DNA of 64,000 nt from a virus, in the IMG/VR virus record IMGVR_UViG_3300030102_007626, positions 1 to 64,000 of that record; one strand, written 5' to 3'. The first letter of the stretch is position 1; each line of letters opens with the position of its first letter. The notes under the pieces are model-generated. The model was not told the DNA's origin and did no database searches. It saw only the letters and a program-made list of their open reading frames with translations. Below, one piece after another: positions 1-64,000 of the stretch. The position numbers and the translations under genes are program-made.

Positions 1-1392
1 TTTTTAGCTGAAGCAAAGAAAGAATATTTTGATGATGAAAAAGCTGAACTTAAGAAAACTTCAAAACAAGTAGAAGAAGATGCTGAAAAGAATTTTGATT
101 ATGAGGATAAGAAAAATCCTGATAATTTAATCTTTGATCAGATTATGAAAGGATACTACACTGAAATGAAGGATCCTAAAAATGAAAGCAAAACAATGGA
201 ACAGTTAAAAGCCATTGTAATTAAAAATCTAGAAAAAAATCCTACATATTACACTGAAAAAGGTCAGTTTGGTGTAAAAGATTTAGGATATACGATGGAC
301 GCACCTGGTTTAGGTGAACCAAAAGAACCTAAAGGTAAATATAAATCTTCTGGATATGGTAATTTAAATGAAAATAAAGAACCAATTAATGAAGAAGATC
401 AAATTCGTAAAGTAGTTCGTTCTATAATTAATGAAGAATTAGAAGAAGGATATGCTGATGGAGAAATGGGCGCTTACCAACTCCCAGAACCCAGACATAT
501 TAAAAATCCCCAAGATATGGAAACTTACTTAAATGCTATTAAAGGCATGAAAAAAGTAGAAGCTATAGAATATTTAGGTGAGGAAGGATTATCTAGTTCT
601 ATGGTAATGAAAGTTCTTAATAAAGCGGATCGAATGGGTATGTTTGATGTTCAAGACATGTTTGATGTAAACCCAACAATACGAGGTGATGTATTTGAAG
701 ATAAAGAGGATGATGGATTTGATGAAATTTGGGAAAAATTTAAAAAAGATCTTAGAAAAAGAATGGGTCAACCTGAATCACCTAAAAATGAATCATTAAA
801 CGAATCTAAAATTCGAAAAGTAATTAAAGAAAATGTTCATAAAGAATTAGCTGAAATTAATAAGTTAGCTGAATACGAAGTATACGAATCTAAGTTAGCT
901 AAAATTAATGAATTAATTGAAAAGAAAAGTTCATTTCTTGAAAGAATTAACGAAGACGAAGCTATGAAAGCTTTAACTGATAAAAAGAAAGTTAAAGAAC
1001 TCCAAAAAGAAGTTAAAATTTTAGAAAGAGCTAAAGCTAAAATTGAAAAAGCACTTGCTAAAGAAGCTAAAAAAATAAAATCTGTTCCTAAAAAAGAAGT
1101 AATTGATGAAGATGACACTAAAAATGCAGATGATAGAAAAAAAGATTTAGATGATATTAAAAAATCAAAAGAAGAAATAGCTGCTATTGAAATGTTTAAA
1201 GAAGATGATGATACACCTAAAGAAGAAGAAATGGCCGCAGATGCACCTGTTGATTATGACAAAGCTAGAGAAGAAGCTATAGCTAGATATGATGCTGGAG
1301 AAGAACTAGATTCAATACTATTAGATTACCCAAAGCATAGAAACACACTTGAAAGGGATATTTTAGGCCAAAATGATGGGATGGACTTTTAA
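1..1392 (+). CDS. Acidic coiled-coil head-associated protein (5' truncated by window edge)
   Basis: Frame is open from base 1, before the ORF-track start at 145. E/K-rich, with repeated L/I-x-E motifs (LNE, INE, LEE); directly upstream of the prohead protease. Confidence 0.55.
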   Translation, partial: FLAEAKKEYFDDEKAELKKTSKQVEEDAEKNFDYEDKKNPDNLIFDQIMKGYYTEMKDPKNESKTMEQLKAIVIKNLEKNPTYYTEKGQFGVKDLGYTMDAPGLGEPKEPKGKYKSSGYGNLNENKEPINEEDQIRKVVRSIINEELEEGYADGEMGAYQLPEPRHIKNPQDMETYLNAIKGMKKVEAIEYLGEEGLSSSMVMKVLNKADRMGMFDVQDMFDVNPTIRGDVFEDKEDDGFDEIWEKFKKDLRKRMGQPESPKNESLNESKIRKVIKENVHKELAEINKLAEYEVYESKLAKINELIEKKSSFLERINEDEAMKALTDKKKVKELQKEVKILERAKAKIEKALAKEAKKIKSVPKKEVIDEDDTKNADDRKKDLDDIKKSKEEIAAIEMFKEDDDTPKEEEMAADAPVDYDKAREEAIARYDAGEELDSILLDYPKHRNTLERDILGQNDGMDF

Positions 1393-1401
1393 TACATAAT
1401 C

Positions 1402-2034
1402 ATGAACAAAGAACTCTTAATAGAAACTAGACAATTTAAACCAAGTCCTGTTCGACTTGTAGAAGGACTAAACAGAGGCGGAAACATTTTTGTTGAAGGT
1501 ATTTTAGCAACTGTTGAGGTTAAAAATGGTAATGGTAGATATTACAAAAAAGAGTTATGGGAGCGTGAAATTAATAATTTTCAAAGAAAAATAGACCAAA
1601 AATCAACTGAAACGTGTGGTGAATTAGATCATCCTGATTCTCAAGTAATAAATTTAAAAAATGCATCACACGCTATTAGAGAAGTAAGGTGGAGTGGTGA
1701 TGAAATAGTAGGTAAAGTAGAAATATTTTGTGATGAAGGACCACTTGGAACTGAATCTGGTCGTATAGCAGGAGCATTAGTTAAAAACGGTTTAATTATA
1801 GGTATATCTTCTCGTGGAATGGGTTCATTAAAACAAATGGGAGAAGTAATGGAAGTACAAGATGACTTTGAATTACTTACTTGGGATTTAGTATCTAATC
1901 CATCAAACCCAGATTCTTGGATGAAAAATGGTCAACTAAATGAATCTAGATCTACATTTCTTCATCCATATGCGCGCACTAATTCAATTATTACCGAAAT
2001 ATTATGCGCTAAGGGCACCTGTCCTGTAATGTAG
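1402..2034 (+). CDS. gp21: Prohead maturation protease (T4 gp21-like)
   Basis: Motifs NGNGRYY, GELDHP, GISSRGMGS and WDLVSNPS; lies upstream of scaffold and capsid genes. Confidence 0.93.
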   Translation: MNKELLIETRQFKPSPVRLVEGLNRGGNIFVEGILATVEVKNGNGRYYKKELWEREINNFQRKIDQKSTETCGELDHPDSQVINLKNASHAIREVRWSGDEIVGKVEIFCDEGPLGTESGRIAGALVKNGLIIGISSRGMGSLKQMGEVMEVQDDFELLTWDLVSNPSNPDSWMKNGQLNESRSTFLHPYARTNSIITEILCAKGTCPVM

Positions 2035-2051
2035 TGCGACTTTGATTCCTC

Positions 2052-2161
2052 CTCATATATGTATATGAGAATATGCCACGATTCTATGTGGTATCACAAT
2101 TAATTATTCTATTACGTTTTTTAAATAAACGTACTTTCCCAACAAAATAAAATTTAGGAAA
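2052..2161 (+). promoter_or_regulatory. Late-type promoter inside a palindrome, plus structured 5' leader of the scaffold/capsid operon
   Basis: CTCATATA-TG-TATATGAG palindrome contains TATGTATA. Further stems: ATGCCAC/GTGGTAT, TACGTTT/AAACGTA, TTTCC/GGAAA. Confidence 0.5.
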
Positions 2162-2162
2162 A

Positions 2163-3806
2163 ATGGCAACAAACAGAGATTTGCTTAAAGAAGCAATCGC
2201 AGATGCTAAAGCCGTAAAAGAAATGGCAATAGCAAACGCTAAGACAGCTCTAGAAGAAGCCTTCACACCTCGTTTAAAAGAAATGTTATCTGCAAAAATC
2301 CAAGAAATGGAATATGAAGAAGATGATGTTAAAGAAATGATGTACGACGAAGATGACGATTCTAAAAAAATGGAAGAAGAAATGAAGTACGACGAAGACG
2401 ATTCTAAAGTGGATGAAGCAAAAGAAGAAGTTGAAGAAGCTGGATTTGAACCAATGATAGCTGCAGACGACGACCAAGGATTTGATTCATTAAAAGGAAA
2501 TATTCCTGAAGGTGAAAAAGATTTAGACGAGATGAATTTGGAAGAACTATTAGCTGAATTAGAAGAAGAAGAAAAAGGTGAAGTGGATGAAGGAAAAAAA
2601 TCCGACGACAAAGATGATGTCAAAGAAGGCATGTACATGGAAGATGACGATGACATGGCTGATGGCGACATGGATGGAGAAGGTGAACCACTTGATCTTG
2701 AAGACATGACCGATGAAGACCTTAAGAAAATGATCGAAGACGTAATCGCTGACATGATTGAATCAGGGGAACTTGAAGCAGGTGAAGGCGCTGAAGACGA
2801 CATGGATGAAGAAGGTGGAGAAATGAAAATGTCTGATGAAGAAGAAGTTGATTTAACAGAATTGTTAAAAGAAATTGAAGAAGAAATGTTAACAGAAGAA
2901 TCTGTTCTTGATACTAGTGATAGTGAGCTTAAAGCAGCAGCAGATAAAATCGCTAAAGCTTTTGACTCTGGAAAACTAGATCCAGAAGATCTTCCTACAG
3001 AGGATGAAGTTGAAAAAGTAATTACACCTTCTGATGTAGCTGATATAAAGAGTAATTTAGAAGAAGCTCTTATGTTACATGAAGGAGATGAAGCTACTAT
3101 CAACGAAGAAAAAGAAAAAGCTAAAGCTGCAATTGATGCAGAAATTCGACAACTTGCAAAAACTAAAAAAATAGCTAAAATAGCTAAAATTGCTGGACTT
3201 TCAACCGCGGTTGTTGCAGGATTAGTAGCTTTTACATTCCTTCCAGCAGTAGCAGCTGCAGGAGCAGCAGCTTCTGTACTTTCTAAAGGTGCTATGACAG
3301 CAGCTGGTGTTAAAATGGCTACAGCAGCAGGAGTTGCGGGTGCAGGATTAGCAGTAGGAACAGCTGGTGCTGCTAAAGAGTTTAGTACAAAAGGAAGAAG
3401 AAGAGATCTTCAAAGAGCAAAAGCTAAGCTAGAAGAAGAACTTTATGAAGCTAAAGCTGAAATTGAATCTTTAAAATCTGACTTAAATGAAGCTGTTAAA
3501 GAAACTAATGCAACTAATTTATTAAATGCAAAACTTCTTTATACAAACAAAATTTTCAAGGCTAAAAACTTGAATGAAAGTCAAAAAGTAAAAGTATTGA
3601 GTTCGTTTGACAAAGCAAATACAACTAAGGAAGCTAAGTTGATATATGAAACTTTAAACGAAGGTTTAAAAGTTAAAAAATCAACTATTAAAGAAAACTT
3701 AGGTAGAGCTTCTAAAGCGACAACAATACCAACAACTAAAAAACCAATTGTTGAATCTAACGAAGTATTCGCTAGAATGCAAAAATTGGCAGGTATTATT
3801 AAATAA
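2163..3806 (+). CDS. Prohead core/scaffolding protein (gp22-like) with an internal hydrophobic insertion
   Basis: Very acidic D/E-rich coiled coil between protease and MCP; C-terminal LLNAKLLY...RMQKLAGI. Confidence 0.8.
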   Translation: MATNRDLLKEAIADAKAVKEMAIANAKTALEEAFTPRLKEMLSAKIQEMEYEEDDVKEMMYDEDDDSKKMEEEMKYDEDDSKVDEAKEEVEEAGFEPMIAADDDQGFDSLKGNIPEGEKDLDEMNLEELLAELEEEEKGEVDEGKKSDDKDDVKEGMYMEDDDDMADGDMDGEGEPLDLEDMTDEDLKKMIEDVIADMIESGELEAGEGAEDDMDEEGGEMKMSDEEEVDLTELLKEIEEEMLTEESVLDTSDSELKAAADKIAKAFDSGKLDPEDLPTEDEVEKVITPSDVADIKSNLEEALMLHEGDEATINEEKEKAKAAIDAEIRQLAKTKKIAKIAKIAGLSTAVVAGLVAFTFLPAVAAAGAAASVLSKGAMTAAGVKMATAAGVAGAGLAVGTAGAAKEFSTKGRRRDLQRAKAKLEEELYEAKAEIESLKSDLNEAVKETNATNLLNAKLLYTNKIFKAKNLNESQKVKVLSSFDKANTTKEAKLIYETLNEGLKVKKSTIKENLGRASKATTIPTTKKPIVESNEVFARMQKLAGIIK

Positions 3807-3832
3807 TTTAAAAACGACAAAAACTTAAACAA

Positions 3833-5521
3833 ATGTCAACAATTAATTCATTACTCGAAAACTCTGCAAATAGTTATAAAAACTTGCAGAGCGATGCTGC
3901 TAAAATGGCATCAAAATGGGGTAAAACCGGATTGTTAGAAGGTCTCGATGGCGAGATTGCAAAAAACAATATGGCGATGATCCTCGAAAACCAAGCTAAA
4001 CAGCTTGTAACTGAAGCGTCCGCTACTAGCCAAAATGGAGGTTCGTTTACACAAGGACAAGGTGAGCAATGGGCTGGAGTAGCGCTTCCATTGGTAAGAA
4101 AAGTATTTGGATCTTTATCAACTAAAGAATTCATGTCTGTTCAACCAATGAACCTACCTTCAGGTCTTGTATTCTTCCTTGACTTCCAGTATGGACAAAA
4201 TAAAAATGCACCACAAAATGGATTTGGTGGTGGAAATGGGGATGCTTACACAGGTACAGATTCAATGTATGGTAATACAGACCCAGGTGCTACTAATGAC
4301 CCAGAAGGTGGTCTTTATGGTGCTGGTAGGTTTGCTTATTCAATTAATCAAACTTCCTCTACTATTACAGCTGCTAACATTACAGAAGCAACAGCTTCTT
4401 GGTCAGATGTACAGTATGATTCATCACTTTCTGCTTCAATCGCAGCAGGTGGTCTTACTAAAATTACAGTAGTAGGTCCTCAAAGATTTGATGCTAAAGG
4501 AGTTAGAGCATTTGCAATGGCTTCAGGTTCAACTCTTACAACTGGTACACAAGGTATTGCATTACCCAAGTTTACTACAACAGATGGAACTAATATTTCA
4601 TTTATTTATAGTAACCCAGTTGATGGTGCTAATGTACCACAAAAGGATACAGATTTAAATACATTATTCTATAATGTACAACCAACTGATAACAACAGAG
4701 GTGATTTTGAAGATGCTAGTGGAGCTGGATTCCCTAATGCTGAATCAACAGCTGCTGATCAATTAGCGATCCCTCAAATTGATATCAAAATGAAATCTGA
4801 GGCTATTGTTGCCAAAACTCGTAAGTTGAAAGCACAATGGACACCAGAATTTGCTCAAGATTTGAACGCTTACCAATCTTTGGATGCTGAAGCGGAATTA
4901 ACTTCAATCATGAGTGAGTATATTTCATTAGAAATTGATTTAGAAAACTTGGATATGTTAATTCAAGACGCTTCTGCTGCTGATGAGTACTGGTATGCTA
5001 CATCAAACAGAGCATTAAATTCTGATAAAACAGGATATGATAATCTAGGATTTTTTAACACACAAGGACAATGGTTCCAAACTTTAGGAACTAAATTCCA
5101 AAAAGTGTCTAATAAAATTCACCAAAAGACTCTTAGAGGTGGTGCTAATTTCTTAGTATGTTCTCCAACAGTAGGTACAGTCTTAGAATCAATTCCTGGA
5201 TTTGCTTCAACATCTGATGGTGATACTGCTAAAATGTCTTATGCATTTGGTATCCAAAAAGCAGGTAACTTGAATAACCGTTATACGGTTTATAAGAACC
5301 CATACATGACTGAAAATGTAATCCTAATGGGTTATAGAGGTTCTCAATTCTTGGAAACAGGAGCAGTATTTGCCCCATATGTTCCATTAATTATGACTCC
5401 TCTAGTATACGATCCAGATACATTTACACCACGTAAAGGTCTCTTGACTCGTTACGCGAAGAAGATGATTCGACCTGAATTCTATGGACGTGTCTTCGTA
5501 AATGATTTACATACTCTATAA
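3833..5521 (+). CDS. gp23: Major capsid protein (T4 gp23-like)
   Basis: Motifs SVQPMNLPSGLVFFL, KTRKLKAQWTPEFAQDL, DAEAELTSIMSEYISLEID, FAPYVPL, DPDTFTPRKGLLTRYA. Confidence 0.96.
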   Translation: MSTINSLLENSANSYKNLQSDAAKMASKWGKTGLLEGLDGEIAKNNMAMILENQAKQLVTEASATSQNGGSFTQGQGEQWAGVALPLVRKVFGSLSTKEFMSVQPMNLPSGLVFFLDFQYGQNKNAPQNGFGGGNGDAYTGTDSMYGNTDPGATNDPEGGLYGAGRFAYSINQTSSTITAANITEATASWSDVQYDSSLSASIAAGGLTKITVVGPQRFDAKGVRAFAMASGSTLTTGTQGIALPKFTTTDGTNISFIYSNPVDGANVPQKDTDLNTLFYNVQPTDNNRGDFEDASGAGFPNAESTAADQLAIPQIDIKMKSEAIVAKTRKLKAQWTPEFAQDLNAYQSLDAEAELTSIMSEYISLEIDLENLDMLIQDASAADEYWYATSNRALNSDKTGYDNLGFFNTQGQWFQTLGTKFQKVSNKIHQKTLRGGANFLVCSPTVGTVLESIPGFASTSDGDTAKMSYAFGIQKAGNLNNRYTVYKNPYMTENVILMGYRGSQFLETGAVFAPYVPLIMTPLVYDPDTFTPRKGLLTRYAKKMIRPEFYGRVFVNDLHTL

Positions 5522-5545
5522 GAGCATAAATCATAAAGATTAAAG

Positions 5546-5573
5546 AAGCCTGACAAAAGTCAGGCTTTTTTTT
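5546..5573 (+). terminator. Rho-independent terminator after MCP
   Basis: AAGCCTGAC-AAAA-GTCAGGCTT followed by a T-run. Confidence 0.9.
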
Positions 5574-5598
5574 ATATTTATTACCAAATGTTACAGTA

Positions 5599-6261
5599 AT
5601 GGCTAAACCAAATATAGAAAAAACTCCACCTAAAGGAGCAGTTAAGTTTTCAATAACACTTTCTGAAGAACAAAAAGCAGCAAAACAAGCTATACTCCAC
5701 CACCCATATAATTTTATTGTAGGTAAAGCAGGTAGTGGTAAAACTTTATTAGCATGTCAAATAGCTTTAGATATGTTTTTTAAAAGAGAAATAAATAAAA
5801 TTATAATTACTAGACCTACAGTTTCTACTGAAGACAATGGTTTTTTACCTGGTGATGAAAGAGAAAAAATGGAACCTTGGTTAGTACCTATTCGTTCTAA
5901 TATGAGAAAAGTTTATAATAAACCTGCTATATTAGAAAAAATGGAAGCAGATGAAAACGTTGAATTAGTATCTTTAGCTCACTTTAGAGGTAGAACATTT
6001 GAAAATTCTATAGTAATAGTAGATGAATTTCAAAATTTAACTCGTTCTCAATTTAAAATGGCTTTAGGAAGAATTGGAAAAGGATCAACAATGATATTTT
6101 GTGGTGATAATCAACAAATTGATTTAAAAGATCAAAACTATTCAGCTATCCATGATCTTCCTAAAATTGGTGATTCACAATATGTTTATAAAAGAGTTTT
6201 ACAAGATAATCATCGTCATGAAGCAATAGATGAAATATTTGAAATGCTAAATGGAATGTAA
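5599..6261 (+). CDS. phoH: PhoH-family ATPase
   Basis: GKAGSGKT, ITRP, GFLPG, RGRTF, DEFQN, GDxxQID, NHRH. Confidence 0.93.
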   Translation: MAKPNIEKTPPKGAVKFSITLSEEQKAAKQAILHHPYNFIVGKAGSGKTLLACQIALDMFFKREINKIIITRPTVSTEDNGFLPGDEREKMEPWLVPIRSNMRKVYNKPAILEKMEADENVELVSLAHFRGRTFENSIVIVDEFQNLTRSQFKMALGRIGKGSTMIFCGDNQQIDLKDQNYSAIHDLPKIGDSQYVYKRVLQDNHRHEAIDEIFEMLNGM

Positions 6262-6281
6262 TTTTTTTTAATATTTTTTTA

Positions 6282-6289
6282 TATTTATA
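6282..6289 (+). promoter_or_regulatory. Late-type promoter motif TATTTATA (representative copy)
   Basis: Same motif recurs in about 18 intergenic gaps just upstream of start codons (listed in findings). Confidence 0.7.
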
Positions 6290-6298
6290 ATAAAATAA

Positions 6299-6697
6299 AT
6301 GGCTGCAGGAAGATATTCTTTTGTAATAGAACAAGGTGCTACTACAGATTTTGAAATACAATACAAAGATTCTAATAATAACCCTATAGACTTATCAGAT
6401 TATACAGGTAGATTACAAATACGATCTACTTTTGCTCAAGATAGTGGTGTACTTTTTTTAACATTATCCTCTTCAAGAAACCCAGACGGAACAGGTTTAA
6501 ATTTTAGTGGATCAAATGGTACAACTCCTCCTACCTCTGGTTCAATTGGTATTTTTATTGCAGCATGCACCAGTTCAGCTTTAACTTTTAATGAAGCTAA
6601 ATATGATTTAGAAATTTATTCAGGAAGTGGACATTGTCCTTTTACAGTAAGATTATTAGAAGGAAACGTAAAATTAAGTAAAGAAGTAACCACTTAA
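6299..6697 (+). CDS. Virion structural protein (BppU-N/Ig-like adaptor type)
   Basis: IEQGATxxF...PIDLSDYTGRLQIR...YDLEI...RLLEG pattern typical of phage fibre adaptor proteins. Confidence 0.55.
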   Translation: MAAGRYSFVIEQGATTDFEIQYKDSNNNPIDLSDYTGRLQIRSTFAQDSGVLFLTLSSSRNPDGTGLNFSGSNGTTPPTSGSIGIFIAACTSSALTFNEAKYDLEIYSGSGHCPFTVRLLEGNVKLSKEVTT

Positions 6698-6698
6698 T

Positions 6699-8756
6699 AT
6701 GAGAACTATTATAGTAAATACTGAAGGACCAAGAGGTTCTGCAGGACCTGTAGGACCTCAAGGTAATCCCGGACCTTCAGGATCTGGAGGGTTTTTATTC
6801 CCAGAAACCTATGGTGCTAGTGGTGATGGTATAACAAATGATACTAATGCTTTACAAAATGTTTTTAGTGCTTCTAGATCAACTCAAACTCCTGTTTATT
6901 TAAAAAATATTTACCACATTAGTGAATCTATTAATGTAACAGATACTGTAGTATATAGTGGTCCACTATCTAAAATAATTGCTAATACAACAGATTTTGT
7001 TTTATTTGCAACAGGAAGTAGATCTTTAAGGTATGATACTACACATGATATTTTAAGGGGGCATTCTACTGCATCTATAAACCCTATAACTTTATCTCAA
7101 TTAAACTTAAAACAAGGTGATTTAATTAAAGTTACATCTGATAGGGCATTTAATACAGGATCAGGTGAAGGTGGAAAACAAGGGGAAATCCAAAGAGTTT
7201 TTGAAACAGGCTCTTCAGGTGATATTAAAATATACGGTTTTTGGGAAGATACTTATTTATCTTTATCGGGTGCAAATATTTCTAAAATAACCTCAGGGAA
7301 ATTTGAAACTGTTGGTGTTTTAAATATAGAACAGGGGGGACAAAGTAATTCTCAAGGTATACAACTTCAATATTTAGACTCTCCAAGAGTTGATGTTAAA
7401 ATTACTAATGCTATAGAAAGATCATTACAAATTATAGACTGTTATGCCCCAGTAATTCATGTAAATAATTATGGTGCTAATAAAGAAGGGACTGGATATG
7501 GTGTTTCTATAAATAATGCAAACATGTATGGTACTTTTAGTGGTAAAAGTGAAAGTAACAGACATTCCATTACATTTGGAACAAACTCTGATAGAGGAGT
7601 AGGATGGGGAAATAAAATTATTAATTTTACAGGTAAATCTCATACTTCATCTTCTATATTTGATTCCCATGCTACTTGTGGATCAGTTTATTTTAATAAT
7701 TGTACAGCAATTGGAGGAACAAATAGGCATGGAGAACCTGTTCCATCAGCTTTCCCAAATGGGTTTAGTATAGAAGGTAGAACTACTTATATTACAAACT
7801 GTAATGTAAAAGATTGTTATGGAGGTGCTTTAACTGGAGATTATAATGGTATTCAAGAAATACATATTAAAGGATTAAATTTAGAAAATTGCACAATAGG
7901 ATTTTCAGCTGTAGGAACTGAAGTTGAAAGATTAACTGTTGAAGATATTAATATATATAATTCAACATTTGATGCTAATAGTATAGGTTTAAATATATCA
8001 TCTATTACTTCATCATTTGTTAATATAAAAAATTGTAATACATATAATATCAGATGTGGTATTAATTTAAACAATAATAATTTAATAAATGGTTTAAATG
8101 AGTTTAGAATAGAAAATTTAAAAACAATATACTCTATCCCATCTTCTGAAACTACAGGGTTTTATTCAGCTTTACGTTTATATGATGACACACCTGTTAC
8201 TTTAACAAATTGTGAAACTAATGCACCAAGACTTCTTATAACAGATAATGGATTAAATTTAAAACAACTTAATTTAAGTAATTGTAAAGTATATGATTCC
8301 TATAATGTACCTATACTTTTACAATCTCCCATAGAAAATCTAAATATTCAAAATTGTTATTTTAGTGGATCTCAAGAAAATGGGTATTTTTTACAAGCTA
8401 ATATAGGAGCCAATATTGCAGATTTTACTTTTGTAAATAATACATTAGTAGGAGACGGAGCTAAAATAAGAGGAGCTTATATCCATCCTTCAAATACTTT
8501 TACTAATTTTTTTGATTCTGGAAATAATTTAAGTATAGCAACCCCTATATCTATTACTTCAACTGGAAAACAACCTACTTATTGGATTATAGAAGGTAAT
8601 ATACATGAACCCTTAAAATTAAAAGGAACATCAGCTCCTGAAGGGGTAGTTACTGCAAATATAGGAACGATGTTTGTAAACCTTTCAGGAGGATCGAATA
8701 CAACTTTATTTATTAAAGAAAGTGGAACTGGAAATACTGGATGGGTAGGAATATAG
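6699..8756 (+). CDS. Tailspike-like right-handed beta-helix protein, putative polysaccharide depolymerase
   Basis: N-terminal collagen GXY repeats; YGASGDGITNDTNALQ pectate-lyase-superfamily start; N/I-rich helix rungs; C-terminal APEGVVTANIG...KESGTGNTGW motif. Confidence 0.75.
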   Translation: MRTIIVNTEGPRGSAGPVGPQGNPGPSGSGGFLFPETYGASGDGITNDTNALQNVFSASRSTQTPVYLKNIYHISESINVTDTVVYSGPLSKIIANTTDFVLFATGSRSLRYDTTHDILRGHSTASINPITLSQLNLKQGDLIKVTSDRAFNTGSGEGGKQGEIQRVFETGSSGDIKIYGFWEDTYLSLSGANISKITSGKFETVGVLNIEQGGQSNSQGIQLQYLDSPRVDVKITNAIERSLQIIDCYAPVIHVNNYGANKEGTGYGVSINNANMYGTFSGKSESNRHSITFGTNSDRGVGWGNKIINFTGKSHTSSSIFDSHATCGSVYFNNCTAIGGTNRHGEPVPSAFPNGFSIEGRTTYITNCNVKDCYGGALTGDYNGIQEIHIKGLNLENCTIGFSAVGTEVERLTVEDINIYNSTFDANSIGLNISSITSSFVNIKNCNTYNIRCGINLNNNNLINGLNEFRIENLKTIYSIPSSETTGFYSALRLYDDTPVTLTNCETNAPRLLITDNGLNLKQLNLSNCKVYDSYNVPILLQSPIENLNIQNCYFSGSQENGYFLQANIGANIADFTFVNNTLVGDGAKIRGAYIHPSNTFTNFFDSGNNLSIATPISITSTGKQPTYWIIEGNIHEPLKLKGTSAPEGVVTANIGTMFVNLSGGSNTTLFIKESGTGNTGWVGI

Positions 8757-8771
8757 AATATTTATTAGTAT

Positions 8772-11700
8772 ATGGCAACAGCAAAAAATGTATCAACAGA
8801 AAATAAAGTTAATATAGTAACAAATACTGAAAATAATGTTACTGTAACTCAACCTTCTATTCAGGCTGTTGAAATTATAACAGGTCCACAAGGAAAAAAA
8901 GGAGATACTGGAGCTCAAGGTACCCCAGGTGATCCTGCATCAACAGGTTCATTAGTAGCAACAGGATCTGTAAGTAATAATGTTTTAACATTTACAAAAG
9001 GTGATAATTCTACTTTTGTTTTAACTGTTGATACTGGTAGTTCAACAACTCCTGCAGGTAATGATCAAGAAATACAATTTAATAACAATGGTTCTTTTGG
9101 TGGAGATTCAAAATTTAGATTTATACATACTTCTCAAAGTTTAGAACAAGGTAATGGAGTAAATGCTTCTGGATCATATTCTCATGCTGAAGGAGAATTT
9201 ACAAAAGCTATAGGTTCTGGTGCTCATGCTGAAGGTCAGGTAACTAGAGCAATAGGAGAAGCCTCTCATGCTGAAGGAAGAGAAACAAAAGCTTTAGGAA
9301 AATTTGCTCATTCCCAAGGAGAACAAACAATGGCTATAGGACGTGCTTCTTTTGTAGCAGGTGACATAAACACAGCAAGTGCTCATTATTCATTTGTAAT
9401 AGGAAATCAAAATAAAGAAACTCATGGAGAATATGGTTTTGTTGCAGGATATGGAAATGCATCAACAGAAGATGCTAAATATTCTACAGTTTTAGGATAT
9501 CAAAGTCACGTATATGGTTGGGCTGCAGTTGCTATAGGAAGAAAAACATCAGCAAGTTTTTATGGTTTTGCTTCAGGTGATGCAACTAGAGCTTTATTTG
9601 CTGCACATGCTGAAGGAAGATTTACAAAAGCAAACTCAAGATATACTCACACTGAAGGAGTAAGTACTATGGGAGGTGGACATTTTGTTACACTTTTTAC
9701 AGCTTCTTCAACAGAACCTACTTCCAATTGGGGAGACGAAGATGAAGACTCTAATATTAACGATGGAGATGTTTGGTATAATACTAATAATAATTTATTG
9801 TATGCTTATAGTGGATCCCCTTCGGGAGTATTTGTTTCTCAAAACACAACCCCTGTAGAGACAATTTCTTTTAATACTTCTTCAGGAGTATATACTTTTT
9901 TTACAGGATCTGCAGCTTTTGGAAATGGGGATACATTCCCTCCTTCTTCAGGTTCAGATATTCTTGCTGCAAGACACCAATATAATTCAGGAAAACACTC
10001 ACATGCTGAAGGTGTTTTAACTACAACTTATGCTAGAAATTCTCATGCTGAGGGAAAATCAACTGTTGCAGCGGGATTTGCTTCTCATGCAGAAGGACTT
10101 GCAACTAGAACTGGAGCTCATAATAATTATTACGCACAATTAGAAGGAGAAAGTGGTTCTTATGCTCATGCTGAAGGTAAACAAACTCAAGCAGTTGGAA
10201 TAGCATCACATGCTGAAGGTCTTAGTTCAAGAGCATTAGGTGATTTTTCACATGCTGAAGGATTACTTACTATTGCATTAGGTGATTACCAACATACAAT
10301 GGGTCGCTATAACCATCCTAATACTCATTCTCTAGTTATTATAGGAAATGGACAAAATTCTTCTATTACTAGTAGTTTAATTGAATTTAATAGGGATGGA
10401 ATTATAATAAACGAACCTATTACAGGTTCTACATTTAATGTAGAAGCTAATACTATTATTAGTGATAATAGTGACACTGAGTTACTTCGTGTAACCCAAA
10501 CAGGAACAGGTGATGCTATACGTATAGAAGACTCAGGAAACCCTGATTCAACTCCTACTGTTATTACAAATGTTGGTGATGTACTAATTGGTACAGGTTC
10601 TGGAGCACCTGCTAATAATAAACTTTATGTAAAAGAGGGTGATGCAGGATCTCTATCTTTAAGTTCAGGAAATACTGTAGTAATAGAAAGTAATACTACA
10701 AATTATTTAGGATTATTTGCTCCAGATGCTAGTTTCTCTGGAATAGTAATGGGTAGTCCTTCTGATGCATTTGGAGCATTTATTAGATGGCAACATGATA
10801 GTGGACAATTGCGAATTGCAGCAGCTAAAACTAATCATAGCATTGGGTTTTCTGTTGGTAATAAAAGTGCAACATCGATGCAACTTACACCTGATGCTAC
10901 ATCAACATCGAACCCTAATGCTACCTTAACTGTAACAGGAAGTATACGCTCACACACAGGATCATTTGGGAGATTAGAAGGATTATCTCCTATAATAGTT
11001 GGGGATCAAACAACATTTGAACAATCTATAACTGCATCAAGTAATATAAGTGCTAGTGGAACTATTGTAGCATCTAATTTAAGCGGAACGAACACCGGTG
11101 ATCAAGACTTATCATCTTTCATAACTAATTCGCAAACTGCTTCAATGTCAGTAGAGAGTGCTAGCTTTGCTACAACGGCATCGCATTTATTAGATAATCC
11201 TCCACCATTTCCATTTGTTGGCGATGCAACAATAACTGGATCATTAACAGTATCTGGAAGCCAAACCGGCGTTACTGCAGCAGTTGAAAAAATAAATTTA
11301 GGTAAATACTCAATTCAAACTCTAAATTCTCAAGATGCCGGATTTTTAGGACAATTCGGAGGTCAACTTATTATAAGCGCTTCAGATTTTACTTATAAAA
11401 ATCCTCTTTTTGTAATACAAAGACATGCACTTAATAATGAGGGGCTTGATCTTTGGGCTCAAAAAGATTTTTATGTTGGCGGCTCTAGTTATGCAAGTGG
11501 TGAAATTAGTACTATATTTTCAGTTAGTGGATCTGATTCAGGTGGAAGATATGGTGAAATTCACCTAGGGAATGAGTTAAAAAGTCTTAATTTACAACCC
11601 AGTATAAAAATACTCGGCCATGTAACAGCATCAGCAAATATAAGTTCAAGTGGAACTATAGAATCTGCAGGTAACATAACAAGTGGAACATCAAGAACTT

Positions 11701-11915
11701 TATTTACTACAGCAAGTATAGTTTATAGTGGAAGTAATGTTACACAAGTAACACAATCATTTGGATCAACCCAACAAATAACAAATATAATCTACTCAGG
11801 TTCATTTGAAGATGGGAATCCTTTATCAATATCCGTGACTGGGTCAGATGGGGTTAATAAATTATACACTCTAACATATAGTGCAAGTTTAGTTACACAA
11901 ATAATACAAAGTTAA
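8772..11915 (+). CDS. Long fibre protein with YadA-head-like SHAEG repeats
   Basis: Short collagen stretch, IQFNNNGSFGG motif, many 14-aa (S/A)HAEG repeats, ITASxNIS repeats. Confidence 0.75.
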   Translation: MATAKNVSTENKVNIVTNTENNVTVTQPSIQAVEIITGPQGKKGDTGAQGTPGDPASTGSLVATGSVSNNVLTFTKGDNSTFVLTVDTGSSTTPAGNDQEIQFNNNGSFGGDSKFRFIHTSQSLEQGNGVNASGSYSHAEGEFTKAIGSGAHAEGQVTRAIGEASHAEGRETKALGKFAHSQGEQTMAIGRASFVAGDINTASAHYSFVIGNQNKETHGEYGFVAGYGNASTEDAKYSTVLGYQSHVYGWAAVAIGRKTSASFYGFASGDATRALFAAHAEGRFTKANSRYTHTEGVSTMGGGHFVTLFTASSTEPTSNWGDEDEDSNINDGDVWYNTNNNLLYAYSGSPSGVFVSQNTTPVETISFNTSSGVYTFFTGSAAFGNGDTFPPSSGSDILAARHQYNSGKHSHAEGVLTTTYARNSHAEGKSTVAAGFASHAEGLATRTGAHNNYYAQLEGESGSYAHAEGKQTQAVGIASHAEGLSSRALGDFSHAEGLLTIALGDYQHTMGRYNHPNTHSLVIIGNGQNSSITSSLIEFNRDGIIINEPITGSTFNVEANTIISDNSDTELLRVTQTGTGDAIRIEDSGNPDSTPTVITNVGDVLIGTGSGAPANNKLYVKEGDAGSLSLSSGNTVVIESNTTNYLGLFAPDASFSGIVMGSPSDAFGAFIRWQHDSGQLRIAAAKTNHSIGFSVGNKSATSMQLTPDATSTSNPNATLTVTGSIRSHTGSFGRLEGLSPIIVGDQTTFEQSITASSNISASGTIVASNLSGTNTGDQDLSSFITNSQTASMSVESASFATTASHLLDNPPPFPFVGDATITGSLTVSGSQTGVTAAVEKINLGKYSIQTLNSQDAGFLGQFGGQLIISASDFTYKNPLFVIQRHALNNEGLDLWAQKDFYVGGSSYASGEISTIFSVSGSDSGGRYGEIHLGNELKSLNLQPSIKILGHVTASANISSSGTIESAGNITSGTSRTLFTTASIVYSGSNVTQVTQSFGSTQQITNIIYSGSFEDGNPLSISVTGSDGVNKLYTLTYSASLVTQIIQS
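9160..10310 (+). repeat. Intragenic 42-nt (14-aa) SHAEG repeats in two blocks
   Basis: Repeated (t/g)ctcatgctgaagg units at about 9160-9670 and 9990-10310. Confidence 0.75.
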
Positions 11916-11933
11916 TATTTATAATAAAGAATT

Positions 11934-12218
11934 ATGGCAACATACACACTACCAAATGGATCAACATGGAACACCGGTTTAGATTATTTTAAACAAACCG
12001 ACGAAAACGTGTATCAATTTATTAAAGAGATTGAAGCAGCAAACACTCCAGTTAAAACATCTATCTCTGGAGCTCCTACGCCAAGAACATCTCAACAACA
12101 ATGGATTGAGTCTTCATACGACAATTACAACTACATACGTACTACTACTTATACATATGACGGAAACACATACGTTAGAAAACATGTACAAGAAACATTT
12201 GAAATACAAAGTAAATAA
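11934..12218 (+). CDS. Hypothetical protein, fibre-associated
   Basis: ORF preceded by the late motif at 11916. Confidence 0.6.
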   Translation: MATYTLPNGSTWNTGLDYFKQTDENVYQFIKEIEAANTPVKTSISGAPTPRTSQQQWIESSYDNYNYIRTTTYTYDGNTYVRKHVQETFEIQSK

Positions 12219-12220
12219 TT

Positions 12221-13639
12221 ATGGCATGGACATTATCAGGTGATTATTATGTAGACGCAGTAGCCGGAGACGATACTAATGCAGGAACATCTACAGCACC
12301 ATTTAAAACAATACAAAAAGCAATACAAGAAGCAGAAGACAATGGATCAGGATACCAAGACATTATAGTCGGAGCTGGCACATACACAGACAGACTAGTA
12401 GCAGGAACCACAACCAATTACCTATGCTTTAAAGCAGACGGTGAAGTAATATTTGATGCTAGCAGCACAGGCGACAGTGCATTTTATAATGGCAACTTAT
12501 GGCGTGTTGAAGGATTTAAAATAGTTGATGTTGAACAAGCATTGCAAAAATCAAGTAACGATGCGTATCGAGTAAATTTTCATAAATGCTACATAAAAAA
12601 TTGTCCTGATTGGTATATAGATGCAATTATGGCAGAACTTTCTAAATATCATGACACTAATTGTATATTTGAAAACTGTGGAAGCACAAACATAAGCACA
12701 ACAAAATATGCTCGTTATTGGGCATTTACAAATTGCATGTTTATTAACAGTTGGATGCCAGGTTATAGAGCTAATGGTGATTTTTTTAGTAGTAATACTT
12801 TTACTCCACCCGCCAATTCATGTGTATTTATAAACACTGAAGATAATGGAATCACTAATTATTATATGAGCAGTGCACAATATGGAGCTGTCAGAAATTG
12901 TGTATTTAACGAACATGCTGTGTACAGAAATACCACTACTATAAAACGATCAGGATCTGCATTAGCTGACTATTTTGATACTAATACCAGTCATTATTGG
13001 GAAGCAGGAGCCATAGTTGCTAGTGCATCATTTAACACAGACATATCTGGATCTAACATGATGTCAGATGCAATGTTTACTTTAGCAGGCACCACATCTA
13101 ATAAAGATTATTTTCAAAACTATCGTTTAGGTACTACCGGTAGATTTGCTGGTACTAAAAACATGGCAACAGCGTATGGATATCAAGATATTGCATCTAA
13201 TCCATTTCACACTGCAGGTGGAGCAACGTGGACAAATATTACTGCATCAAATACAGGAGGTTTACAAATTTCAGCATCTACACACCCAACTGGAACAATC
13301 GAATCTGCAGTTATAGACCAAGGAAGTGTAAAAGTTATTAGACAAATTAAAACGTCATTTACTTCTACAGTACTAGGTGCAACTGGTATATCAGCTCACA
13401 CTGCAAGTGTAGACAACAAATTCCCAACTAGACAAACATTTGAAATGCGTTTTGGAAATACTTCTAATTTGTCTAGTACTGACTATCAAATATTTGATAC
13501 TGATTTACCGACATATGTAGATTTAAACGGATCAGGTAGTGGTGATGTAGGATTCAATACTGGTAGTTTTAGCTTACCGAGTGCTAGATATTTGCAACTC
13601 AAATTTACACTAAGAACCAACATGACTGGATCAGCATAA
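12221..13639 (+). CDS. DUF1565-like beta-helix structural protein
   Basis: YYVDAVAGDDTNAGTSTAPFKTIQKAI and IIVGAGTY motifs; xNCxF rungs; ARYLQLKFTL C-terminus. Confidence 0.65.
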   Translation: MAWTLSGDYYVDAVAGDDTNAGTSTAPFKTIQKAIQEAEDNGSGYQDIIVGAGTYTDRLVAGTTTNYLCFKADGEVIFDASSTGDSAFYNGNLWRVEGFKIVDVEQALQKSSNDAYRVNFHKCYIKNCPDWYIDAIMAELSKYHDTNCIFENCGSTNISTTKYARYWAFTNCMFINSWMPGYRANGDFFSSNTFTPPANSCVFINTEDNGITNYYMSSAQYGAVRNCVFNEHAVYRNTTTIKRSGSALADYFDTNTSHYWEAGAIVASASFNTDISGSNMMSDAMFTLAGTTSNKDYFQNYRLGTTGRFAGTKNMATAYGYQDIASNPFHTAGGATWTNITASNTGGLQISASTHPTGTIESAVIDQGSVKVIRQIKTSFTSTVLGATGISAHTASVDNKFPTRQTFEMRFGNTSNLSSTDYQIFDTDLPTYVDLNGSGSGDVGFNTGSFSLPSARYLQLKFTLRTNMTGSA

Positions 13640-14118
13640 TGGCAGTAGATGATAGAATATTATTTTATGGTGCAGCTATACAAAGCGATACTCCTAGATT
13701 TTACGGAGCATCTATCGTAGCAGATACACCTCGTTTTTATGGTGCTTCTATAGTTACAAATAATTATATGAATGGAGACATACTTGTAATTGATGGAGCA
13801 ACTTCCGAACCAATTAGCGGAGCAACTGTCACCATAGTATCCACACAAACAAACCCTATACATTATATTGGTGATATTTCAGGATCAACAGACAGTAATG
13901 GTATATTTGTAGCAACAGGTTCATCAACAACTGGAACTACTCTAACTATTGAAGCAAATGGATTTACAACATATACAGGACCATTAACATCTACAGATTA
14001 TGATTTTGGATTAACTATACCTCTATTTAAAAGTGGAGGAGCATCTAAAAAAATATATACTACAAATAAAGGTAATATCCTTATTAATCCTAATGATACT
14101 GTTCTTATAGAACTCTAG
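13639..14118 (+). CDS. Carboxypeptidase-regulatory-like (prealbumin fold) domain protein with N-terminal 12-aa repeats
   Basis: VIDGATSEPISGATVTI...TDSNG motif; FYGAxIxxDTPR repeated about 2.7 times. Confidence 0.6.
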   Translation: MAVDDRILFYGAAIQSDTPRFYGASIVADTPRFYGASIVTNNYMNGDILVIDGATSEPISGATVTIVSTQTNPIHYIGDISGSTDSNGIFVATGSSTTGTTLTIEANGFTTYTGPLTSTDYDFGLTIPLFKSGGASKKIYTTNKGNILINPNDTVLIEL

Positions 14119-14150
14119 GTTTTTTTTAATATTTATAACAAAATACTAAT

Positions 14151-15305
14151 ATGGCAAATATTCCTATATGGCCGGGTTCAAGTAGTTTCTTCCCAGGAGA
14201 CACACCTTTCGGATTTTACGATGATGATTTTCAGTTTCAAACTGACACTGATAAATTTGCTAAATTTGCAGCTCAACGTTTAGGTTACCCTCTTGTAGAA
14301 ATTGAATTACAAGATATAAATTTTTATACAGCATTTGAAGAAGCTATAACTACATATGGGAATGAATTATATGCATATCAAGTATCTGATAATTTGCTAA
14401 CTTTTCAAGGTGCTACTTCCTCAATTAACCCAGCAAATGAAGAACTACCCCAAGAAAATCTTTCAGAAATAGTACGATTATCAAATCAGTATGGAACTGA
14501 AGCAGGAGTTGGTGGTACTGTAACTTTTTATAAAGGTATTTTACCTTTAAAAGCAGGTAAACAAATTTATGATTTAAATGAATGGGCTATAAGTGAATCT
14601 ATTGAAGGTAGAATTGAAGTTAAAAAAGTTTATTATGAAATTTCTCCTGCAATCATGAGATATTTTGATCCATATGCAGGTACAGGTGTTGGAATGCAAC
14701 AAATGATGGACTCATTTGGTTGGGGATCATTTTCCCCTGCTATTAATTTTATGTTAATGCCTATTAACTATGATATGCAAAAAATTCAAGCAATTGAATT
14801 TAATGATCAAATTAGAAAATCACAATATACATTTGAATTAAAAAATAATCAAATTAAAGTATTTCCTATACCTGTACAAAGAGGTGTTAGAAAATTATGT
14901 TTTGAGTATGTTAAATTAGAAGAAACAAATCAACCTTATTTTAACAGAAATGGTCGAGAAATAATAACTAATGCATCTAATGTACCATATCAAAATCCAA
15001 ATTATACACGTATTAACTCAGTTGGTAGACAATGGATATTTGAATATGGTTTAGCATTAGTAAAAGAAATGTTAGGATATGTTAGAGGAAAATATTCACA
15101 GATACCTATTCCTGGTTCTGAAGTAACTTTAAATCAATCAGATTTAATTTCTGCAGCAACATCAGAAAAAACAGCATTAATAGAAAGACTAAGAACTTAT
15201 TTTGAATCAACATCTCGTAAAACTTTACTTCAAAAGAAAGCAGAAGAAGGTGAAGCACAAAATAAAACTTTAGGGCAAGCCCCTATGACAATTTATATAG
15301 GATAA
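14151..15305 (+). CDS. Neck protein (gp13-like head-tail adaptor)
   Basis: RLGYPLVEIEL, LGYVRGKYSQIPIPG, VTLN; first gene of the neck-tail block. Confidence 0.8.
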   Translation: MANIPIWPGSSSFFPGDTPFGFYDDDFQFQTDTDKFAKFAAQRLGYPLVEIELQDINFYTAFEEAITTYGNELYAYQVSDNLLTFQGATSSINPANEELPQENLSEIVRLSNQYGTEAGVGGTVTFYKGILPLKAGKQIYDLNEWAISESIEGRIEVKKVYYEISPAIMRYFDPYAGTGVGMQQMMDSFGWGSFSPAINFMLMPINYDMQKIQAIEFNDQIRKSQYTFELKNNQIKVFPIPVQRGVRKLCFEYVKLEETNQPYFNRNGREIITNASNVPYQNPNYTRINSVGRQWIFEYGLALVKEMLGYVRGKYSQIPIPGSEVTLNQSDLISAATSEKTALIERLRTYFESTSRKTLLQKKAEEGEAQNKTLGQAPMTIYIG

Positions 15306-15306
15306 T

Positions 15307-15816
15307 ATGGCATTATTTGGTACACAACGTGACGTTTCTTTAATTAGAAACATTAACCGAGAGTTAATGGGGGATATTATTACCCAACAGTGTGCAGTAT
15401 ATAAATTGAATTTAGAAGAAACTCGAGTAAATATTTATGGTGAATCCTCAGGAGCTAAATATTACCAAGACCCTGTATTATTAAATGTTTTACTTGAAAG
15501 AGGTGATCAAACATATAACTCTAGTGATATGGGTGTAGATTATTCAAGAGAAGTAGAATTTAGATTCTTTAGACAAGATCTAGTTGATGCTAGTTTAGTA
15601 ATTGAACCAGGAGATATATTATTATATTATGAAAGTTATTTTGAAGTAGATAGTATAAAAGATAATCAATTATTTGTAGGTAAAGACCCTAGATATCCTT
15701 ATAACCAAAATCCATTAAATCCTGGATTAGAAGATTTTGGTGCTAACTTATCTATAATATGTAAAACACATTACACTCCAGCAGACAGAGTACAAATTAC
15801 AAGAGAAAGATTATAA
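15307..15816 (+). CDS. Head closure/neck protein (gp14-like)
   Basis: NIYGE...Y, PGDILLY, YFEV motifs and synteny. Confidence 0.7.
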   Translation: MALFGTQRDVSLIRNINRELMGDIITQQCAVYKLNLEETRVNIYGESSGAKYYQDPVLLNVLLERGDQTYNSSDMGVDYSREVEFRFFRQDLVDASLVIEPGDILLYYESYFEVDSIKDNQLFVGKDPRYPYNQNPLNPGLEDFGANLSIICKTHYTPADRVQITRERL

Positions 15817-15819
15817 TAT

Positions 15820-16716
15820 ATGCCTCAATCAAGAAAACCTGTACCTAAATCTCAAAAAGAACTTAGTCGTTCTCAACAGGATCCTTATGTTTTTCCTGAA
15901 ACAGGTAATACATTAGGTAATCCTAACCAACCCTCTAATTTTAATCAGTTTACTCCTACTGAACAAAATGGTTTGGATCATAATAGATCTAATGAAATGT
16001 CTTTTAAAAATGATACAACTAAACCTTTTACAATAGGTTTACAAGATATAGATGAATCTATAATGTATTATTTTCAAAATGTAATACGCCCTTTTGTTAT
16101 ACAAAATGGTAAACGGATAGCAGTACCTATAATTTATGGTGCTCCTGAAAGATGGAAATCTGCTCAAAGGGATGGATATTATAAAGATAAAAGGGGTAAA
16201 ATTATGGCTCCTATTATTATGTTTAAAAGAGAATCTTTTGAAAAAGATAGGTCTGTAGGTAATAAATTAGATGGAAATACCCCTAATTTAGTTACAACAT
16301 TTAAAAAAGTATATAACCCTAAAAACTCATATTCTAATTTTAATGCTTTAAATAATAGAAAACCTACAGAACAATTTATAGTTAATGTAATTCCTGATTA
16401 TGTTAAGTTAAGTTATAATTGTGTTATTCAAACTTATTATATTGATCAATTAAATAAAATTGTAGAAGCTATAAACTATGCATCTGATTCTTATTGGGGT
16501 GATCCTGAACGTTTTAAATTTAAAGCTACTATAGATTCATATACTACAACAGTAGAATTAAATGATGGAGAAGATAGAATAGTAAAATCAACTTTTACTC
16601 TTAATATGTATGGACATATTATTCCTGATAATGTTCAAAAACAAATTTCATCTCTTAAAAAATTTAATAGTAAATCACAAGTAATTATAGGAATAGAAAC
16701 CACAGGAAACATTTAA
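15820..16716 (+). CDS. Tail terminator/sheath stabiliser (gp15-like)
   Basis: VPIIYGAPERW motif; position before the sheath genes. Confidence 0.7.
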   Translation: MPQSRKPVPKSQKELSRSQQDPYVFPETGNTLGNPNQPSNFNQFTPTEQNGLDHNRSNEMSFKNDTTKPFTIGLQDIDESIMYYFQNVIRPFVIQNGKRIAVPIIYGAPERWKSAQRDGYYKDKRGKIMAPIIMFKRESFEKDRSVGNKLDGNTPNLVTTFKKVYNPKNSYSNFNALNNRKPTEQFIVNVIPDYVKLSYNCVIQTYYIDQLNKIVEAINYASDSYWGDPERFKFKATIDSYTTTVELNDGEDRIVKSTFTLNMYGHIIPDNVQKQISSLKKFNSKSQVIIGIETTGNI

Positions 16717-16740
16717 AATTTTAAATAAATAAAACTAATT

Positions 16741-17013
16741 ATGTCAATTGTTACAAATCAAAAAGAAAAAAAGTTTTTAACTAAAGAAGAACTAAAAACC
16801 CTAAAAGAAATTCAAAACCAAACTCAATCTCTTATTTTAGAATTAGGTGAAATAGAAATGGTAAAATTACAAACAGAAAAAAGACATGAAGTCGCTAAAT
16901 CATTTTTAAATGAACTTACAGATCGTGAAAAAAATCTTACAAAATCTATTTTTGAAAAATATGGAAAATGTAATATTGAACCAGAAACTGGGGAAATTAC
17001 TAAGCTAAATTAA
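16741..17013 (+). CDS. Small coiled-coil protein
   Basis: LGEIE...KYG..NIEPETGEI pattern; fills the gap before sheath 1. Confidence 0.6.
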   Translation: MSIVTNQKEKKFLTKEELKTLKEIQNQTQSLILELGEIEMVKLQTEKRHEVAKSFLNELTDREKNLTKSIFEKYGKCNIEPETGEITKLN

Positions 17014-17060
17014 TTGACTTAAAATTTGTTATATTTATAATAAAATAATCTATTAATAAA

Positions 17061-19151
17061 ATGGCAGAAACTATTGTATCACCTGGAGTATTAGCTATTG
17101 AAAATGATCAATCTCAAATAACCCAACTCCCAATAGAAGCAGGTGCAGCTATTATAGGACCAACAGTAAAAGGAAAAGTTGGAATACCCACAATATGTAC
17201 TACTTATAGTGACTATACAAGTAAATATGGTTCTACTTTTGAAAGTGGAAGCCAAACTTTTACTTATCTTACTTCTATTTCAGCTTATAACTATTTTCAA
17301 AATGGGGGAACTTCTTTATTAGTAACTCGAGTAACAAGTGGATCTTTTACATCTGCAACTTCTTCTCGTATTCCTACATCAACAGCAGATACCCAAGCTA
17401 CCGCAAGTATAAATTTAACTTTTATTTCTGCTAGTGTAGCAAGTGGAGGATCAGGATCTTTTGGTATAAACGGTATTACATTATCTTACACAGGAAATAA
17501 TGTTACAAACACATCTACCCAAATTAATATAAATACAGGGTCATTTAGTGATAGTACAGTTGCTGATTATGCATTTTCATCTTCCGCAACATTTACAGTA
17601 AGCAGTTCTGTAGCTCCATATAGTGCATCTTTACAAAATATTTCTTCATCTTTTACTAGTACTAATTTAGTATTAACCCATATAGGTCAAAATGGTATTG
17701 ATGGTAATAATTTATTTTTTACCTCGGGTAGTGTTAACTATAGTTTTGTAGGAGGTACTAATACTGAATTATTAGTATTAGAAACAATTGCTGAAGGTGA
17801 AATAATGAATAGTGATGGTACATTAAATGCTAATGGTACTTTAGTTAATGGTACTTCTGATAATATAAGGTGGCAAGTAACTAACCAAAATATAAATGAA
17901 GGTACTTTTGAAATAGTAATAAGAAGAGGTGATGATACAACTTTATCTCCTTCAAGATTAGAAACTTTTAGTAATCTTTCATTAGATCCATATTCTCCTA
18001 ATTATGTTGAAAAAATAATAGGAAATCAAAAAGAAGTAGTAAATAGTGATGCTGGAGAATTTTATGTAAAAATGCAAGGTGAATATCCTAATAATTCAAG
18101 ATTTGTAAGAGTTAAAAAAGTAAATTTCACAACTCCTGAATATTTTGATAATAACGGGGACCCTAAACCCCAATTTACAGGATCCTTACCTACCACTTCA
18201 AGTGGAGCTTTTGGATCAGCTATAGGAAGTAATATTTCTACAGATGAAGGTAAATACTATGAAAACATTTCAAACGATAATATTCAAGGACTTCAAGCTT
18301 CAGATTATACAAATTCAGTTTCATTATTAGCTAATAAAGAAGCATATAGATATAATTTACTTACTATTCCTGGGTTAACTTCTGATTTTTCAAATCATGT
18401 TTCTACTATTACAAATGTAATAAATACAGTACAAAATAGAGGAGATTCTATGGCTGTAATAGATTTAGTAAGATATGGATCAAATGTAACCACAGTAAAT
18501 TTACAAGCTAATACCTATGATACATCCTATGCTGCTACTTATTGGCCTTGGGTACAAACAATTGATCCTAATACTGCTAGACAAGTATGGGTGCCTGCTT
18601 CAACATTAATACCTGGAATTTATGCTTTTAATGATAGAATAGCTGCCCCATGGTTTGCACCAGCGGGACAAAATAGAGGTATAATGGGTACCGCTGTTAG
18701 AGCTGAAAGATATTTAACCCAAGGTAATAGAGATTCACTATATGAAAATAAAGTAAATGGTATAGTTACATTCCCTAATACTGGAGTTACAGTATTTGGA
18801 CAAAAAACACTCCAAAAGAAAAAAACAGCTTTAGATAGAGTAAATGTAAGACGATTATTAATTGAATTAAAAGGTTTTATTTCTCAAGTAGCAGATACTT
18901 TAGTATTTGAACAAAATAATGTTACAACAAGAAATAATTTTTTATCCCAAGTAAATCCTTACTTAAACTCTGTCCAAAATCAACAAGGTTTAACAGAATT
19001 TAAAGTTGTAATGGATGATTCAAATAATACCCCAACAACTATAGACAATAACCAATTAATTGGACAAATATATTTACAACCAGTTAGATCAGCAGAATTT
19101 ATTATATTAGACTTTAATGTATTACCAACAGGTGCAACATTTCCATCATAA
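17061..19151 (+). CDS. gp18: Contractile tail sheath protein, copy 1 (gp18-like)
   Basis: SPGV N-terminus; YAATYWPW, PWFAPAG, FGQKTLQ, LDRVNVRRLL, FEQN. Confidence 0.93.
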   Translation: MAETIVSPGVLAIENDQSQITQLPIEAGAAIIGPTVKGKVGIPTICTTYSDYTSKYGSTFESGSQTFTYLTSISAYNYFQNGGTSLLVTRVTSGSFTSATSSRIPTSTADTQATASINLTFISASVASGGSGSFGINGITLSYTGNNVTNTSTQININTGSFSDSTVADYAFSSSATFTVSSSVAPYSASLQNISSSFTSTNLVLTHIGQNGIDGNNLFFTSGSVNYSFVGGTNTELLVLETIAEGEIMNSDGTLNANGTLVNGTSDNIRWQVTNQNINEGTFEIVIRRGDDTTLSPSRLETFSNLSLDPYSPNYVEKIIGNQKEVVNSDAGEFYVKMQGEYPNNSRFVRVKKVNFTTPEYFDNNGDPKPQFTGSLPTTSSGAFGSAIGSNISTDEGKYYENISNDNIQGLQASDYTNSVSLLANKEAYRYNLLTIPGLTSDFSNHVSTITNVINTVQNRGDSMAVIDLVRYGSNVTTVNLQANTYDTSYAATYWPWVQTIDPNTARQVWVPASTLIPGIYAFNDRIAAPWFAPAGQNRGIMGTAVRAERYLTQGNRDSLYENKVNGIVTFPNTGVTVFGQKTLQKKKTALDRVNVRRLLIELKGFISQVADTLVFEQNNVTTRNNFLSQVNPYLNSVQNQQGLTEFKVVMDDSNNTPTTIDNNQLIGQIYLQPVRSAEFIILDFNVLPTGATFPS

Positions 19152-19197
19152 TATAATATTTTAAAAAAAGAATTAATATTTATAATAAAAATATAAA

Positions 19198-21186
19198 ATG
19201 GCAAATTTTACAGTCTCCCCTGGAGTTTCCTTAAATGAAATAGATCAAACATTTTTAACAGCTGAACCTATACAAGCAGGTGCAGCTATTATAGGCCCTG
19301 CAGTAAAAGGTCCTATTTTACATCCTATTAAAGTTACATCATATAGTGAATATACTACAATGTTTGGTGATATTATTGAAAGTGGTAGTCAAAACTATTC
19401 GTATTTAACTTCAATAGCAGCATATAATTATTTTAATAATGGGGGAGAATCTCTTTTAGTAACTAGGGTGGCTAGTGGATCCTTTACCTCAGCAACTTCA
19501 AATATTGGTTCTGCTATTGAATCTGGAGTAATATCAACTGAAACAGATGCTTTACTAACTTCTTTAGCTAGTGTTACTGGTTCCGCAGGAACATACACAA
19601 TATCTGGATCTTCAAGTGGTACAGGAACAGCTTTTACAGGTAGTATAACCTTAACAGATGGAACAACAGTTTCTACTATAACAGCTACTAATGGTGGGTC
19701 TGGATATGCAGTAGGAGAAATAATTACTATCCCATCTCAATCTTTAGGTTATGGAGCAGGTACTGCGGGAACTAATATGACTATAACTTTAAACGCTGAT
19801 GATATAGTAAACACAACCTCATTCACTTTAGAAACAATTTCCGAAGGTACTATTATGAATACTGGAACTAGTGGAACAGGTGGTGCTCTTACAACAGGTA
19901 CTCAGGATAATGTAAGATGGGAAGTTACTAGTGCTAATACTTCATCAGGAACTTTTAGTTTATCAATTAGAAGAGGTGATGACATTACTAATAAAAAAAT
20001 TATTTTAGAATCATTTAATAATTTAAGTTTAGACCCTAATTCAAGTAGATATGTTGCTAAAGTAATAGGAGACCAAAAACTATCATATGATTCTGTAAAT
20101 AATCAAATGTCTACTACGGGTGAATACCCAAATAATTCAAGATTTGTAAGAGTTAAATCTATAAATTTACCTACCCCTAATTATTTAGATGCTAATGGAA
20201 CACCTGTTACCTCTTTTACAAGTTCAATTCCAATACCAGGAAATGGAACATTTAGTGGTGCTACTGGAACACCTTTTATTGGACAAGCTGCTAATTTTTA
20301 CTCAAATATAAATTCTACTGATTCACAAGGTTTAATAGGAGCAAATTACAATAATGCTATTTCATTATTAAGTAATACTGATGATTACATGTTTAATGTG
20401 TTGTTTACCCCTGGTTTAACAGATGAATCACATACTGCTCAAATTACAAGTATTATAACTAATACACAAAACAGAGGAGATAATATATTTGTTTATGATA
20501 ATGTTAATTATGGAAGTACAGTTACTCAAGCAGTTAATCAAGTAAGTGCAAGAGACACTTCATATGCTGCTACTTATTGGCCTTGGGTAAGAATTTTAGA
20601 TCCTGCAACAGGTAAATTAGTATTTGTCCCTGCTTCAACTGTAATACCTGGGGTATATGCTTTTAATGATAGAACAGCCGCTCCATGGTTTGCACCTGCT
20701 GGTATTAATAGAGGTGGATTAAACACTGTACAAAGTGCCGAATATAAATTAACAGCTGCTAATAAAGATACTTTATATGAAGCTAATATTAATCCTATAG
20801 CAACTTTACCTAGAGAAGGTGTTGTTGTATTTGGACAAAAAACACTACAAAAAGAAGCATCTGCTTTAGATAGAGTAAATGTAAGACGATTATTAATTGC
20901 TCTTAAATCCTTTATAGGACAATTAGCAGATCAAATAGTATTTGAACAAAATACTGCTACTACAAGAAATGCATTTTTAGCTAGGGTTACCCCATATTTA
21001 GAAGGAGTACAACAAAAACAAGGTTTATTTGCTTTTAAAGTTGTAATGGATGATTCAAATAATGGACCTGATGTAATAGATAGAAACCAATTAATTGGAC
21101 AAATATTTATTCAACCAACAAGAACAGCTGAATTTATATCATTAGATTTTATCTTATTACCTACAGGGGCAGAATTCCCAGCATAA
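19198..21186 (+). CDS. gp18: Contractile tail sheath protein, copy 2 (gp18-like)
   Basis: Same sheath motifs as copy 1; own upstream late motif at 19177. Confidence 0.93.
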   Translation: MANFTVSPGVSLNEIDQTFLTAEPIQAGAAIIGPAVKGPILHPIKVTSYSEYTTMFGDIIESGSQNYSYLTSIAAYNYFNNGGESLLVTRVASGSFTSATSNIGSAIESGVISTETDALLTSLASVTGSAGTYTISGSSSGTGTAFTGSITLTDGTTVSTITATNGGSGYAVGEIITIPSQSLGYGAGTAGTNMTITLNADDIVNTTSFTLETISEGTIMNTGTSGTGGALTTGTQDNVRWEVTSANTSSGTFSLSIRRGDDITNKKIILESFNNLSLDPNSSRYVAKVIGDQKLSYDSVNNQMSTTGEYPNNSRFVRVKSINLPTPNYLDANGTPVTSFTSSIPIPGNGTFSGATGTPFIGQAANFYSNINSTDSQGLIGANYNNAISLLSNTDDYMFNVLFTPGLTDESHTAQITSIITNTQNRGDNIFVYDNVNYGSTVTQAVNQVSARDTSYAATYWPWVRILDPATGKLVFVPASTVIPGVYAFNDRTAAPWFAPAGINRGGLNTVQSAEYKLTAANKDTLYEANINPIATLPREGVVVFGQKTLQKEASALDRVNVRRLLIALKSFIGQLADQIVFEQNTATTRNAFLARVTPYLEGVQQKQGLFAFKVVMDDSNNGPDVIDRNQLIGQIFIQPTRTAEFISLDFILLPTGAEFPA

Positions 21187-21232
21187 AAACTTAAAATTTA
21201 GATATTTATAATAGAACAAAATAAAAAATAAA

Positions 21233-21721
21233 ATGGCAATTTTAAATCCGAACGAAATTTTCTTTACAGCATTCGAACCTAGAATGACTAATAGGTTTAT
21301 CCTTTATTTAGATGGGATACCTTCATTTTTAGTAAAAGGAATGGGTGCTATATCAAACACTACAACTGCTGTAGCACTTAATCATATTAACGTTCAACGT
21401 TATGTAAAAGGTAAAACTATTTGGAATACTATCCAATTTACACTATATGAAGCAATTACACCCGCAGGTTCACAAGCAGTAATGGAATGGGTACGTTTAG
21501 GACATGAATCCGTAACAGGTAGAGATGGCTATTCTGATTTTTATAAAAAAGATATTACATTTAATGGCTTAGGACCAGTTGGTGATGTTGTAAACGAATG
21601 GATAATTAAAGGTGCTATGATTACTGAAACCAACTTTGGAGATTACAATTGGGATGATGATGGAACAGCTGTTAACCTTACAGTAACAGTCCAACCCGAT
21701 TATTGTATACTAAACTTCTAA
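21233..21721 (+). CDS. gp19: Tail tube protein (gp19-like)
   Basis: FEP..NRF, W.TIQFTLYE, TGRDGYSDFYKKD, W.IKGA; follows the sheath genes. Confidence 0.9.
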   Translation: MAILNPNEIFFTAFEPRMTNRFILYLDGIPSFLVKGMGAISNTTTAVALNHINVQRYVKGKTIWNTIQFTLYEAITPAGSQAVMEWVRLGHESVTGRDGYSDFYKKDITFNGLGPVGDVVNEWIIKGAMITETNFGDYNWDDDGTAVNLTVTVQPDYCILNF

Positions 21722-21742
21722 AATTAAGTTTAAAATATATTT

Positions 21743-21776
21743 AAAAGCTCTACTTCTACGTAGGGCTTTTATTTTT
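21743..21776 (+). terminator. Rho-independent terminator after tube gene
   Basis: AAAAGCTCTAC-TTCTAC-GTAGGGCTTTT followed by ATTTTT. Confidence 0.75.
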
Positions 21777-21825
21777 CCTTGGTTATCTAATTAGGTCTTA
21801 ATATATTTATAACATATATACACAA

Positions 21826-22197
21826 ATGAAATATAATAGTTTACGTGCGTTAGTAAAAGAAGAACTTAAACAAGCTATAAATGAAGTCTACCAAGATAAA
21901 TTTAAAATGGTAGGTACTTTAATTACTGACATTAAACAACGCCCTCAAAAAGAAATATATTCTGATATTAGAGCAATCCCTGGAATTACAGTTATTTCCT
22001 CTACAGAACCACTTGCTTATGCTGATCAAAATTTAAATAAATTTAAAGCTATATTAAGTGTAAAAGTAGATGGATACCCATTTATTACAAAAGGTGGATT
22101 TACCAGAGATAAAATGATGGAAATTGCTGAAGAAATTAAAAAAGTACCAGCAGTTAAAGCTTTCTTTGTAGGAGAAGATAATATTTCACAAATTTAA
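21826..22197 (+). CDS. Hypothetical protein with head-protein-like leader (LRALVKEEL..INE)
   Basis: ORF with both promoter classes upstream (21779-21811). Confidence 0.65.
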   Translation: MKYNSLRALVKEELKQAINEVYQDKFKMVGTLITDIKQRPQKEIYSDIRAIPGITVISSTEPLAYADQNLNKFKAILSVKVDGYPFITKGGFTRDKMMEIAEEIKKVPAVKAFFVGEDNISQI

Positions 22198-22238
22198 TAT
22201 ATGTATATCAAACAATAAAGTTATTTTAAATAAAAATT

Positions 22239-22964
22239 ATGAGTGAATTTAAATTACCTACTGAAGTAGTAGATTTACCTTCAAAAGGATTATTATATTC
22301 TGAGGAATCAGGATTAAAAAGCGGTAAAGTAGAAATGAAATATATGACCGCAAAAGAAGAAGATATCCTAACTAACCAATCTTATATTTCAAAAGGAACA
22401 GTATTAGATAAACTAATGCAATCGTTAATTGTATCTGAAGTTAAATATGATGAACTATTAATAGGAGATAAAAATGCAATTATGGTTGCTGCCCGTATTT
22501 TAGGATATGGCTCAGAATATAAATTTGATTATAGAGGTGAAGAACAAACAGTTGATTTATCTTTATTAGAAAATAAAGAAATTGATGAAACTATTTTTAC
22601 AAATGGTAATAAATTTGAATTTACTCTTCCTCATTCAAAAAATAATATTACATTTAAGTTCTTAACACATAAAGACGAAAAAAATATTACTCGAGAATTA
22701 GAAGGTTTAAAAAAAATAAATAAAGATAATTCTCCTGAACTTACTACACGTTTAAAGTATATGATTACTTCTGTGGAGGGGAAGACAGAAACAAAAGATA
22801 TTCGAGATTTTGTTGATAATTACCTCTTAGCTAAAGATTCAAGAGCTTTAAGAGAACATGTTAAAAAGATTCAACCCGATGTAGATCTAACTTTTTTTCC
22901 CGATGGCGCTGAAAATAGAGTCACTATCCCAATTGGAGTTAGCTTTTTTTGGCCTGACGTCTGA
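22239..22964 (+). CDS. Baseplate hub assembly / tail assembly chaperone (gp26/gpG-like)
   Basis: LPSKG..Y, MTAKEEDIL, LLIGD, FFWP C-terminus; between tube and tape measure. Confidence 0.75.
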   Translation: MSEFKLPTEVVDLPSKGLLYSEESGLKSGKVEMKYMTAKEEDILTNQSYISKGTVLDKLMQSLIVSEVKYDELLIGDKNAIMVAARILGYGSEYKFDYRGEEQTVDLSLLENKEIDETIFTNGNKFEFTLPHSKNNITFKFLTHKDEKNITRELEGLKKINKDNSPELTTRLKYMITSVEGKTETKDIRDFVDNYLLAKDSRALREHVKKIQPDVDLTFFPDGAENRVTIPIGVSFFWPDV

Positions 22965-23238
22965 TACCATATCACAAACTAGAGCATCTATATTTCAACA
23001 AATACACCAAATAGTATTTCATGGTAATGGTGGTTATGACTGGGAAACAGTTTATAACATGCCTATATGGCTTCGTCGTTTTACTTTTAATGAGATTAAA
23101 AAACATTATGATAAAGAAAAACAAGCTTATGAAAATAAAGGTAATGGAACTAAAACTGTAGTTGATGAAAATGGTCAAATTAAATCACCTGAATTTTTAA
23201 AAGGTGCTAAAGGTAAACGTCCTATTAAATATAAATAA
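22944..23238 (+). CDS. Second chaperone segment (gpT-like), probably expressed by frameshift from the upstream gene
   Basis: +1-frame ORF (track start 22903) overlaps the upstream stop; T7 run at 22944-22950; YNMPIWLR motif; immediately before tape measure. Confidence 0.6.
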
Positions 23239-23277
23239 AAATTATATTTTTAAATATTTATAATAAAATACCTTTAA

Positions 23278-25788
23278 ATGTCTGAAAGTAAAAAAAGAAT
23301 AGAAGAAATTAAAAAAGCTCTTAAATCTACTGAGCTATCCCAAAAAGACATTATTAAACTTCAAAAAGAGTATAATGATCTTTTACAAGAACAGATAGAT
23401 AAACAAAGAGAAAGTTATGATATATCATCTTCAATGGTAGATGCTATAAAAGAAACTTTAGGTATTAATATTAGAAGAACAACAGCTAGTTCTAATCTTT
23501 TAAAGATTAATAAAAGTATCAATAATCAAATTTTAGATCAAGTAAAAGGTAGTTATGAAGTTAATGAAATTAATAAACAAATTAATTCAAATGCTAAACT
23601 TTTAGAAAAAGCTAAAGTTAAAATTTTATCGTTAGAACAAAAAGTAAGTGAGGAAGGAAAAGAAAGGGCTAAGAAAGTAAACAGTGAATTAGGACAAATT
23701 AGAGCTAAAGAAAAACTAATTCAAGCAGAATTATCAAAAACTAAAGAACAAGGAGGAATAGATCTCTCTATTGTTGCAACACTCAAACAACAAATTATAC
23801 AACACGATGCAGCTATTGATAAAACACTATCAGTTATGAGTGCATCAGAAAAACAGTTAGCTTTTACTATGGCTAACAGAAAAGCTTTAAAAGAACAAAA
23901 TAAAGAAAGACAAAAAGATTTAGAAAACGCTAAAAAAATAAATAAAAAATTAGGTATAGCTGGTGGTTTATTAAAAGGTATAAGTAAAATACCTATTATA
24001 AGTGATGTTGTTGATGCTAATAGTGCATTAGATGATATGAGGGAACATATAGCAGATGGTGGATCAGCTGTAGGAGGTTTAGCAAAAGGTTTTAAAAATT
24101 TAGGAACTCAAATAGGCGCAGGTTTATTCAATGCCTCAAATTTAGTTTTAGGAGCTCTTACTATGATGGGGCAAGCTATTATGAGTGTAGATAAACAAAC
24201 AGGGGATTTTGCTAAATCTATGAACCTTTCATATAACGAAGCTCTTGCTGTTAGAAAAGAACTTACAGAAATAGGAAGAACTTCTGCGAGTATGACTACT
24301 TTTGGGTTTTTTGGAGAAGATCCTGCTTTAAATACTAGAGCATTAGTAGAAACTTTAGGATCTGTAAATAAATCATTAGGGACCACAGGAAAACTTTCAG
24401 AGGGTGATTTAAAAACATTTACAAAACTTAGAGAACAAACTGGAATGACCAATGAGCAAATCATGGGAATGCAAAAGTTTACTATGGTAATGGGAGGAGA
24501 TTTAGATAAAAACACTGTTAATTTTCAAGCTCAAGCTAAAGCACTTGGAATGGCTAAAGGAATTTCTCTTAACACAAAGGATTTAATGGCAGATATAAGT
24601 AATATCTCTAGTAGAACTAAATTATCTATAGAAGGTGGAGCTGATGGTTTAGCTAAAGCAGCAGTTAATGCTAAGTTAATGGGGTCTAATATGGCTCAAG
24701 TAGAGGCAATAGCTGATTCTTTATTAAATTTCGAACAATCAATAGAAAAAGAACTATCAGCTGAATTACTTTTAGGAAAAGAACTTAATTTAGAAAAAGC
24801 AAGAACAGCAGCTTTAAATAATGATATGGCTACAGTAGCTGCTGAAATTACAAAACAAGCAGGATCAGCAGAAGAATTTGGAAACATGAACCGGATTCAA
24901 CAAGAAGCTATAGCCTCTGCTATAGGTATGTCAGCGGATGCAATGGGTGATATGCTTTATGAACAAGAAGCTTTAAAATCTATAGGTCAATCTTTAAATG
25001 AAGAAGAACAGAGAGCTTTTGATTTAGCTAAAGAAAAATATGGTGTTGAAGAAGCTTCTAGAATGTTAAAATCTGAAGCACAAGGAGAAGGTTTACAAGG
25101 TTTATTAGACCAACAATCAGCCCAAGAAGAATTTAACATGGCTATAGAAAAAGCTAAAGAGGTGTTTGTTACTATAGCCCAAGAAGTCCTCCCTGCAGTA
25201 AAATTAGCTATGACACCTATATTGTTTATAATCCAGGCTATTTCAGAAGGAATTCAAATGTTTGTTAAAGGTTTAAAAGACGGAAATCCTTTAGCTATAG
25301 TTTTAGCTGGTGTACTAGGAGCAATGGCAATACCCGCGCTTATATCTGCAGTAGGAGCTATTATCACTACTTTTTCTATGATTCCTTTTGGAGTAGGTAT
25401 CCCATTAGGTATTGCTGCAATTGCAGGGATGTATTCTATGGCAAATAAAGCAAAAAATGTTAAAGATGCTGCAATTGACCCTAAAGGTGGTATAGTAATG
25501 CAAGGTGAAAAAGGAGCAATTCAACTTGATAAAGAAGATAGTGTAATAGCAGGAACTGATCTATTTGGAAAGAAAAAAGAAAAATCAGTCCAACAATCCT
25601 CACCACAATCCTCACCACAACCCCAAGGAGGTACAGATATGACTGCTATTCTTAATGCTATAAATGCCTTAGCTGCTAGACCTATTAATGTACAAGTAGG
25701 AGAAGAAGTAGTAGTTAAAGCAGCTGTAGGTAATAGTCCTAATATTACTGGAGATGAAATGGGAAAAAATTCATACCAATTAAATTAA
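23278..25788 (+). CDS. Tape measure protein
   Basis: 836 aa, helical, A/G/K-rich, with hydrophobic C-terminal segments; canonical position. Confidence 0.85.
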   Translation: MSESKKRIEEIKKALKSTELSQKDIIKLQKEYNDLLQEQIDKQRESYDISSSMVDAIKETLGINIRRTTASSNLLKINKSINNQILDQVKGSYEVNEINKQINSNAKLLEKAKVKILSLEQKVSEEGKERAKKVNSELGQIRAKEKLIQAELSKTKEQGGIDLSIVATLKQQIIQHDAAIDKTLSVMSASEKQLAFTMANRKALKEQNKERQKDLENAKKINKKLGIAGGLLKGISKIPIISDVVDANSALDDMREHIADGGSAVGGLAKGFKNLGTQIGAGLFNASNLVLGALTMMGQAIMSVDKQTGDFAKSMNLSYNEALAVRKELTEIGRTSASMTTFGFFGEDPALNTRALVETLGSVNKSLGTTGKLSEGDLKTFTKLREQTGMTNEQIMGMQKFTMVMGGDLDKNTVNFQAQAKALGMAKGISLNTKDLMADISNISSRTKLSIEGGADGLAKAAVNAKLMGSNMAQVEAIADSLLNFEQSIEKELSAELLLGKELNLEKARTAALNNDMATVAAEITKQAGSAEEFGNMNRIQQEAIASAIGMSADAMGDMLYEQEALKSIGQSLNEEEQRAFDLAKEKYGVEEASRMLKSEAQGEGLQGLLDQQSAQEEFNMAIEKAKEVFVTIAQEVLPAVKLAMTPILFIIQAISEGIQMFVKGLKDGNPLAIVLAGVLGAMAIPALISAVGAIITTFSMIPFGVGIPLGIAAIAGMYSMANKAKNVKDAAIDPKGGIVMQGEKGAIQLDKEDSVIAGTDLFGKKKEKSVQQSSPQSSPQPQGGTDMTAILNAINALAARPINVQVGEEVVVKAAVGNSPNITGDEMGKNSYQLN

Positions 25789-25819
25789 GCAATATTTATA
25801 ATAAAAAAAAACAATAATT

Positions 25820-26035
25820 ATGGGAATTTTAAATAAACTACAATCAGAAGGATCTAATCTAAGTGAGTATGATGGAGCAACACCTCCAACAAGTAACCAA
25901 GACACACCCGAATCTGTATTACATAAAACTTATTCACTTAATGGTGATCCAGCTTTATTAGGTTTTCCACAACCTTCACAATTAGATTTAGATGGTGTTA
26001 CTCCTCCAAGATATATGGATAACCCACCACAATAA
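25820..26035 (+). CDS. Small baseplate-region protein
   Basis: ORF with late motif at 25793; PSQLDLDG..P..Y motif. Confidence 0.6.
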   Translation: MGILNKLQSEGSNLSEYDGATPPTSNQDTPESVLHKTYSLNGDPALLGFPQPSQLDLDGVTPPRYMDNPPQ

Positions 26036-26052
26036 TAAAATTAATATAAAAT

Positions 26053-28680
26053 ATGGGGCTTTTAATAAAATTAAAAAATGGGGATACCTCATTAAAATCT
26101 CTTAAATTTGGTAAAGATAGACCAGGAGGAGGAGATAGTGGAAAGCCTTATATTCAAACCCCAATCGGAGACCAAGCTGAAAATACAGCTATTGATGGTG
26201 ATGGAATTATTAGAGGTGGTTTAACTGCACCATCTAGAGCACTTGAAGATGTTACGCGTTTATCAAAATATTTTTTTGATTTTAAAAACCCAAATGGGTT
26301 ACTTTTTACAGCAAAACAAAATTTACTTTCAAGAATAGCCCCAAAAACAGAAACAGCAATAGGTCTTGGTTATGGTGGAAGTAAATCAAGAACTCTTTTA
26401 GGGCCAATGGCTCAAGATGTTAGTGATGGATTTACTGAAAATAATGGACTTATAAATGGAGGTATTTATACTCCTTTATCTACTTTAGGACAAGCAGCAG
26501 TTGGTTTTACAGGAACCCACATTAACAAACAAGGGCTTGACCCTACAGGACTACTCCCAGATGCTGCTATTAAAAAATATGGTGATGTAGTATTTCAAAA
26601 CAATAAAGCAGAAAGAAATGGTGATGGTCCTGTTAGAAGTATTATACCTTTTAATCTTATAAAAAAAGAACAAAGAGCAAGTGATAGACTTGAAAATGCT
26701 ACTTTACAACAATCTAATGCTGAAGATAGAGCTATTGATGAATTAAATAGAGAAGCTTCTCAAACTGATTTATTTACTCGTGGTCGTGTTCTTCCACCTA
26801 TCCCAAAAGTTTCTACATCACTAAATAATGCTGCTAATTCATTTCTAAAAAAATGGGATGAATATAGGAACCAACAAGCTCAAAAAAAGTTAGATAGAAA
26901 AACAAATAAATTACAAACGGCAGAAAAAAAAGCATTAGAAGCTAGTGCAAATGTAGGCCAATCTTATGAAGATAACTTTCAGGAGGTATATTATGATAAT
27001 AGATTATTAAATTTATGGAATTCACAAGGTTTAGATACTACTAAATCATATGAAGGACAAATTTATAATTTAGCTTCTGGAGGGGTTTTATATTCTTATG
27101 GGGGTGGTCCTAATTCTATTGCTGGGGTAGGAAAAACAGATATACGTTTTTCTACTTTAAATGATGGGGTTTCACCTGTTAGAACAGGAGCATTTAGAAT
27201 AGACCCGTATTTTAAAGGGGTTGATAAAGATACATCTCTCCCTATCTATGAATATGGTAAACCCATAAACCGTCCCTTAATATATAGTCTTAAACATATT
27301 TTTTCTAATAATACTGTTTCTTTACTTTACCAACAATTAAATAATCCTTTAGTTAAAGGAGAACAATTATTTGGTACAAAAACCTATCTTATAGATAAAG
27401 ATAATAAAGAAGATATACAACCATGGGATAATAATGATCTTATAAGATCAAATACTAGTTTTTTTAGTGAACCTGATAATGACCAAATTATATCTGCTGC
27501 TTGGAATTATGGTGATTTTATATCCCAAGATCCTAATAGAACAGGCCAATTAAAACAAGATTTTAGAAAAAATATATCATCAAATCAAACAAAAACTTTT
27601 ATAGCTAAATCTCCTGATTATTTAAAAGAAAACCTAGAAAGAAGAGTTAATATAGGAGAATTTAACGATCCTGGCCAAAAAGGAGATATATCCAATTATG
27701 TATTAGGTAAAAGAGATTTAGGTGCAGGAAAAATTGTTTTAGGGGCGGTAGATACTATTAATACTTTACCTGTATATAAATCAAATAGTGGACCTTTAGG
27801 ATCAGGGGGTGATGGAAAAGATGCTTTAACAAATGACTTTTGTAAATTTAGATTTGCAGTATTAGATAATGATTCAACTTTAAAATTTTATCTTCATTTT
27901 AGAGCTTATTTAGATGGATTTAAAGATAATTATAAAGCTAAGTACAAGTCATTAAGTTATGTTGGAAGAGGAGAAGAATTTCATAAATATGGAGGATTTA
28001 CAAGAGATATATCTTTTGGTTTTAAAGTTGTTGCTTTATCAAAACAAGAACTTCTTCCAATGTATAGAAAATTAAACTTCTTAGCTTCATCTTTAGCCCC
28101 TAGCTATACAAATGCAGGATATATGGGTGGTACTATGACAGAAGTTACTATAGGTGGTTATTTATATAATCAACCTGGGATAATTACAAGTATTAATTTA
28201 TCGGCTCCAAAAGAAACAACTTGGGAAATTCAAGTTCCTTTAAAAGGAATAACAGAAGATGGAACAGGTAAAGCAAGCGATTTTACAGATAAATCCACCT
28301 TAGAATTACCACATATGATAGAAGTAGATGTAAGCTTTACACCTATCCATGACTTTAGAGTACAACGTCAAAGAAATGGATTTATGCGTAAGGATGACTT
28401 TCCATTTAACAGTCTTATTGAAGATAAAAATATTCATGGTCCTGAAAGGTATATAAATTTAAAAGAAGCGGGTATAGACGGTTATAAAAGTATTTCACCT
28501 AGTGAAGCAGTACAAATTGAATCAAGAACAGAAGGAGACCAAAACCAAATACCTGATCCTGAATCTGCTTCTGATGAAGCAGAAGCAGCTGAAGCAGCAG
28601 CCGCCGAAACAGCAGCACTTCAACAACTCCAAGAAACTTTTAATAATTTTGGTGGTACAGGATTACCTTTTTCTCTTTAA
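26053..28680 (+). CDS. Baseplate / tail-tube initiator protein
   Basis: C-terminal tube-like domain FRAYL...YVGRGE..YGGFTRDISFGF...PGIITS. Confidence 0.6.
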   Translation: MGLLIKLKNGDTSLKSLKFGKDRPGGGDSGKPYIQTPIGDQAENTAIDGDGIIRGGLTAPSRALEDVTRLSKYFFDFKNPNGLLFTAKQNLLSRIAPKTETAIGLGYGGSKSRTLLGPMAQDVSDGFTENNGLINGGIYTPLSTLGQAAVGFTGTHINKQGLDPTGLLPDAAIKKYGDVVFQNNKAERNGDGPVRSIIPFNLIKKEQRASDRLENATLQQSNAEDRAIDELNREASQTDLFTRGRVLPPIPKVSTSLNNAANSFLKKWDEYRNQQAQKKLDRKTNKLQTAEKKALEASANVGQSYEDNFQEVYYDNRLLNLWNSQGLDTTKSYEGQIYNLASGGVLYSYGGGPNSIAGVGKTDIRFSTLNDGVSPVRTGAFRIDPYFKGVDKDTSLPIYEYGKPINRPLIYSLKHIFSNNTVSLLYQQLNNPLVKGEQLFGTKTYLIDKDNKEDIQPWDNNDLIRSNTSFFSEPDNDQIISAAWNYGDFISQDPNRTGQLKQDFRKNISSNQTKTFIAKSPDYLKENLERRVNIGEFNDPGQKGDISNYVLGKRDLGAGKIVLGAVDTINTLPVYKSNSGPLGSGGDGKDALTNDFCKFRFAVLDNDSTLKFYLHFRAYLDGFKDNYKAKYKSLSYVGRGEEFHKYGGFTRDISFGFKVVALSKQELLPMYRKLNFLASSLAPSYTNAGYMGGTMTEVTIGGYLYNQPGIITSINLSAPKETTWEIQVPLKGITEDGTGKASDFTDKSTLELPHMIEVDVSFTPIHDFRVQRQRNGFMRKDDFPFNSLIEDKNIHGPERYINLKEAGIDGYKSISPSEAVQIESRTEGDQNQIPDPESASDEAEAAEAAAAETAALQQLQETFNNFGGTGLPFSL

Positions 28681-28692
28681 TAAATTAAAAAT

Positions 28693-29073
28693 ATGAGTAG
28701 ATATAGTGATATTGGTAAAGGAACTTATTTTAACCCAACCACAAATAAAATAGTTCGTGGATATTTAAATGTAAAATATCCTTCAATCCCCCTTGATTTT
28801 TCGGATGTTTATGTGTATACTAACAGAGGTGATAGATATGATCTTTTATCTCAAAATTTTTATGGTGATCCTAATTTATGGTGGATAATAGCTAGAGCAA
28901 ACCCATCTCAAACACCTGATTCTTTAATCCCTGAAGTAGGTGCTCAAATTAGAATTCCTTCTAAAAATAGATTATCAAAGATAATATCTTCATATAATTT
29001 ACTTAACAACCTTACAGATTTAGTATCTTTAGAAGAAAATAATAATACAACAAGAGGTTCTATTTCTTATTAA
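28693..29073 (+). CDS. LysM/gp53-like baseplate wedge protein
   Basis: GDRYDLLSQNFYGDPNLWWIIARAN...GAQIRIP. Confidence 0.85.
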   Translation: MSRYSDIGKGTYFNPTTNKIVRGYLNVKYPSIPLDFSDVYVYTNRGDRYDLLSQNFYGDPNLWWIIARANPSQTPDSLIPEVGAQIRIPSKNRLSKIISSYNLLNNLTDLVSLEENNNTTRGSISY

Positions 29074-29083
29074 AATTTAAGTT

Positions 29084-31999
29084 ATGAGTATAGTAGGAGA
29101 AGAATTAGCATACCCAATATATACCCAAGTTAAAGCTAGACAAATTTTACATGGTAGTGGTAAATCATATACTAGAAATAATAACCAATTAAAAATATTA
29201 AATACCCAAAACTCATGGATAAAACTTGCTTCAGGAGTATCAATAACCCAAGAAAAAGCAGATGAAATGGGAATCCCAGATCTTGCAGGAGATAAGTTAG
29301 CTAAAAAATACGTTTTATTTAACGGAACCTCTCAAGCTGGTAAAAAAGGTGATCCTTTAGCTCAAAAGGGAAAGTTTTTACCTGGAACTTATACAAGAGG
29401 GGAATTTGGAATTGTTCCAATGCCTGGTATTGAAAATTTAACTGTAAAAACTTTAAATCGTGGTTCATTAAAAAAGGCTACTTTAAAATTAAAAGTTCAT
29501 GATAGAACACAATTTGAAGCTATTGAAGTTTTATATTTAAGATTAGGATATACTGTATTAGTTGAATGGGGTAATAACATCTATACTTCAAATGGTACTA
29601 ACCTTAAAACAATAAATACTACTGTAACAGAAAATGCTTTTTTTGTTGATGGAGAGGAGGGATTAGGAAAAAATAAAACTTATTTAGAAGGATTAGGAAC
29701 AATTGAAAAAGAAAGATTAAAATATAGTGGAAATTATGATGGATTTTTTGCTAAAATATCTAATTTTGAGTGGGCATTTCAAGATGATGGTTCTTATGAT
29801 ATAACTATTACTTTAATAAGTTTAGGTGATGTTATAGAATCTTTAAAATCTAATATTTCAATTTCCCCACAATTTATTGAATTTCAATCATATACAGATC
29901 AAAAAGACACTACTAAAGAAGAAATTCAAAGTAGATCAAAAAGTATACTTCATGCTTTTTTATGGACATGGGAGTATGTAAACACAGATGGTACAAGAAT
30001 AAAATACCCTGAATCTTCTAAAGTTAAGATTAATGGTGGTGATGTGGTAGGTTACCAAATGCATATGGGAGATGATACTTTATCAGCAACAAGGTATATT
30101 GTAAAATATAAGAGTGTTTATCAATATAATGGAACTTACACATCATATTCAGACACACAAGGTTCTACAAAAAGAAATTGGATGAGAGCACAGGGTTATG
30201 CTGTTAATGACTCAGGTATTTATGAATACACCCCAGAAGAATATGCTAAAAGTCCTTTTGAAGAGGGAAGTGTAACTCAGAATACTATAGCTGAACAAAA
30301 AGGTTGGATAGCTTATGTAGGGTATCATTATAAAGATTGGGGTGACTGGAGAGAAGAAGCTGATGATGATGCATTAAGTGGTTATAACCCTTATACTATA
30401 GACATAAAAACTGTTACTGATACTACTGAAAATCCTTTACTTGATACTGGGATTATTGGTAGAGATGGTTTTAGAACTACACATAAAGGAAAACCTTTTA
30501 TGTATATAAGATTTGGAGCTTTAATAACCTATCTACAAAATAAAGTAATCCCAAATATTAAATCTGGAAATGAAACAGTTCCTTTATTTAAAATTCAAAA
30601 TGATGCAAAACCTAATGGTACTATTATGTACACTATTCCAAATCAACAGAGTAATGATCTTAAAAAATGTTATATTAGAACTAAACTAGAATTTCCTACT
30701 GATATTACAGAAGACGATGGAACAAAACATTCAAAAGGATCATATTATATAACAGCTAATGACAAGCTTGAACCTTTTAGAACATTAGATTATAATGGTG
30801 ATAGTAAACTAAATAAATATAAAAGTGTTAATAGAGCATTTCCTTTAAATGTTTATTTACATTTTGATTTTGTAAGAGAAGTTTTAGATAGTAATACTGA
30901 TAAAGATGGAAATGTTAGTATATTTAATTTATTAAAGGGATTATGTGATGGTATTAATTTATCACTAGGAGGTATTAATAATTTAGAACCTATAATGCAT
31001 GAAACTACTAATACCCTTCATATTGTAGATACTACCCCTATTCCTGGAAGAGTAAATCCAATAGGAAAATATAAGCTTAATTTATTTGGATATGCTGGTG
31101 AAACCTCAAATTTTATAAGAAAACTAGATGTAAAAACAGCCATCACCCCAGAATATGCTACTATGATCACAGTAGGAGCTACAGCTGGAGGAAATATAAA
31201 AGGAGTTGATGCTACATCTTTTGCTAAATGGAATAAAGGTGTAATAGATAAATTTAAACAAGAATTAGAGCCTGCAGATCAAAGCTCTGCAAATTCATTC
31301 CCTGCAGACCCAGTAAAAAATTATTCTCAAAAAACACTAAAGAATTTTGTTCAAAGTTGGTTATGTGCAGAGACTAGTAAGCAGTTTAGTAGTGAGGGGC
31401 TTTGGAAAGAAGGTGTATCTGATAGTTTAATAGACCAAAATCTTTCAATTAATACGGAATTTTACAAATATGCTATTGCACGAAAAAATCAACTTTCTAG
31501 TGGACCAAATGTAAGTGGAGGAATAGGTTTTATTCCTTTTAAAATTAACTTTACAATAGATGGATTATCAGGTATAAAAATATATAATGTTTTACATGTT
31601 GATACTTCATTTTTACCTAAAGTATATGGTAATACTTTAGATTTTATAGTAACAGGGATAACACATAAAGTAAGTAAGGGAGATTGGGAAACAGAATTAA
31701 CTGTTACGGTAATACCTAAATCCTCAAAAGATGGGGGTGTAATAGAAAATTATGATTATTTATTTACTAAAGAAGCAGAAGAAGCTTTAAAACTTTCTCT
31801 TAGTAATACTGCTTCAAGTGCTACTGCTGCACCTTCTTATGCTTCTCCTAATGTTAATGTTAATACTGGTGGTGGAACTGGGGATGGAAAAGGTACTTTA
31901 GGAACAGGAGCAACAGAGCTTGCAAAGGGTGCATATAAAGATGAAACAGAACTAAATAATGCAATTAAAAAAGGACTAGATATAATAAAGAATTTATAA
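29084..31999 (+). CDS. Baseplate hub protein
   Basis: PMPGI, YLRLGYTVLVEWG, NYDG..AKISNFEW, IDGLSGI, F.VTGITHKV..W.T. Confidence 0.65.
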   Translation: MSIVGEELAYPIYTQVKARQILHGSGKSYTRNNNQLKILNTQNSWIKLASGVSITQEKADEMGIPDLAGDKLAKKYVLFNGTSQAGKKGDPLAQKGKFLPGTYTRGEFGIVPMPGIENLTVKTLNRGSLKKATLKLKVHDRTQFEAIEVLYLRLGYTVLVEWGNNIYTSNGTNLKTINTTVTENAFFVDGEEGLGKNKTYLEGLGTIEKERLKYSGNYDGFFAKISNFEWAFQDDGSYDITITLISLGDVIESLKSNISISPQFIEFQSYTDQKDTTKEEIQSRSKSILHAFLWTWEYVNTDGTRIKYPESSKVKINGGDVVGYQMHMGDDTLSATRYIVKYKSVYQYNGTYTSYSDTQGSTKRNWMRAQGYAVNDSGIYEYTPEEYAKSPFEEGSVTQNTIAEQKGWIAYVGYHYKDWGDWREEADDDALSGYNPYTIDIKTVTDTTENPLLDTGIIGRDGFRTTHKGKPFMYIRFGALITYLQNKVIPNIKSGNETVPLFKIQNDAKPNGTIMYTIPNQQSNDLKKCYIRTKLEFPTDITEDDGTKHSKGSYYITANDKLEPFRTLDYNGDSKLNKYKSVNRAFPLNVYLHFDFVREVLDSNTDKDGNVSIFNLLKGLCDGINLSLGGINNLEPIMHETTNTLHIVDTTPIPGRVNPIGKYKLNLFGYAGETSNFIRKLDVKTAITPEYATMITVGATAGGNIKGVDATSFAKWNKGVIDKFKQELEPADQSSANSFPADPVKNYSQKTLKNFVQSWLCAETSKQFSSEGLWKEGVSDSLIDQNLSINTEFYKYAIARKNQLSSGPNVSGGIGFIPFKINFTIDGLSGIKIYNVLHVDTSFLPKVYGNTLDFIVTGITHKVSKGDWETELTVTVIPKSSKDGGVIENYDYLFTKEAEEALKLSLSNTASSATAAPSYASPNVNVNTGGGTGDGKGTLGTGATELAKGAYKDETELNNAIKKGLDIIKNL

Positions 32000-32003
32000 A
32001 ACT

Positions 32004-32741
32004 ATGGCATATATTAAGGGAGAACCTTTAAAAGAATTAAGGGAAAAAATAATTAAAATAGCTGCTTCTTATGTAGGACAAGCTTCAACAGGAGGCCAAG
32101 ACTCACAGAAACATGACCCAAAATTTAATGAAAAATTAAAATCTCTTGGTTGGGTTCAAAATGGAGGAGCTTTAGGTGCTTATTGCAATTATACTGTTTT
32201 ACTTATATATAGAGAAGCTATAATAGGAGGTAATAGTTTTATAGGTGGAATTGGAAATACAAATAAAAATTGGGAAGGAAAAAGATTTTTTATTGCTGTC
32301 CCTATTAATTCTTCAAAATCAGGAAAAACAAGAAAAGTTCTTTATAGAACTGATTATGGTATGCAAACACCACATACAACAGCAACAAGATGGAACCATC
32401 AACTGTTTAATCGTTTTATTAGTGTTTCTTCTAATTCTAATAATCTAGGAAGACCTGGAACTCCTTCTAAATTTAAAAAATATGTAGAAGAAGGTTATAT
32501 TCTCCCAGGAGATAGTGTTTTATTTGATTGGAAGGAAAGTCCACAATTACCTCGAACAGAAGATCATATAGGTATTTATATAGCTCCTGCAAATAGTACT
32601 TATACACATGCTATATGTATAGAGGGCAATACAAGACCCGAAGGTGCGGCATATGGAAATCCAAATGGTGTTTGGATGAGACTACGACCAATAAGTCAAA
32701 TTATGGGGTTTAATCAATTAGTATTAAGAGAAAACATGTAG
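32004..32741 (+). CDS. CHAP/NlpC-like peptidoglycan hydrolase (tail-associated lysin candidate)
   Basis: IAASYVG, AYC (catalytic Cys), PGD, HIGI, IEGN. Confidence 0.7.
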   Translation: MAYIKGEPLKELREKIIKIAASYVGQASTGGQDSQKHDPKFNEKLKSLGWVQNGGALGAYCNYTVLLIYREAIIGGNSFIGGIGNTNKNWEGKRFFIAVPINSSKSGKTRKVLYRTDYGMQTPHTTATRWNHQLFNRFISVSSNSNNLGRPGTPSKFKKYVEEGYILPGDSVLFDWKESPQLPRTEDHIGIYIAPANSTYTHAICIEGNTRPEGAAYGNPNGVWMRLRPISQIMGFNQLVLRENM

Positions 32742-32744
32742 ATT

Positions 32745-33671
32745 ATGCCTTATTATCCACTTTCCCAAATACAAACCGACTTCTTTACTAATGGAGATGA
32801 ATATGCTTTTATAAACACCGAGGAACTTTATACAGGCCCATACTATAAAACTTCTGATGGAAAATTTTATTCAGGAAAAATCCCAAACCAACAATCAAAA
32901 GAATTAATCCCTGTTAATCCTGCTACTCTTAAACCCCCAACTGGCCCAAATTTTTCAATAAAACCTTCAGAAAATTCAATTAATATTGTTGGAGGTCCAA
33001 CACAAACTGATAATCCTATATATGATCCTAATGGAAACTTTTTACCTACCTCAGATAACTCAGGGTATATTTTTGATGGGAATTCAAGAATATTACCCAC
33101 TCCTTATTATCCTATTTTAACCCAAAAACAAAAAAATAATAAACAGTTTACAAGGTATTTTACTAAAAAAACAAATGAACTAAAATATATAGAAATTGAT
33201 AAAATAACTTATGATGCTTTACTAAACAAAGAAGCGGATATTGCTTATGATCTATATGAACCTGCTTCTCTTATTTGGAGAATAGAAGGAGATAGAACAG
33301 AAATATTTAACTCAAATAAAGGATCAGCTTTATCAGTTGAACAACAATCTAGATGGCCAGGTTTTTCTCAATATTTTAAAGATAAGTTTACACAATTTTA
33401 TCAAACACAAACAGTCCAAGAAAATTTATATACAAATGGGGGTGAATTTCAAACCCCTGACGGAAAAGAATATATAGGTCCGTATCATCTCCATCCTGAA
33501 AAAGGAGCTATGGTAGGTGCTGTTCATGTAAAGAAAAAACATGATTTATTATTTCCTTTATCTCCTGATGCTCCTCAAATTGAAACACCACCCCCATCTC
33601 AACCAAAACAACCATCAACATCTCCTCCTTCAATGGGTGGAGGAGGATATTCTGGTGGAGGAGGATATTAA
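32745..33671 (+). CDS. Hypothetical baseplate-region protein with duplicated TNG.E...Y.GPY domain
   Basis: FTNGDEY...YTGPYY and YTNGGEF...YIGPYH; Pro/Gly-rich tail. Confidence 0.65.
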   Translation: MPYYPLSQIQTDFFTNGDEYAFINTEELYTGPYYKTSDGKFYSGKIPNQQSKELIPVNPATLKPPTGPNFSIKPSENSINIVGGPTQTDNPIYDPNGNFLPTSDNSGYIFDGNSRILPTPYYPILTQKQKNNKQFTRYFTKKTNELKYIEIDKITYDALLNKEADIAYDLYEPASLIWRIEGDRTEIFNSNKGSALSVEQQSRWPGFSQYFKDKFTQFYQTQTVQENLYTNGGEFQTPDGKEYIGPYHLHPEKGAMVGAVHVKKKHDLLFPLSPDAPQIETPPPSQPKQPSTSPPSMGGGGYSGGGGY

Positions 33672-33711
33672 AATATTTGTTTTTTTAAATATTTTTTAGT
33701 ATCTTAATCTT

Positions 33712-34989
33712 ATGTATTGGCTTATAGAAAATCAAACTAAGATAGATCATCTTTGTCAAATAAAACACAAAGAAGCGTATGTTGAGGTAATTCCAACATC
33801 ACCATTTCTACACCCTGTAGAAAATAATATATGTGCTATCTATATTAGACCAATAACAGATACAAAAGGATATATTATTCCAATAAATCATAGTGAAACA
33901 ATAAATTTTAATATAGAAGAAGGAATAAAAGTATTAAATAGCATAGAAAACATTCACATAAGGGATAAAAAGGAATTTCTACATTATATAAAAGAAGTAC
34001 CATTTAATAACTTACTACAACCACCCCCATCCCTTACTACGTATATACCAGAATTAACCCCTGCTCATAACCATATTAATCAAAATAGTGGTGGACGTGT
34101 GCATACTAACCCATTAATACCAATAGTTAAACACTATGAGGTATGTAAAGAAAATTATAGAAATTTTACATTTACAAAACCAAATTTGTTTTATAATAAT
34201 AGAGCATCAATTGTGTTTAATATGATAGAACAAGCGGGAATTAAAGTAGATAACACGTTGTATCAACATTATTTTGATAAAGGCACTAATGATGGCTATG
34301 TATACACACAATATAATTTTAACACAACAACTACGAGACCCTCTAATAGATATGGAGGTGTAAATTACTCGGCATTAAATAAAGAAAATGGAGAAAGAAA
34401 ATGTTTTAAACCGCGTAACGACTTATTTATCGAAATGGATATTAGTGCTTACCATCCTACCCTTTTGGCTAGTCTCTGTGATTATAACTTTCATACTGTG
34501 GATGTTCATGAGTCTTTTGCTGAAATGTATGGAGTTGACTACAATAAAGCCAAAGAAATTACGTTTAAGCAAATCTATGGAGGGATTTGGGAAAAGTATG
34601 AACATCTTCCGTATTTTAAAAAAGTAAAAGTATATACAAATAAATTATGGGAAGAGTTTCAAACAAAAGGATATATAGAATGTCCAATATCTAAATATAG
34701 ATTTGAAAGAGATAAGCTGGATAATATGAATCCACAAAAACTTTTAAATTATTTACTACAAAACTTGGAAACCTCAACTAATGTTCTTATACTATGGGAT
34801 ATTTTTAAACTTTTACGAAGAAAAAATACTAAACTCGTATTATATGTTTATGATTCGTTTTTATTAGATTATGATGAAAGTGAGGCAGAAGTTTTAGAAC
34901 AAATTAAAGAAATATTTAAACAAAGAAATTTACAAATTAAAACAAAAATAGGCAAAGATTATAGTTTTGCAACAACAAATTATGCTTAA
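33712..34989 (+). CDS. Compact family A DNA polymerase-like protein
   Basis: TTTTRPS, motif A MDISAYHP, motif B KAKEITFKQIYG, NYLLQ, motif C YVYDS. Confidence 0.8.
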   Translation: MYWLIENQTKIDHLCQIKHKEAYVEVIPTSPFLHPVENNICAIYIRPITDTKGYIIPINHSETINFNIEEGIKVLNSIENIHIRDKKEFLHYIKEVPFNNLLQPPPSLTTYIPELTPAHNHINQNSGGRVHTNPLIPIVKHYEVCKENYRNFTFTKPNLFYNNRASIVFNMIEQAGIKVDNTLYQHYFDKGTNDGYVYTQYNFNTTTTRPSNRYGGVNYSALNKENGERKCFKPRNDLFIEMDISAYHPTLLASLCDYNFHTVDVHESFAEMYGVDYNKAKEITFKQIYGGIWEKYEHLPYFKKVKVYTNKLWEEFQTKGYIECPISKYRFERDKLDNMNPQKLLNYLLQNLETSTNVLILWDIFKLLRRKNTKLVLYVYDSFLLDYDESEAEVLEQIKEIFKQRNLQIKTKIGKDYSFATTNYA

Positions 34990-35443
34990 TACTTTAGAAG
35001 ATTCACTCCATACGTATAATAAATATGACTTTAATAGTTATATGGATATTACATCAATGAATAATAGACTGTTTTGTACTTTTACTACTTTAGATGAATT
35101 AGATGCTCTAGTTGAGCAACTATCAAGTAAATATATTATAATGTATAACAAAATGTTTGCATTACAAGTTAAAAGTAACAATGAATATGTTATAACCTAT
35201 AATGTTGATCAAGGTAATATTAATGATATACCTGAAAATACTATTCTTGTACATAGAAAAAAAGAATCTAATACTTTATATACAATAAATGCTCTTAATG
35301 AGTTAATAAAAAAATTAAATAATGGGGTAGTTGATACTAAATTTCCTATAAATTGGCAACATTATAGAAATTGTATTTTGCTTACCCAACATAACGAAAT
35401 TAAACAACTAAATACAAAAATTCATAAAATTATTGAATTATAG
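34982..35443 (+). CDS. Conserved-looking hypothetical protein (start uncertain)
   Basis: LFCTF...HRKKESNTLYTINALN; in the replication block. Confidence 0.65.
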   Translation: MLNTLEDSLHTYNKYDFNSYMDITSMNNRLFCTFTTLDELDALVEQLSSKYIIMYNKMFALQVKSNNEYVITYNVDQGNINDIPENTILVHRKKESNTLYTINALNELIKKLNNGVVDTKFPINWQHYRNCILLTQHNEIKQLNTKIHKIIEL

Positions 35444-35472
35444 TTGGATATTAAAATAAAGGTTATTATATT
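35444..35472 (+). promoter_or_regulatory. Host-sigma (Bacteroidota-type) promoter TTGG-N19-TATATT (representative copy)
   Basis: Identical spacing at 10 intergenic sites (see findings). Confidence 0.7.
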
Positions 35473-35503
35473 ATAGTTACAAATTTTTAAATAAGTTATC
35501 AAT

Positions 35504-36331
35504 ATGAATCTAGATGCAATCAAGAAAAAACTTGACACATTACAACAATCTTCTAATAATGGAAGTAACAAAGCTGACTACCCTCAGCTGAAAAAATTTA
35601 AACCCTCTGTAGGTAAACAAACAGTAAGAGTTGTACCATTTAAGTACAATAAGGATTATCCTTTTACTGAAATGAAATTTTATTATAACATTGGTAAGTT
35701 TAGAATGCTTGCTTCTCCTTTAAATTGGGATGAAAAAGACCCAATTGCTGAGTTTGCAAAGCAACTTAGAGGTACTAATGATAAGGAAAATTGGCGTTTA
35801 GCTAAAAAACTAGACCCTAAAACTCGTATATTTGTCCCTGTAGTTGTTAGAGGACAAGAATCAGAAGGAGTTCAAATGTGGGAATTTGGAAAATTAATTT
35901 ATGAAGCATTCCTAAATTTAGCTGCTGATGAAGAAGTAGGTGATTTTACAGATATTGTAAATGGTAGAGATATTAAACTAGTTACTACTGGTCCTGATAC
36001 TAATGGTACTAAATATAATGCTACTACAATTTCACCATCAATGAAACAAACCCCTTTATCAACTGATAAAGCACAAGTTGAAACGTTTTTAAATGATCAA
36101 CAAAATCCTAAAGAAACATTCCGTCCACTTCCATTTGATACTCTTAAAGGTGCTCTTCAAGAATGGTTATCACCTGAAGAAGATGAAGAAGGAGAAATTT
36201 CATCTGAACCCCCTGTAGGATTTGATGATGAAAAACCTGAATCAAACTATAGTCTTTCTACTAAAAAGAAAGAAACTAAAGTAGATAAGTTTGATGAAAT
36301 GTTTGATAAAGAAGACGATTTACCATTTTAA
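35504..36331 (+). CDS. gp32: Single-stranded DNA-binding protein (gp32-like)
   Basis: VVVRG.E.EGV.MWEFG, GDFTD..GRD, acidic tail ending DDLPF. Confidence 0.85.
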   Translation: MNLDAIKKKLDTLQQSSNNGSNKADYPQLKKFKPSVGKQTVRVVPFKYNKDYPFTEMKFYYNIGKFRMLASPLNWDEKDPIAEFAKQLRGTNDKENWRLAKKLDPKTRIFVPVVVRGQESEGVQMWEFGKLIYEAFLNLAADEEVGDFTDIVNGRDIKLVTTGPDTNGTKYNATTISPSMKQTPLSTDKAQVETFLNDQQNPKETFRPLPFDTLKGALQEWLSPEEDEEGEISSEPPVGFDDEKPESNYSLSTKKKETKVDKFDEMFDKEDDLPF

Positions 36332-36341
36332 ATAAAGTTAT

Positions 36342-37418
36342 ATGCCAAGAAAAAGAAAATCACTGTCTGAAGCAGTAGATAAGGAACTAAAATCTAGTTT
36401 TAATTTAAATAGTTTTAAAAATAAAAAGGGTTTAGCATCTAATGTAAAATTTAAAGCACAAGACTGGGTACCACTTTCACCGGCATTTCAAGAAGTTACA
36501 TCAGTACCAGGAATACCTTTAGGCCATATTGTTTTACTTAGAGGACATTCAGATACAGGAAAAACTACCGCGCTACTCGAGGCAGCAGTTGCTGCTCAAA
36601 AGCGTGGTATACTACCTGTTTTTATCATTACAGAAATGAAATGGTCATGGGAACATGCTAAAATGATGGGTTTTGAAGTTAATGAAATATTTGATGAAGA
36701 AACAGGTGAGTTAATTGATTATGAAGGTCAATTTCTTTATGTTGATAGAGAAACTATTAACACAATTGAAGATGTTGCTGCGTTTATTTTAGATTTAATG
36801 GATGAACAAAAGAAAGGTAATTTACCATATGATCTTTTATTTTTATGGGATTCAATTGGTTCTGTACCTTGTGAAATGTCTGTTAAATCAAACAAAAATA
36901 ATAATGAATGGAACGCAGGTGCTATGTCAACTCAATTTGGAAATAATGTTAATCAGCGTATTACATTATCACGTAAAGAAAGCTCAAAATACACGAATAC
37001 TTTAGTTTGTGTCAATAAAGTTTGGGCAGCTAAACCTGTTGTACCTATGGGACAACCTAAATTAATGAATAAAGGAGGATTTGCAATGTGGTTTGACGCT
37101 ACATTTGTAGTAACATTTGGAAATATTGCAGACTCTGGTACTTCAAAATTAAAAGCTATCAAAGATGGTAAACAAGTAGAATTTGCTAAACGAACAAATT
37201 TACAAATTGATAAAAACCATATTAATGGTATACAATCTAGAGGAAGAATTATAATGACTCCTCATGGATTTATTACAGATACAGATAAAGATTTAAAGAA
37301 GTATAAAGAATCACAAGCAGAAGAATGGAGACACGTGTTAGGAGGAGGAGACTTTAATATAATTGAAGAAAATTCCGATACTTCACAAGTTGAATCCTTT
37401 ATAAACGAACCAGAATAA
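36342..37418 (+). CDS. uvsX: RecA/UvsX-like recombinase
   Basis: Walker A GHSDTGKT, Walker B FLWDSIG, KNH. Confidence 0.85.
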   Translation: MPRKRKSLSEAVDKELKSSFNLNSFKNKKGLASNVKFKAQDWVPLSPAFQEVTSVPGIPLGHIVLLRGHSDTGKTTALLEAAVAAQKRGILPVFIITEMKWSWEHAKMMGFEVNEIFDEETGELIDYEGQFLYVDRETINTIEDVAAFILDLMDEQKKGNLPYDLLFLWDSIGSVPCEMSVKSNKNNNEWNAGAMSTQFGNNVNQRITLSRKESSKYTNTLVCVNKVWAAKPVVPMGQPKLMNKGGFAMWFDATFVVTFGNIADSGTSKLKAIKDGKQVEFAKRTNLQIDKNHINGIQSRGRIIMTPHGFITDTDKDLKKYKESQAEEWRHVLGGGDFNIIEENSDTSQVESFINEPE

Positions 37419-37425
37419 AAGTTAT

Positions 37426-38454
37426 ATGAAAAAAGACCTTCTAAATCTCCTAGATAATATTCAAGAAACAGGAGTAAAATTGCCACAACCTGAAAGATAT
37501 ATGCTTATCGACGGCCTAAATCTATTTTTTAGAAATTTTAGTGTTATAAGAGCTGTCAACCCCGATGGAGCACATATTGGGGGTTTAGGAGGATTTTTTC
37601 GTTCATTAGGTTTTTTAATTAAACAAATTCAACCAACTCAAGTATATGTTGTGTTTGATGGGGTTGGTTCTTCTAATAATAGAAAAAATATTATTCCTGA
37701 ATATAAATCTAATAGAAATATTAATAGAATTACTAATTGGGATATATTTGATAATATAGAAGAAGAAGATCAAGCTAAAGTTGATCAAATTACTAGAATA
37801 ATTCAATATTTAAAAACATTACCTGTAAAGACTATTTCAATTGATAAAGTAGAAGCAGATGATATTATAGCTTATTTAGCTCAAACATTACCTACTAAAC
37901 CTGATGATAGAGCTTTTATAGTATCTAGTGATAAAGATTATCTTCAATTAGTTGATAATAATACTGTTGTTTATAGACCAATAGAAAAAGAATTTTATGT
38001 AGAACAAACAGTAAAAGATAAATTTAAAGTTACTCCACATAATTTTTTATTATATAAACTATTAATGGGAGATAATTCAGATGGTATACCGGGTATAAAA
38101 GGATTAGGACTTAAAAAGTTATATAAATTATTCCCTGAACTTACAGAAAAAAACATGTCTTTTAATGATTTACTTAATTTATGTGAAAACAAATTAAAAA
38201 GTCATATAATATATGCTCGTGTTTTACATGACATAGAATTATTAGAAAATAAATATAAGGTTATGGATCTATCAAACCCTATGATAGATGATAAGGATAA
38301 AATATTTATAGATAAATTTGTAGAAAATACACCTATAAATTATTTACCTTCACAATTTATAGAAATGTATCAACAAGATCAACTTGGAGGTTTAATAAGA
38401 AATGTTGATATATGGATTAAAGAAGTTTTTGAAAATTTGTTGGAAAACAAATAA
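37426..38454 (+). CDS. rnh: 5'-3' exonuclease / RNase H (FEN family)
   Basis: IDGLN, VFDG, EYK.NR, EADDIIA, SSDKD, GDNSDGIPG. Confidence 0.9.
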   Translation: MKKDLLNLLDNIQETGVKLPQPERYMLIDGLNLFFRNFSVIRAVNPDGAHIGGLGGFFRSLGFLIKQIQPTQVYVVFDGVGSSNNRKNIIPEYKSNRNINRITNWDIFDNIEEEDQAKVDQITRIIQYLKTLPVKTISIDKVEADDIIAYLAQTLPTKPDDRAFIVSSDKDYLQLVDNNTVVYRPIEKEFYVEQTVKDKFKVTPHNFLLYKLLMGDNSDGIPGIKGLGLKKLYKLFPELTEKNMSFNDLLNLCENKLKSHIIYARVLHDIELLENKYKVMDLSNPMIDDKDKIFIDKFVENTPINYLPSQFIEMYQQDQLGGLIRNVDIWIKEVFENLLENK

Positions 38455-38486
38455 AATATTTTTACATTTAAATAAAAGTTATAAAA

Positions 38487-39845
38487 ATGACGTTAAAATC
38501 AATTGACGAATACGGATCAGTCTTTCAAATGAAGGTTATTTCTTCATTGTTAACACATAAGAATTTTTTACAAAATATAAATGATGTTTTAGATAGTGAA
38601 TATTTTACCAACCCAGCACATAAATGGATTATAAATGAAATATTAGATTATTACGAAAAATATCATACTACTATTTCAATGGATATTTTAAAAGTTGAAA
38701 TGAAAAAAGTAGAAAATGAAGTACTTCAAGTTTCAATTAGAGAACAGTTACGTGAAGCATATAAAGCAGATATAGAAGATTTAACTTATGTTCAAGAAGA
38801 ATTTTCTGCATTTTGTAAAAATCAACAACTTAAAAAAGCACTATTAAATAGCGTAGATTTACTTAAAGCAGGTGATTATGATTCTATAAAGTTTATGATT
38901 GAAGCAGCTATGAAAGCTGGTCAAGATAAAAATATAGGACATGAATATAGAAAAGACGTAGAGTCTAGATATAGAGAAGACCATAGAACAATTGTTCCAA
39001 CTCCTTGGGAACCTATAAATCAATTAATACAAGGTGGTTTAGGTAATGGTGATTTAGGATTAATATTTGGTAATCCTGGAGGAGGTAAATCTTGGACATT
39101 AGTTGCTTTAGGAGGATTTGCTGTTAAATTAGGTTATAATGTAATCCATTATACTTTAGAACTAAGTGAATCATATACAGGAAGACGATATGACGCTTAT
39201 TTTACTAGTATAGCTGTAGATAATCTAGAAAAACATAAAACTAAAGTAGAAGAAGTAGTACCTGAACTCCCAGGTGAATTAATAATTAAAGAATATCCTA
39301 TGGGTAAAACTACTATGTCTACAATAGAAGCCCATATTAAAAAAGTTACTGATTTAGGAATTAAACCTGATTTAATTCTTATTGACTATATTGACCTTCT
39401 TTCAACAAAAAAGAAAAATGTTGATCGTAAAGGAGAAATAGATGATATTTATACTAGTACAAAAGGATTAGCAAGACAGTTAAACATACCTATTTGGTCA
39501 GTTTCACAAGTAAATCGTGCAGGTGCTAAAGATAATGTCATAGAAGGAGACAAAGCAGCTGGTAGTTACGATAAAATGATGATTACAGATTTGTCTATAT
39601 CCTTATCAAGAAAAAAAGAAGATAAAGTAAACGGAACAGGAAGATTTCACATTATGAAAAATCGATATGGGATGGATGGCCTTACTTACCAAGTTGGTGT
39701 TGACACAACTATTGGGAAAATAGAGATTGGAGATGTTTATGATGATGAAGCTGATACTGTTACACCTGGCTCTTCAAGTTATAATACTGTTGACGACTTA
39801 GATCGTCAAATGCTGAAAAACAAATTTTTTGAATTAAACACTTAA
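38487..39845 (+). CDS. gp41: Replicative DnaB-like helicase (gp41-like)
   Basis: GNPGGGKS, YTLEL, IDYIDLL, SQVNR, KNRYG. Confidence 0.9.
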   Translation: MTLKSIDEYGSVFQMKVISSLLTHKNFLQNINDVLDSEYFTNPAHKWIINEILDYYEKYHTTISMDILKVEMKKVENEVLQVSIREQLREAYKADIEDLTYVQEEFSAFCKNQQLKKALLNSVDLLKAGDYDSIKFMIEAAMKAGQDKNIGHEYRKDVESRYREDHRTIVPTPWEPINQLIQGGLGNGDLGLIFGNPGGGKSWTLVALGGFAVKLGYNVIHYTLELSESYTGRRYDAYFTSIAVDNLEKHKTKVEEVVPELPGELIIKEYPMGKTTMSTIEAHIKKVTDLGIKPDLILIDYIDLLSTKKKNVDRKGEIDDIYTSTKGLARQLNIPIWSVSQVNRAGAKDNVIEGDKAAGSYDKMMITDLSISLSRKKEDKVNGTGRFHIMKNRYGMDGLTYQVGVDTTIGKIEIGDVYDDEADTVTPGSSSYNTVDDLDRQMLKNKFFELNT

Positions 39846-39859
39846 TACTTTACTAAATT

Positions 39860-41722
39860 ATGACAAACCTTGACACCCCACAGAAAATCTTTTCAGATAT
39901 TGTTGTGTATAACAAATACTCAAAATATTTACCTGAAAAACAAAGAAGAGAAACTTGGGAAGAGTTAGTAACTAGGAATAAAAATATGCATAAAGAAAAA
40001 TTTCCTATGTTACAAAATGAAATTGAAGATCTTTATAAACTAGTTTATGATAAAAAAGTTCTTCCTTCTATGAGAAGTCTTCAATTTGCTGGAAAGCCTA
40101 TTGGCATAAATAATTCTAGAATATTTAATTGTTCTTATTTACCAATTGAAAATTGGGTAGCTTTTAGTGAAACAATGTTTTTATTACTTTCAGGGTGTGG
40201 AGTTGGATATTCAGTACAAAAACACCATGTTGAAAAACTACCAGAAATAAAAAGGCCTACTAAAACAAGAAGATTTTTAGTTGGGGATTCAATAGAAGGT
40301 TGGGCTGATGCTGTAAAAGTATTAATGAAAAGTTATTTTGGTATTTCAAATTCAAGACCTAAATTTGATTTTAGAGATATTAGACCAAAAGGAGCAGAAT
40401 TAATTACAGTAGGAGGAAAAGCCCCAGGACCAGAACCATTAAAAGAGTGTTTATTTCAAATACAAAAAGTACTTGATAGAAAAAAAGATGGTGAACAATT
40501 AAAACCAATTGAAGTCCATGATATTATTTGTCATATAGCTGATGCTGTACTATCAGGTGGAATTAGAAGAGCAGCATTAATTTCATTGTTTGATCTACAT
40601 GATGAAGAAATGTTAACATGTAAATATGGGAACTGGTGGGAAAATAACCCACAAAGAGGTAGGGCTAATAATTCAGCTGTTACTATTCGTTCAAAAGTTA
40701 GAAAAAAAGACTTTTTTAGTCTTTGGGAAAAAATAGTAGCAAGTAATTCTGGGGAACCTGGAATATATTTTTCAAATGATAAAGATTGGGGAACTAACCC
40801 ATGCTGTGAAATTGCTTTACGTCCTTATCAATTTTGTAATCTTACAGAAGTAAATGTATCAAATATTGAATCACAAGAAGATTTAAATACTAGAGTAAAA
40901 GCCGCTTCTTTTTTAGGTACTTTGCAAGCAAGTTATACTGATTTTCATTATTTAAGAGATATATGGAATAAAACAACAGAAAGAGATGCTTTGTTAGGTG
41001 TTGGAATGACAGGAATAGGTTCAGGAAAAGTTTTAAAATATAATTTAAAAGAAGCAGCTGAAGAAGCTAAGAAAACAAATGAAGAGATTGCTAGTATTAT
41101 AGGTGTTAATAAAGCTGCTAGAGTTACAACAGTAAAACCATCAGGAACTAGTTCATTAGTATTAGGTACTTCATCTGGTATTCACGCTTGGCATAATGAT
41201 TATTATATTCGTAGAATGAGATTAGGTAAAAATGAAGCTTTATATCAATATTTAGCAAAACATCATCCTGAATTAGTAGAAGATGATTTCTTTAAACCAA
41301 CTATACAAGCAGTAATTTCTATCCCTCAAAAATCACCTAAAGGTTCAATTTTAAGAACAGAATCAGCAATTGATTTACTTGAAAGAACTAAGAAATTTAA
41401 TATGGAATGGGTAAAAGAAGGGCATAGAAAAGGAGACAACACAAATAACGTATCTGCTACTATATCAGTTAAACAAGAGGAATGGGAAAAAGTAGGACAA
41501 TGGATGTGGGAAAATAGAAAAACATTTAATGGTTTATCTGTTCTACCTTATGATAATGGTAGTTATACACAAGCTCCTTTTGAAGACATTACTGAAGAAA
41601 AATATAATAAAATGAAGGGTCATTTAAATAATATTGATTTAACTCTAATCAAAGAAACTACAGACGAAACAGACTTAAATGGTCAAGTTGCTTGTGCTGG
41701 AGGTGCTTGTGAAGTAATGTAG
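39860..41722 (+). CDS. nrdJ: Class II (adenosylcobalamin-dependent) ribonucleotide reductase
   Basis: PSMR, NCS, GGIRRAA, TNPCCEI, CNL, VKPSGT, C-terminal CAGGACE; no beta subunit in the window. Confidence 0.88.
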   Translation: MTNLDTPQKIFSDIVVYNKYSKYLPEKQRRETWEELVTRNKNMHKEKFPMLQNEIEDLYKLVYDKKVLPSMRSLQFAGKPIGINNSRIFNCSYLPIENWVAFSETMFLLLSGCGVGYSVQKHHVEKLPEIKRPTKTRRFLVGDSIEGWADAVKVLMKSYFGISNSRPKFDFRDIRPKGAELITVGGKAPGPEPLKECLFQIQKVLDRKKDGEQLKPIEVHDIICHIADAVLSGGIRRAALISLFDLHDEEMLTCKYGNWWENNPQRGRANNSAVTIRSKVRKKDFFSLWEKIVASNSGEPGIYFSNDKDWGTNPCCEIALRPYQFCNLTEVNVSNIESQEDLNTRVKAASFLGTLQASYTDFHYLRDIWNKTTERDALLGVGMTGIGSGKVLKYNLKEAAEEAKKTNEEIASIIGVNKAARVTTVKPSGTSSLVLGTSSGIHAWHNDYYIRRMRLGKNEALYQYLAKHHPELVEDDFFKPTIQAVISIPQKSPKGSILRTESAIDLLERTKKFNMEWVKEGHRKGDNTNNVSATISVKQEEWEKVGQWMWENRKTFNGLSVLPYDNGSYTQAPFEDITEEKYNKMKGHLNNIDLTLIKETTDETDLNGQVACAGGACEVM

Positions 41723-41724
41723 TT

Positions 41725-41820
41725 ATGAGACATGATGATTGGATAACAAGATTGTATTATAATCTAGATATTTCGCACTTGCCTATAGAGTCCTCTTATT
41801 TTACTTATATTTATAATTAA
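41725..41820 (+). CDS. Small ORF (31 aa, MRHDDWITRLYY...), possibly a truncated remnant
   Basis: ATG 3 nt after the nrdJ stop; below the ORF-track cutoff. Confidence 0.35.
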   Translation: MRHDDWITRLYYNLDISHLPIESSYFTYIYN

Positions 41821-41829
41821 ATTGTCTAA

Positions 41830-42342
41830 ATGCTTAAATTGAAAGATATATTACTTGAAGTATTACAAGATATAACTCCTCAATTTCAAAACATATCTAA
41901 ATATAACGGTACCCCTCTTGATACTATGTATGATTTTGGAGGATCAGATTATGTTAGTGTTAATCCTGAAAGTAAGGGTATTAAAAATATAATAGTAGTA
42001 GACATAGTAGACCCTTATATAGAGGATTTTGAAGATAAAAATATCTATTTTATTAAAAAAAATTTATTTGTTCCTGTTAATTTACCAACACAAGCTAAAG
42101 AAATCCAAGCTAATAAACTAATAAGATATGCAGGCAATAAAGAAGATATTATTATAGATAATATAGATAAACACCTTATAAAAGGAGGGATTCTTCGTAT
42201 TTTTGAAGACTCAGATGAAGATGATAATTATGATTCATTAATGTTAAGAATAATAGAAAAATTTAAATTAAAAGGGTATAGTGTTATTAAAATTGATGGT
42301 ATTAACTATGGAGATGTAGAATTAGCTATTTTAAAAAAATAA
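41830..42342 (+). CDS. Putative SAM-dependent methyltransferase-like protein with MLKLKDILLE leader
   Basis: YDFGGS (motif I-like), VVDI (motif II-like), HLIKGGILRIFE; late motif at 41808. Confidence 0.4.
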   Translation: MLKLKDILLEVLQDITPQFQNISKYNGTPLDTMYDFGGSDYVSVNPESKGIKNIIVVDIVDPYIEDFEDKNIYFIKKNLFVPVNLPTQAKEIQANKLIRYAGNKEDIIIDNIDKHLIKGGILRIFEDSDEDDNYDSLMLRIIEKFKLKGYSVIKIDGINYGDVELAILKK

Positions 42343-42373
42343 TTAGTAATATGTATAATCAAAAATAATAAGT

Positions 42374-42658
42374 ATGGAAAATGTAAAAATTGCTTTATTA
42401 ATAGTTTTATCATATGTTAAAGAAGCTTTTAAATGGATTGGAAGAAAAATTAAAAGTTTTTTTGTATGGGTATTTAGTAAAACAACTATTGATGAGAAAG
42501 TTATAGAAGTTGCAGAAGAAATATCTGATCGTGCAAAAACTGTAAAAGAAGAATTAAAAGACGTAAAAAAAGCTCTTGGTAATGTTGTAGAACAATCAAA
42601 AGACGTAGCGGGAGCAGTGAAAGGTAAAAAAAGAAGAGGTAGACCTAAAAAATCTTAA
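42374..42658 (+). CDS. Small amphipathic/membrane-associated protein
   Basis: Hydrophobic N-terminus, coiled coil, basic RRGRPKK tail. Confidence 0.6.
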   Translation: MENVKIALLIVLSYVKEAFKWIGRKIKSFFVWVFSKTTIDEKVIEVAEEISDRAKTVKEELKDVKKALGNVVEQSKDVAGAVKGKKRRGRPKKS

Positions 42659-42679
42659 ATAGCTATTTATATTTTATTT

Positions 42680-42707
42680 AAAAGGTGTACGTTTGTATAC
42701 CTTTTTT
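42680..42707 (+). terminator. Rho-independent terminator
   Basis: AAAAGGTGTAC-GTTT-GTATACCTTTT followed by T residues. Confidence 0.75.
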
Positions 42708-42727
42708 ATATTTATACCTGATAATTA

Positions 42728-43027
42728 ATGTTTTATTTTAAAAAGTTTTTTATGAAAATTTATAATTATATAAAAAATAGGATTATGGCTTTTAAAGACA
42801 TGTTTAAAGACAAAAATGATGTAAATGAAAAAAATGTTATAGGATTTTTATCATTTGCAGTGATGGTATTATTTGCTGTTGCTGACCTAATAACAGGATA
42901 TTTAGGTAAAGACTTAGTAGTTCAAGAATTTATTTATAATTCTTTTTTAGTAATTACTTTAGGATGTTTTGGTATAGCAGGAGTTGAAAAAATATTTTCT
43001 AAAAAAAATAACGAAGAAGAAGTATGA
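42728..43027 (+). CDS. Two-TM membrane protein, holin candidate (true start may be 42786)
   Basis: Two hydrophobic helices and a charged C-terminus; first gene of the operon ending in endolysin. Confidence 0.5.
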   Translation: MFYFKKFFMKIYNYIKNRIMAFKDMFKDKNDVNEKNVIGFLSFAVMVLFAVADLITGYLGKDLVVQEFIYNSFLVITLGCFGIAGVEKIFSKKNNEEEV

Positions 43028-45429
43028 AAAAGTTTTTATCATTATTATTGTGTTTAACTACATTTTTTAGTTTTTCACAAAACAATTGCAATTTTGAAAG
43101 TTCTAATGCATACCAACAATGTATTACCGGCCAGAATGGCATACCTGGAGGTCAAGCAATTATTATTTTTGAATGGTTTAATGCTCCTGGAAGTTGTGAA
43201 GTAGCTTCTGTTTCTTATTCAAATGCAGAAGGTGCTGGCCCATTTACATACCCAGTAGGACAGCCTCCTAATGTACCAAGTGGTAATTTTGGTGTGTATG
43301 CAGGACCGGGTGGAGGACAACCTGCACTTCCTACATGGTCTGTAGAGCATTATTTGGTATTAAACTACTCCAACGGAACACAATCTGATACTATAGCATA
43401 CACTCCATACCCATGTATACCTGGTTGTACAGACCCTAATTCAGAGTCATATAATCCATGGGCTAGTGTAAATAATGGATCTTGTGAAGGGGGAAATGGA
43501 AATGGAGATAATTGTGACCCTGGTGATTTTGAAATAACAGTTGAAATTACACTAGATAGTTACCCAGGAGAAACATCTTGGATATTAACATCATTATCTG
43601 ATGGTGGTTCTCCTATACAAATGCCACAAGGAGAATATAATTTTAGTGATATTGGACAAACATATAGTTATCCTGTTTGTATAGATGAACAAGGAGTTGA
43701 ACTTATAATAAATGATACTTATGGTGATGGATTAGCTGGATCAACAACAGGTGGAACTATTGATGGGAATGTTATTATATATGGTTGTAATGGTGAAATA
43801 CTTTGGGAATTACCTAACCCAAATTTTGGATATACAGGATACTCAGGAGCAGTTTTAGGAGTTCCTTGCAATAATATTGAACCTATACCAGGTTGTATGG
43901 ATCCTTTATATCAAGAATATAACCCTGAAGCAAATGTTGATGATGGAACTTGTGAAAATTTACATGTATATGGGTGTATTGATACATCAGCTTATAACTA
44001 TAATCCAGATGCTACTATAAACCAAATAGTAGAAACATGTAATTATACTTTATGGATAGGAGATGCCGCTGCTGATGGTTGGGGTAATTCATATATAGGA
44101 GTATACCAAGATGGGGAAACTTTAGGTACATATACAATGGGACCTGGTTTAAATGAACAAATTTTTCTTATCTCATTAAACACAGATAAACCAGTACAAG
44201 TTTATTACTTTGAAAATGCTAGTCCTCAACAACCACCTGAAGAAGTTGAATTTCAAACATGGCAAAATTCTTTTAAACTAACAAATTCAGATGGTGTAGT
44301 ATTAATGCATGAAGGATCTAATCCATTTGCTAATAATGGACAAGGTGCATTACAACCTTTTGAATTACCTACTTGGACAACTTATTCTGCATTACCTTAT
44401 TGTGGAGATTATTGTGAACCAAAAATATATGGCTGTATGGATACTCTTTCAGTTAACTATAACCCCTTAGCTAATACAGACGATGGTTCATGTATCCCAA
44501 TTATATATGGTTGTACTAATGAATTAGCATTTAATTACAATCCAGACGCGACAGTAGATGATGGTAGTTGTATACCTACAGTGTATGGGTGTATGGACCC
44601 ATTATCTTGGAATTATAATTCAGAAGCCAATATAGATGATGGTTCATGTATTTATTTTGGTTGTATGGATTCGTTAGCATTAAATTATGATCCTAATGCT
44701 AATGTTGATAATGGTACGTGCATATATCCAATTTATGGTTGTACAGACCCCGAAGCATTTAATTATGATCCTGAAGCTAATGTTGATGATGGTTCTTGTA
44801 TACCTGTAATATATGGTTGCATGGACCCAACTGCTTTTAATTATAATCCACTAGCTAATACTGATAATGGATCATGTGAACCAATTGTTTTTGGTTGTAC
44901 TGATTCAACAGCATTAAATTATAACCCACTAGCTAACACAGATAATGGTACTTGTATATTACCTTTAGCAGGGTGTACAGACCCTAATGCCTATAATTAT
45001 GACCCAACAGCAAATGTACCCGATTCATCAGCTTGTTTATATGATGCTGGTTGTATTGGGGGACCAGGTAATCCTTATTGGTTAAATGATGGTTGTTACG
45101 CTTGGGTAATAGATGTTGATATTTATTGTTGTGAAGTAGAATGGGACGCTTCATGCCAATCCATGTATGATTATTGTGAAGCTGGATGGCCTGTAGGAAT
45201 AGATGAAATGGATATTAATGGAATTATCGTTTATCCAAACCCAACAGATAATACTTTAAATATTGAAACTCATTTATCATTTAAATATGAATTAAGAGAT
45301 GCAATGGGTAAACTATTATTAACAGGAGAAAATAAACGTTTAGAATTAGGTAAATATAATGATGGAGTTTATTTTTTAACCTTAATTCATAACGAGAAAA
45401 AATTTAATAAAAGAATTATAAAACAATGA
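43024..45429 (+). CDS. Secreted Cys-rich repeat protein with T9SS (Por) type A C-terminal sorting domain
   Basis: Sec signal MKKFLSLLLCLTTFFSFS|Q; GC(T/M)D..A.NY.P.AN.DDGSC repeats; C-terminal IVYPNP...G.YFL...KRIIKQ. Confidence 0.88.
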   Translation: MKKFLSLLLCLTTFFSFSQNNCNFESSNAYQQCITGQNGIPGGQAIIIFEWFNAPGSCEVASVSYSNAEGAGPFTYPVGQPPNVPSGNFGVYAGPGGGQPALPTWSVEHYLVLNYSNGTQSDTIAYTPYPCIPGCTDPNSESYNPWASVNNGSCEGGNGNGDNCDPGDFEITVEITLDSYPGETSWILTSLSDGGSPIQMPQGEYNFSDIGQTYSYPVCIDEQGVELIINDTYGDGLAGSTTGGTIDGNVIIYGCNGEILWELPNPNFGYTGYSGAVLGVPCNNIEPIPGCMDPLYQEYNPEANVDDGTCENLHVYGCIDTSAYNYNPDATINQIVETCNYTLWIGDAAADGWGNSYIGVYQDGETLGTYTMGPGLNEQIFLISLNTDKPVQVYYFENASPQQPPEEVEFQTWQNSFKLTNSDGVVLMHEGSNPFANNGQGALQPFELPTWTTYSALPYCGDYCEPKIYGCMDTLSVNYNPLANTDDGSCIPIIYGCTNELAFNYNPDATVDDGSCIPTVYGCMDPLSWNYNSEANIDDGSCIYFGCMDSLALNYDPNANVDNGTCIYPIYGCTDPEAFNYDPEANVDDGSCIPVIYGCMDPTAFNYNPLANTDNGSCEPIVFGCTDSTALNYNPLANTDNGTCILPLAGCTDPNAYNYDPTANVPDSSACLYDAGCIGGPGNPYWLNDGCYAWVIDVDIYCCEVEWDASCQSMYDYCEAGWPVGIDEMDINGIIVYPNPTDNTLNIETHLSFKYELRDAMGKLLLTGENKRLELGKYNDGVYFLTLIHNEKKFNKRIIKQ
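44431..45035 (+). repeat. Eight tandem ~78-nt Cys-rich coding repeats (three more copies upstream)
   Basis: GCxDxxAxNYxPxANxDxGSC units. Confidence 0.85.
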
Positions 45430-46487
45430 AAAAACTTTTAATTTTATTTCTATTATTACCCTTAATTACATTTAGTCAAACAGAGTCTAAATTTAAAAAA
45501 ACAGTTAAAAAAGTTCTTAAATATTCTACCTTTTATGGTGCTGTTACTGGTGGAAATTCAATATCTGATGTTAATGTTTATTCTGTAACAAATGGTTTAG
45601 AAACTTCAACTGTTAAAACTCCTTTTGATTATTCAATTGCATTAGGGGTTAGAAAAATAGCTAGGTTTGGTTATGAAAATAGAGCTAATATATTTTTTGA
45701 TGGAACAGAAAAAACATATGGTGATGCAGCTACAATTGGTAGAATAAATGGGTTTGAATATTTATTTGAAGCAGATTGGACAAGACAACAAGGTACATCA
45801 TTTTTAAATCAAGACTATTTTTTAAGATATGTAGCAAAAAACTGGATTGCTAAAGCAGAATACTTAGAAGATGGATTTGCTGATATTAGATATTTTGAAT
45901 CTTCAGAAAGATATAGACAAAAAATAGGAAATAAATTATCTTTTAATATAGGAGCAGTACAACGTATAGCTGAACCTTACGGTTATAACCCATTAGACCA
46001 ATGGTTATTATCAAATGGTAGTTTGCATTATACTGATTTAGCATTACAAGAGGGGTATTCTATTGAGTTTGATGGAAATGGTGGTGTAAATTATTTTAAC
46101 CCTAGTGGAGAATTAGTAGCAGAAAATACCCAAGTATGGGAAGCAGTAGTCATACCAGAAGTATTAGCTGAGTATACAGAAAAAGAAAGAAAAGCATTAA
46201 AATATCAATGGAATCATTCATTAGTAATAGGTTTTGATTTTTATCACTATACTAAAGATTTTTGGGTACATTCGTGGGGTAACGTGATGCCTTTACATTT
46301 AGAAACTAAAAGTGACTATTCATACCATAAATTTAATGGTGGACAGTGGGTAGACTATTCAGGTGGTTTAATATTTGGATATAAAATAACTAAAAATTTA
46401 GGAGTATTTTTAGAAGGTAAATATAATAAATACTGGAATAGAAAATGGCACGATTTTAGTGTAGGAATAAATTATATAATTTTATAA
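45426..46487 (+). CDS. Putative outer-membrane beta-barrel protein
   Basis: Signal peptide ending FS|Q; aromatic-rich alternating strands; C-terminal FSVGINY beta-signal-like strand. Confidence 0.65.
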   Translation: MKKLLILFLLLPLITFSQTESKFKKTVKKVLKYSTFYGAVTGGNSISDVNVYSVTNGLETSTVKTPFDYSIALGVRKIARFGYENRANIFFDGTEKTYGDAATIGRINGFEYLFEADWTRQQGTSFLNQDYFLRYVAKNWIAKAEYLEDGFADIRYFESSERYRQKIGNKLSFNIGAVQRIAEPYGYNPLDQWLLSNGSLHYTDLALQEGYSIEFDGNGGVNYFNPSGELVAENTQVWEAVVIPEVLAEYTEKERKALKYQWNHSLVIGFDFYHYTKDFWVHSWGNVMPLHLETKSDYSYHKFNGGQWVDYSGGLIFGYKITKNLGVFLEGKYNKYWNRKWHDFSVGINYIIL

Positions 46488-46488
46488 A

Positions 46489-46773
46489 ATGGCAAAAGAA
46501 CTAAACGAAGACACAGGTTTTAGAGTAAGTATAAAAACTTTAATAGGTATTGCTTTTGCAATAGCAACTGTAGTAGGTATGTGGTTTGCTTTACAAGCTG
46601 ACATACAAGAAGCAAAAGAATTACCAAAACCCCCCGAACCAGAAGTAACTAGAATGGAATTTGACATGAAAGATCAAATAGTTAGACAAACTATTATGAC
46701 TACTCAAGAAGATGTTAAAGAATTAAAAACTGATATGGATCGCATAGAAGAAAAAATTGATAATCTAAAGTAA
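46489..46773 (+). CDS. Single-TM protein with C-terminal coiled coil
   Basis: TM LIGIAFAIATVVGMWFAL, Pro linker, heptad tail. Confidence 0.7.
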   Translation: MAKELNEDTGFRVSIKTLIGIAFAIATVVGMWFALQADIQEAKELPKPPEPEVTRMEFDMKDQIVRQTIMTTQEDVKELKTDMDRIEEKIDNLK

Positions 46774-46779
46774 ATTATT

Positions 46780-47109
46780 ATGAAAAAGATGTTTTTACTA
46801 CTGTTTAGTATATTTTTTACAATAAGTTGTTATACTCAAATTACTATTAAACATTTTAATGCTTCATGGAATGCTACAAATAATGTTACATGGCTCAAAA
46901 GTTTAACAGATTGTAATGTAAAATATTATGACATAACTAAAAATCCTGAATTACAAAAAAAATATAAAGTAGTAGTTGTTCCAACTATTGTAGTATTTCA
47001 AGATGGAGAAGAAATAGAAAGATATCAAGCAGACATTTCTTTTAAAATGCCCGCTACAAAAAGTGAAGTACAAGAAGCTATTGATGAAGCTATAATGGGT
47101 GGATTTTAA
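46780..47109 (+). CDS. Exported thioredoxin-fold protein lacking CxxC
   Basis: Signal peptide; FNASWN replaces F.A.WCxxC; KYKVVVVPTIVVFQDGEEIERY. Confidence 0.7.
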   Translation: MKKMFLLLFSIFFTISCYTQITIKHFNASWNATNNVTWLKSLTDCNVKYYDITKNPELQKKYKVVVVPTIVVFQDGEEIERYQADISFKMPATKSEVQEAIDEAIMGGF

Positions 47110-47125
47110 ATTATAAACAAAAAAT

Positions 47126-48037
47126 ATGTTACTAAAAAAAGGATCAAAAGGTAAAGAAGTAAAAGAACTTCAAGAAGCCCTAGAAATAGGAGCAGATGGT
47201 ATATTCGGACCTGGAACAGAATTATCAGTTAAAAAATTTCAAAAAGAAAATGGATTAATAGCTGATGGGGTAGTAGGACCTGCTACATGGGAAGCTATAG
47301 GAATAGATACAGATACTACAGCTGAAGAAACAGAATACACAACTAAAGATGGTTTAATAATTGAACGTCAATATTTAGATAAAAATGAATATGTAAGAGA
47401 TTATGGTAAAATAGAACCATTAGGTTTTTTCCTCCACCACACAGCAGGTTGGGACAATCCATTTGCATGTGTAAATAGTTGGAATAAAGATAAAAGAGGT
47501 AGAGTTGCTACTCAATATGTTATAGGAGGAACTAATGTAAAAGGTAAAGAAGCTAAATATGATGGTGTTGTAGTTGAATGTTTCCCAAATAATTATTTAG
47601 GATGGCATTTAGGTAAAGTAGGAAATTTTAAAATATCAAAACTATCAGGTGGTGTAGAACTTAATAACTTTGGCTATTTAACTAAAAAAGGAGATAAGTA
47701 TTATACTTATGTTAATACAGAAGTTAAACCTGAATTTGTTTGTGATTTAGGATATAAATTTAGAGGTCATCAATATTGGCATGCTTATTCAGATAAACAA
47801 ATTGAATCCCTTCGATTACTAATTTTACATTTAAAAGATATTTATCCTAAAATGGATTTAGAAAATGGACTTCCAAAACTATTAAAAGAAGGAGTTCATC
47901 CAAAAGATGCATTTGAATTTAATTTAGATGCTTATAATGCAAAACAATTTGGATTATGGACACACACAAATGTTCGTAAAGACAAATTTGATTGCTTTCC
48001 TCAACATGAATTAGTTGAGATGCTTAAAGGTTTGTAA
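47126..48037 (+). CDS. Endolysin: peptidoglycan-binding domain plus N-acetylmuramoyl-L-alanine amidase
   Basis: LKKGSKG.EVKELQ..DGIFG..T...FQ...DGVVG..TW; LHHTAG, WHLG, HTNVR.DK.DC. Confidence 0.88.
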   Translation: MLLKKGSKGKEVKELQEALEIGADGIFGPGTELSVKKFQKENGLIADGVVGPATWEAIGIDTDTTAEETEYTTKDGLIIERQYLDKNEYVRDYGKIEPLGFFLHHTAGWDNPFACVNSWNKDKRGRVATQYVIGGTNVKGKEAKYDGVVVECFPNNYLGWHLGKVGNFKISKLSGGVELNNFGYLTKKGDKYYTYVNTEVKPEFVCDLGYKFRGHQYWHAYSDKQIESLRLLILHLKDIYPKMDLENGLPKLLKEGVHPKDAFEFNLDAYNAKQFGLWTHTNVRKDKFDCFPQHELVEMLKGL

Positions 48038-48060
48038 AATCGCATTTTTTAAAAATACTT

Positions 48061-48087
48061 GGAGCCCTAAAAGGGGCTCCTTATTTT
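48061..48087 (+). terminator. Terminator hairpin overlapping a host-type promoter spacer
   Basis: GGAGCCCT-AAAA-GGGGCTCC then TTATTTT; also TTGG(48059)-N19-TATTTT. Confidence 0.7.
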
Positions 48088-48094
48088 ACATGCT

Positions 48095-49141
48095 ATGAAA
48101 CGATTTTTTCCAATATTAATTTTAATAGCAGCCCTAAGTTTAGCAACTGTAGCTGCTTACTATAGTGTTTTTGGTATTAGTAAATTATTTTCTTCTCAAG
48201 CTAGTGCTGTAATATTAATGGCTGCTATACTTGAAGCTTCTAAACTTATTACTGCTTCTTATTTAGAAAGATTTTGGGAAACTATTCATTGGATAAGAAA
48301 AACTTATTTAATTTCCGCTTTAATAGCATTAATGGCTATAACTTCACTTGGGATTTATGGGTTTTTAGTTTCTGCTTATCAAGAAACGGCATATAAAATG
48401 CAAGCAGTAGATAAACAAGTTGAAGTAAAAGTTAAAAAACGTAATAGATATCAACAACAAATAAAAGATATATCTAAAGAACAAAAAGATATAAATACAC
48501 AAATAATTGAATTAAGTGAAAGCTTAGGTAATAATGTAATACAATATACTAATAGCGAAGGACAACTTATAACTACCCAATCATCAGCAACACGTAAAAT
48601 CATCCAACAACAATTAGATGCACAAACATCTAGAAGAGATAGTTTAACTACTAAACAAGATATCTTAAATGATAGTATAACAAAATTTGATTTAGATATA
48701 CTAAACCTAGAAATTAATTCAGATGTTGCAGCAGAAATTGGACCTTTAAAATATGTTGCTAATATTACAGGAAAAGATACTGATCAAGTAGTAAACTGGT
48801 TTATACTAGTTTTTATTTTTGTTTTTGATCCTTTAGCTGTTATGTTACTTATTTCTGCAAATAAAATATTCTATGAAAATTCTAAAAAAAACATTTATGG
48901 AGAAAAAAAAACTAAAGTTTTAAAGGAAGAAAAAGTAGAGGTAAAACAGGAGGAGAGTAAAGCCGAGCGGGTTAAAGCCCCAACTCCACCCTCTACTGCT
49001 TCTTCTGAAAAGCAACAACTTCAAAATGAAATAGCTAAAATCCAAAGATCTGGAGCTTCAAGTAGAAAAACAGGACAAGCTATAGAAAACTTACAATCTA
49101 GAATTAAAAAAATAGATGATGATAACACTAAAACTTATTAA
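48095..49141 (+). CDS. Multi-TM membrane protein with long coiled coil
   Basis: Three N-terminal TMs (AAYYSV.G, LE..K, TSLGIYGFL), AEIGPLKY, IFVFDPLAV. Confidence 0.75.
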   Translation: MKRFFPILILIAALSLATVAAYYSVFGISKLFSSQASAVILMAAILEASKLITASYLERFWETIHWIRKTYLISALIALMAITSLGIYGFLVSAYQETAYKMQAVDKQVEVKVKKRNRYQQQIKDISKEQKDINTQIIELSESLGNNVIQYTNSEGQLITTQSSATRKIIQQQLDAQTSRRDSLTTKQDILNDSITKFDLDILNLEINSDVAAEIGPLKYVANITGKDTDQVVNWFILVFIFVFDPLAVMLLISANKIFYENSKKNIYGEKKTKVLKEEKVEVKQEESKAERVKAPTPPSTASSEKQQLQNEIAKIQRSGASSRKTGQAIENLQSRIKKIDDDNTKTY

Positions 49142-49182
49142 AGTTACGTGTTTTTTTAAAGGTTATTAATTATATTTAGGTT

Positions 49183-49977
49183 ATGAAAAAAGTAAAAATA
49201 TCTCACGAAGTACCATTTTGTTTATTAAGTAAAAGTCTTGAATTTAATGACTATGATTATTGTTTACCTCATTTATTAGATCAAAATGAAGAGTATAGAA
49301 CGTTTTTTTATAATGTTAAAAGTATAGATAGATATGTTGTAATGGATAATTCACTACATGAATTAGGGGAAGCATACAATACAGAACGTTTAATGTATTG
49401 GATTAAAGAAATTAAACCTAATGAATTTATAGTACCTGATGTTTGGGAAAATTATAGTGAATCAGTTAGAAATGCTAAAATATGGTCTCAAATTGAATTA
49501 CCTGAAGGAGTAACTAAAGTTGCAGTAGTACAAGCTAAAACAAAACACTATGCAGCATTATGTACTCAAGTGTATAAAGATTTAGGATATAAAAAAATAG
49601 CATATTCATACGGTGCTTCATATTATAATGATGTTTGTCCTCACCCAAATAAAGATTTTGGTAAAGCAATTGGTAGATATATGGTTATAAATGATTTAAT
49701 GAAAGATAGAATATTATCTCCAACAGATAGAGTACATCTATTAGGTACTGCTTCTCCCATTGAATTTGGATTATATAAAGATATGGAATGTATTGAATCA
49801 ATAGATACATCAAACCCAGTAATGGCTGGTATTGAACAAAAAATGTATTTTGATTTAGGTTTACCTCATAAACCAGAGGCAAATATGAATAATTTTCAAG
49901 ATATAGAAGAAAAAGATGCTAATTTAGAGTTTATAGAGTATAATGTTAAAAAGTTTCGTGAAATAAATGGATTATAG
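49183..49977 (+). CDS. dpdA: TGT-fold DNA deazaguanine transglycosylase candidate (DpdA-like)
   Basis: MDNS, VPDV, VVQ, HLLG and SIDTS motifs in TGT/DpdA order; upstream of queC-queD-queE-folE2. Confidence 0.68.
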   Translation: MKKVKISHEVPFCLLSKSLEFNDYDYCLPHLLDQNEEYRTFFYNVKSIDRYVVMDNSLHELGEAYNTERLMYWIKEIKPNEFIVPDVWENYSESVRNAKIWSQIELPEGVTKVAVVQAKTKHYAALCTQVYKDLGYKKIAYSYGASYYNDVCPHPNKDFGKAIGRYMVINDLMKDRILSPTDRVHLLGTASPIEFGLYKDMECIESIDTSNPVMAGIEQKMYFDLGLPHKPEANMNNFQDIEEKDANLEFIEYNVKKFREINGL

Positions 49978-50024
49978 CTTGGAGATTATAAGTTTTTTTC
50001 TTATATTATCACAAATTAAAGGTT

Positions 50025-50528
50025 ATGTTATACAATACGTCTGATGAAAAAACTGTAAGGCAAAAAATTAAACAGTTACAACCCTTAAATTATAATCAAT
50101 TCTTTTGGTGGAGACGATATACAACAAAAACACCACCATTACCAAAAAAATCAACATTTTTAGATCGTATTAAAAACGGTGAATATGAATTTTCACATTA
50201 TTACTGGCAGTGGAAATTAACTGAGATAGAACTTAATGAAATATTTAAATCTTATGGTAATGATCATCAAAGATTAGTTGAATCAAACCAAGTTGATTTA
50301 GCTCGTAGAAAACGATTAATTGAGGATTTTGAAAAAGATGAAACTGCTAAATTAGAAGCACTACAAAAAGGTTTTTTACGAGAATTTGTTATGACAAAAG
50401 ATGAGTATGAAGAGCATATTATGAATTTTGATGGTACAACAGAAGAATTTTATATGTATTGTTTAAAAACATTTGATCGCTCTGGTAGATCAATAGAAAG
50501 AAGAGGTAGACCCCCAAAACAAAAATGA
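50025..50528 (+). CDS. Hypothetical protein
   Basis: ORF with host-type promoter at 49979-50007; YNQFFWWRR motif. Confidence 0.7.
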   Translation: MLYNTSDEKTVRQKIKQLQPLNYNQFFWWRRYTTKTPPLPKKSTFLDRIKNGEYEFSHYYWQWKLTEIELNEIFKSYGNDHQRLVESNQVDLARRKRLIEDFEKDETAKLEALQKGFLREFVMTKDEYEEHIMNFDGTTEEFYMYCLKTFDRSGRSIERRGRPPKQK

Positions 50529-50824
50529 AAGATAAAATAACTGAACATATAGAAGATTTACCAAGAGAAATTAGTAAAATAAATGTTGATTCTCTTATAG
50601 ATAACTTAACTAACCTCAAAAAGAAATATGAGAAAAAGGGTTATAGAAATATGGAGGTGTCCATACGAGAAGATTTAGGTATTCTTGATATGTCCTTATT
50701 TGGTGATAGAGATTTAACTGAAAAAGAAAAATATGAAGATGAACGAATTAGCGTTATCTTTAGAACCAAAAGTAAAACCTCTAAAGGTGAAACTAGAGAT
50801 GATTTATTAAACCTAAACAAATAA
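50525..50824 (+). CDS. Hypothetical protein
   Basis: ATGA-coupled to the upstream ORF. Confidence 0.65.
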   Translation: MKDKITEHIEDLPREISKINVDSLIDNLTNLKKKYEKKGYRNMEVSIREDLGILDMSLFGDRDLTEKEKYEDERISVIFRTKSKTSKGETRDDLLNLNK

Positions 50825-50825
50825 G

Positions 50826-50918
50826 ATGAGTAAAGAAGAAAATACAGGTTGTTTTGAAGCATGGTTAGGAATCGTAATCTTTTCCATAGTAATGATATTA
50901 TTAATGATGATAGAATGA
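50826..50918 (+). CDS. Small 30-aa membrane peptide (MSKEENTGCFEAWLGIVIFSIVMILLMMIE)
   Basis: Starts 1 nt after the upstream stop and ATGA-overlaps the next gene; hydrophobic. Confidence 0.55.
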   Translation: MSKEENTGCFEAWLGIVIFSIVMILLMMIE

Positions 50919-51100
50919 CTGAAAAAGACTTAAATAAAAAAATTGAATTTGAAAAATTCCGTGAAGAATGGAAAGAAAATTGGTATGATTATTATCGTTT
51001 ATTAGACATAGATTTTGAAGCATTTATGTTAATGAAAGGACTAACAATAGAAGAATTTAAACATTTAAATAACGAAGAATTATGGAAAAACATGTTGTAG
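50915..51100 (+). CDS. Hypothetical protein (MTEKDLNKK...)
   Basis: Start moved from 50861 to the ATGA-coupled ATG at 50915. Confidence 0.6.
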   Translation: MTEKDLNKKIEFEKFREEWKENWYDYYRLLDIDFEAFMLMKGLTIEEFKHLNNEELWKNML

Positions 51101-51984
51101 TTTCACTATCTGGAGGGATGGACTCCAGTACATTATTATTACGTTGTCTAAAAGAATATGACACGGTAACAGCTATTTCATTTGATTATGGACAAAAACA
51201 TAGAGTTGAACTAGAACGCGCTCAATCATTAGTAGATTATATTAATAATCTTGAAAATAAAGCAGCAGAAGACGGGCAAAAAGCCCCATATTATCCTGTT
51301 AACTATAGAGTAATTAAATTAGATGGTTTAGTAGATTTACTTGATTCTGCTTTAGTAGATGGGGGAGATGAAGTACCTGAAGGTCATTATGCTGAAGATA
51401 ATATGAAAGCAACAGTTGTTCCAAATAGAAATAAAATATTTGCTTCTATTACACAAGCAGTAGCCCTATCTAGGGCAAACCAAACAGGTGAAGGTTGTGA
51501 TATTGCACTTGGTATTCATGCAGGTGATCATGCTATTTACCCTGATTGTAGACAAGAATTTAGAGACGCAGATGATGCTGCTTTTAGAATAGGTAATTGG
51601 AATGCTGATAAAGTAGGTTATTTTACACCTTATCTTGAAGGTGATAAATTTACTATCTTACAAGATGGGGAAAAATTATGTGATTATTTAGGTTTAGATT
51701 TTGATGAAGTTTATAAACGAACAAATACAAGCTATAAACCTATTAAACATTATGATAAAACAGGACCTGTAGCATGGGAAACACACAACCCTACAAGATG
51801 GAAATGGTACTCAGATTATAAATCAGCTTCATCAGTAGAGAGAGTAGAAGCATTTATTAAATTAGGAAGACCTGATCCTGTAGCATACGCAGATGAAACA
51901 GGACCTGTAGAATGGGAAACAGCAAGAATATATGTTGAACAAGTACTCTCAGAGTATGAAAAAGAACAATTTAACGTAAAATAA
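51082..51984 (+). CDS. queC: 7-cyano-7-deazaguanine synthase
   Basis: SGGMDS, FDYGQKH..E, VPNRN, YPDCR; C-terminal Zn cysteines absent. Confidence 0.92.
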   Translation: MEKHVVVSLSGGMDSSTLLLRCLKEYDTVTAISFDYGQKHRVELERAQSLVDYINNLENKAAEDGQKAPYYPVNYRVIKLDGLVDLLDSALVDGGDEVPEGHYAEDNMKATVVPNRNKIFASITQAVALSRANQTGEGCDIALGIHAGDHAIYPDCRQEFRDADDAAFRIGNWNADKVGYFTPYLEGDKFTILQDGEKLCDYLGLDFDEVYKRTNTSYKPIKHYDKTGPVAWETHNPTRWKWYSDYKSASSVERVEAFIKLGRPDPVAYADETGPVEWETARIYVEQVLSEYEKEQFNVK

Positions 51985-52445
51985 TGAAACATCAATCAAC
52001 TAAAATATTTGACGGATTCAGTACAGTATTTCGTCAATGGAGAGCAAAAGAAACACATTGTAGTTATTTACATGGATATGGAGTATCATTTAAAGTAACA
52101 TTTGAAGGTCAACTTGATCATAGGAATTGGGTTTGGGATTTTGGTGGTATGAAAAGAGCTAAAACCCAAATAGATGGTATGTCCCCAAAAGCTTGGATGG
52201 ATTACATGTTTGATCATACTTTAATTGCTGCAAATGATGACCCAGAACTAGATTCATTTAGAATGATGGATGCACAAGGAATAATCCAATTAAGAGTAGT
52301 AGATGATACTGGTGCAGAAAAATTTGCTGAGTATATTTATAATAAGTTAAATAGTTTTGTTGAAGAAGAAACAGATGGTAGAGTAAGAGTCACCCAAGTT
52401 GAATTTATGGAACATGGAAAAAACACAGCGATTTATGGAGAATAA
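51984..52445 (+). CDS. queD: 6-carboxytetrahydropterin synthase
   Basis: HCSYLHGY, WVWDFG, FDH, AE; que cluster context. Confidence 0.88.
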   Translation: MKHQSTKIFDGFSTVFRQWRAKETHCSYLHGYGVSFKVTFEGQLDHRNWVWDFGGMKRAKTQIDGMSPKAWMDYMFDHTLIAANDDPELDSFRMMDAQGIIQLRVVDDTGAEKFAEYIYNKLNSFVEEETDGRVRVTQVEFMEHGKNTAIYGE

Positions 52446-52506
52446 TTACTGGTATGTGACTACAACTTATAGCAATTTTAAATTTAAATACATTTTAGTA
52501 AAATAA
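52435..52506 (+). CDS. Small 23-aa ORF between queD and queE
   Basis: MENNYWYVTTTYSNFKFKYILVK; overlaps the queD end and stops 1 nt before the queE ATG. Confidence 0.4.
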   Translation: MENNYWYVTTTYSNFKFKYILVK

Positions 52507-52507
52507 T

Positions 52508-53293
52508 ATGGAAAGACCTTTAGGAAGAATAAAAGATTATGATAAAAGATTACCTGTACTAGAACTATACAGGTGTGTTCAATCTGAAGGGAGTAGATTT
52601 GGTAGACCAACTATAGCAGTTAGAACAACTGGATGTACACATAGGTGCTATTTTGGAGAAGAAGGAGGATGGTGTGATAGTTGGTATACTAGTATACATC
52701 CAGAAAAAGGAACATTTAATTTTAATGATATTATCAAAATATATGATGAAAATCCTCATGTAAAAGAGATGATGTTAACAGGTGGTTCACCCACAATGCA
52801 TCCTAAGTTAGTAAATGAATTAACTCATTTTGCAAATCAAAGAGACATTCTTATTACTATTGAAACTGAAGGTTCTCATTTTCTTAAAACAGATTTCCCT
52901 CTAAATCTTATTTCTTTATCTCCTAAATTTTCTAATTCTGTCCCTAAATTAGGTGCTCTAACACCTAATGGAAAAGAAACAGATGAAAGAATGATTAAAC
53001 AACATAATAAATTAAGATTAAATTATAGTGCTATTAGAAAAACATTAGATTACCATACTGATTATCATTATAAACCAGTTTGGGATGGTACTGATGAATG
53101 TTTAAAAGAAATAGAAGATTTTAGAATTAAAATGGAAATCCCTAAGCATAAAACATTTATAATGCCTGCGGGTGATACAAGAAAAGAATTAATTAAAATG
53201 TATCCTTTAGTATTTGATTTATGTGCTGAACATGGTTATAACTTAACAGGTAGGGATCATATAATAGCATTTGACACAGAACGAGGAGTATAA
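52508..53293 (+). CDS. queE: 7-carboxy-7-deazaguanine synthase (radical SAM)
   Basis: QSEG..G.P...RTTGC, CX3CX8C, LTGGSP, IETEG, SLSPK. Confidence 0.9.
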   Translation: MERPLGRIKDYDKRLPVLELYRCVQSEGSRFGRPTIAVRTTGCTHRCYFGEEGGWCDSWYTSIHPEKGTFNFNDIIKIYDENPHVKEMMLTGGSPTMHPKLVNELTHFANQRDILITIETEGSHFLKTDFPLNLISLSPKFSNSVPKLGALTPNGKETDERMIKQHNKLRLNYSAIRKTLDYHTDYHYKPVWDGTDECLKEIEDFRIKMEIPKHKTFIMPAGDTRKELIKMYPLVFDLCAEHGYNLTGRDHIIAFDTERGV

Positions 53294-53349
53294 AGATATA
53301 TTTGGATATTATTAAAAAATTTTTTATATTAACATAAATAAGTTATTAA

Positions 53350-54390
53350 ATGAGCGAAAAAAATACAATCGAAAAAAAATTTGTTAAAAAATATGAATGG
53401 GTAGGTGATGTTAAATCATATAAAGAACCCGAAGACAACGAACATTCATTAAAATATAATGAACCTAATAGAGAATATGATAAAAATTATTTTCCTACAA
53501 AAAAAGATATTGAAACATTTCCCGATTTACAAAATGGACCCTCTTCACTTATTCAAGGTTCACCTGTAGAAATTCAACAAGTAGGAATTCATAACTTTAG
53601 ATTACCTTTAAGATATAAAACACGAGATAATGGTGATATAGAATTAGAAACTAAAGTAACAGGAACAGTATCACTTGAAGCACATAAAAAAGGTATTAAT
53701 ATGTCTCGTATTATGAGATCATTTTATGAATTTAAAAATGATACTTTTAGTATTGATAAGTTAGAAACAGTTTTATCTGCTTACCAAGATAAATTAAAAG
53801 CATTTGATTCTAAAATAGCACTTAAATTTTCATATCCTATTATTCAAAAATCATTAAGATCAGATAATGCTGGGTACCAATATTATGATGTTACTTTAGA
53901 GGGTGATTTAAATAAACAAGGTGAATTAAGAAAAATTATTCATTTTGATTTTGTATACTCTTCAGCTTGTCCTTGTTCTTATGAATTAGCTGAATATGCT
54001 AGAAAATATAGAAATAAAGCAACAGTATCTCATTCACAAAGATCTGTAACTAGAATATCAATTGAATTTGATGATATGGTTTGGATAGAAGAATTACAAG
54101 AAATGTGTGCTAAAGCATTACAAACTGAAACACAAGTAGTAGTAAAAAGAGAAGATGAAATGGCATTTGCTGAATTAAATGGGTCATATTTAAAGTTTGT
54201 AGAAGATGCTGCTAGATTATTATATAAACAATTAATTGATGATAAAAGAATAAAAGATTTTAGAATTATATGTTCTCACCAAGAATCCCTCCATTCACAT
54301 GATGCTATTTCAGTTATGCTAGCTCCTGATAGTAATTTTAGTGGAGATATTCCCCATGAACTGTGGTCAAGTTTAATACATATTTCTTAA
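53350..54390 (+). CDS. folE2: GTP cyclohydrolase IB
   Basis: KKGINMSR, SACPCS, HSQRS, VKREDE, FVEDAAR, ESLHSHDA. Confidence 0.92.
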   Translation: MSEKNTIEKKFVKKYEWVGDVKSYKEPEDNEHSLKYNEPNREYDKNYFPTKKDIETFPDLQNGPSSLIQGSPVEIQQVGIHNFRLPLRYKTRDNGDIELETKVTGTVSLEAHKKGINMSRIMRSFYEFKNDTFSIDKLETVLSAYQDKLKAFDSKIALKFSYPIIQKSLRSDNAGYQYYDVTLEGDLNKQGELRKIIHFDFVYSSACPCSYELAEYARKYRNKATVSHSQRSVTRISIEFDDMVWIEELQEMCAKALQTETQVVVKREDEMAFAELNGSYLKFVEDAARLLYKQLIDDKRIKDFRIICSHQESLHSHDAISVMLAPDSNFSGDIPHELWSSLIHIS

Positions 54391-54402
54391 ATTATATAAA
54401 TT

Positions 54403-54954
54403 ATGCAAAAACAAAAACAAAAACCAGAATTATCATTACAAGAAAAGTCTGATCAAATAACACAACAAGAATTAGAAAAAAAAGAAAAATATGTTCCATT
54501 TGTAAGTGAAGTTGAAGAATTTAACGCAACAATGGGTAAACCTAATAATTATGAACCAAAAATCCCTGAAAAAAAGGAGTGGCAGTTTGTATATGACTTC
54601 ATCCTTGAAGAGCTCGAAGAATATAAAGAAGCCTGTGAAACCGGAAATATTACTGAAGTTCTTGATGCTTTATGTGACATTGCCTATGTTTCGTTGGGCA
54701 ACGGCACTATGTTACATGGTCTTAAGGATCAAATATGGCCCGCGTATCAAGAAGTACAAGCAAGTAATATGTCAAAAGCTTGTATTAACGAAGAAGAGGC
54801 ACAAGAGACCGTTAGGGTACGTTCTGAAGAGCAAAAGGAACCATGTCACTATGAAAAGGTTGGAGACTATTATATCGTCTATAGAACACGTGATAAAAAA
54901 GTAATGAAAAATATAAATTATTTTAGACCAAATCTAAAACAATTTTTAAAGTAA
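54403..54954 (+). CDS. MazG-like/all-alpha nucleoside triphosphate pyrophosphohydrolase
   Basis: EELEEY, EVLDALCDIAYV, EVQASNMSK, KVMK..YF.P. Confidence 0.8.
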   Translation: MQKQKQKPELSLQEKSDQITQQELEKKEKYVPFVSEVEEFNATMGKPNNYEPKIPEKKEWQFVYDFILEELEEYKEACETGNITEVLDALCDIAYVSLGNGTMLHGLKDQIWPAYQEVQASNMSKACINEEEAQETVRVRSEEQKEPCHYEKVGDYYIVYRTRDKKVMKNINYFRPNLKQFLK

Positions 54955-56718
54955 ATGTATAAGAAGTGTTTTGCCGAATATAAAAGTTATAATAAATACT
55001 TGATCCACTTATGGACTGATGAGGGCTATTCAACCACAGAATGGTCCTCTCCTGCTTATATTGAATGTGATGAAAGTGAAGCGGAGTATAAAGGTCTAAA
55101 TAATGAACCATTAAAAAAGATATATAAATGGAAAAGAGATATGGATGGTCTTCATTTTCATGATATGTCACCTTATCAAAATTTTTTAATTGATAAGTAT
55201 GGAACTAATGATGAACCATCAACTACTCATAAGGAAATATTTTTTGATATAGAAATTGAAATGGGAGATGCTTTAACTCCTGAATATATCCAATCTGCAC
55301 CTAAAAAAGTTACTTCAATTGCTTGGTATTTTAAACAAGAAGATGAATGGAAAATTATAATACTAGATCCTAAACAACAAATTCAACCAACAGTAAATGG
55401 GAATAAAGAAATAATTCCTGTTTACAATGAAGAAGTATTATTATCTAAATTTCTTACTTATATGAGAGAATTAGACCCAGATATTCTTATAGGTTATAAT
55501 AGTGATTATTTTGATATTCCTTATTTATACTATAGAATTAAAAAGGTATTAGGTGAGGAAATGGTAGAGTATTTATCTCCAATCCAACAAGTTAAAGAAA
55601 AACGTAGTTTTAGAACAGGTGAAATTTATGATTCTAAACAACCTATAGAGATAGCAGGTGTTGAATCACTTGATTATATGCGTTTACATAAAAAATATAG
55701 TTGGGAAGATGAACCAAGTTGGAAGTTAGATGCATTAGGTGAAAAATATGCTGATTTAAATAAAATAGAATATAATGGTTCTTTAGATAGATTATTTGAA
55801 GAAGATATTGAAACATTTATAGAATATAACTTTCGTGATGTTGAAATTTTAGTTGAATTAGATAAAAAATTAGAATATTTAGCACTAACCAAAAACCTAT
55901 CCCATAAAGGCAAACATAACTATGGAGAAGTATACCATAATACAGTTACACAAGATGGTGCTATTTCAGCTTATTTATTATCTGAAGGTATAGTTCCACC
56001 ACCTAAGGAAAAACACCAAGAAAAGAAAAAGGGATATGCAGGTGGTTATTTATTTTGTCCTAAAGCAGGTATTTACAAATATATGTTTGATGAAGATTTA
56101 ACTTCATTATATCCTTGTATTATTATGTCTTTAAATATAGGTAAAGAAACAATGGTGGGTAGAATTATAAGTGATACTTTACCTGAAAATTTAAGATATA
56201 GACCTTATATGAATGCTGAAACAGGTTTACCTATACCTTCTAGAAATAACTATTTAGGTTTAAATGATTTAAAGAAAAAAAACCCACAAGAAAAACTTAC
56301 AATTGAAAATGCTAAAGGTAAACGTACTCAAATTGAAGTAGATGCCTTAATTAATTTAATTGAGGATATGAAAATGGCTGTATCTGCAAATGGTACATTT
56401 TTTAGAACAGACAAACAATCAGTATTATCAATTATCTTAGATAAATGGTTTAATGAAAGAGTAAAGTACAAAAATCAAATGAAAAAAGCATATAAAGCAG
56501 GTAATGCTGAATTAGGTGCTTCGTTTCATTTAAAGCAATATACAATGAAAATTTTGCTAAACAGTTTGTATGGTGCAACTGCTTTACCTTCATTTAGATA
56601 CGCAATGAATAAAGCAATATTAAGTGAAGCAATTACCTTAAGTGGTTGGAGAATTATCCAAGAATCAGCTTTAGCAGCAAATAGACATATTAATAAACTA
56701 ATGAAAACAGAAGTATAA
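54955..56718 (+). CDS. Family B DNA polymerase, N-terminal subunit (3'-5' exonuclease, motifs A and B)
   Basis: FDIE, GYNS..FD.PY, YN..DV, DLTSLYP, KILLNSLYG; lacks motif C. Confidence 0.9.
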   Translation: MYKKCFAEYKSYNKYLIHLWTDEGYSTTEWSSPAYIECDESEAEYKGLNNEPLKKIYKWKRDMDGLHFHDMSPYQNFLIDKYGTNDEPSTTHKEIFFDIEIEMGDALTPEYIQSAPKKVTSIAWYFKQEDEWKIIILDPKQQIQPTVNGNKEIIPVYNEEVLLSKFLTYMRELDPDILIGYNSDYFDIPYLYYRIKKVLGEEMVEYLSPIQQVKEKRSFRTGEIYDSKQPIEIAGVESLDYMRLHKKYSWEDEPSWKLDALGEKYADLNKIEYNGSLDRLFEEDIETFIEYNFRDVEILVELDKKLEYLALTKNLSHKGKHNYGEVYHNTVTQDGAISAYLLSEGIVPPPKEKHQEKKKGYAGGYLFCPKAGIYKYMFDEDLTSLYPCIIMSLNIGKETMVGRIISDTLPENLRYRPYMNAETGLPIPSRNNYLGLNDLKKKNPQEKLTIENAKGKRTQIEVDALINLIEDMKMAVSANGTFFRTDKQSVLSIILDKWFNERVKYKNQMKKAYKAGNAELGASFHLKQYTMKILLNSLYGATALPSFRYAMNKAILSEAITLSGWRIIQESALAANRHINKLMKTEV

Positions 56719-56981
56719 TGGCACTTTCACCACAATCAATTAGAAAAAATGTTCAAGTTAAATTTGATGATGTTATAGTAGATAAACAAACTATAATTGA
56801 AAGAAGTGAATCTTGGACAGAAAAACAAGAAATATTATTTAAAAAATTCCTTAAACAAGGAGGTAAATGTAAAATACAAGGTGTTAAGATAGAAGTAGTT
56901 CCACCTCATGAAGTACTTACCTCAAAAGGAGAAAAACCAAGTGGTAAAATGGTAGCACCTGGAATTGACCAAAGATTTTAA
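56718..56981 (+). CDS. Hypothetical 87-aa protein between the two PolB halves
   Basis: TAATG-coupled to PolB-N; stop 1 nt before the PolB-C ATG. Confidence 0.7.
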   Translation: MALSPQSIRKNVQVKFDDVIVDKQTIIERSESWTEKQEILFKKFLKQGGKCKIQGVKIEVVPPHEVLTSKGEKPSGKMVAPGIDQRF

Positions 56982-56982
56982 A

Positions 56983-57915
56983 ATGAAGCATATAGAAGAC
57001 GTACCATGGATGATTTGTGATGAAGGTGATGTAAACTACTGTGCTTATGTAGACACAGATAGTAATTATTTTCATGCTGAACCTATACTAAAACACTTCT
57101 ATCCTGATTTTGATAAAATGTCTGATGAAGATAAGGATGAAAAACTTGAAAAAGTAGCCCTTAAATATCAAGATATTATTACAGATTCTTATAACACATT
57201 GGCTAAAGAATGTTTTAATGTTCCTACTCATAGACTTGAAATGAAAACTGAATGTGTAATTAGATCAGCCTATTTTAGAAAAACTAGAAGATATGCTCAA
57301 TGGATTACTAAACAAGAAGGTATAGTAAAAGAGTCACTTGATATAAAAGGCCTTGAATTTAAAAAGGCAAATTTTCCACCTGTATTAGGTAAATTTTTTA
57401 AAGACATTTTAATTAATGTTTTGAAAGGTTCTACACAAACTGACATAGATCAAAAAGTTAAAGAATTTAAAAAACAAATATTAAATGGAGAAATACCTTT
57501 AGTTAAATTAGGTAACCCAACAGGAGTAAAAACATTAAACAAATATATGGGGCGTAAACCCAAAGCAGGTGAAATGTTTACTCAAATGACTAAAGGTGCT
57601 CCTGTAAGTGCTAAAGCAGCTGCTGTGTATAATGATTTAATTAGGTTTTGGAGATTAAATACTAAACATTCTTATATAGCACAAGGTGATAAAATTAAAT
57701 ATATCTATTTAAAACCAAACCCATACCAGATAGATACATTAGGGTTTTTAGATTTTGATTTACCATCTAAAATAGAAGAGTTTATGGAAAAATATGCTGA
57801 TAGACAAAAGATATTTGATGCTATATTACTTAATAAATTAGAAGGTTTTTATGACGATTTAGGTTGGTCATTAAATTTAAACCCATATAAAGACAAGTTT
57901 TTTAATTTTAGTTAG
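56983..57915 (+). CDS. Family B DNA polymerase, C-terminal subunit (motif C, thumb)
   Basis: YVDTDS, RRYA, KGLE, GDKIKYIYL; ATG at 56983. Confidence 0.9.
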   Translation: MKHIEDVPWMICDEGDVNYCAYVDTDSNYFHAEPILKHFYPDFDKMSDEDKDEKLEKVALKYQDIITDSYNTLAKECFNVPTHRLEMKTECVIRSAYFRKTRRYAQWITKQEGIVKESLDIKGLEFKKANFPPVLGKFFKDILINVLKGSTQTDIDQKVKEFKKQILNGEIPLVKLGNPTGVKTLNKYMGRKPKAGEMFTQMTKGAPVSAKAAAVYNDLIRFWRLNTKHSYIAQGDKIKYIYLKPNPYQIDTLGFLDFDLPSKIEEFMEKYADRQKIFDAILLNKLEGFYDDLGWSLNLNPYKDKFFNFS

Positions 57916-57946
57916 GTTATTTAATAAAAAGTTATTATATTTAAAT

Positions 57947-58681
57947 ATGGTTAATAAATTAGTTTTACAAAGTGTTATAAACAAATACTACCTTGGTGAG
58001 GTAGAATCTGTTAAATGGAAAATTCAAGATAAAGTCTTAACAATAGACTTTATGTCTATAAATAAAGAAGTAATAGGAAATATTACTCATACTGATATTG
58101 ATATTGAAGATAGTAATTTAGCAATCTTTGACACTAAAAAATTATTAAACCTAATAAATATCACCTCAGGTGATTTATTAATTAATCTAGAAAAAACAAA
58201 ATCTGTTTATACTAAATTATATCTTGCAGATAGTGATTTTAATTTAACTTATGCCTTATCTGATCCTTTACTTATAGCTAAACCAGGTACAGTAGATGAA
58301 CCCAAATGGGATATGGTTTTACCACTTGAAAAAGAACATGTAGATAATTTAATTAAAGCAAAATCTGCTTTAGCAGGTGTAGGTAATATGACTTTATCCC
58401 CTGATAAAGATTTAGATGGAGGTGATTTATGTGTTGTTACTTTTGGAGATGAACAAGGTCATAACAATAAAATTGTTTATAATTTGCTAGGTGACATAAG
58501 ACAAGCAGATGTAAGTATTCCATTTAATTCAGATATGTTTAAAACTATTTTAAATGCAAATAAAGATCTAGAAGATGGAACTTTATATTTAAGTTATCAA
58601 GGTTTACTTAAACTAGAATTTAAATCTGAAAACACTACAAGCACTTATTACATGATTCGTAAAGAAGAAAGTGCTTTTTGA
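57947..58681 (+). CDS. Sliding clamp (gp45/PCNA-like)
   Basis: 244 aa, beta-rich two-domain pattern, AIFD...LL, GLLKLEF...YYM; follows the polymerase. Confidence 0.7.
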   Translation: MVNKLVLQSVINKYYLGEVESVKWKIQDKVLTIDFMSINKEVIGNITHTDIDIEDSNLAIFDTKKLLNLINITSGDLLINLEKTKSVYTKLYLADSDFNLTYALSDPLLIAKPGTVDEPKWDMVLPLEKEHVDNLIKAKSALAGVGNMTLSPDKDLDGGDLCVVTFGDEQGHNNKIVYNLLGDIRQADVSIPFNSDMFKTILNANKDLEDGTLYLSYQGLLKLEFKSENTTSTYYMIRKEESAF

Positions 58682-58768
58682 TATGTATTAACAAATAACA
58701 TTGTAGCTAGAGCACAAGTTATATTTTTATAAACCCGAGCAGCTAAGGCGCTCACAAAAATTAATGAT

Positions 58769-59194
58769 ATGAGTACATTAGAATTTTATGAAAGACAACA
58801 TAGTCCTTTCGACATTTTATTCCGCAACTTTTTTAATGCGCAAGACCAATTTGCACCTGCATTAAATTCCAAACAACCACATCCATTAAATATTTTTTAT
58901 AATAGTAAAGGTCTCAATTTTGAGATTGCCTGCACTGGTTTAACTAAGAAAGATATTATAATAGATATTGAAGATGATGTATTAAAAATTAGTTATGAAA
59001 AAAATGACAAAAATGAAAATGTTCCTGAAGGGACAATTTATCATGGTTTGTCTAAAAAATCTTTTAACTTAGGGTATAAAATAGCCCCCAAATTTGATTT
59101 AGCCCAAACAGAAGCTAAACTGGAAAATGGGTTGCTTGAAGTATTTATTCCTTTAGCTGAAAGTTCAAAACCAAAATCAATTAAAATTAAGTAA
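58769..59194 (+). CDS. Small heat-shock protein Hsp20
   Basis: FEIACTGL.K.DI, HGLSKKSF, A.LENGLLEV.IP, PKSIKIK. Confidence 0.92.
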   Translation: MSTLEFYERQHSPFDILFRNFFNAQDQFAPALNSKQPHPLNIFYNSKGLNFEIACTGLTKKDIIIDIEDDVLKISYEKNDKNENVPEGTIYHGLSKKSFNLGYKIAPKFDLAQTEAKLENGLLEVFIPLAESSKPKSIKIK

Positions 59195-59265
59195 GTTTTA
59201 TTTAAAAAAGCGTGCTCTAGCGCAATTTTATTTGTACATTTATACGAACAAATTTAAATTTAGTT

Positions 59266-59618
59266 ATGCCAAAAACTACAAAAAGAGGACGTCCCTCAAA
59301 AGACACACAAACACAAAATTCATCTTATTGTACTATAAAAGACCCATTAATGGAACCCTTTTATATTTCTAAAGATGCAACAAATTTCACTGTAATAGAA
59401 AAATCGATTTCAACTAGAGGGTTTGCTGGAAGGAAAGCAACTGGAAAAGAAGTAGAAAAAGTAGTAGGTTATTATACAAGTTTTAAAAATGCTTTAAATA
59501 AAATAGCAAAAGAAAAATTCCATAATAACCCAGGTGAATTTAGTTCAATACAAGATTATATTAATTCTTGGGATGAAGTAAAAAATGGATTAGAAACAAT
59601 GTTAAATAAAGTAGAATT

Positions 59619-59622
<4 letters not shown>
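59266..59622 (+). CDS. Hypothetical protein
   Basis: DP.MEPFYI.KD..NFTV, GYYTSF.NAL; host-type promoter upstream. Confidence 0.7.
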
Positions 59623-61559
<1,937 letters not shown>

Positions 61560-61560
<1 letters not shown>

Positions 61561-61823
61561 TGCAGACAGAAAAAGTAGAGTATAATGAACTTATCGCAAC
61601 ACGAGTACCTCCTGGAGACCAGTGGGTGCTTGTGGGAGATAAGAAAAAAATTGTTCATAAAACAATAACTGATGCTTTAGAAGCATGGTTTGATAAAAAC
61701 CAAGAACAAGTTGAGTTTCGTTTAGCACCTCTAGATAGTAAACTCTATGTAATAAGAAGTGAGGAAAAAGAAATTATTCCTGAACCAACTAAAAGATACA
61801 ATATTTACGGGGACCCACTATAA
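61560..61823 (+). CDS. Hypothetical protein
   Basis: TAATG-coupled to groEL; RVPPGDQW motif. Confidence 0.7.
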
Positions 61824-61838
61824 TTGGTCCCTTTTTTT
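61810..61838 (+). terminator. Rho-independent terminator
   Basis: GGGACC-N10-GGTCCC followed by TTTTTTT. Confidence 0.75.
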
Positions 61839-61861
61839 ATATATTTATAACAAATAATTAA

Positions 61862-62713
61862 GTGGATAATTTTGATTTGAGAAAATATTTAGCTGAAAAT
61901 ATACTGTTTAAAGAAGATACTAGTGATAAAACTGCTATATTAATAGATGGTACATCATCTGCAGGAAAATCAATGGCTGCTTCATTATTAAAGGCTGTTC
62001 CTTTTTATAAAACAACAGATAAAAATCAATGGGTTCAAATAGATAGCGATATGTTTCAGGGGTTTGATAACGAAGCAGAAGAAAGAAGGTTAAAATTAGA
62101 CCATCCTAACATAAGGGATTGGGCTAAAGGTAATGAAGTGGGGATGACTTCGGGAATGTATAGAAAAGATGGTGTTGAGGATATACCAGAAAATCCTTAT
62201 GAAACAGAAAGACCATATAAAGGCGGAGACATTAGAGCTTGGTATATGGCTCAAGAATATAAAGTAGGTGGTTGGAAAAAAGTTATCTTTGATGACGTAT
62301 CTGATGATATATTAAAATATGTCCCTAATGTAAAACACGTATTATTGCATGCCCCTATTGAAATTTTGCTCCAAAACATACAAGCAAGGAAAGAAAAAGA
62401 CCCTAGAAAAATTGACATGGTGTTAGATCAATATTTAGAAAAATATAAAGCTACCCCTTCCAAACCAGATGAAAATGTAGGAGATCCAAATACCCCTTTA
62501 ACAAAAGAAGGATTAACAAAATTATTATCTCAACACACAACTGATCAAGAATATATTGATAAATTTATCAAAGAATTAGGGATTACTGGAGATGGTACTT
62601 ATTATATTAAAGCTAAAAATATAGATCCAAATAAAACAATAATAGTAAATGTAGATAAAGAGTCAAGAGCAGCAAATGTTCCTCCTGCTAAATTACAACA
62701 AATTTTTAAATAA
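61862..62713 (+). CDS. P-loop small-molecule kinase-like protein with MDNFDLRKYLAE leader
   Basis: Walker A IDGTSSAGKS, IDSD, VIFDD, LHAP.E.L..NI..R; GTG start after late motif. Confidence 0.65.
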   Translation: MDNFDLRKYLAENILFKEDTSDKTAILIDGTSSAGKSMAASLLKAVPFYKTTDKNQWVQIDSDMFQGFDNEAEERRLKLDHPNIRDWAKGNEVGMTSGMYRKDGVEDIPENPYETERPYKGGDIRAWYMAQEYKVGGWKKVIFDDVSDDILKYVPNVKHVLLHAPIEILLQNIQARKEKDPRKIDMVLDQYLEKYKATPSKPDENVGDPNTPLTKEGLTKLLSQHTTDQEYIDKFIKELGITGDGTYYIKAKNIDPNKTIIVNVDKESRAANVPPAKLQQIFK

Positions 62714-62727
62714 AAAAATAAAATAAT

Positions 62728-62991
62728 ATGGACAATTTTAATCTAAAAAAATACTTAGCTGAAAATAAACTTGACGAACCGTATATAGGTCAATTTGAAA
62801 GTAGAGCAGCAGAAAACTTAGCAAGAGCTCAAGCAAAATTTTCAAATGCTATTCTTGCTCTTAGATCAGACAATATTCGTACAGCAGAAGAAGCAGAAAA
62901 CGCATACTTAGCAATAGCTTACCATTTAAAAACTCATTTTAAAGAAAAATATCCTGATTATAGACCACACCCAACTATTGCCCAAATATGA
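62728..62991 (+). CDS. Hypothetical protein with MDNFNLKKYLAE leader
   Basis: Leader nearly identical to that of the preceding gene. Confidence 0.65.
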   Translation: MDNFNLKKYLAENKLDEPYIGQFESRAAENLARAQAKFSNAILALRSDNIRTAEEAENAYLAIAYHLKTHFKEKYPDYRPHPTIAQI

Positions 62992-63998
62992 AACTAATAG
63001 ACATTTTAAGAGAGGTAGAGGGTGAAGAAGATGGGATGAAGCAACTTAAGGTTCAATACGACCTTGCTATTCAACCTACAGATATACCAGCTGCATTAAA
63101 CGCTTTAGATAATATAGACAACTATGGTATCTATGCTCAAAACCTACGTGACCCAAAAGTTATAGATAAAATATTTGGTTTTTCTAATCCTGGTAAAAAA
63201 ACAGTCCAAGCTCAAACCGAATGGAATGAGATGACACCTGAAAAAAGGTTAAAAAAGATAGATCAAATAAAAAATGATAGGATTATAAAAGATCGTGAAG
63301 GGAATATTGTAAAAGATCTTGGAAAAGAAACTTGGAATAACACATTAAAACTTCTTGAAAAATATAAACCTTATCAAGAATGGGTAGAAGAAAATGGAGA
63401 TAATCCTGAAGAATATTTATCATCTTTAGATGGGGTAACAGCTGGCAGTTCAAAAGGTTTAAAATTGTTTGGAAGTAGAGCAGAAACATACTTTCCATTT
63501 AGATCCCCAGAAAACATGAAAAAGTACGCTGGTAGATTAGAAAAAGATGTCCATTTTATGGTAAAAGATGGTAAAATTGTTTTTCCATTAGAAAACAGCC
63601 CTTATAAACCAAAAGCATACTTACAAAAAGTAATGAAAACAATAATGGATAACTCAGGTTTAGAGTATGAAATTGTTGATGTTGAAAAAACAGATGATAA
63701 AGGAGAAGTAATTAAAAAACCTGAAAAAAAGGTAACACCACCTTTATCTGTAACAGCAGATACTTTAGATAAAGTTGAAAAAATTAGAAGCCAATTTCAA
63801 AAAGAAATTGGAGATGTTCCAACAGCAAACTACACAACTGAACCAGTTGAGGTAGATGGTAAAAGAAAATATAAACTAGTTGTAACAGGTATTTCACCTG
63901 ATCAAAGACAAAAATTATTAATTAAAAAAGCGTCATTAAAAGAAGGTGTAGAATTTGATTTAGATCTATATTTAATGCAAAAAAGAGCAGGATTATGA
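62988..63998 (+). CDS. Hypothetical protein with MKLIDILRE leader and C-terminal MQKRAGL motif
   Basis: ATGA-coupled; termini resemble head-protein motifs. Confidence 0.7.
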   Translation: MKLIDILREVEGEEDGMKQLKVQYDLAIQPTDIPAALNALDNIDNYGIYAQNLRDPKVIDKIFGFSNPGKKTVQAQTEWNEMTPEKRLKKIDQIKNDRIIKDREGNIVKDLGKETWNNTLKLLEKYKPYQEWVEENGDNPEEYLSSLDGVTAGSSKGLKLFGSRAETYFPFRSPENMKKYAGRLEKDVHFMVKDGKIVFPLENSPYKPKAYLQKVMKTIMDNSGLEYEIVDVEKTDDKGEVIKKPEKKVTPPLSVTADTLDKVEKIRSQFQKEIGDVPTANYTTEPVEVDGKRKYKLVVTGISPDQRQKLLIKKASLKEGVEFDLDLYLMQKRAGL

Positions 63999-64000
63999 AA

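What the first reader, a model, noticed from the sequence alone, without database searches (positions are those of the whole stretch)
42709..48037. Late phage operon encoding a T9SS cargo, an outer-membrane barrel and two envelope partners between a holin candidate and the endolysin
Seen: after a terminator and a late motif (42709), six tightly packed genes run to a terminator at 48061. They encode a 2-TM protein, an 801-aa Sec-signal protein with 11 Cys-rich repeats and a clear type A T9SS CTD (YPNP...G.Y...K.IIK), a 353-aa beta-barrel-like protein, a 1-TM coiled-coil protein, an exported CxxC-less thioredoxin fold, and an amidase endolysin. Known: type A CTDs route proteins through the Bacteroidota T9SS for release or surface anchoring; I know of no characterised phage system that uses this route. 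Inference: the phage remodels the infected cell surface late in infection, for example for superinfection exclusion, lysis timing, adhesion or outer-membrane disruption. The barrel could anchor the cargo and the Trx-like protein could assist folding of the Cys repeats.
Basis: partly seen in the sequence, partly recalled or inferred. Interest (0 to 1): 0.88.

Follow-up and report, generated by a model that had tools for sequence, protein, structure and literature searches.

The report
Phage envelope module with T9SS cargo
A 155-kb marine Bacteroidota phage carries, inside its lysis operon, a four-gene set found only in phages (a cysteine-rich protein tagged for the host's type IX secretion system, an outer-membrane barrel, an inner-membrane helical protein and an inactive periplasmic thioredoxin); it is common in marine viral DNA and its function is unknown.

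Summary
Six tightly packed + strand genes (42728-48037) lie between two terminator-like hairpins, behind a recurrent promoter-like motif that also precedes the tail sheath gene. The 801-aa protein has a signal peptide, 11 Cys repeats and a type A T9SS CTD above both curated cut-offs. The 353-aa protein models as a 12-stranded outer-membrane barrel. The Trx fold is real and lacks CxxC in every family member.

New here:
- Cargo, barrel, TM helix and Trx form a self-contained module in 80+ viral contigs. The gene order is always a circular permutation of one cycle.
- The barrel family has 3,861 clusters, all unnamed. It is absent from GenBank phages and from cellular genomes, apart from 7 MAG contigs, most with non-Bacteroidota labels.
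- The module sits beside lysis genes of three endolysin and two holin types (19% of flanking slots versus 1.6% elsewhere).
- The cargo's N-terminal tip is hypervariable and its base is conserved.

Corrections:
- The Trx protein is not a lipoprotein.
- The barrel is not PorP/SprF.
- The phage has a separate spanin-like pair elsewhere.
- Phage T9SS cargo has a published sequence-level precedent (Bellas 2020).

The most likely reading is a late-made surface-display apparatus coupled to lysis. Its function is untested. This scan has flagged the same module in at least 11 other genomes.

The parts
42680..42705 (+). Terminator-like hairpin that closes the upstream unit
   Evidence: 11-pair stem followed by a T run; sequence read
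42706..42717 (+). Promoter-like motif B (TTATATTTATAC), 22 nt upstream of the first gene; a putative late promoter
   Evidence: About 12 intergenic copies in the genome, 17-32 nt upstream of start codons, including the tail sheath gene at 17061
42728..43027 (+). TM2_99: a 99-aa protein with 2 TM segments and a charged C-terminus; holin or antiholin candidate
   Evidence: TM segments at 37-55 and 68-86. 52% identical to immuto gp79, which sits directly upstream of that phage's endolysin and holin. Present in 17 related loci, always beside the module or an endolysin. No holin family hit
43024..45429 (+). Cargo801: signal peptide (SFS|Q), hypervariable N-terminal region, two beta-sandwich domains, 11 Cys repeats, a conserved Cys-rich base domain and a type A T9SS CTD
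45229..45426 (+). Type A T9SS C-terminal sorting domain of the cargo (residues 736-801)
   Evidence: TIGR04183 35.2 bits (cut-off 23); PF18962 33.9 bits (cut-off 27); 42 of 47 homologues also hit PF18962
45426..46487 (+). Barrel353: exported 12-stranded outer-membrane beta-barrel with an inserted helical subdomain of about 80 aa (residues 183-260) and a conserved long turn (residues 78-108)
   Evidence: AF2 model at pLDDT 72; Z 10-11 to 12-stranded OMPs; nearest Atlas clusters 100% viral; 3,861 homologous clusters, none named
46489..46773 (+). TMcc94: single-pass inner-membrane protein with a 58-aa periplasmic part (short helix, Pro-rich linker, helix of about 40 aa)
   Evidence: One TM segment at 17-35. 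Family mean column identity 73%, with invariant residues in the tail, TM segment and helix. A homologue is still next to the barrel in the divergent L099
46780..47109 (+). Trx109: exported thioredoxin fold without catalytic cysteines
   Evidence: Profile hits thioredoxins at 1e-8. CxxC is replaced by (W/F)NxxN in all 38 members. The cis-Pro motif VVVPT and the C-terminal Phe are invariant. The lipobox-like Cys is not conserved
47126..48037 (+). Endolysin: PG_binding_1 plus Amidase_2, with no signal peptide or TM segment
   Evidence: PF01471 52.3 bits; PF01510 27.2 bits; PHROG endolysin families down to 1e-15
48061..48080 (+). Terminator-like hairpin that closes the operon
   Evidence: 8-pair stem with 6 GC pairs, followed by a T run

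Best explanation
This is a phage-specific, late-expressed envelope module that puts one protein in each layer of the Bacteroidota cell envelope and is co-regulated with lysis. Proposed mechanism: from a late-type promoter the phage makes four exported proteins. The cargo crosses the inner membrane through Sec and its 38 cysteines form disulfides in the periplasm. Its type A CTD then takes it through the host T9SS to the cell surface, where it stands with its conserved Cys-rich base near the membrane and its hypervariable N-terminal tip pointing outward. The phage's own 12-stranded barrel is inserted in the outer membrane. The inactive thioredoxin sits in the periplasm. The 94-aa helical protein is anchored in the inner membrane. 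Together these three act as the cargo's dedicated partners, for holding or assembling it and for linking it to the inner membrane. The most likely purpose is to change what the surface of the infected cell, and later its debris, binds. That could mean masking receptors against superinfection and against loss of progeny, or adhesion. Shown here: gene content, export signals, CTD, barrel fold, dead Trx, phage-only distribution, four-gene linkage, proximity to lysis genes, and a variable tip with a conserved base. Inferred: the export route actually used, surface retention, contacts among the four proteins, expression timing, and the biological purpose.
For: CTD above curated cut-offs in the window protein and in 42 of 47 homologues. 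Signal peptides obey the Bacteroidetes Q-rule in cargo, barrel and Trx: 44/47, 44/44 and 26/38 members (rule from PMC5837995 and PMC10367356). The barrel is a 12-stranded OMP fold. The Trx is redox-dead throughout the family. Only these four clusters are near-universal in 87 loci (cargo 81, barrel 87, TMcc 77, Trx 77), and all observed orders are circular permutations of one cycle. The cargo stop and barrel start overlap by 4 nt. The barrel is absent from 50,697 GenBank phage records and found in only 7 MAG contigs (most with non-Bacteroidota labels) among 185,579 species genomes; Atlas neighbours are 100% viral. Per-region conservation of the cargo is 0.17 for the N-terminal tip and 0.66 for the base domain. 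In near-identical phage L003 (flanks 90-92% DNA identity) the N-terminal 400 residues fall to 52-72% with a 148-aa insertion. Some homologues carry CBM48 or CBM53 modules, and the sandwich domains weakly resemble C2/PLAT/CBM binding folds. The same Cys repeats occur in cyanophage virion proteins. The promoter-like motif is shared with the tail sheath gene. Flavobacterium phage resistance maps to gliding and T9SS genes, so T9SS-dependent surface molecules are plausible receptors to mask (PMC9804748; bioRxiv 10.1101/2020.10.02.323337).
Against: No experiment or expression data exists for any member. The barrel has no detectable relation to any T9SS component. Type A cargo normally needs no private barrel, so why three extra proteins are required is unexplained. 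The tight neighbourhood with holins and endolysins fits a lysis role at least as naturally as a display role. TMcc94 is far more conserved than one would expect for a mere anchor. The cargo fold matches are weak (Z at most 6.5), so a binding function is only suggested. Many Flavobacteriia type A substrates are released rather than retained on the surface.
Confidence: 0.42

Rival explanations
1. Non-canonical outer-membrane disruption device, functionally equivalent to a spanin. The inner-membrane helical protein, the periplasmic Trx and the OM barrel bridge the envelope. After the holin and endolysin have acted, they destabilise or fuse the outer membrane. The cargo assists from outside or is a passenger.
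For: A recognised lysis gene lies within two genes of the module in 40 of 86 loci: 19% of flanking slots versus 1.6% elsewhere, odds ratio about 15, involving three endolysin and two holin families. In the window the module is inside the operon, between a holin-like gene and the amidase. TMcc94 has the class II topology of an i-spanin (definition from PMC6139136). No lipoprotein lies near the lysis genes and the genome has no u-spanin candidate. 91 of 677 phages in the spanin survey had no spanin, so other routes must exist. The TMcc-barrel pair persists at the edge of the family, next to small holin-like ORFs.
Against: The same phage has a separate overlapping pair with spanin-like topology at 149560-150277, homologous to immuto gp84/gp85, which lie inside immuto's lysis cluster. 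That pair coexists with the module in the two closest large relatives. The periplasmic part of TMcc94 is only 58 aa. There is no OM lipoprotein. Conservation is much higher than is usual for spanins. A cargo of 700-1500 aa with a hypervariable tip has no obvious role in membrane fusion. The loci are related, so the enrichment statistic overstates independence.
Confidence: 0.22
2. Two separate units that happen to be neighbours. The cargo is a freely released T9SS-secreted binding protein, an accessory or flexible gene like those of 'Cryophage'. Barrel, TMcc and Trx form an independent envelope trio with its own role in lysis or its regulation.
For: The cargo changes position relative to the trio, upstream of the barrel or downstream of Trx. 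It evolves much faster than the trio. The divergent barrels in L099 and L100 have no visible CTD cargo next to them, though those contigs are short. Published phage T9SS cargo genes stand without such a trio.
Against: The cargo is present in 81 of 87 loci and is always adjacent to one end of the trio. The orders are circular permutations, not random placements. Cargo and barrel overlap by 4 nt in the window. The most conserved part of the cargo is the base next to the CTD, as expected if it contacts a conserved partner.
Confidence: 0.17
3. Lysis-timing or superinfection sensor. TMcc94 acts like an antiholin (analogous to T4 RI), and the periplasmic Trx and the barrel relay an outside signal picked up by the surface cargo.
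For: Small bitopic protein with a periplasmic domain inside a lysis operon. Strong conservation suggests a specific partner. The adjacent TM2_99 is a holin or antiholin candidate.
Against: No sequence or profile similarity to any known antiholin. The idea is purely an analogy, and nothing in the data indicates signalling.
Confidence: 0.07
4. Sporadic host-derived insertion (a moron) with no conserved role in phages.
For: The module is absent from the nearest cultured relative, phage immuto.
Against: 111 viral contigs carry the barrel, with conserved four-gene linkage. There are 3,861 protein clusters. The module is essentially absent from cellular genomes, and no host homologue of the barrel or TMcc was found.
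Confidence: 0.02

Closest known systems
Phage-encoded T9SS type A CTD cargo genes of 'Cryophage' (Bellas et al. 2020, Nat Commun, PMC7468147)
   Same: A phage of a Bacteroidota host encodes proteins with a type A T9SS sorting domain. Those genes are among the most variable in the phage. Both were found from sequence only.
   Different: The Cryophage cargoes are enzymes or PA14 proteins in flexible islands, with no reported partner genes. Here the cargo is a Cys-repeat protein with no recognisable catalytic domain, and it is locked to a barrel, a TM helix and a dead Trx across more than 80 contigs.
SprB/SprF-type pairing in Flavobacterium: a T9SS cargo with a cognate PorP/SprF-family barrel encoded just downstream
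   Same: A large surface protein gene is followed immediately by a barrel gene of about 350 aa, and both proteins are exported.
   Different: Those cargoes carry type B CTDs, while this one is type A. The phage barrel has no PF11751 hit and gives 1.2% hhalign probability against six real PorP/SprF proteins. PorP/SprF systems have no TM-helix or Trx partners.
Two-component spanins (lambda Rz/Rz1; Kongari et al. 2018, PMC6139136)
   Same: Located in or beside the lysis cassette. One class II inner-membrane protein with a helical periplasmic domain plus one outer-membrane protein.
   Different: The outer-membrane partner is a beta-barrel, not a lipoprotein. There is an extra periplasmic Trx and a T9SS cargo. 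The periplasmic domain is short and conservation is unusually high. A separate spanin-like pair exists elsewhere in the genome.
Phage-encoded outer-membrane or surface proteins expressed from prophages or late operons (lambda Lom and Bor, T5 Llp; my own knowledge)
   Same: A phage installs its own protein in the host outer membrane. Known roles include exclusion and protecting progeny from debris.
   Different: Those are single small proteins (8-stranded barrels or lipoproteins). None uses T9SS or comes as a four-part set spanning the envelope.
Autotransporter translocator domains, NanC/KdgM and Tsx (12-stranded OMPs)
   Same: Best structural matches to the barrel model (Z 10.5-11.3, 162-203 residues aligned).
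   Different: No sequence relationship. The matches are tied with one another, so they indicate a generic 12-stranded architecture only. No fused passenger form was found.

Membership tests
T9SS type A CTD substrate (TIGR04183 / PF18962) | C-terminal sorting domain matching the family HMM above its curated cut-off | tested here: met
   35.2 bits versus 23 and 33.9 bits versus 27, over residues 736-801; 42 of 47 homologues also match
T9SS type A CTD substrate (TIGR04183 / PF18962) | N-terminal Sec signal peptide for entry to the periplasm | tested here: met
   A hydrophobic h-region followed by xQ (Q-rule) in 44 of 47 family members. No SignalP was available, so this was judged from the sequence
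T9SS type A CTD substrate (TIGR04183 / PF18962) | Secretion depends on host T9SS, with CTD cleavage | not testable with these tools
   Needs expression in wild type versus gld/spr/por mutants
PorP/SprF family (PF11751) | Match to the family HMM or profile | tested here: not met
   No Pfam or NCBIfam hit at E<0.1. hhalign of the barrel family against six bona fide PorP/SprF proteins gives 1.2% probability
PorP/SprF family (PF11751) | Encoded immediately downstream of its cognate T9SS cargo | tested here: met
   The barrel follows the cargo directly in most loci, with a 4-nt overlap in the window. This is an analogy of arrangement only
Two-component spanin | i-spanin: class II inner-membrane protein with a periplasmic helical domain | tested here: met
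   TMcc94 has one TM segment at 17-35 and a 58-aa C-terminal helical part. N-in orientation is inferred
Two-component spanin | o-spanin: outer-membrane lipoprotein with a lipobox | tested here: not met
   The barrel has no lipobox. The Cys in the Trx109 signal peptide is not conserved in the family. The only other lipobox ORF in the genome is at 107974
Two-component spanin | Located in or next to the holin/endolysin cassette | tested here: met
   40 of 86 loci have a lysis gene within two genes of the module, and in the window the module is inside the operon
Two-component spanin | The two subunits form a periplasm-spanning complex and are required for the outer-membrane step of lysis | not testable with these tools
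   Needs pull-down or cross-linking and phage knock-outs
Thioredoxin family (PF00085) | Thioredoxin fold recognisable by profile | tested here: met
   PF00085 24.7 bits (cut-off 23.5). The family profile hits solved thioredoxins at 1e-8, and the cis-Pro is kept
Thioredoxin family (PF00085) | CxxC redox-active site | tested here: not met
   The position reads (W/F)NxxN in all 38 members aligned
Outer-membrane beta-barrel protein (generic OMP) | Signal peptide plus a closed antiparallel barrel with an even number of strands | tested here: met
   Signal peptide with Q-rule in 44 of 44 members. 12 strands in the AF2 model, Z 10-11 to 12-stranded OMPs. The model confidence is moderate (pLDDT 72)
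Amidase_2 endolysin | Catalytic amidase domain and cell-wall binding domain HMMs | tested here: met
   PF01510 27.2 bits (cut-off 26), PF01471 52.3 bits, PHROG endolysin families
Holin (for TM2_99) | Small membrane protein with at least one TMD and a charged C-terminus, adjacent to the endolysin | tested here: met
   Two TM segments and the C-terminus EKIFSKKNNEEEV. Its homologue immuto gp79 abuts that phage's endolysin
Holin (for TM2_99) | Match to a known holin family | tested here: not met
   No holin hit in Pfam, NCBIfam or PHROGs. It coexists with recognised holins in immuto and in L007-L013

The most novel reading that the evidence does not exclude
The four proteins form a previously unrecognised kind of phage machine: a trans-envelope complex (inner-membrane helix, periplasmic dead thioredoxin, outer-membrane barrel) that holds a T9SS-delivered fibre with a swappable tip on the surface of the infected cell and is functionally tied to lysis. 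It would either be a new way of opening the Bacteroidota outer membrane or a programmable surface mask that protects progeny and excludes rival phages. Either role would be common among marine Flavobacteriia phages.
Probability: 0.25. Interest if true: 0.9.

Novelty: new variant of a known kind. Interest (0 to 1): 0.72.

Why it matters
Flavobacteriia are major degraders of algal organic matter in the sea, and their phages shape carbon turnover. This module is one of the more abundant unnamed gene sets in those phages (3,861 barrel clusters), yet no member has been studied and no cultured GenBank phage was found to carry it. It would be the first case in which a phage brings partner proteins of its own for a protein it sends through the host's type IX secretion system. 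If it acts in lysis, it bears on the open question of how phages without canonical spanins breach the outer membrane. If it acts at the surface, it would be a new form of superinfection exclusion or receptor masking. The stable Cys-knot fibre with a swappable tip and the phage-specific barrel could also be useful parts for surface display in Bacteroidota.

Tried and rejected
- The complex prediction of barrel (19-353), TMcc (36-94) and Trx (21-109) with Trx as partner returned no verdict (run scores 0.02, 0.34 and 0.01 against a mark of 0.32). It says nothing for or against binding.
- Searches for fused forms of Trx or barrel with longer proteins found none. The tool itself calls this weak evidence.
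- PorP/SprF kinship of the barrel was rejected.
- Trx109 as an o-spanin lipoprotein was rejected because the Cys is not conserved.
- The cargo as a virion protein of this phage was considered because the Cys repeats occur in cyanophage virion proteins. In this genome the repeats occur only in the cargo, and a Sec signal plus a CTD argue against incorporation into virions.
- The PDB profile searches for the barrel and TMcc found nothing.
- Fold searches of the cargo sandwiches gave only weak, non-diagnostic matches (Z at most 6.5).
- The Atlas feature search of cargo residues 155-470 gave only unnamed viral clusters.
- My first regex scan for the repeats was mis-spaced and was replaced by tblastn.
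- One script printed stale HMM results and was redone correctly.
- The sigma-70 promoter scan was no better than shuffled sequence (46 sites found versus 52 expected), so it was not used.

Full report
**1. What is there**

The window is the first 64 kb of a single 155,669-bp contig in which 148 of 152 ORFs of at least 100 aa lie on the + strand. It encodes a tail sheath and a large terminase. Its only DNA-level relative among cultured phages is Flavobacterium phage immuto, a 160-kb myovirus. So this is phage DNA, not a prophage remnant.

Their spacings are -4, -4, 1, 6 and 16 nt, and they lie between terminator-like hairpins at 42680-42705 and 48061-48080.

The motif at 42706 (TTATATTTATA) is not an isolated match. 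About a dozen intergenic copies lie 17-32 nt upstream of start codons, one of them before the tail sheath gene. A different motif (TTCGTATATTATA...TAATTAAAAA) precedes 16 small ORFs at 93-110 kb. Reading the first motif as late and the second as early is reasonable but remains an inference.

**2. The proteins**

- **Cargo801.** It has a signal peptide cleaved before Gln, 11 Cys repeats and 38 cysteines in the mature chain. Its type A T9SS CTD scores above both curated cut-offs.
- **Cargo domains.** Residues 158-468 fold with confidence (pLDDT 83) into two beta-sandwiches joined by two Cys-repeat units. These match C2/PLAT domains and a calcium-dependent CBM only weakly (Z at most 6.5). Four homologues carry CBM48 and one carries CBM53.
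- **Barrel353.** It has no family hit in any library. It models as a 12-stranded membrane barrel (pLDDT 72), with an inserted helical subdomain of about 80 aa and a long, highly conserved turn at residues 78-108. Z is 10-11 against NanC/KdgM, Tsx and autotransporter barrels.
- **TMcc94.** It has one TM segment and a 58-aa helical tail.
- **Trx109.** It is a true thioredoxin fold by profile (1e-8), but the CxxC position reads (W/F)NxxN in all 38 members. The cis-Pro and the C-terminal Phe are invariant. The lipobox-like Cys of the window protein is not conserved, so it is a soluble periplasmic protein.
- **Amidase.** It has the expected domains and no export signal.
- **TM2_99.** It has two TM segments and a charged tail. 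It is 52% identical to immuto gp79, which lies directly before that phage's endolysin and holin.

**3. Distribution**

The barrel finds 111 relatives in IMG/VR (80 loci fetched, 57-99% identity). It finds 3,861 clusters at 90% identity in the large protein collection, all unnamed and mostly from marine metagenomes, and 412 representatives at 50% identity.

It has no match in 50,697 GenBank phage records. In 185,579 species genomes it occurs on only 7 MAG contigs. Most carry non-Bacteroidota labels such as Nitrosopelagicus or Rickettsiales, and these are best read as mis-binned phage DNA; one is a Sphingobacteriales MAG. The nearest Atlas structure clusters are 100% viral.

**4. Linkage**

All ORFs of 87 loci were clustered. 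Only four clusters are near-universal: cargo in 81 loci, barrel in 87, TMcc in 77 and Trx in 77. The next most common cluster is in 33.

The observed orders are cargo-barrel-TMcc-Trx, barrel-TMcc-Trx-cargo and TMcc-Trx-cargo-barrel. All are circular permutations of one cycle, sometimes with small mobile-looking ORFs between the genes.

Of 47 full-length cargo homologues, 42 hit the CTD model on their own and 44 have a Q-rule signal peptide. The module occurs on at least two phage backbones: large myoviruses like this one, and smaller contigs with a different large-terminase family. A TMcc homologue still sits next to a divergent barrel in L099.

**5. Neighbourhood**

The amidase is adjacent only in close relatives. 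The recurrent neighbours in other lineages are nevertheless lysis genes: a holin (phrog_3427, 5e-33), an M15 peptidase endolysin (phrog_894, 5.5e-37), an endolysin-like 200-aa protein (phrog_33083) and a Phage_holin_4_1 holin.

A recognised lysis gene lies within two genes of the module in 40 of 86 loci. That is 19% of flanking slots against 1.6% of other positions, an odds ratio of about 15. The loci are related, so the p-value overstates independence. The involvement of five unrelated lysis families shows that the association has been kept through gene replacement.

**6. Is it the spanin?**

By the published definition (PMC6139136), TMcc94 fits an i-spanin topologically, but there is no outer-membrane lipoprotein partner.

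More important, the genome has a separate overlapping pair at 149560-150277. One member is 120 aa with a TM segment and a coiled coil. The other is 143 aa with a signal peptide, a coiled coil and a C-terminal TM segment. The pair is homologous to immuto gp84/gp85, which sit inside immuto's lysis cluster. It coexists with the module in the two closest large relatives. No library recognises the pair, so its role is also inferred. Its existence lowers the odds that the module is this phage's spanin.

**7. Is the barrel a T9SS part?**

The arrangement of a cargo gene followed at once by a barrel gene of about 350 aa recalls SprB/SprF in Flavobacterium (my own knowledge). However, the barrel has no PF11751 hit, and a profile-profile comparison with six real PorP/SprF proteins from a Bacteroidota MAG gives 1.2% probability. 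It resembles that system in arrangement but is not a member of the family.

**8. Cargo evolution**

Per-region conservation across 47 homologues is 0.17 for residues 20-130, about 0.5 for the sandwich domains and 0.66 for the Cys-rich base next to the CTD.

In L003 the flanking DNA is 90-92% identical to the window, and the barrel and TMcc are 96-97% identical. The cargo's first 400 residues nevertheless fall to 52-72% identity, with about 148 extra residues after the signal peptide, while its C-terminal half stays at 82-92%.

T9SS substrates are handled through their C-terminus, so the variable end would be the tip farthest from the cell. A variable tip on a conserved base is the pattern of receptor-binding proteins. 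It also matches the flexible-island behaviour reported for the only published phage T9SS cargoes (PMC7468147).

**9. Reading**

The best-supported explanation (0.42) is a late-made display apparatus. The host Sec system, host outer-membrane protein insertion machinery and T9SS would install a phage fibre on the surface of the infected cell, with three phage-specific partners, one in each envelope layer, and with expression tied to lysis. Receptor masking or adhesion is the likely purpose, because Flavobacterium phage resistance maps to gliding and T9SS genes.

The rivals are:
- a non-canonical outer-membrane disruption device (0.22);
- two independent neighbouring units (0.17);
- a lysis-timing sensor (0.07);
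- a host-derived moron (0.02).

None of the functional steps has been tested.

**10. Novelty and prior notes**

Phage T9SS cargo as such has one sequence-level precedent. I found no paper describing the four-gene module, the phage-specific barrel family or the conserved dead thioredoxin.

This scan has flagged the same module in at least 11 other genomes, and three follow-up agents reached similar readings. Those are AI notes and not independent evidence. I reached the linkage, lysis-neighbourhood and Bellas 2020 points from my own calls before reading them.

Noticed in passing
L091:7560-8277 (= genome 149560-150277, outside the window): An overlapping gene pair with spanin-like topology. One protein is 120 aa with a TM segment and a coiled coil. 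The other is 143 aa with a signal peptide (SFS|Q), a coiled coil and a C-terminal TM segment. The pair lies just upstream of the large terminase and is homologous to immuto gp84/gp85, which lie in that phage's lysis cluster. No lipobox is present, so if this is a spanin it is an unusual one.
   Followed up: partly
window 48095-49141: A 348-aa protein with four TM segments and a coiled-coil loop of about 145 aa between TM3 and TM4, encoded directly after the endolysin terminator. It is homologous to immuto gp86 and recurs beside lysis genes in L002, L003, L020 and L039. Its function is unknown.
   Followed up: partly
genome 93256-110471 (outside the window): Sixteen near-identical promoter-like elements (TTCGTATATTATA..TATAATTAAAAA), each 22-36 nt upstream of a small ORF of 60-180 aa. 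This looks like an early-gene array with one promoter per gene.
   Followed up: no
window 5572, 6279, 17029, 21802, 41805, 42706, 61840: Copies of the second promoter-like motif (TATATTTATAA), 17-32 nt upstream of genes that include phoH, the tail sheath gene and the first gene of the operon studied here. It is a candidate late promoter of this phage group.
   Followed up: partly
genome 107974-108528 (outside the window; its 3' end is at L089:1-529): The only clear lipoprotein candidate in the genome (184 aa, signal ending LVSC). It is not near the lysis genes, and a late-type motif follows it directly.
   Followed up: no
L043:3105-7610 and L033:2-2590: Large relatives of the cargo (1501 and at least 862 aa) with neither signal peptide nor CTD, encoded beside the module. 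The same Cys repeats occur in a cyanophage S-CAM3 'virion structural protein'. The repeat therefore looks like a shared extracellular building block of marine phage proteins, used both in virions and in secreted cargo.
   Followed up: partly
L033, L043, L067, L085 (between TMcc and Trx) and many flanks: A family of ORFs of about 130 aa (68 copies in 33 loci, often two or three in tandem) inserts between module genes without breaking them. It has no Pfam hit and may be a mobile or duplicating element.
   Followed up: no
L082, L083, L085-L088: Module-bearing contigs sit in MAGs labelled Nitrosopelagicus, Parvibaculum, Rickettsiales and Maricaulis, one of them a 120-kb contig. These are almost certainly phage contigs binned into the wrong genomes.
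   Followed up: no
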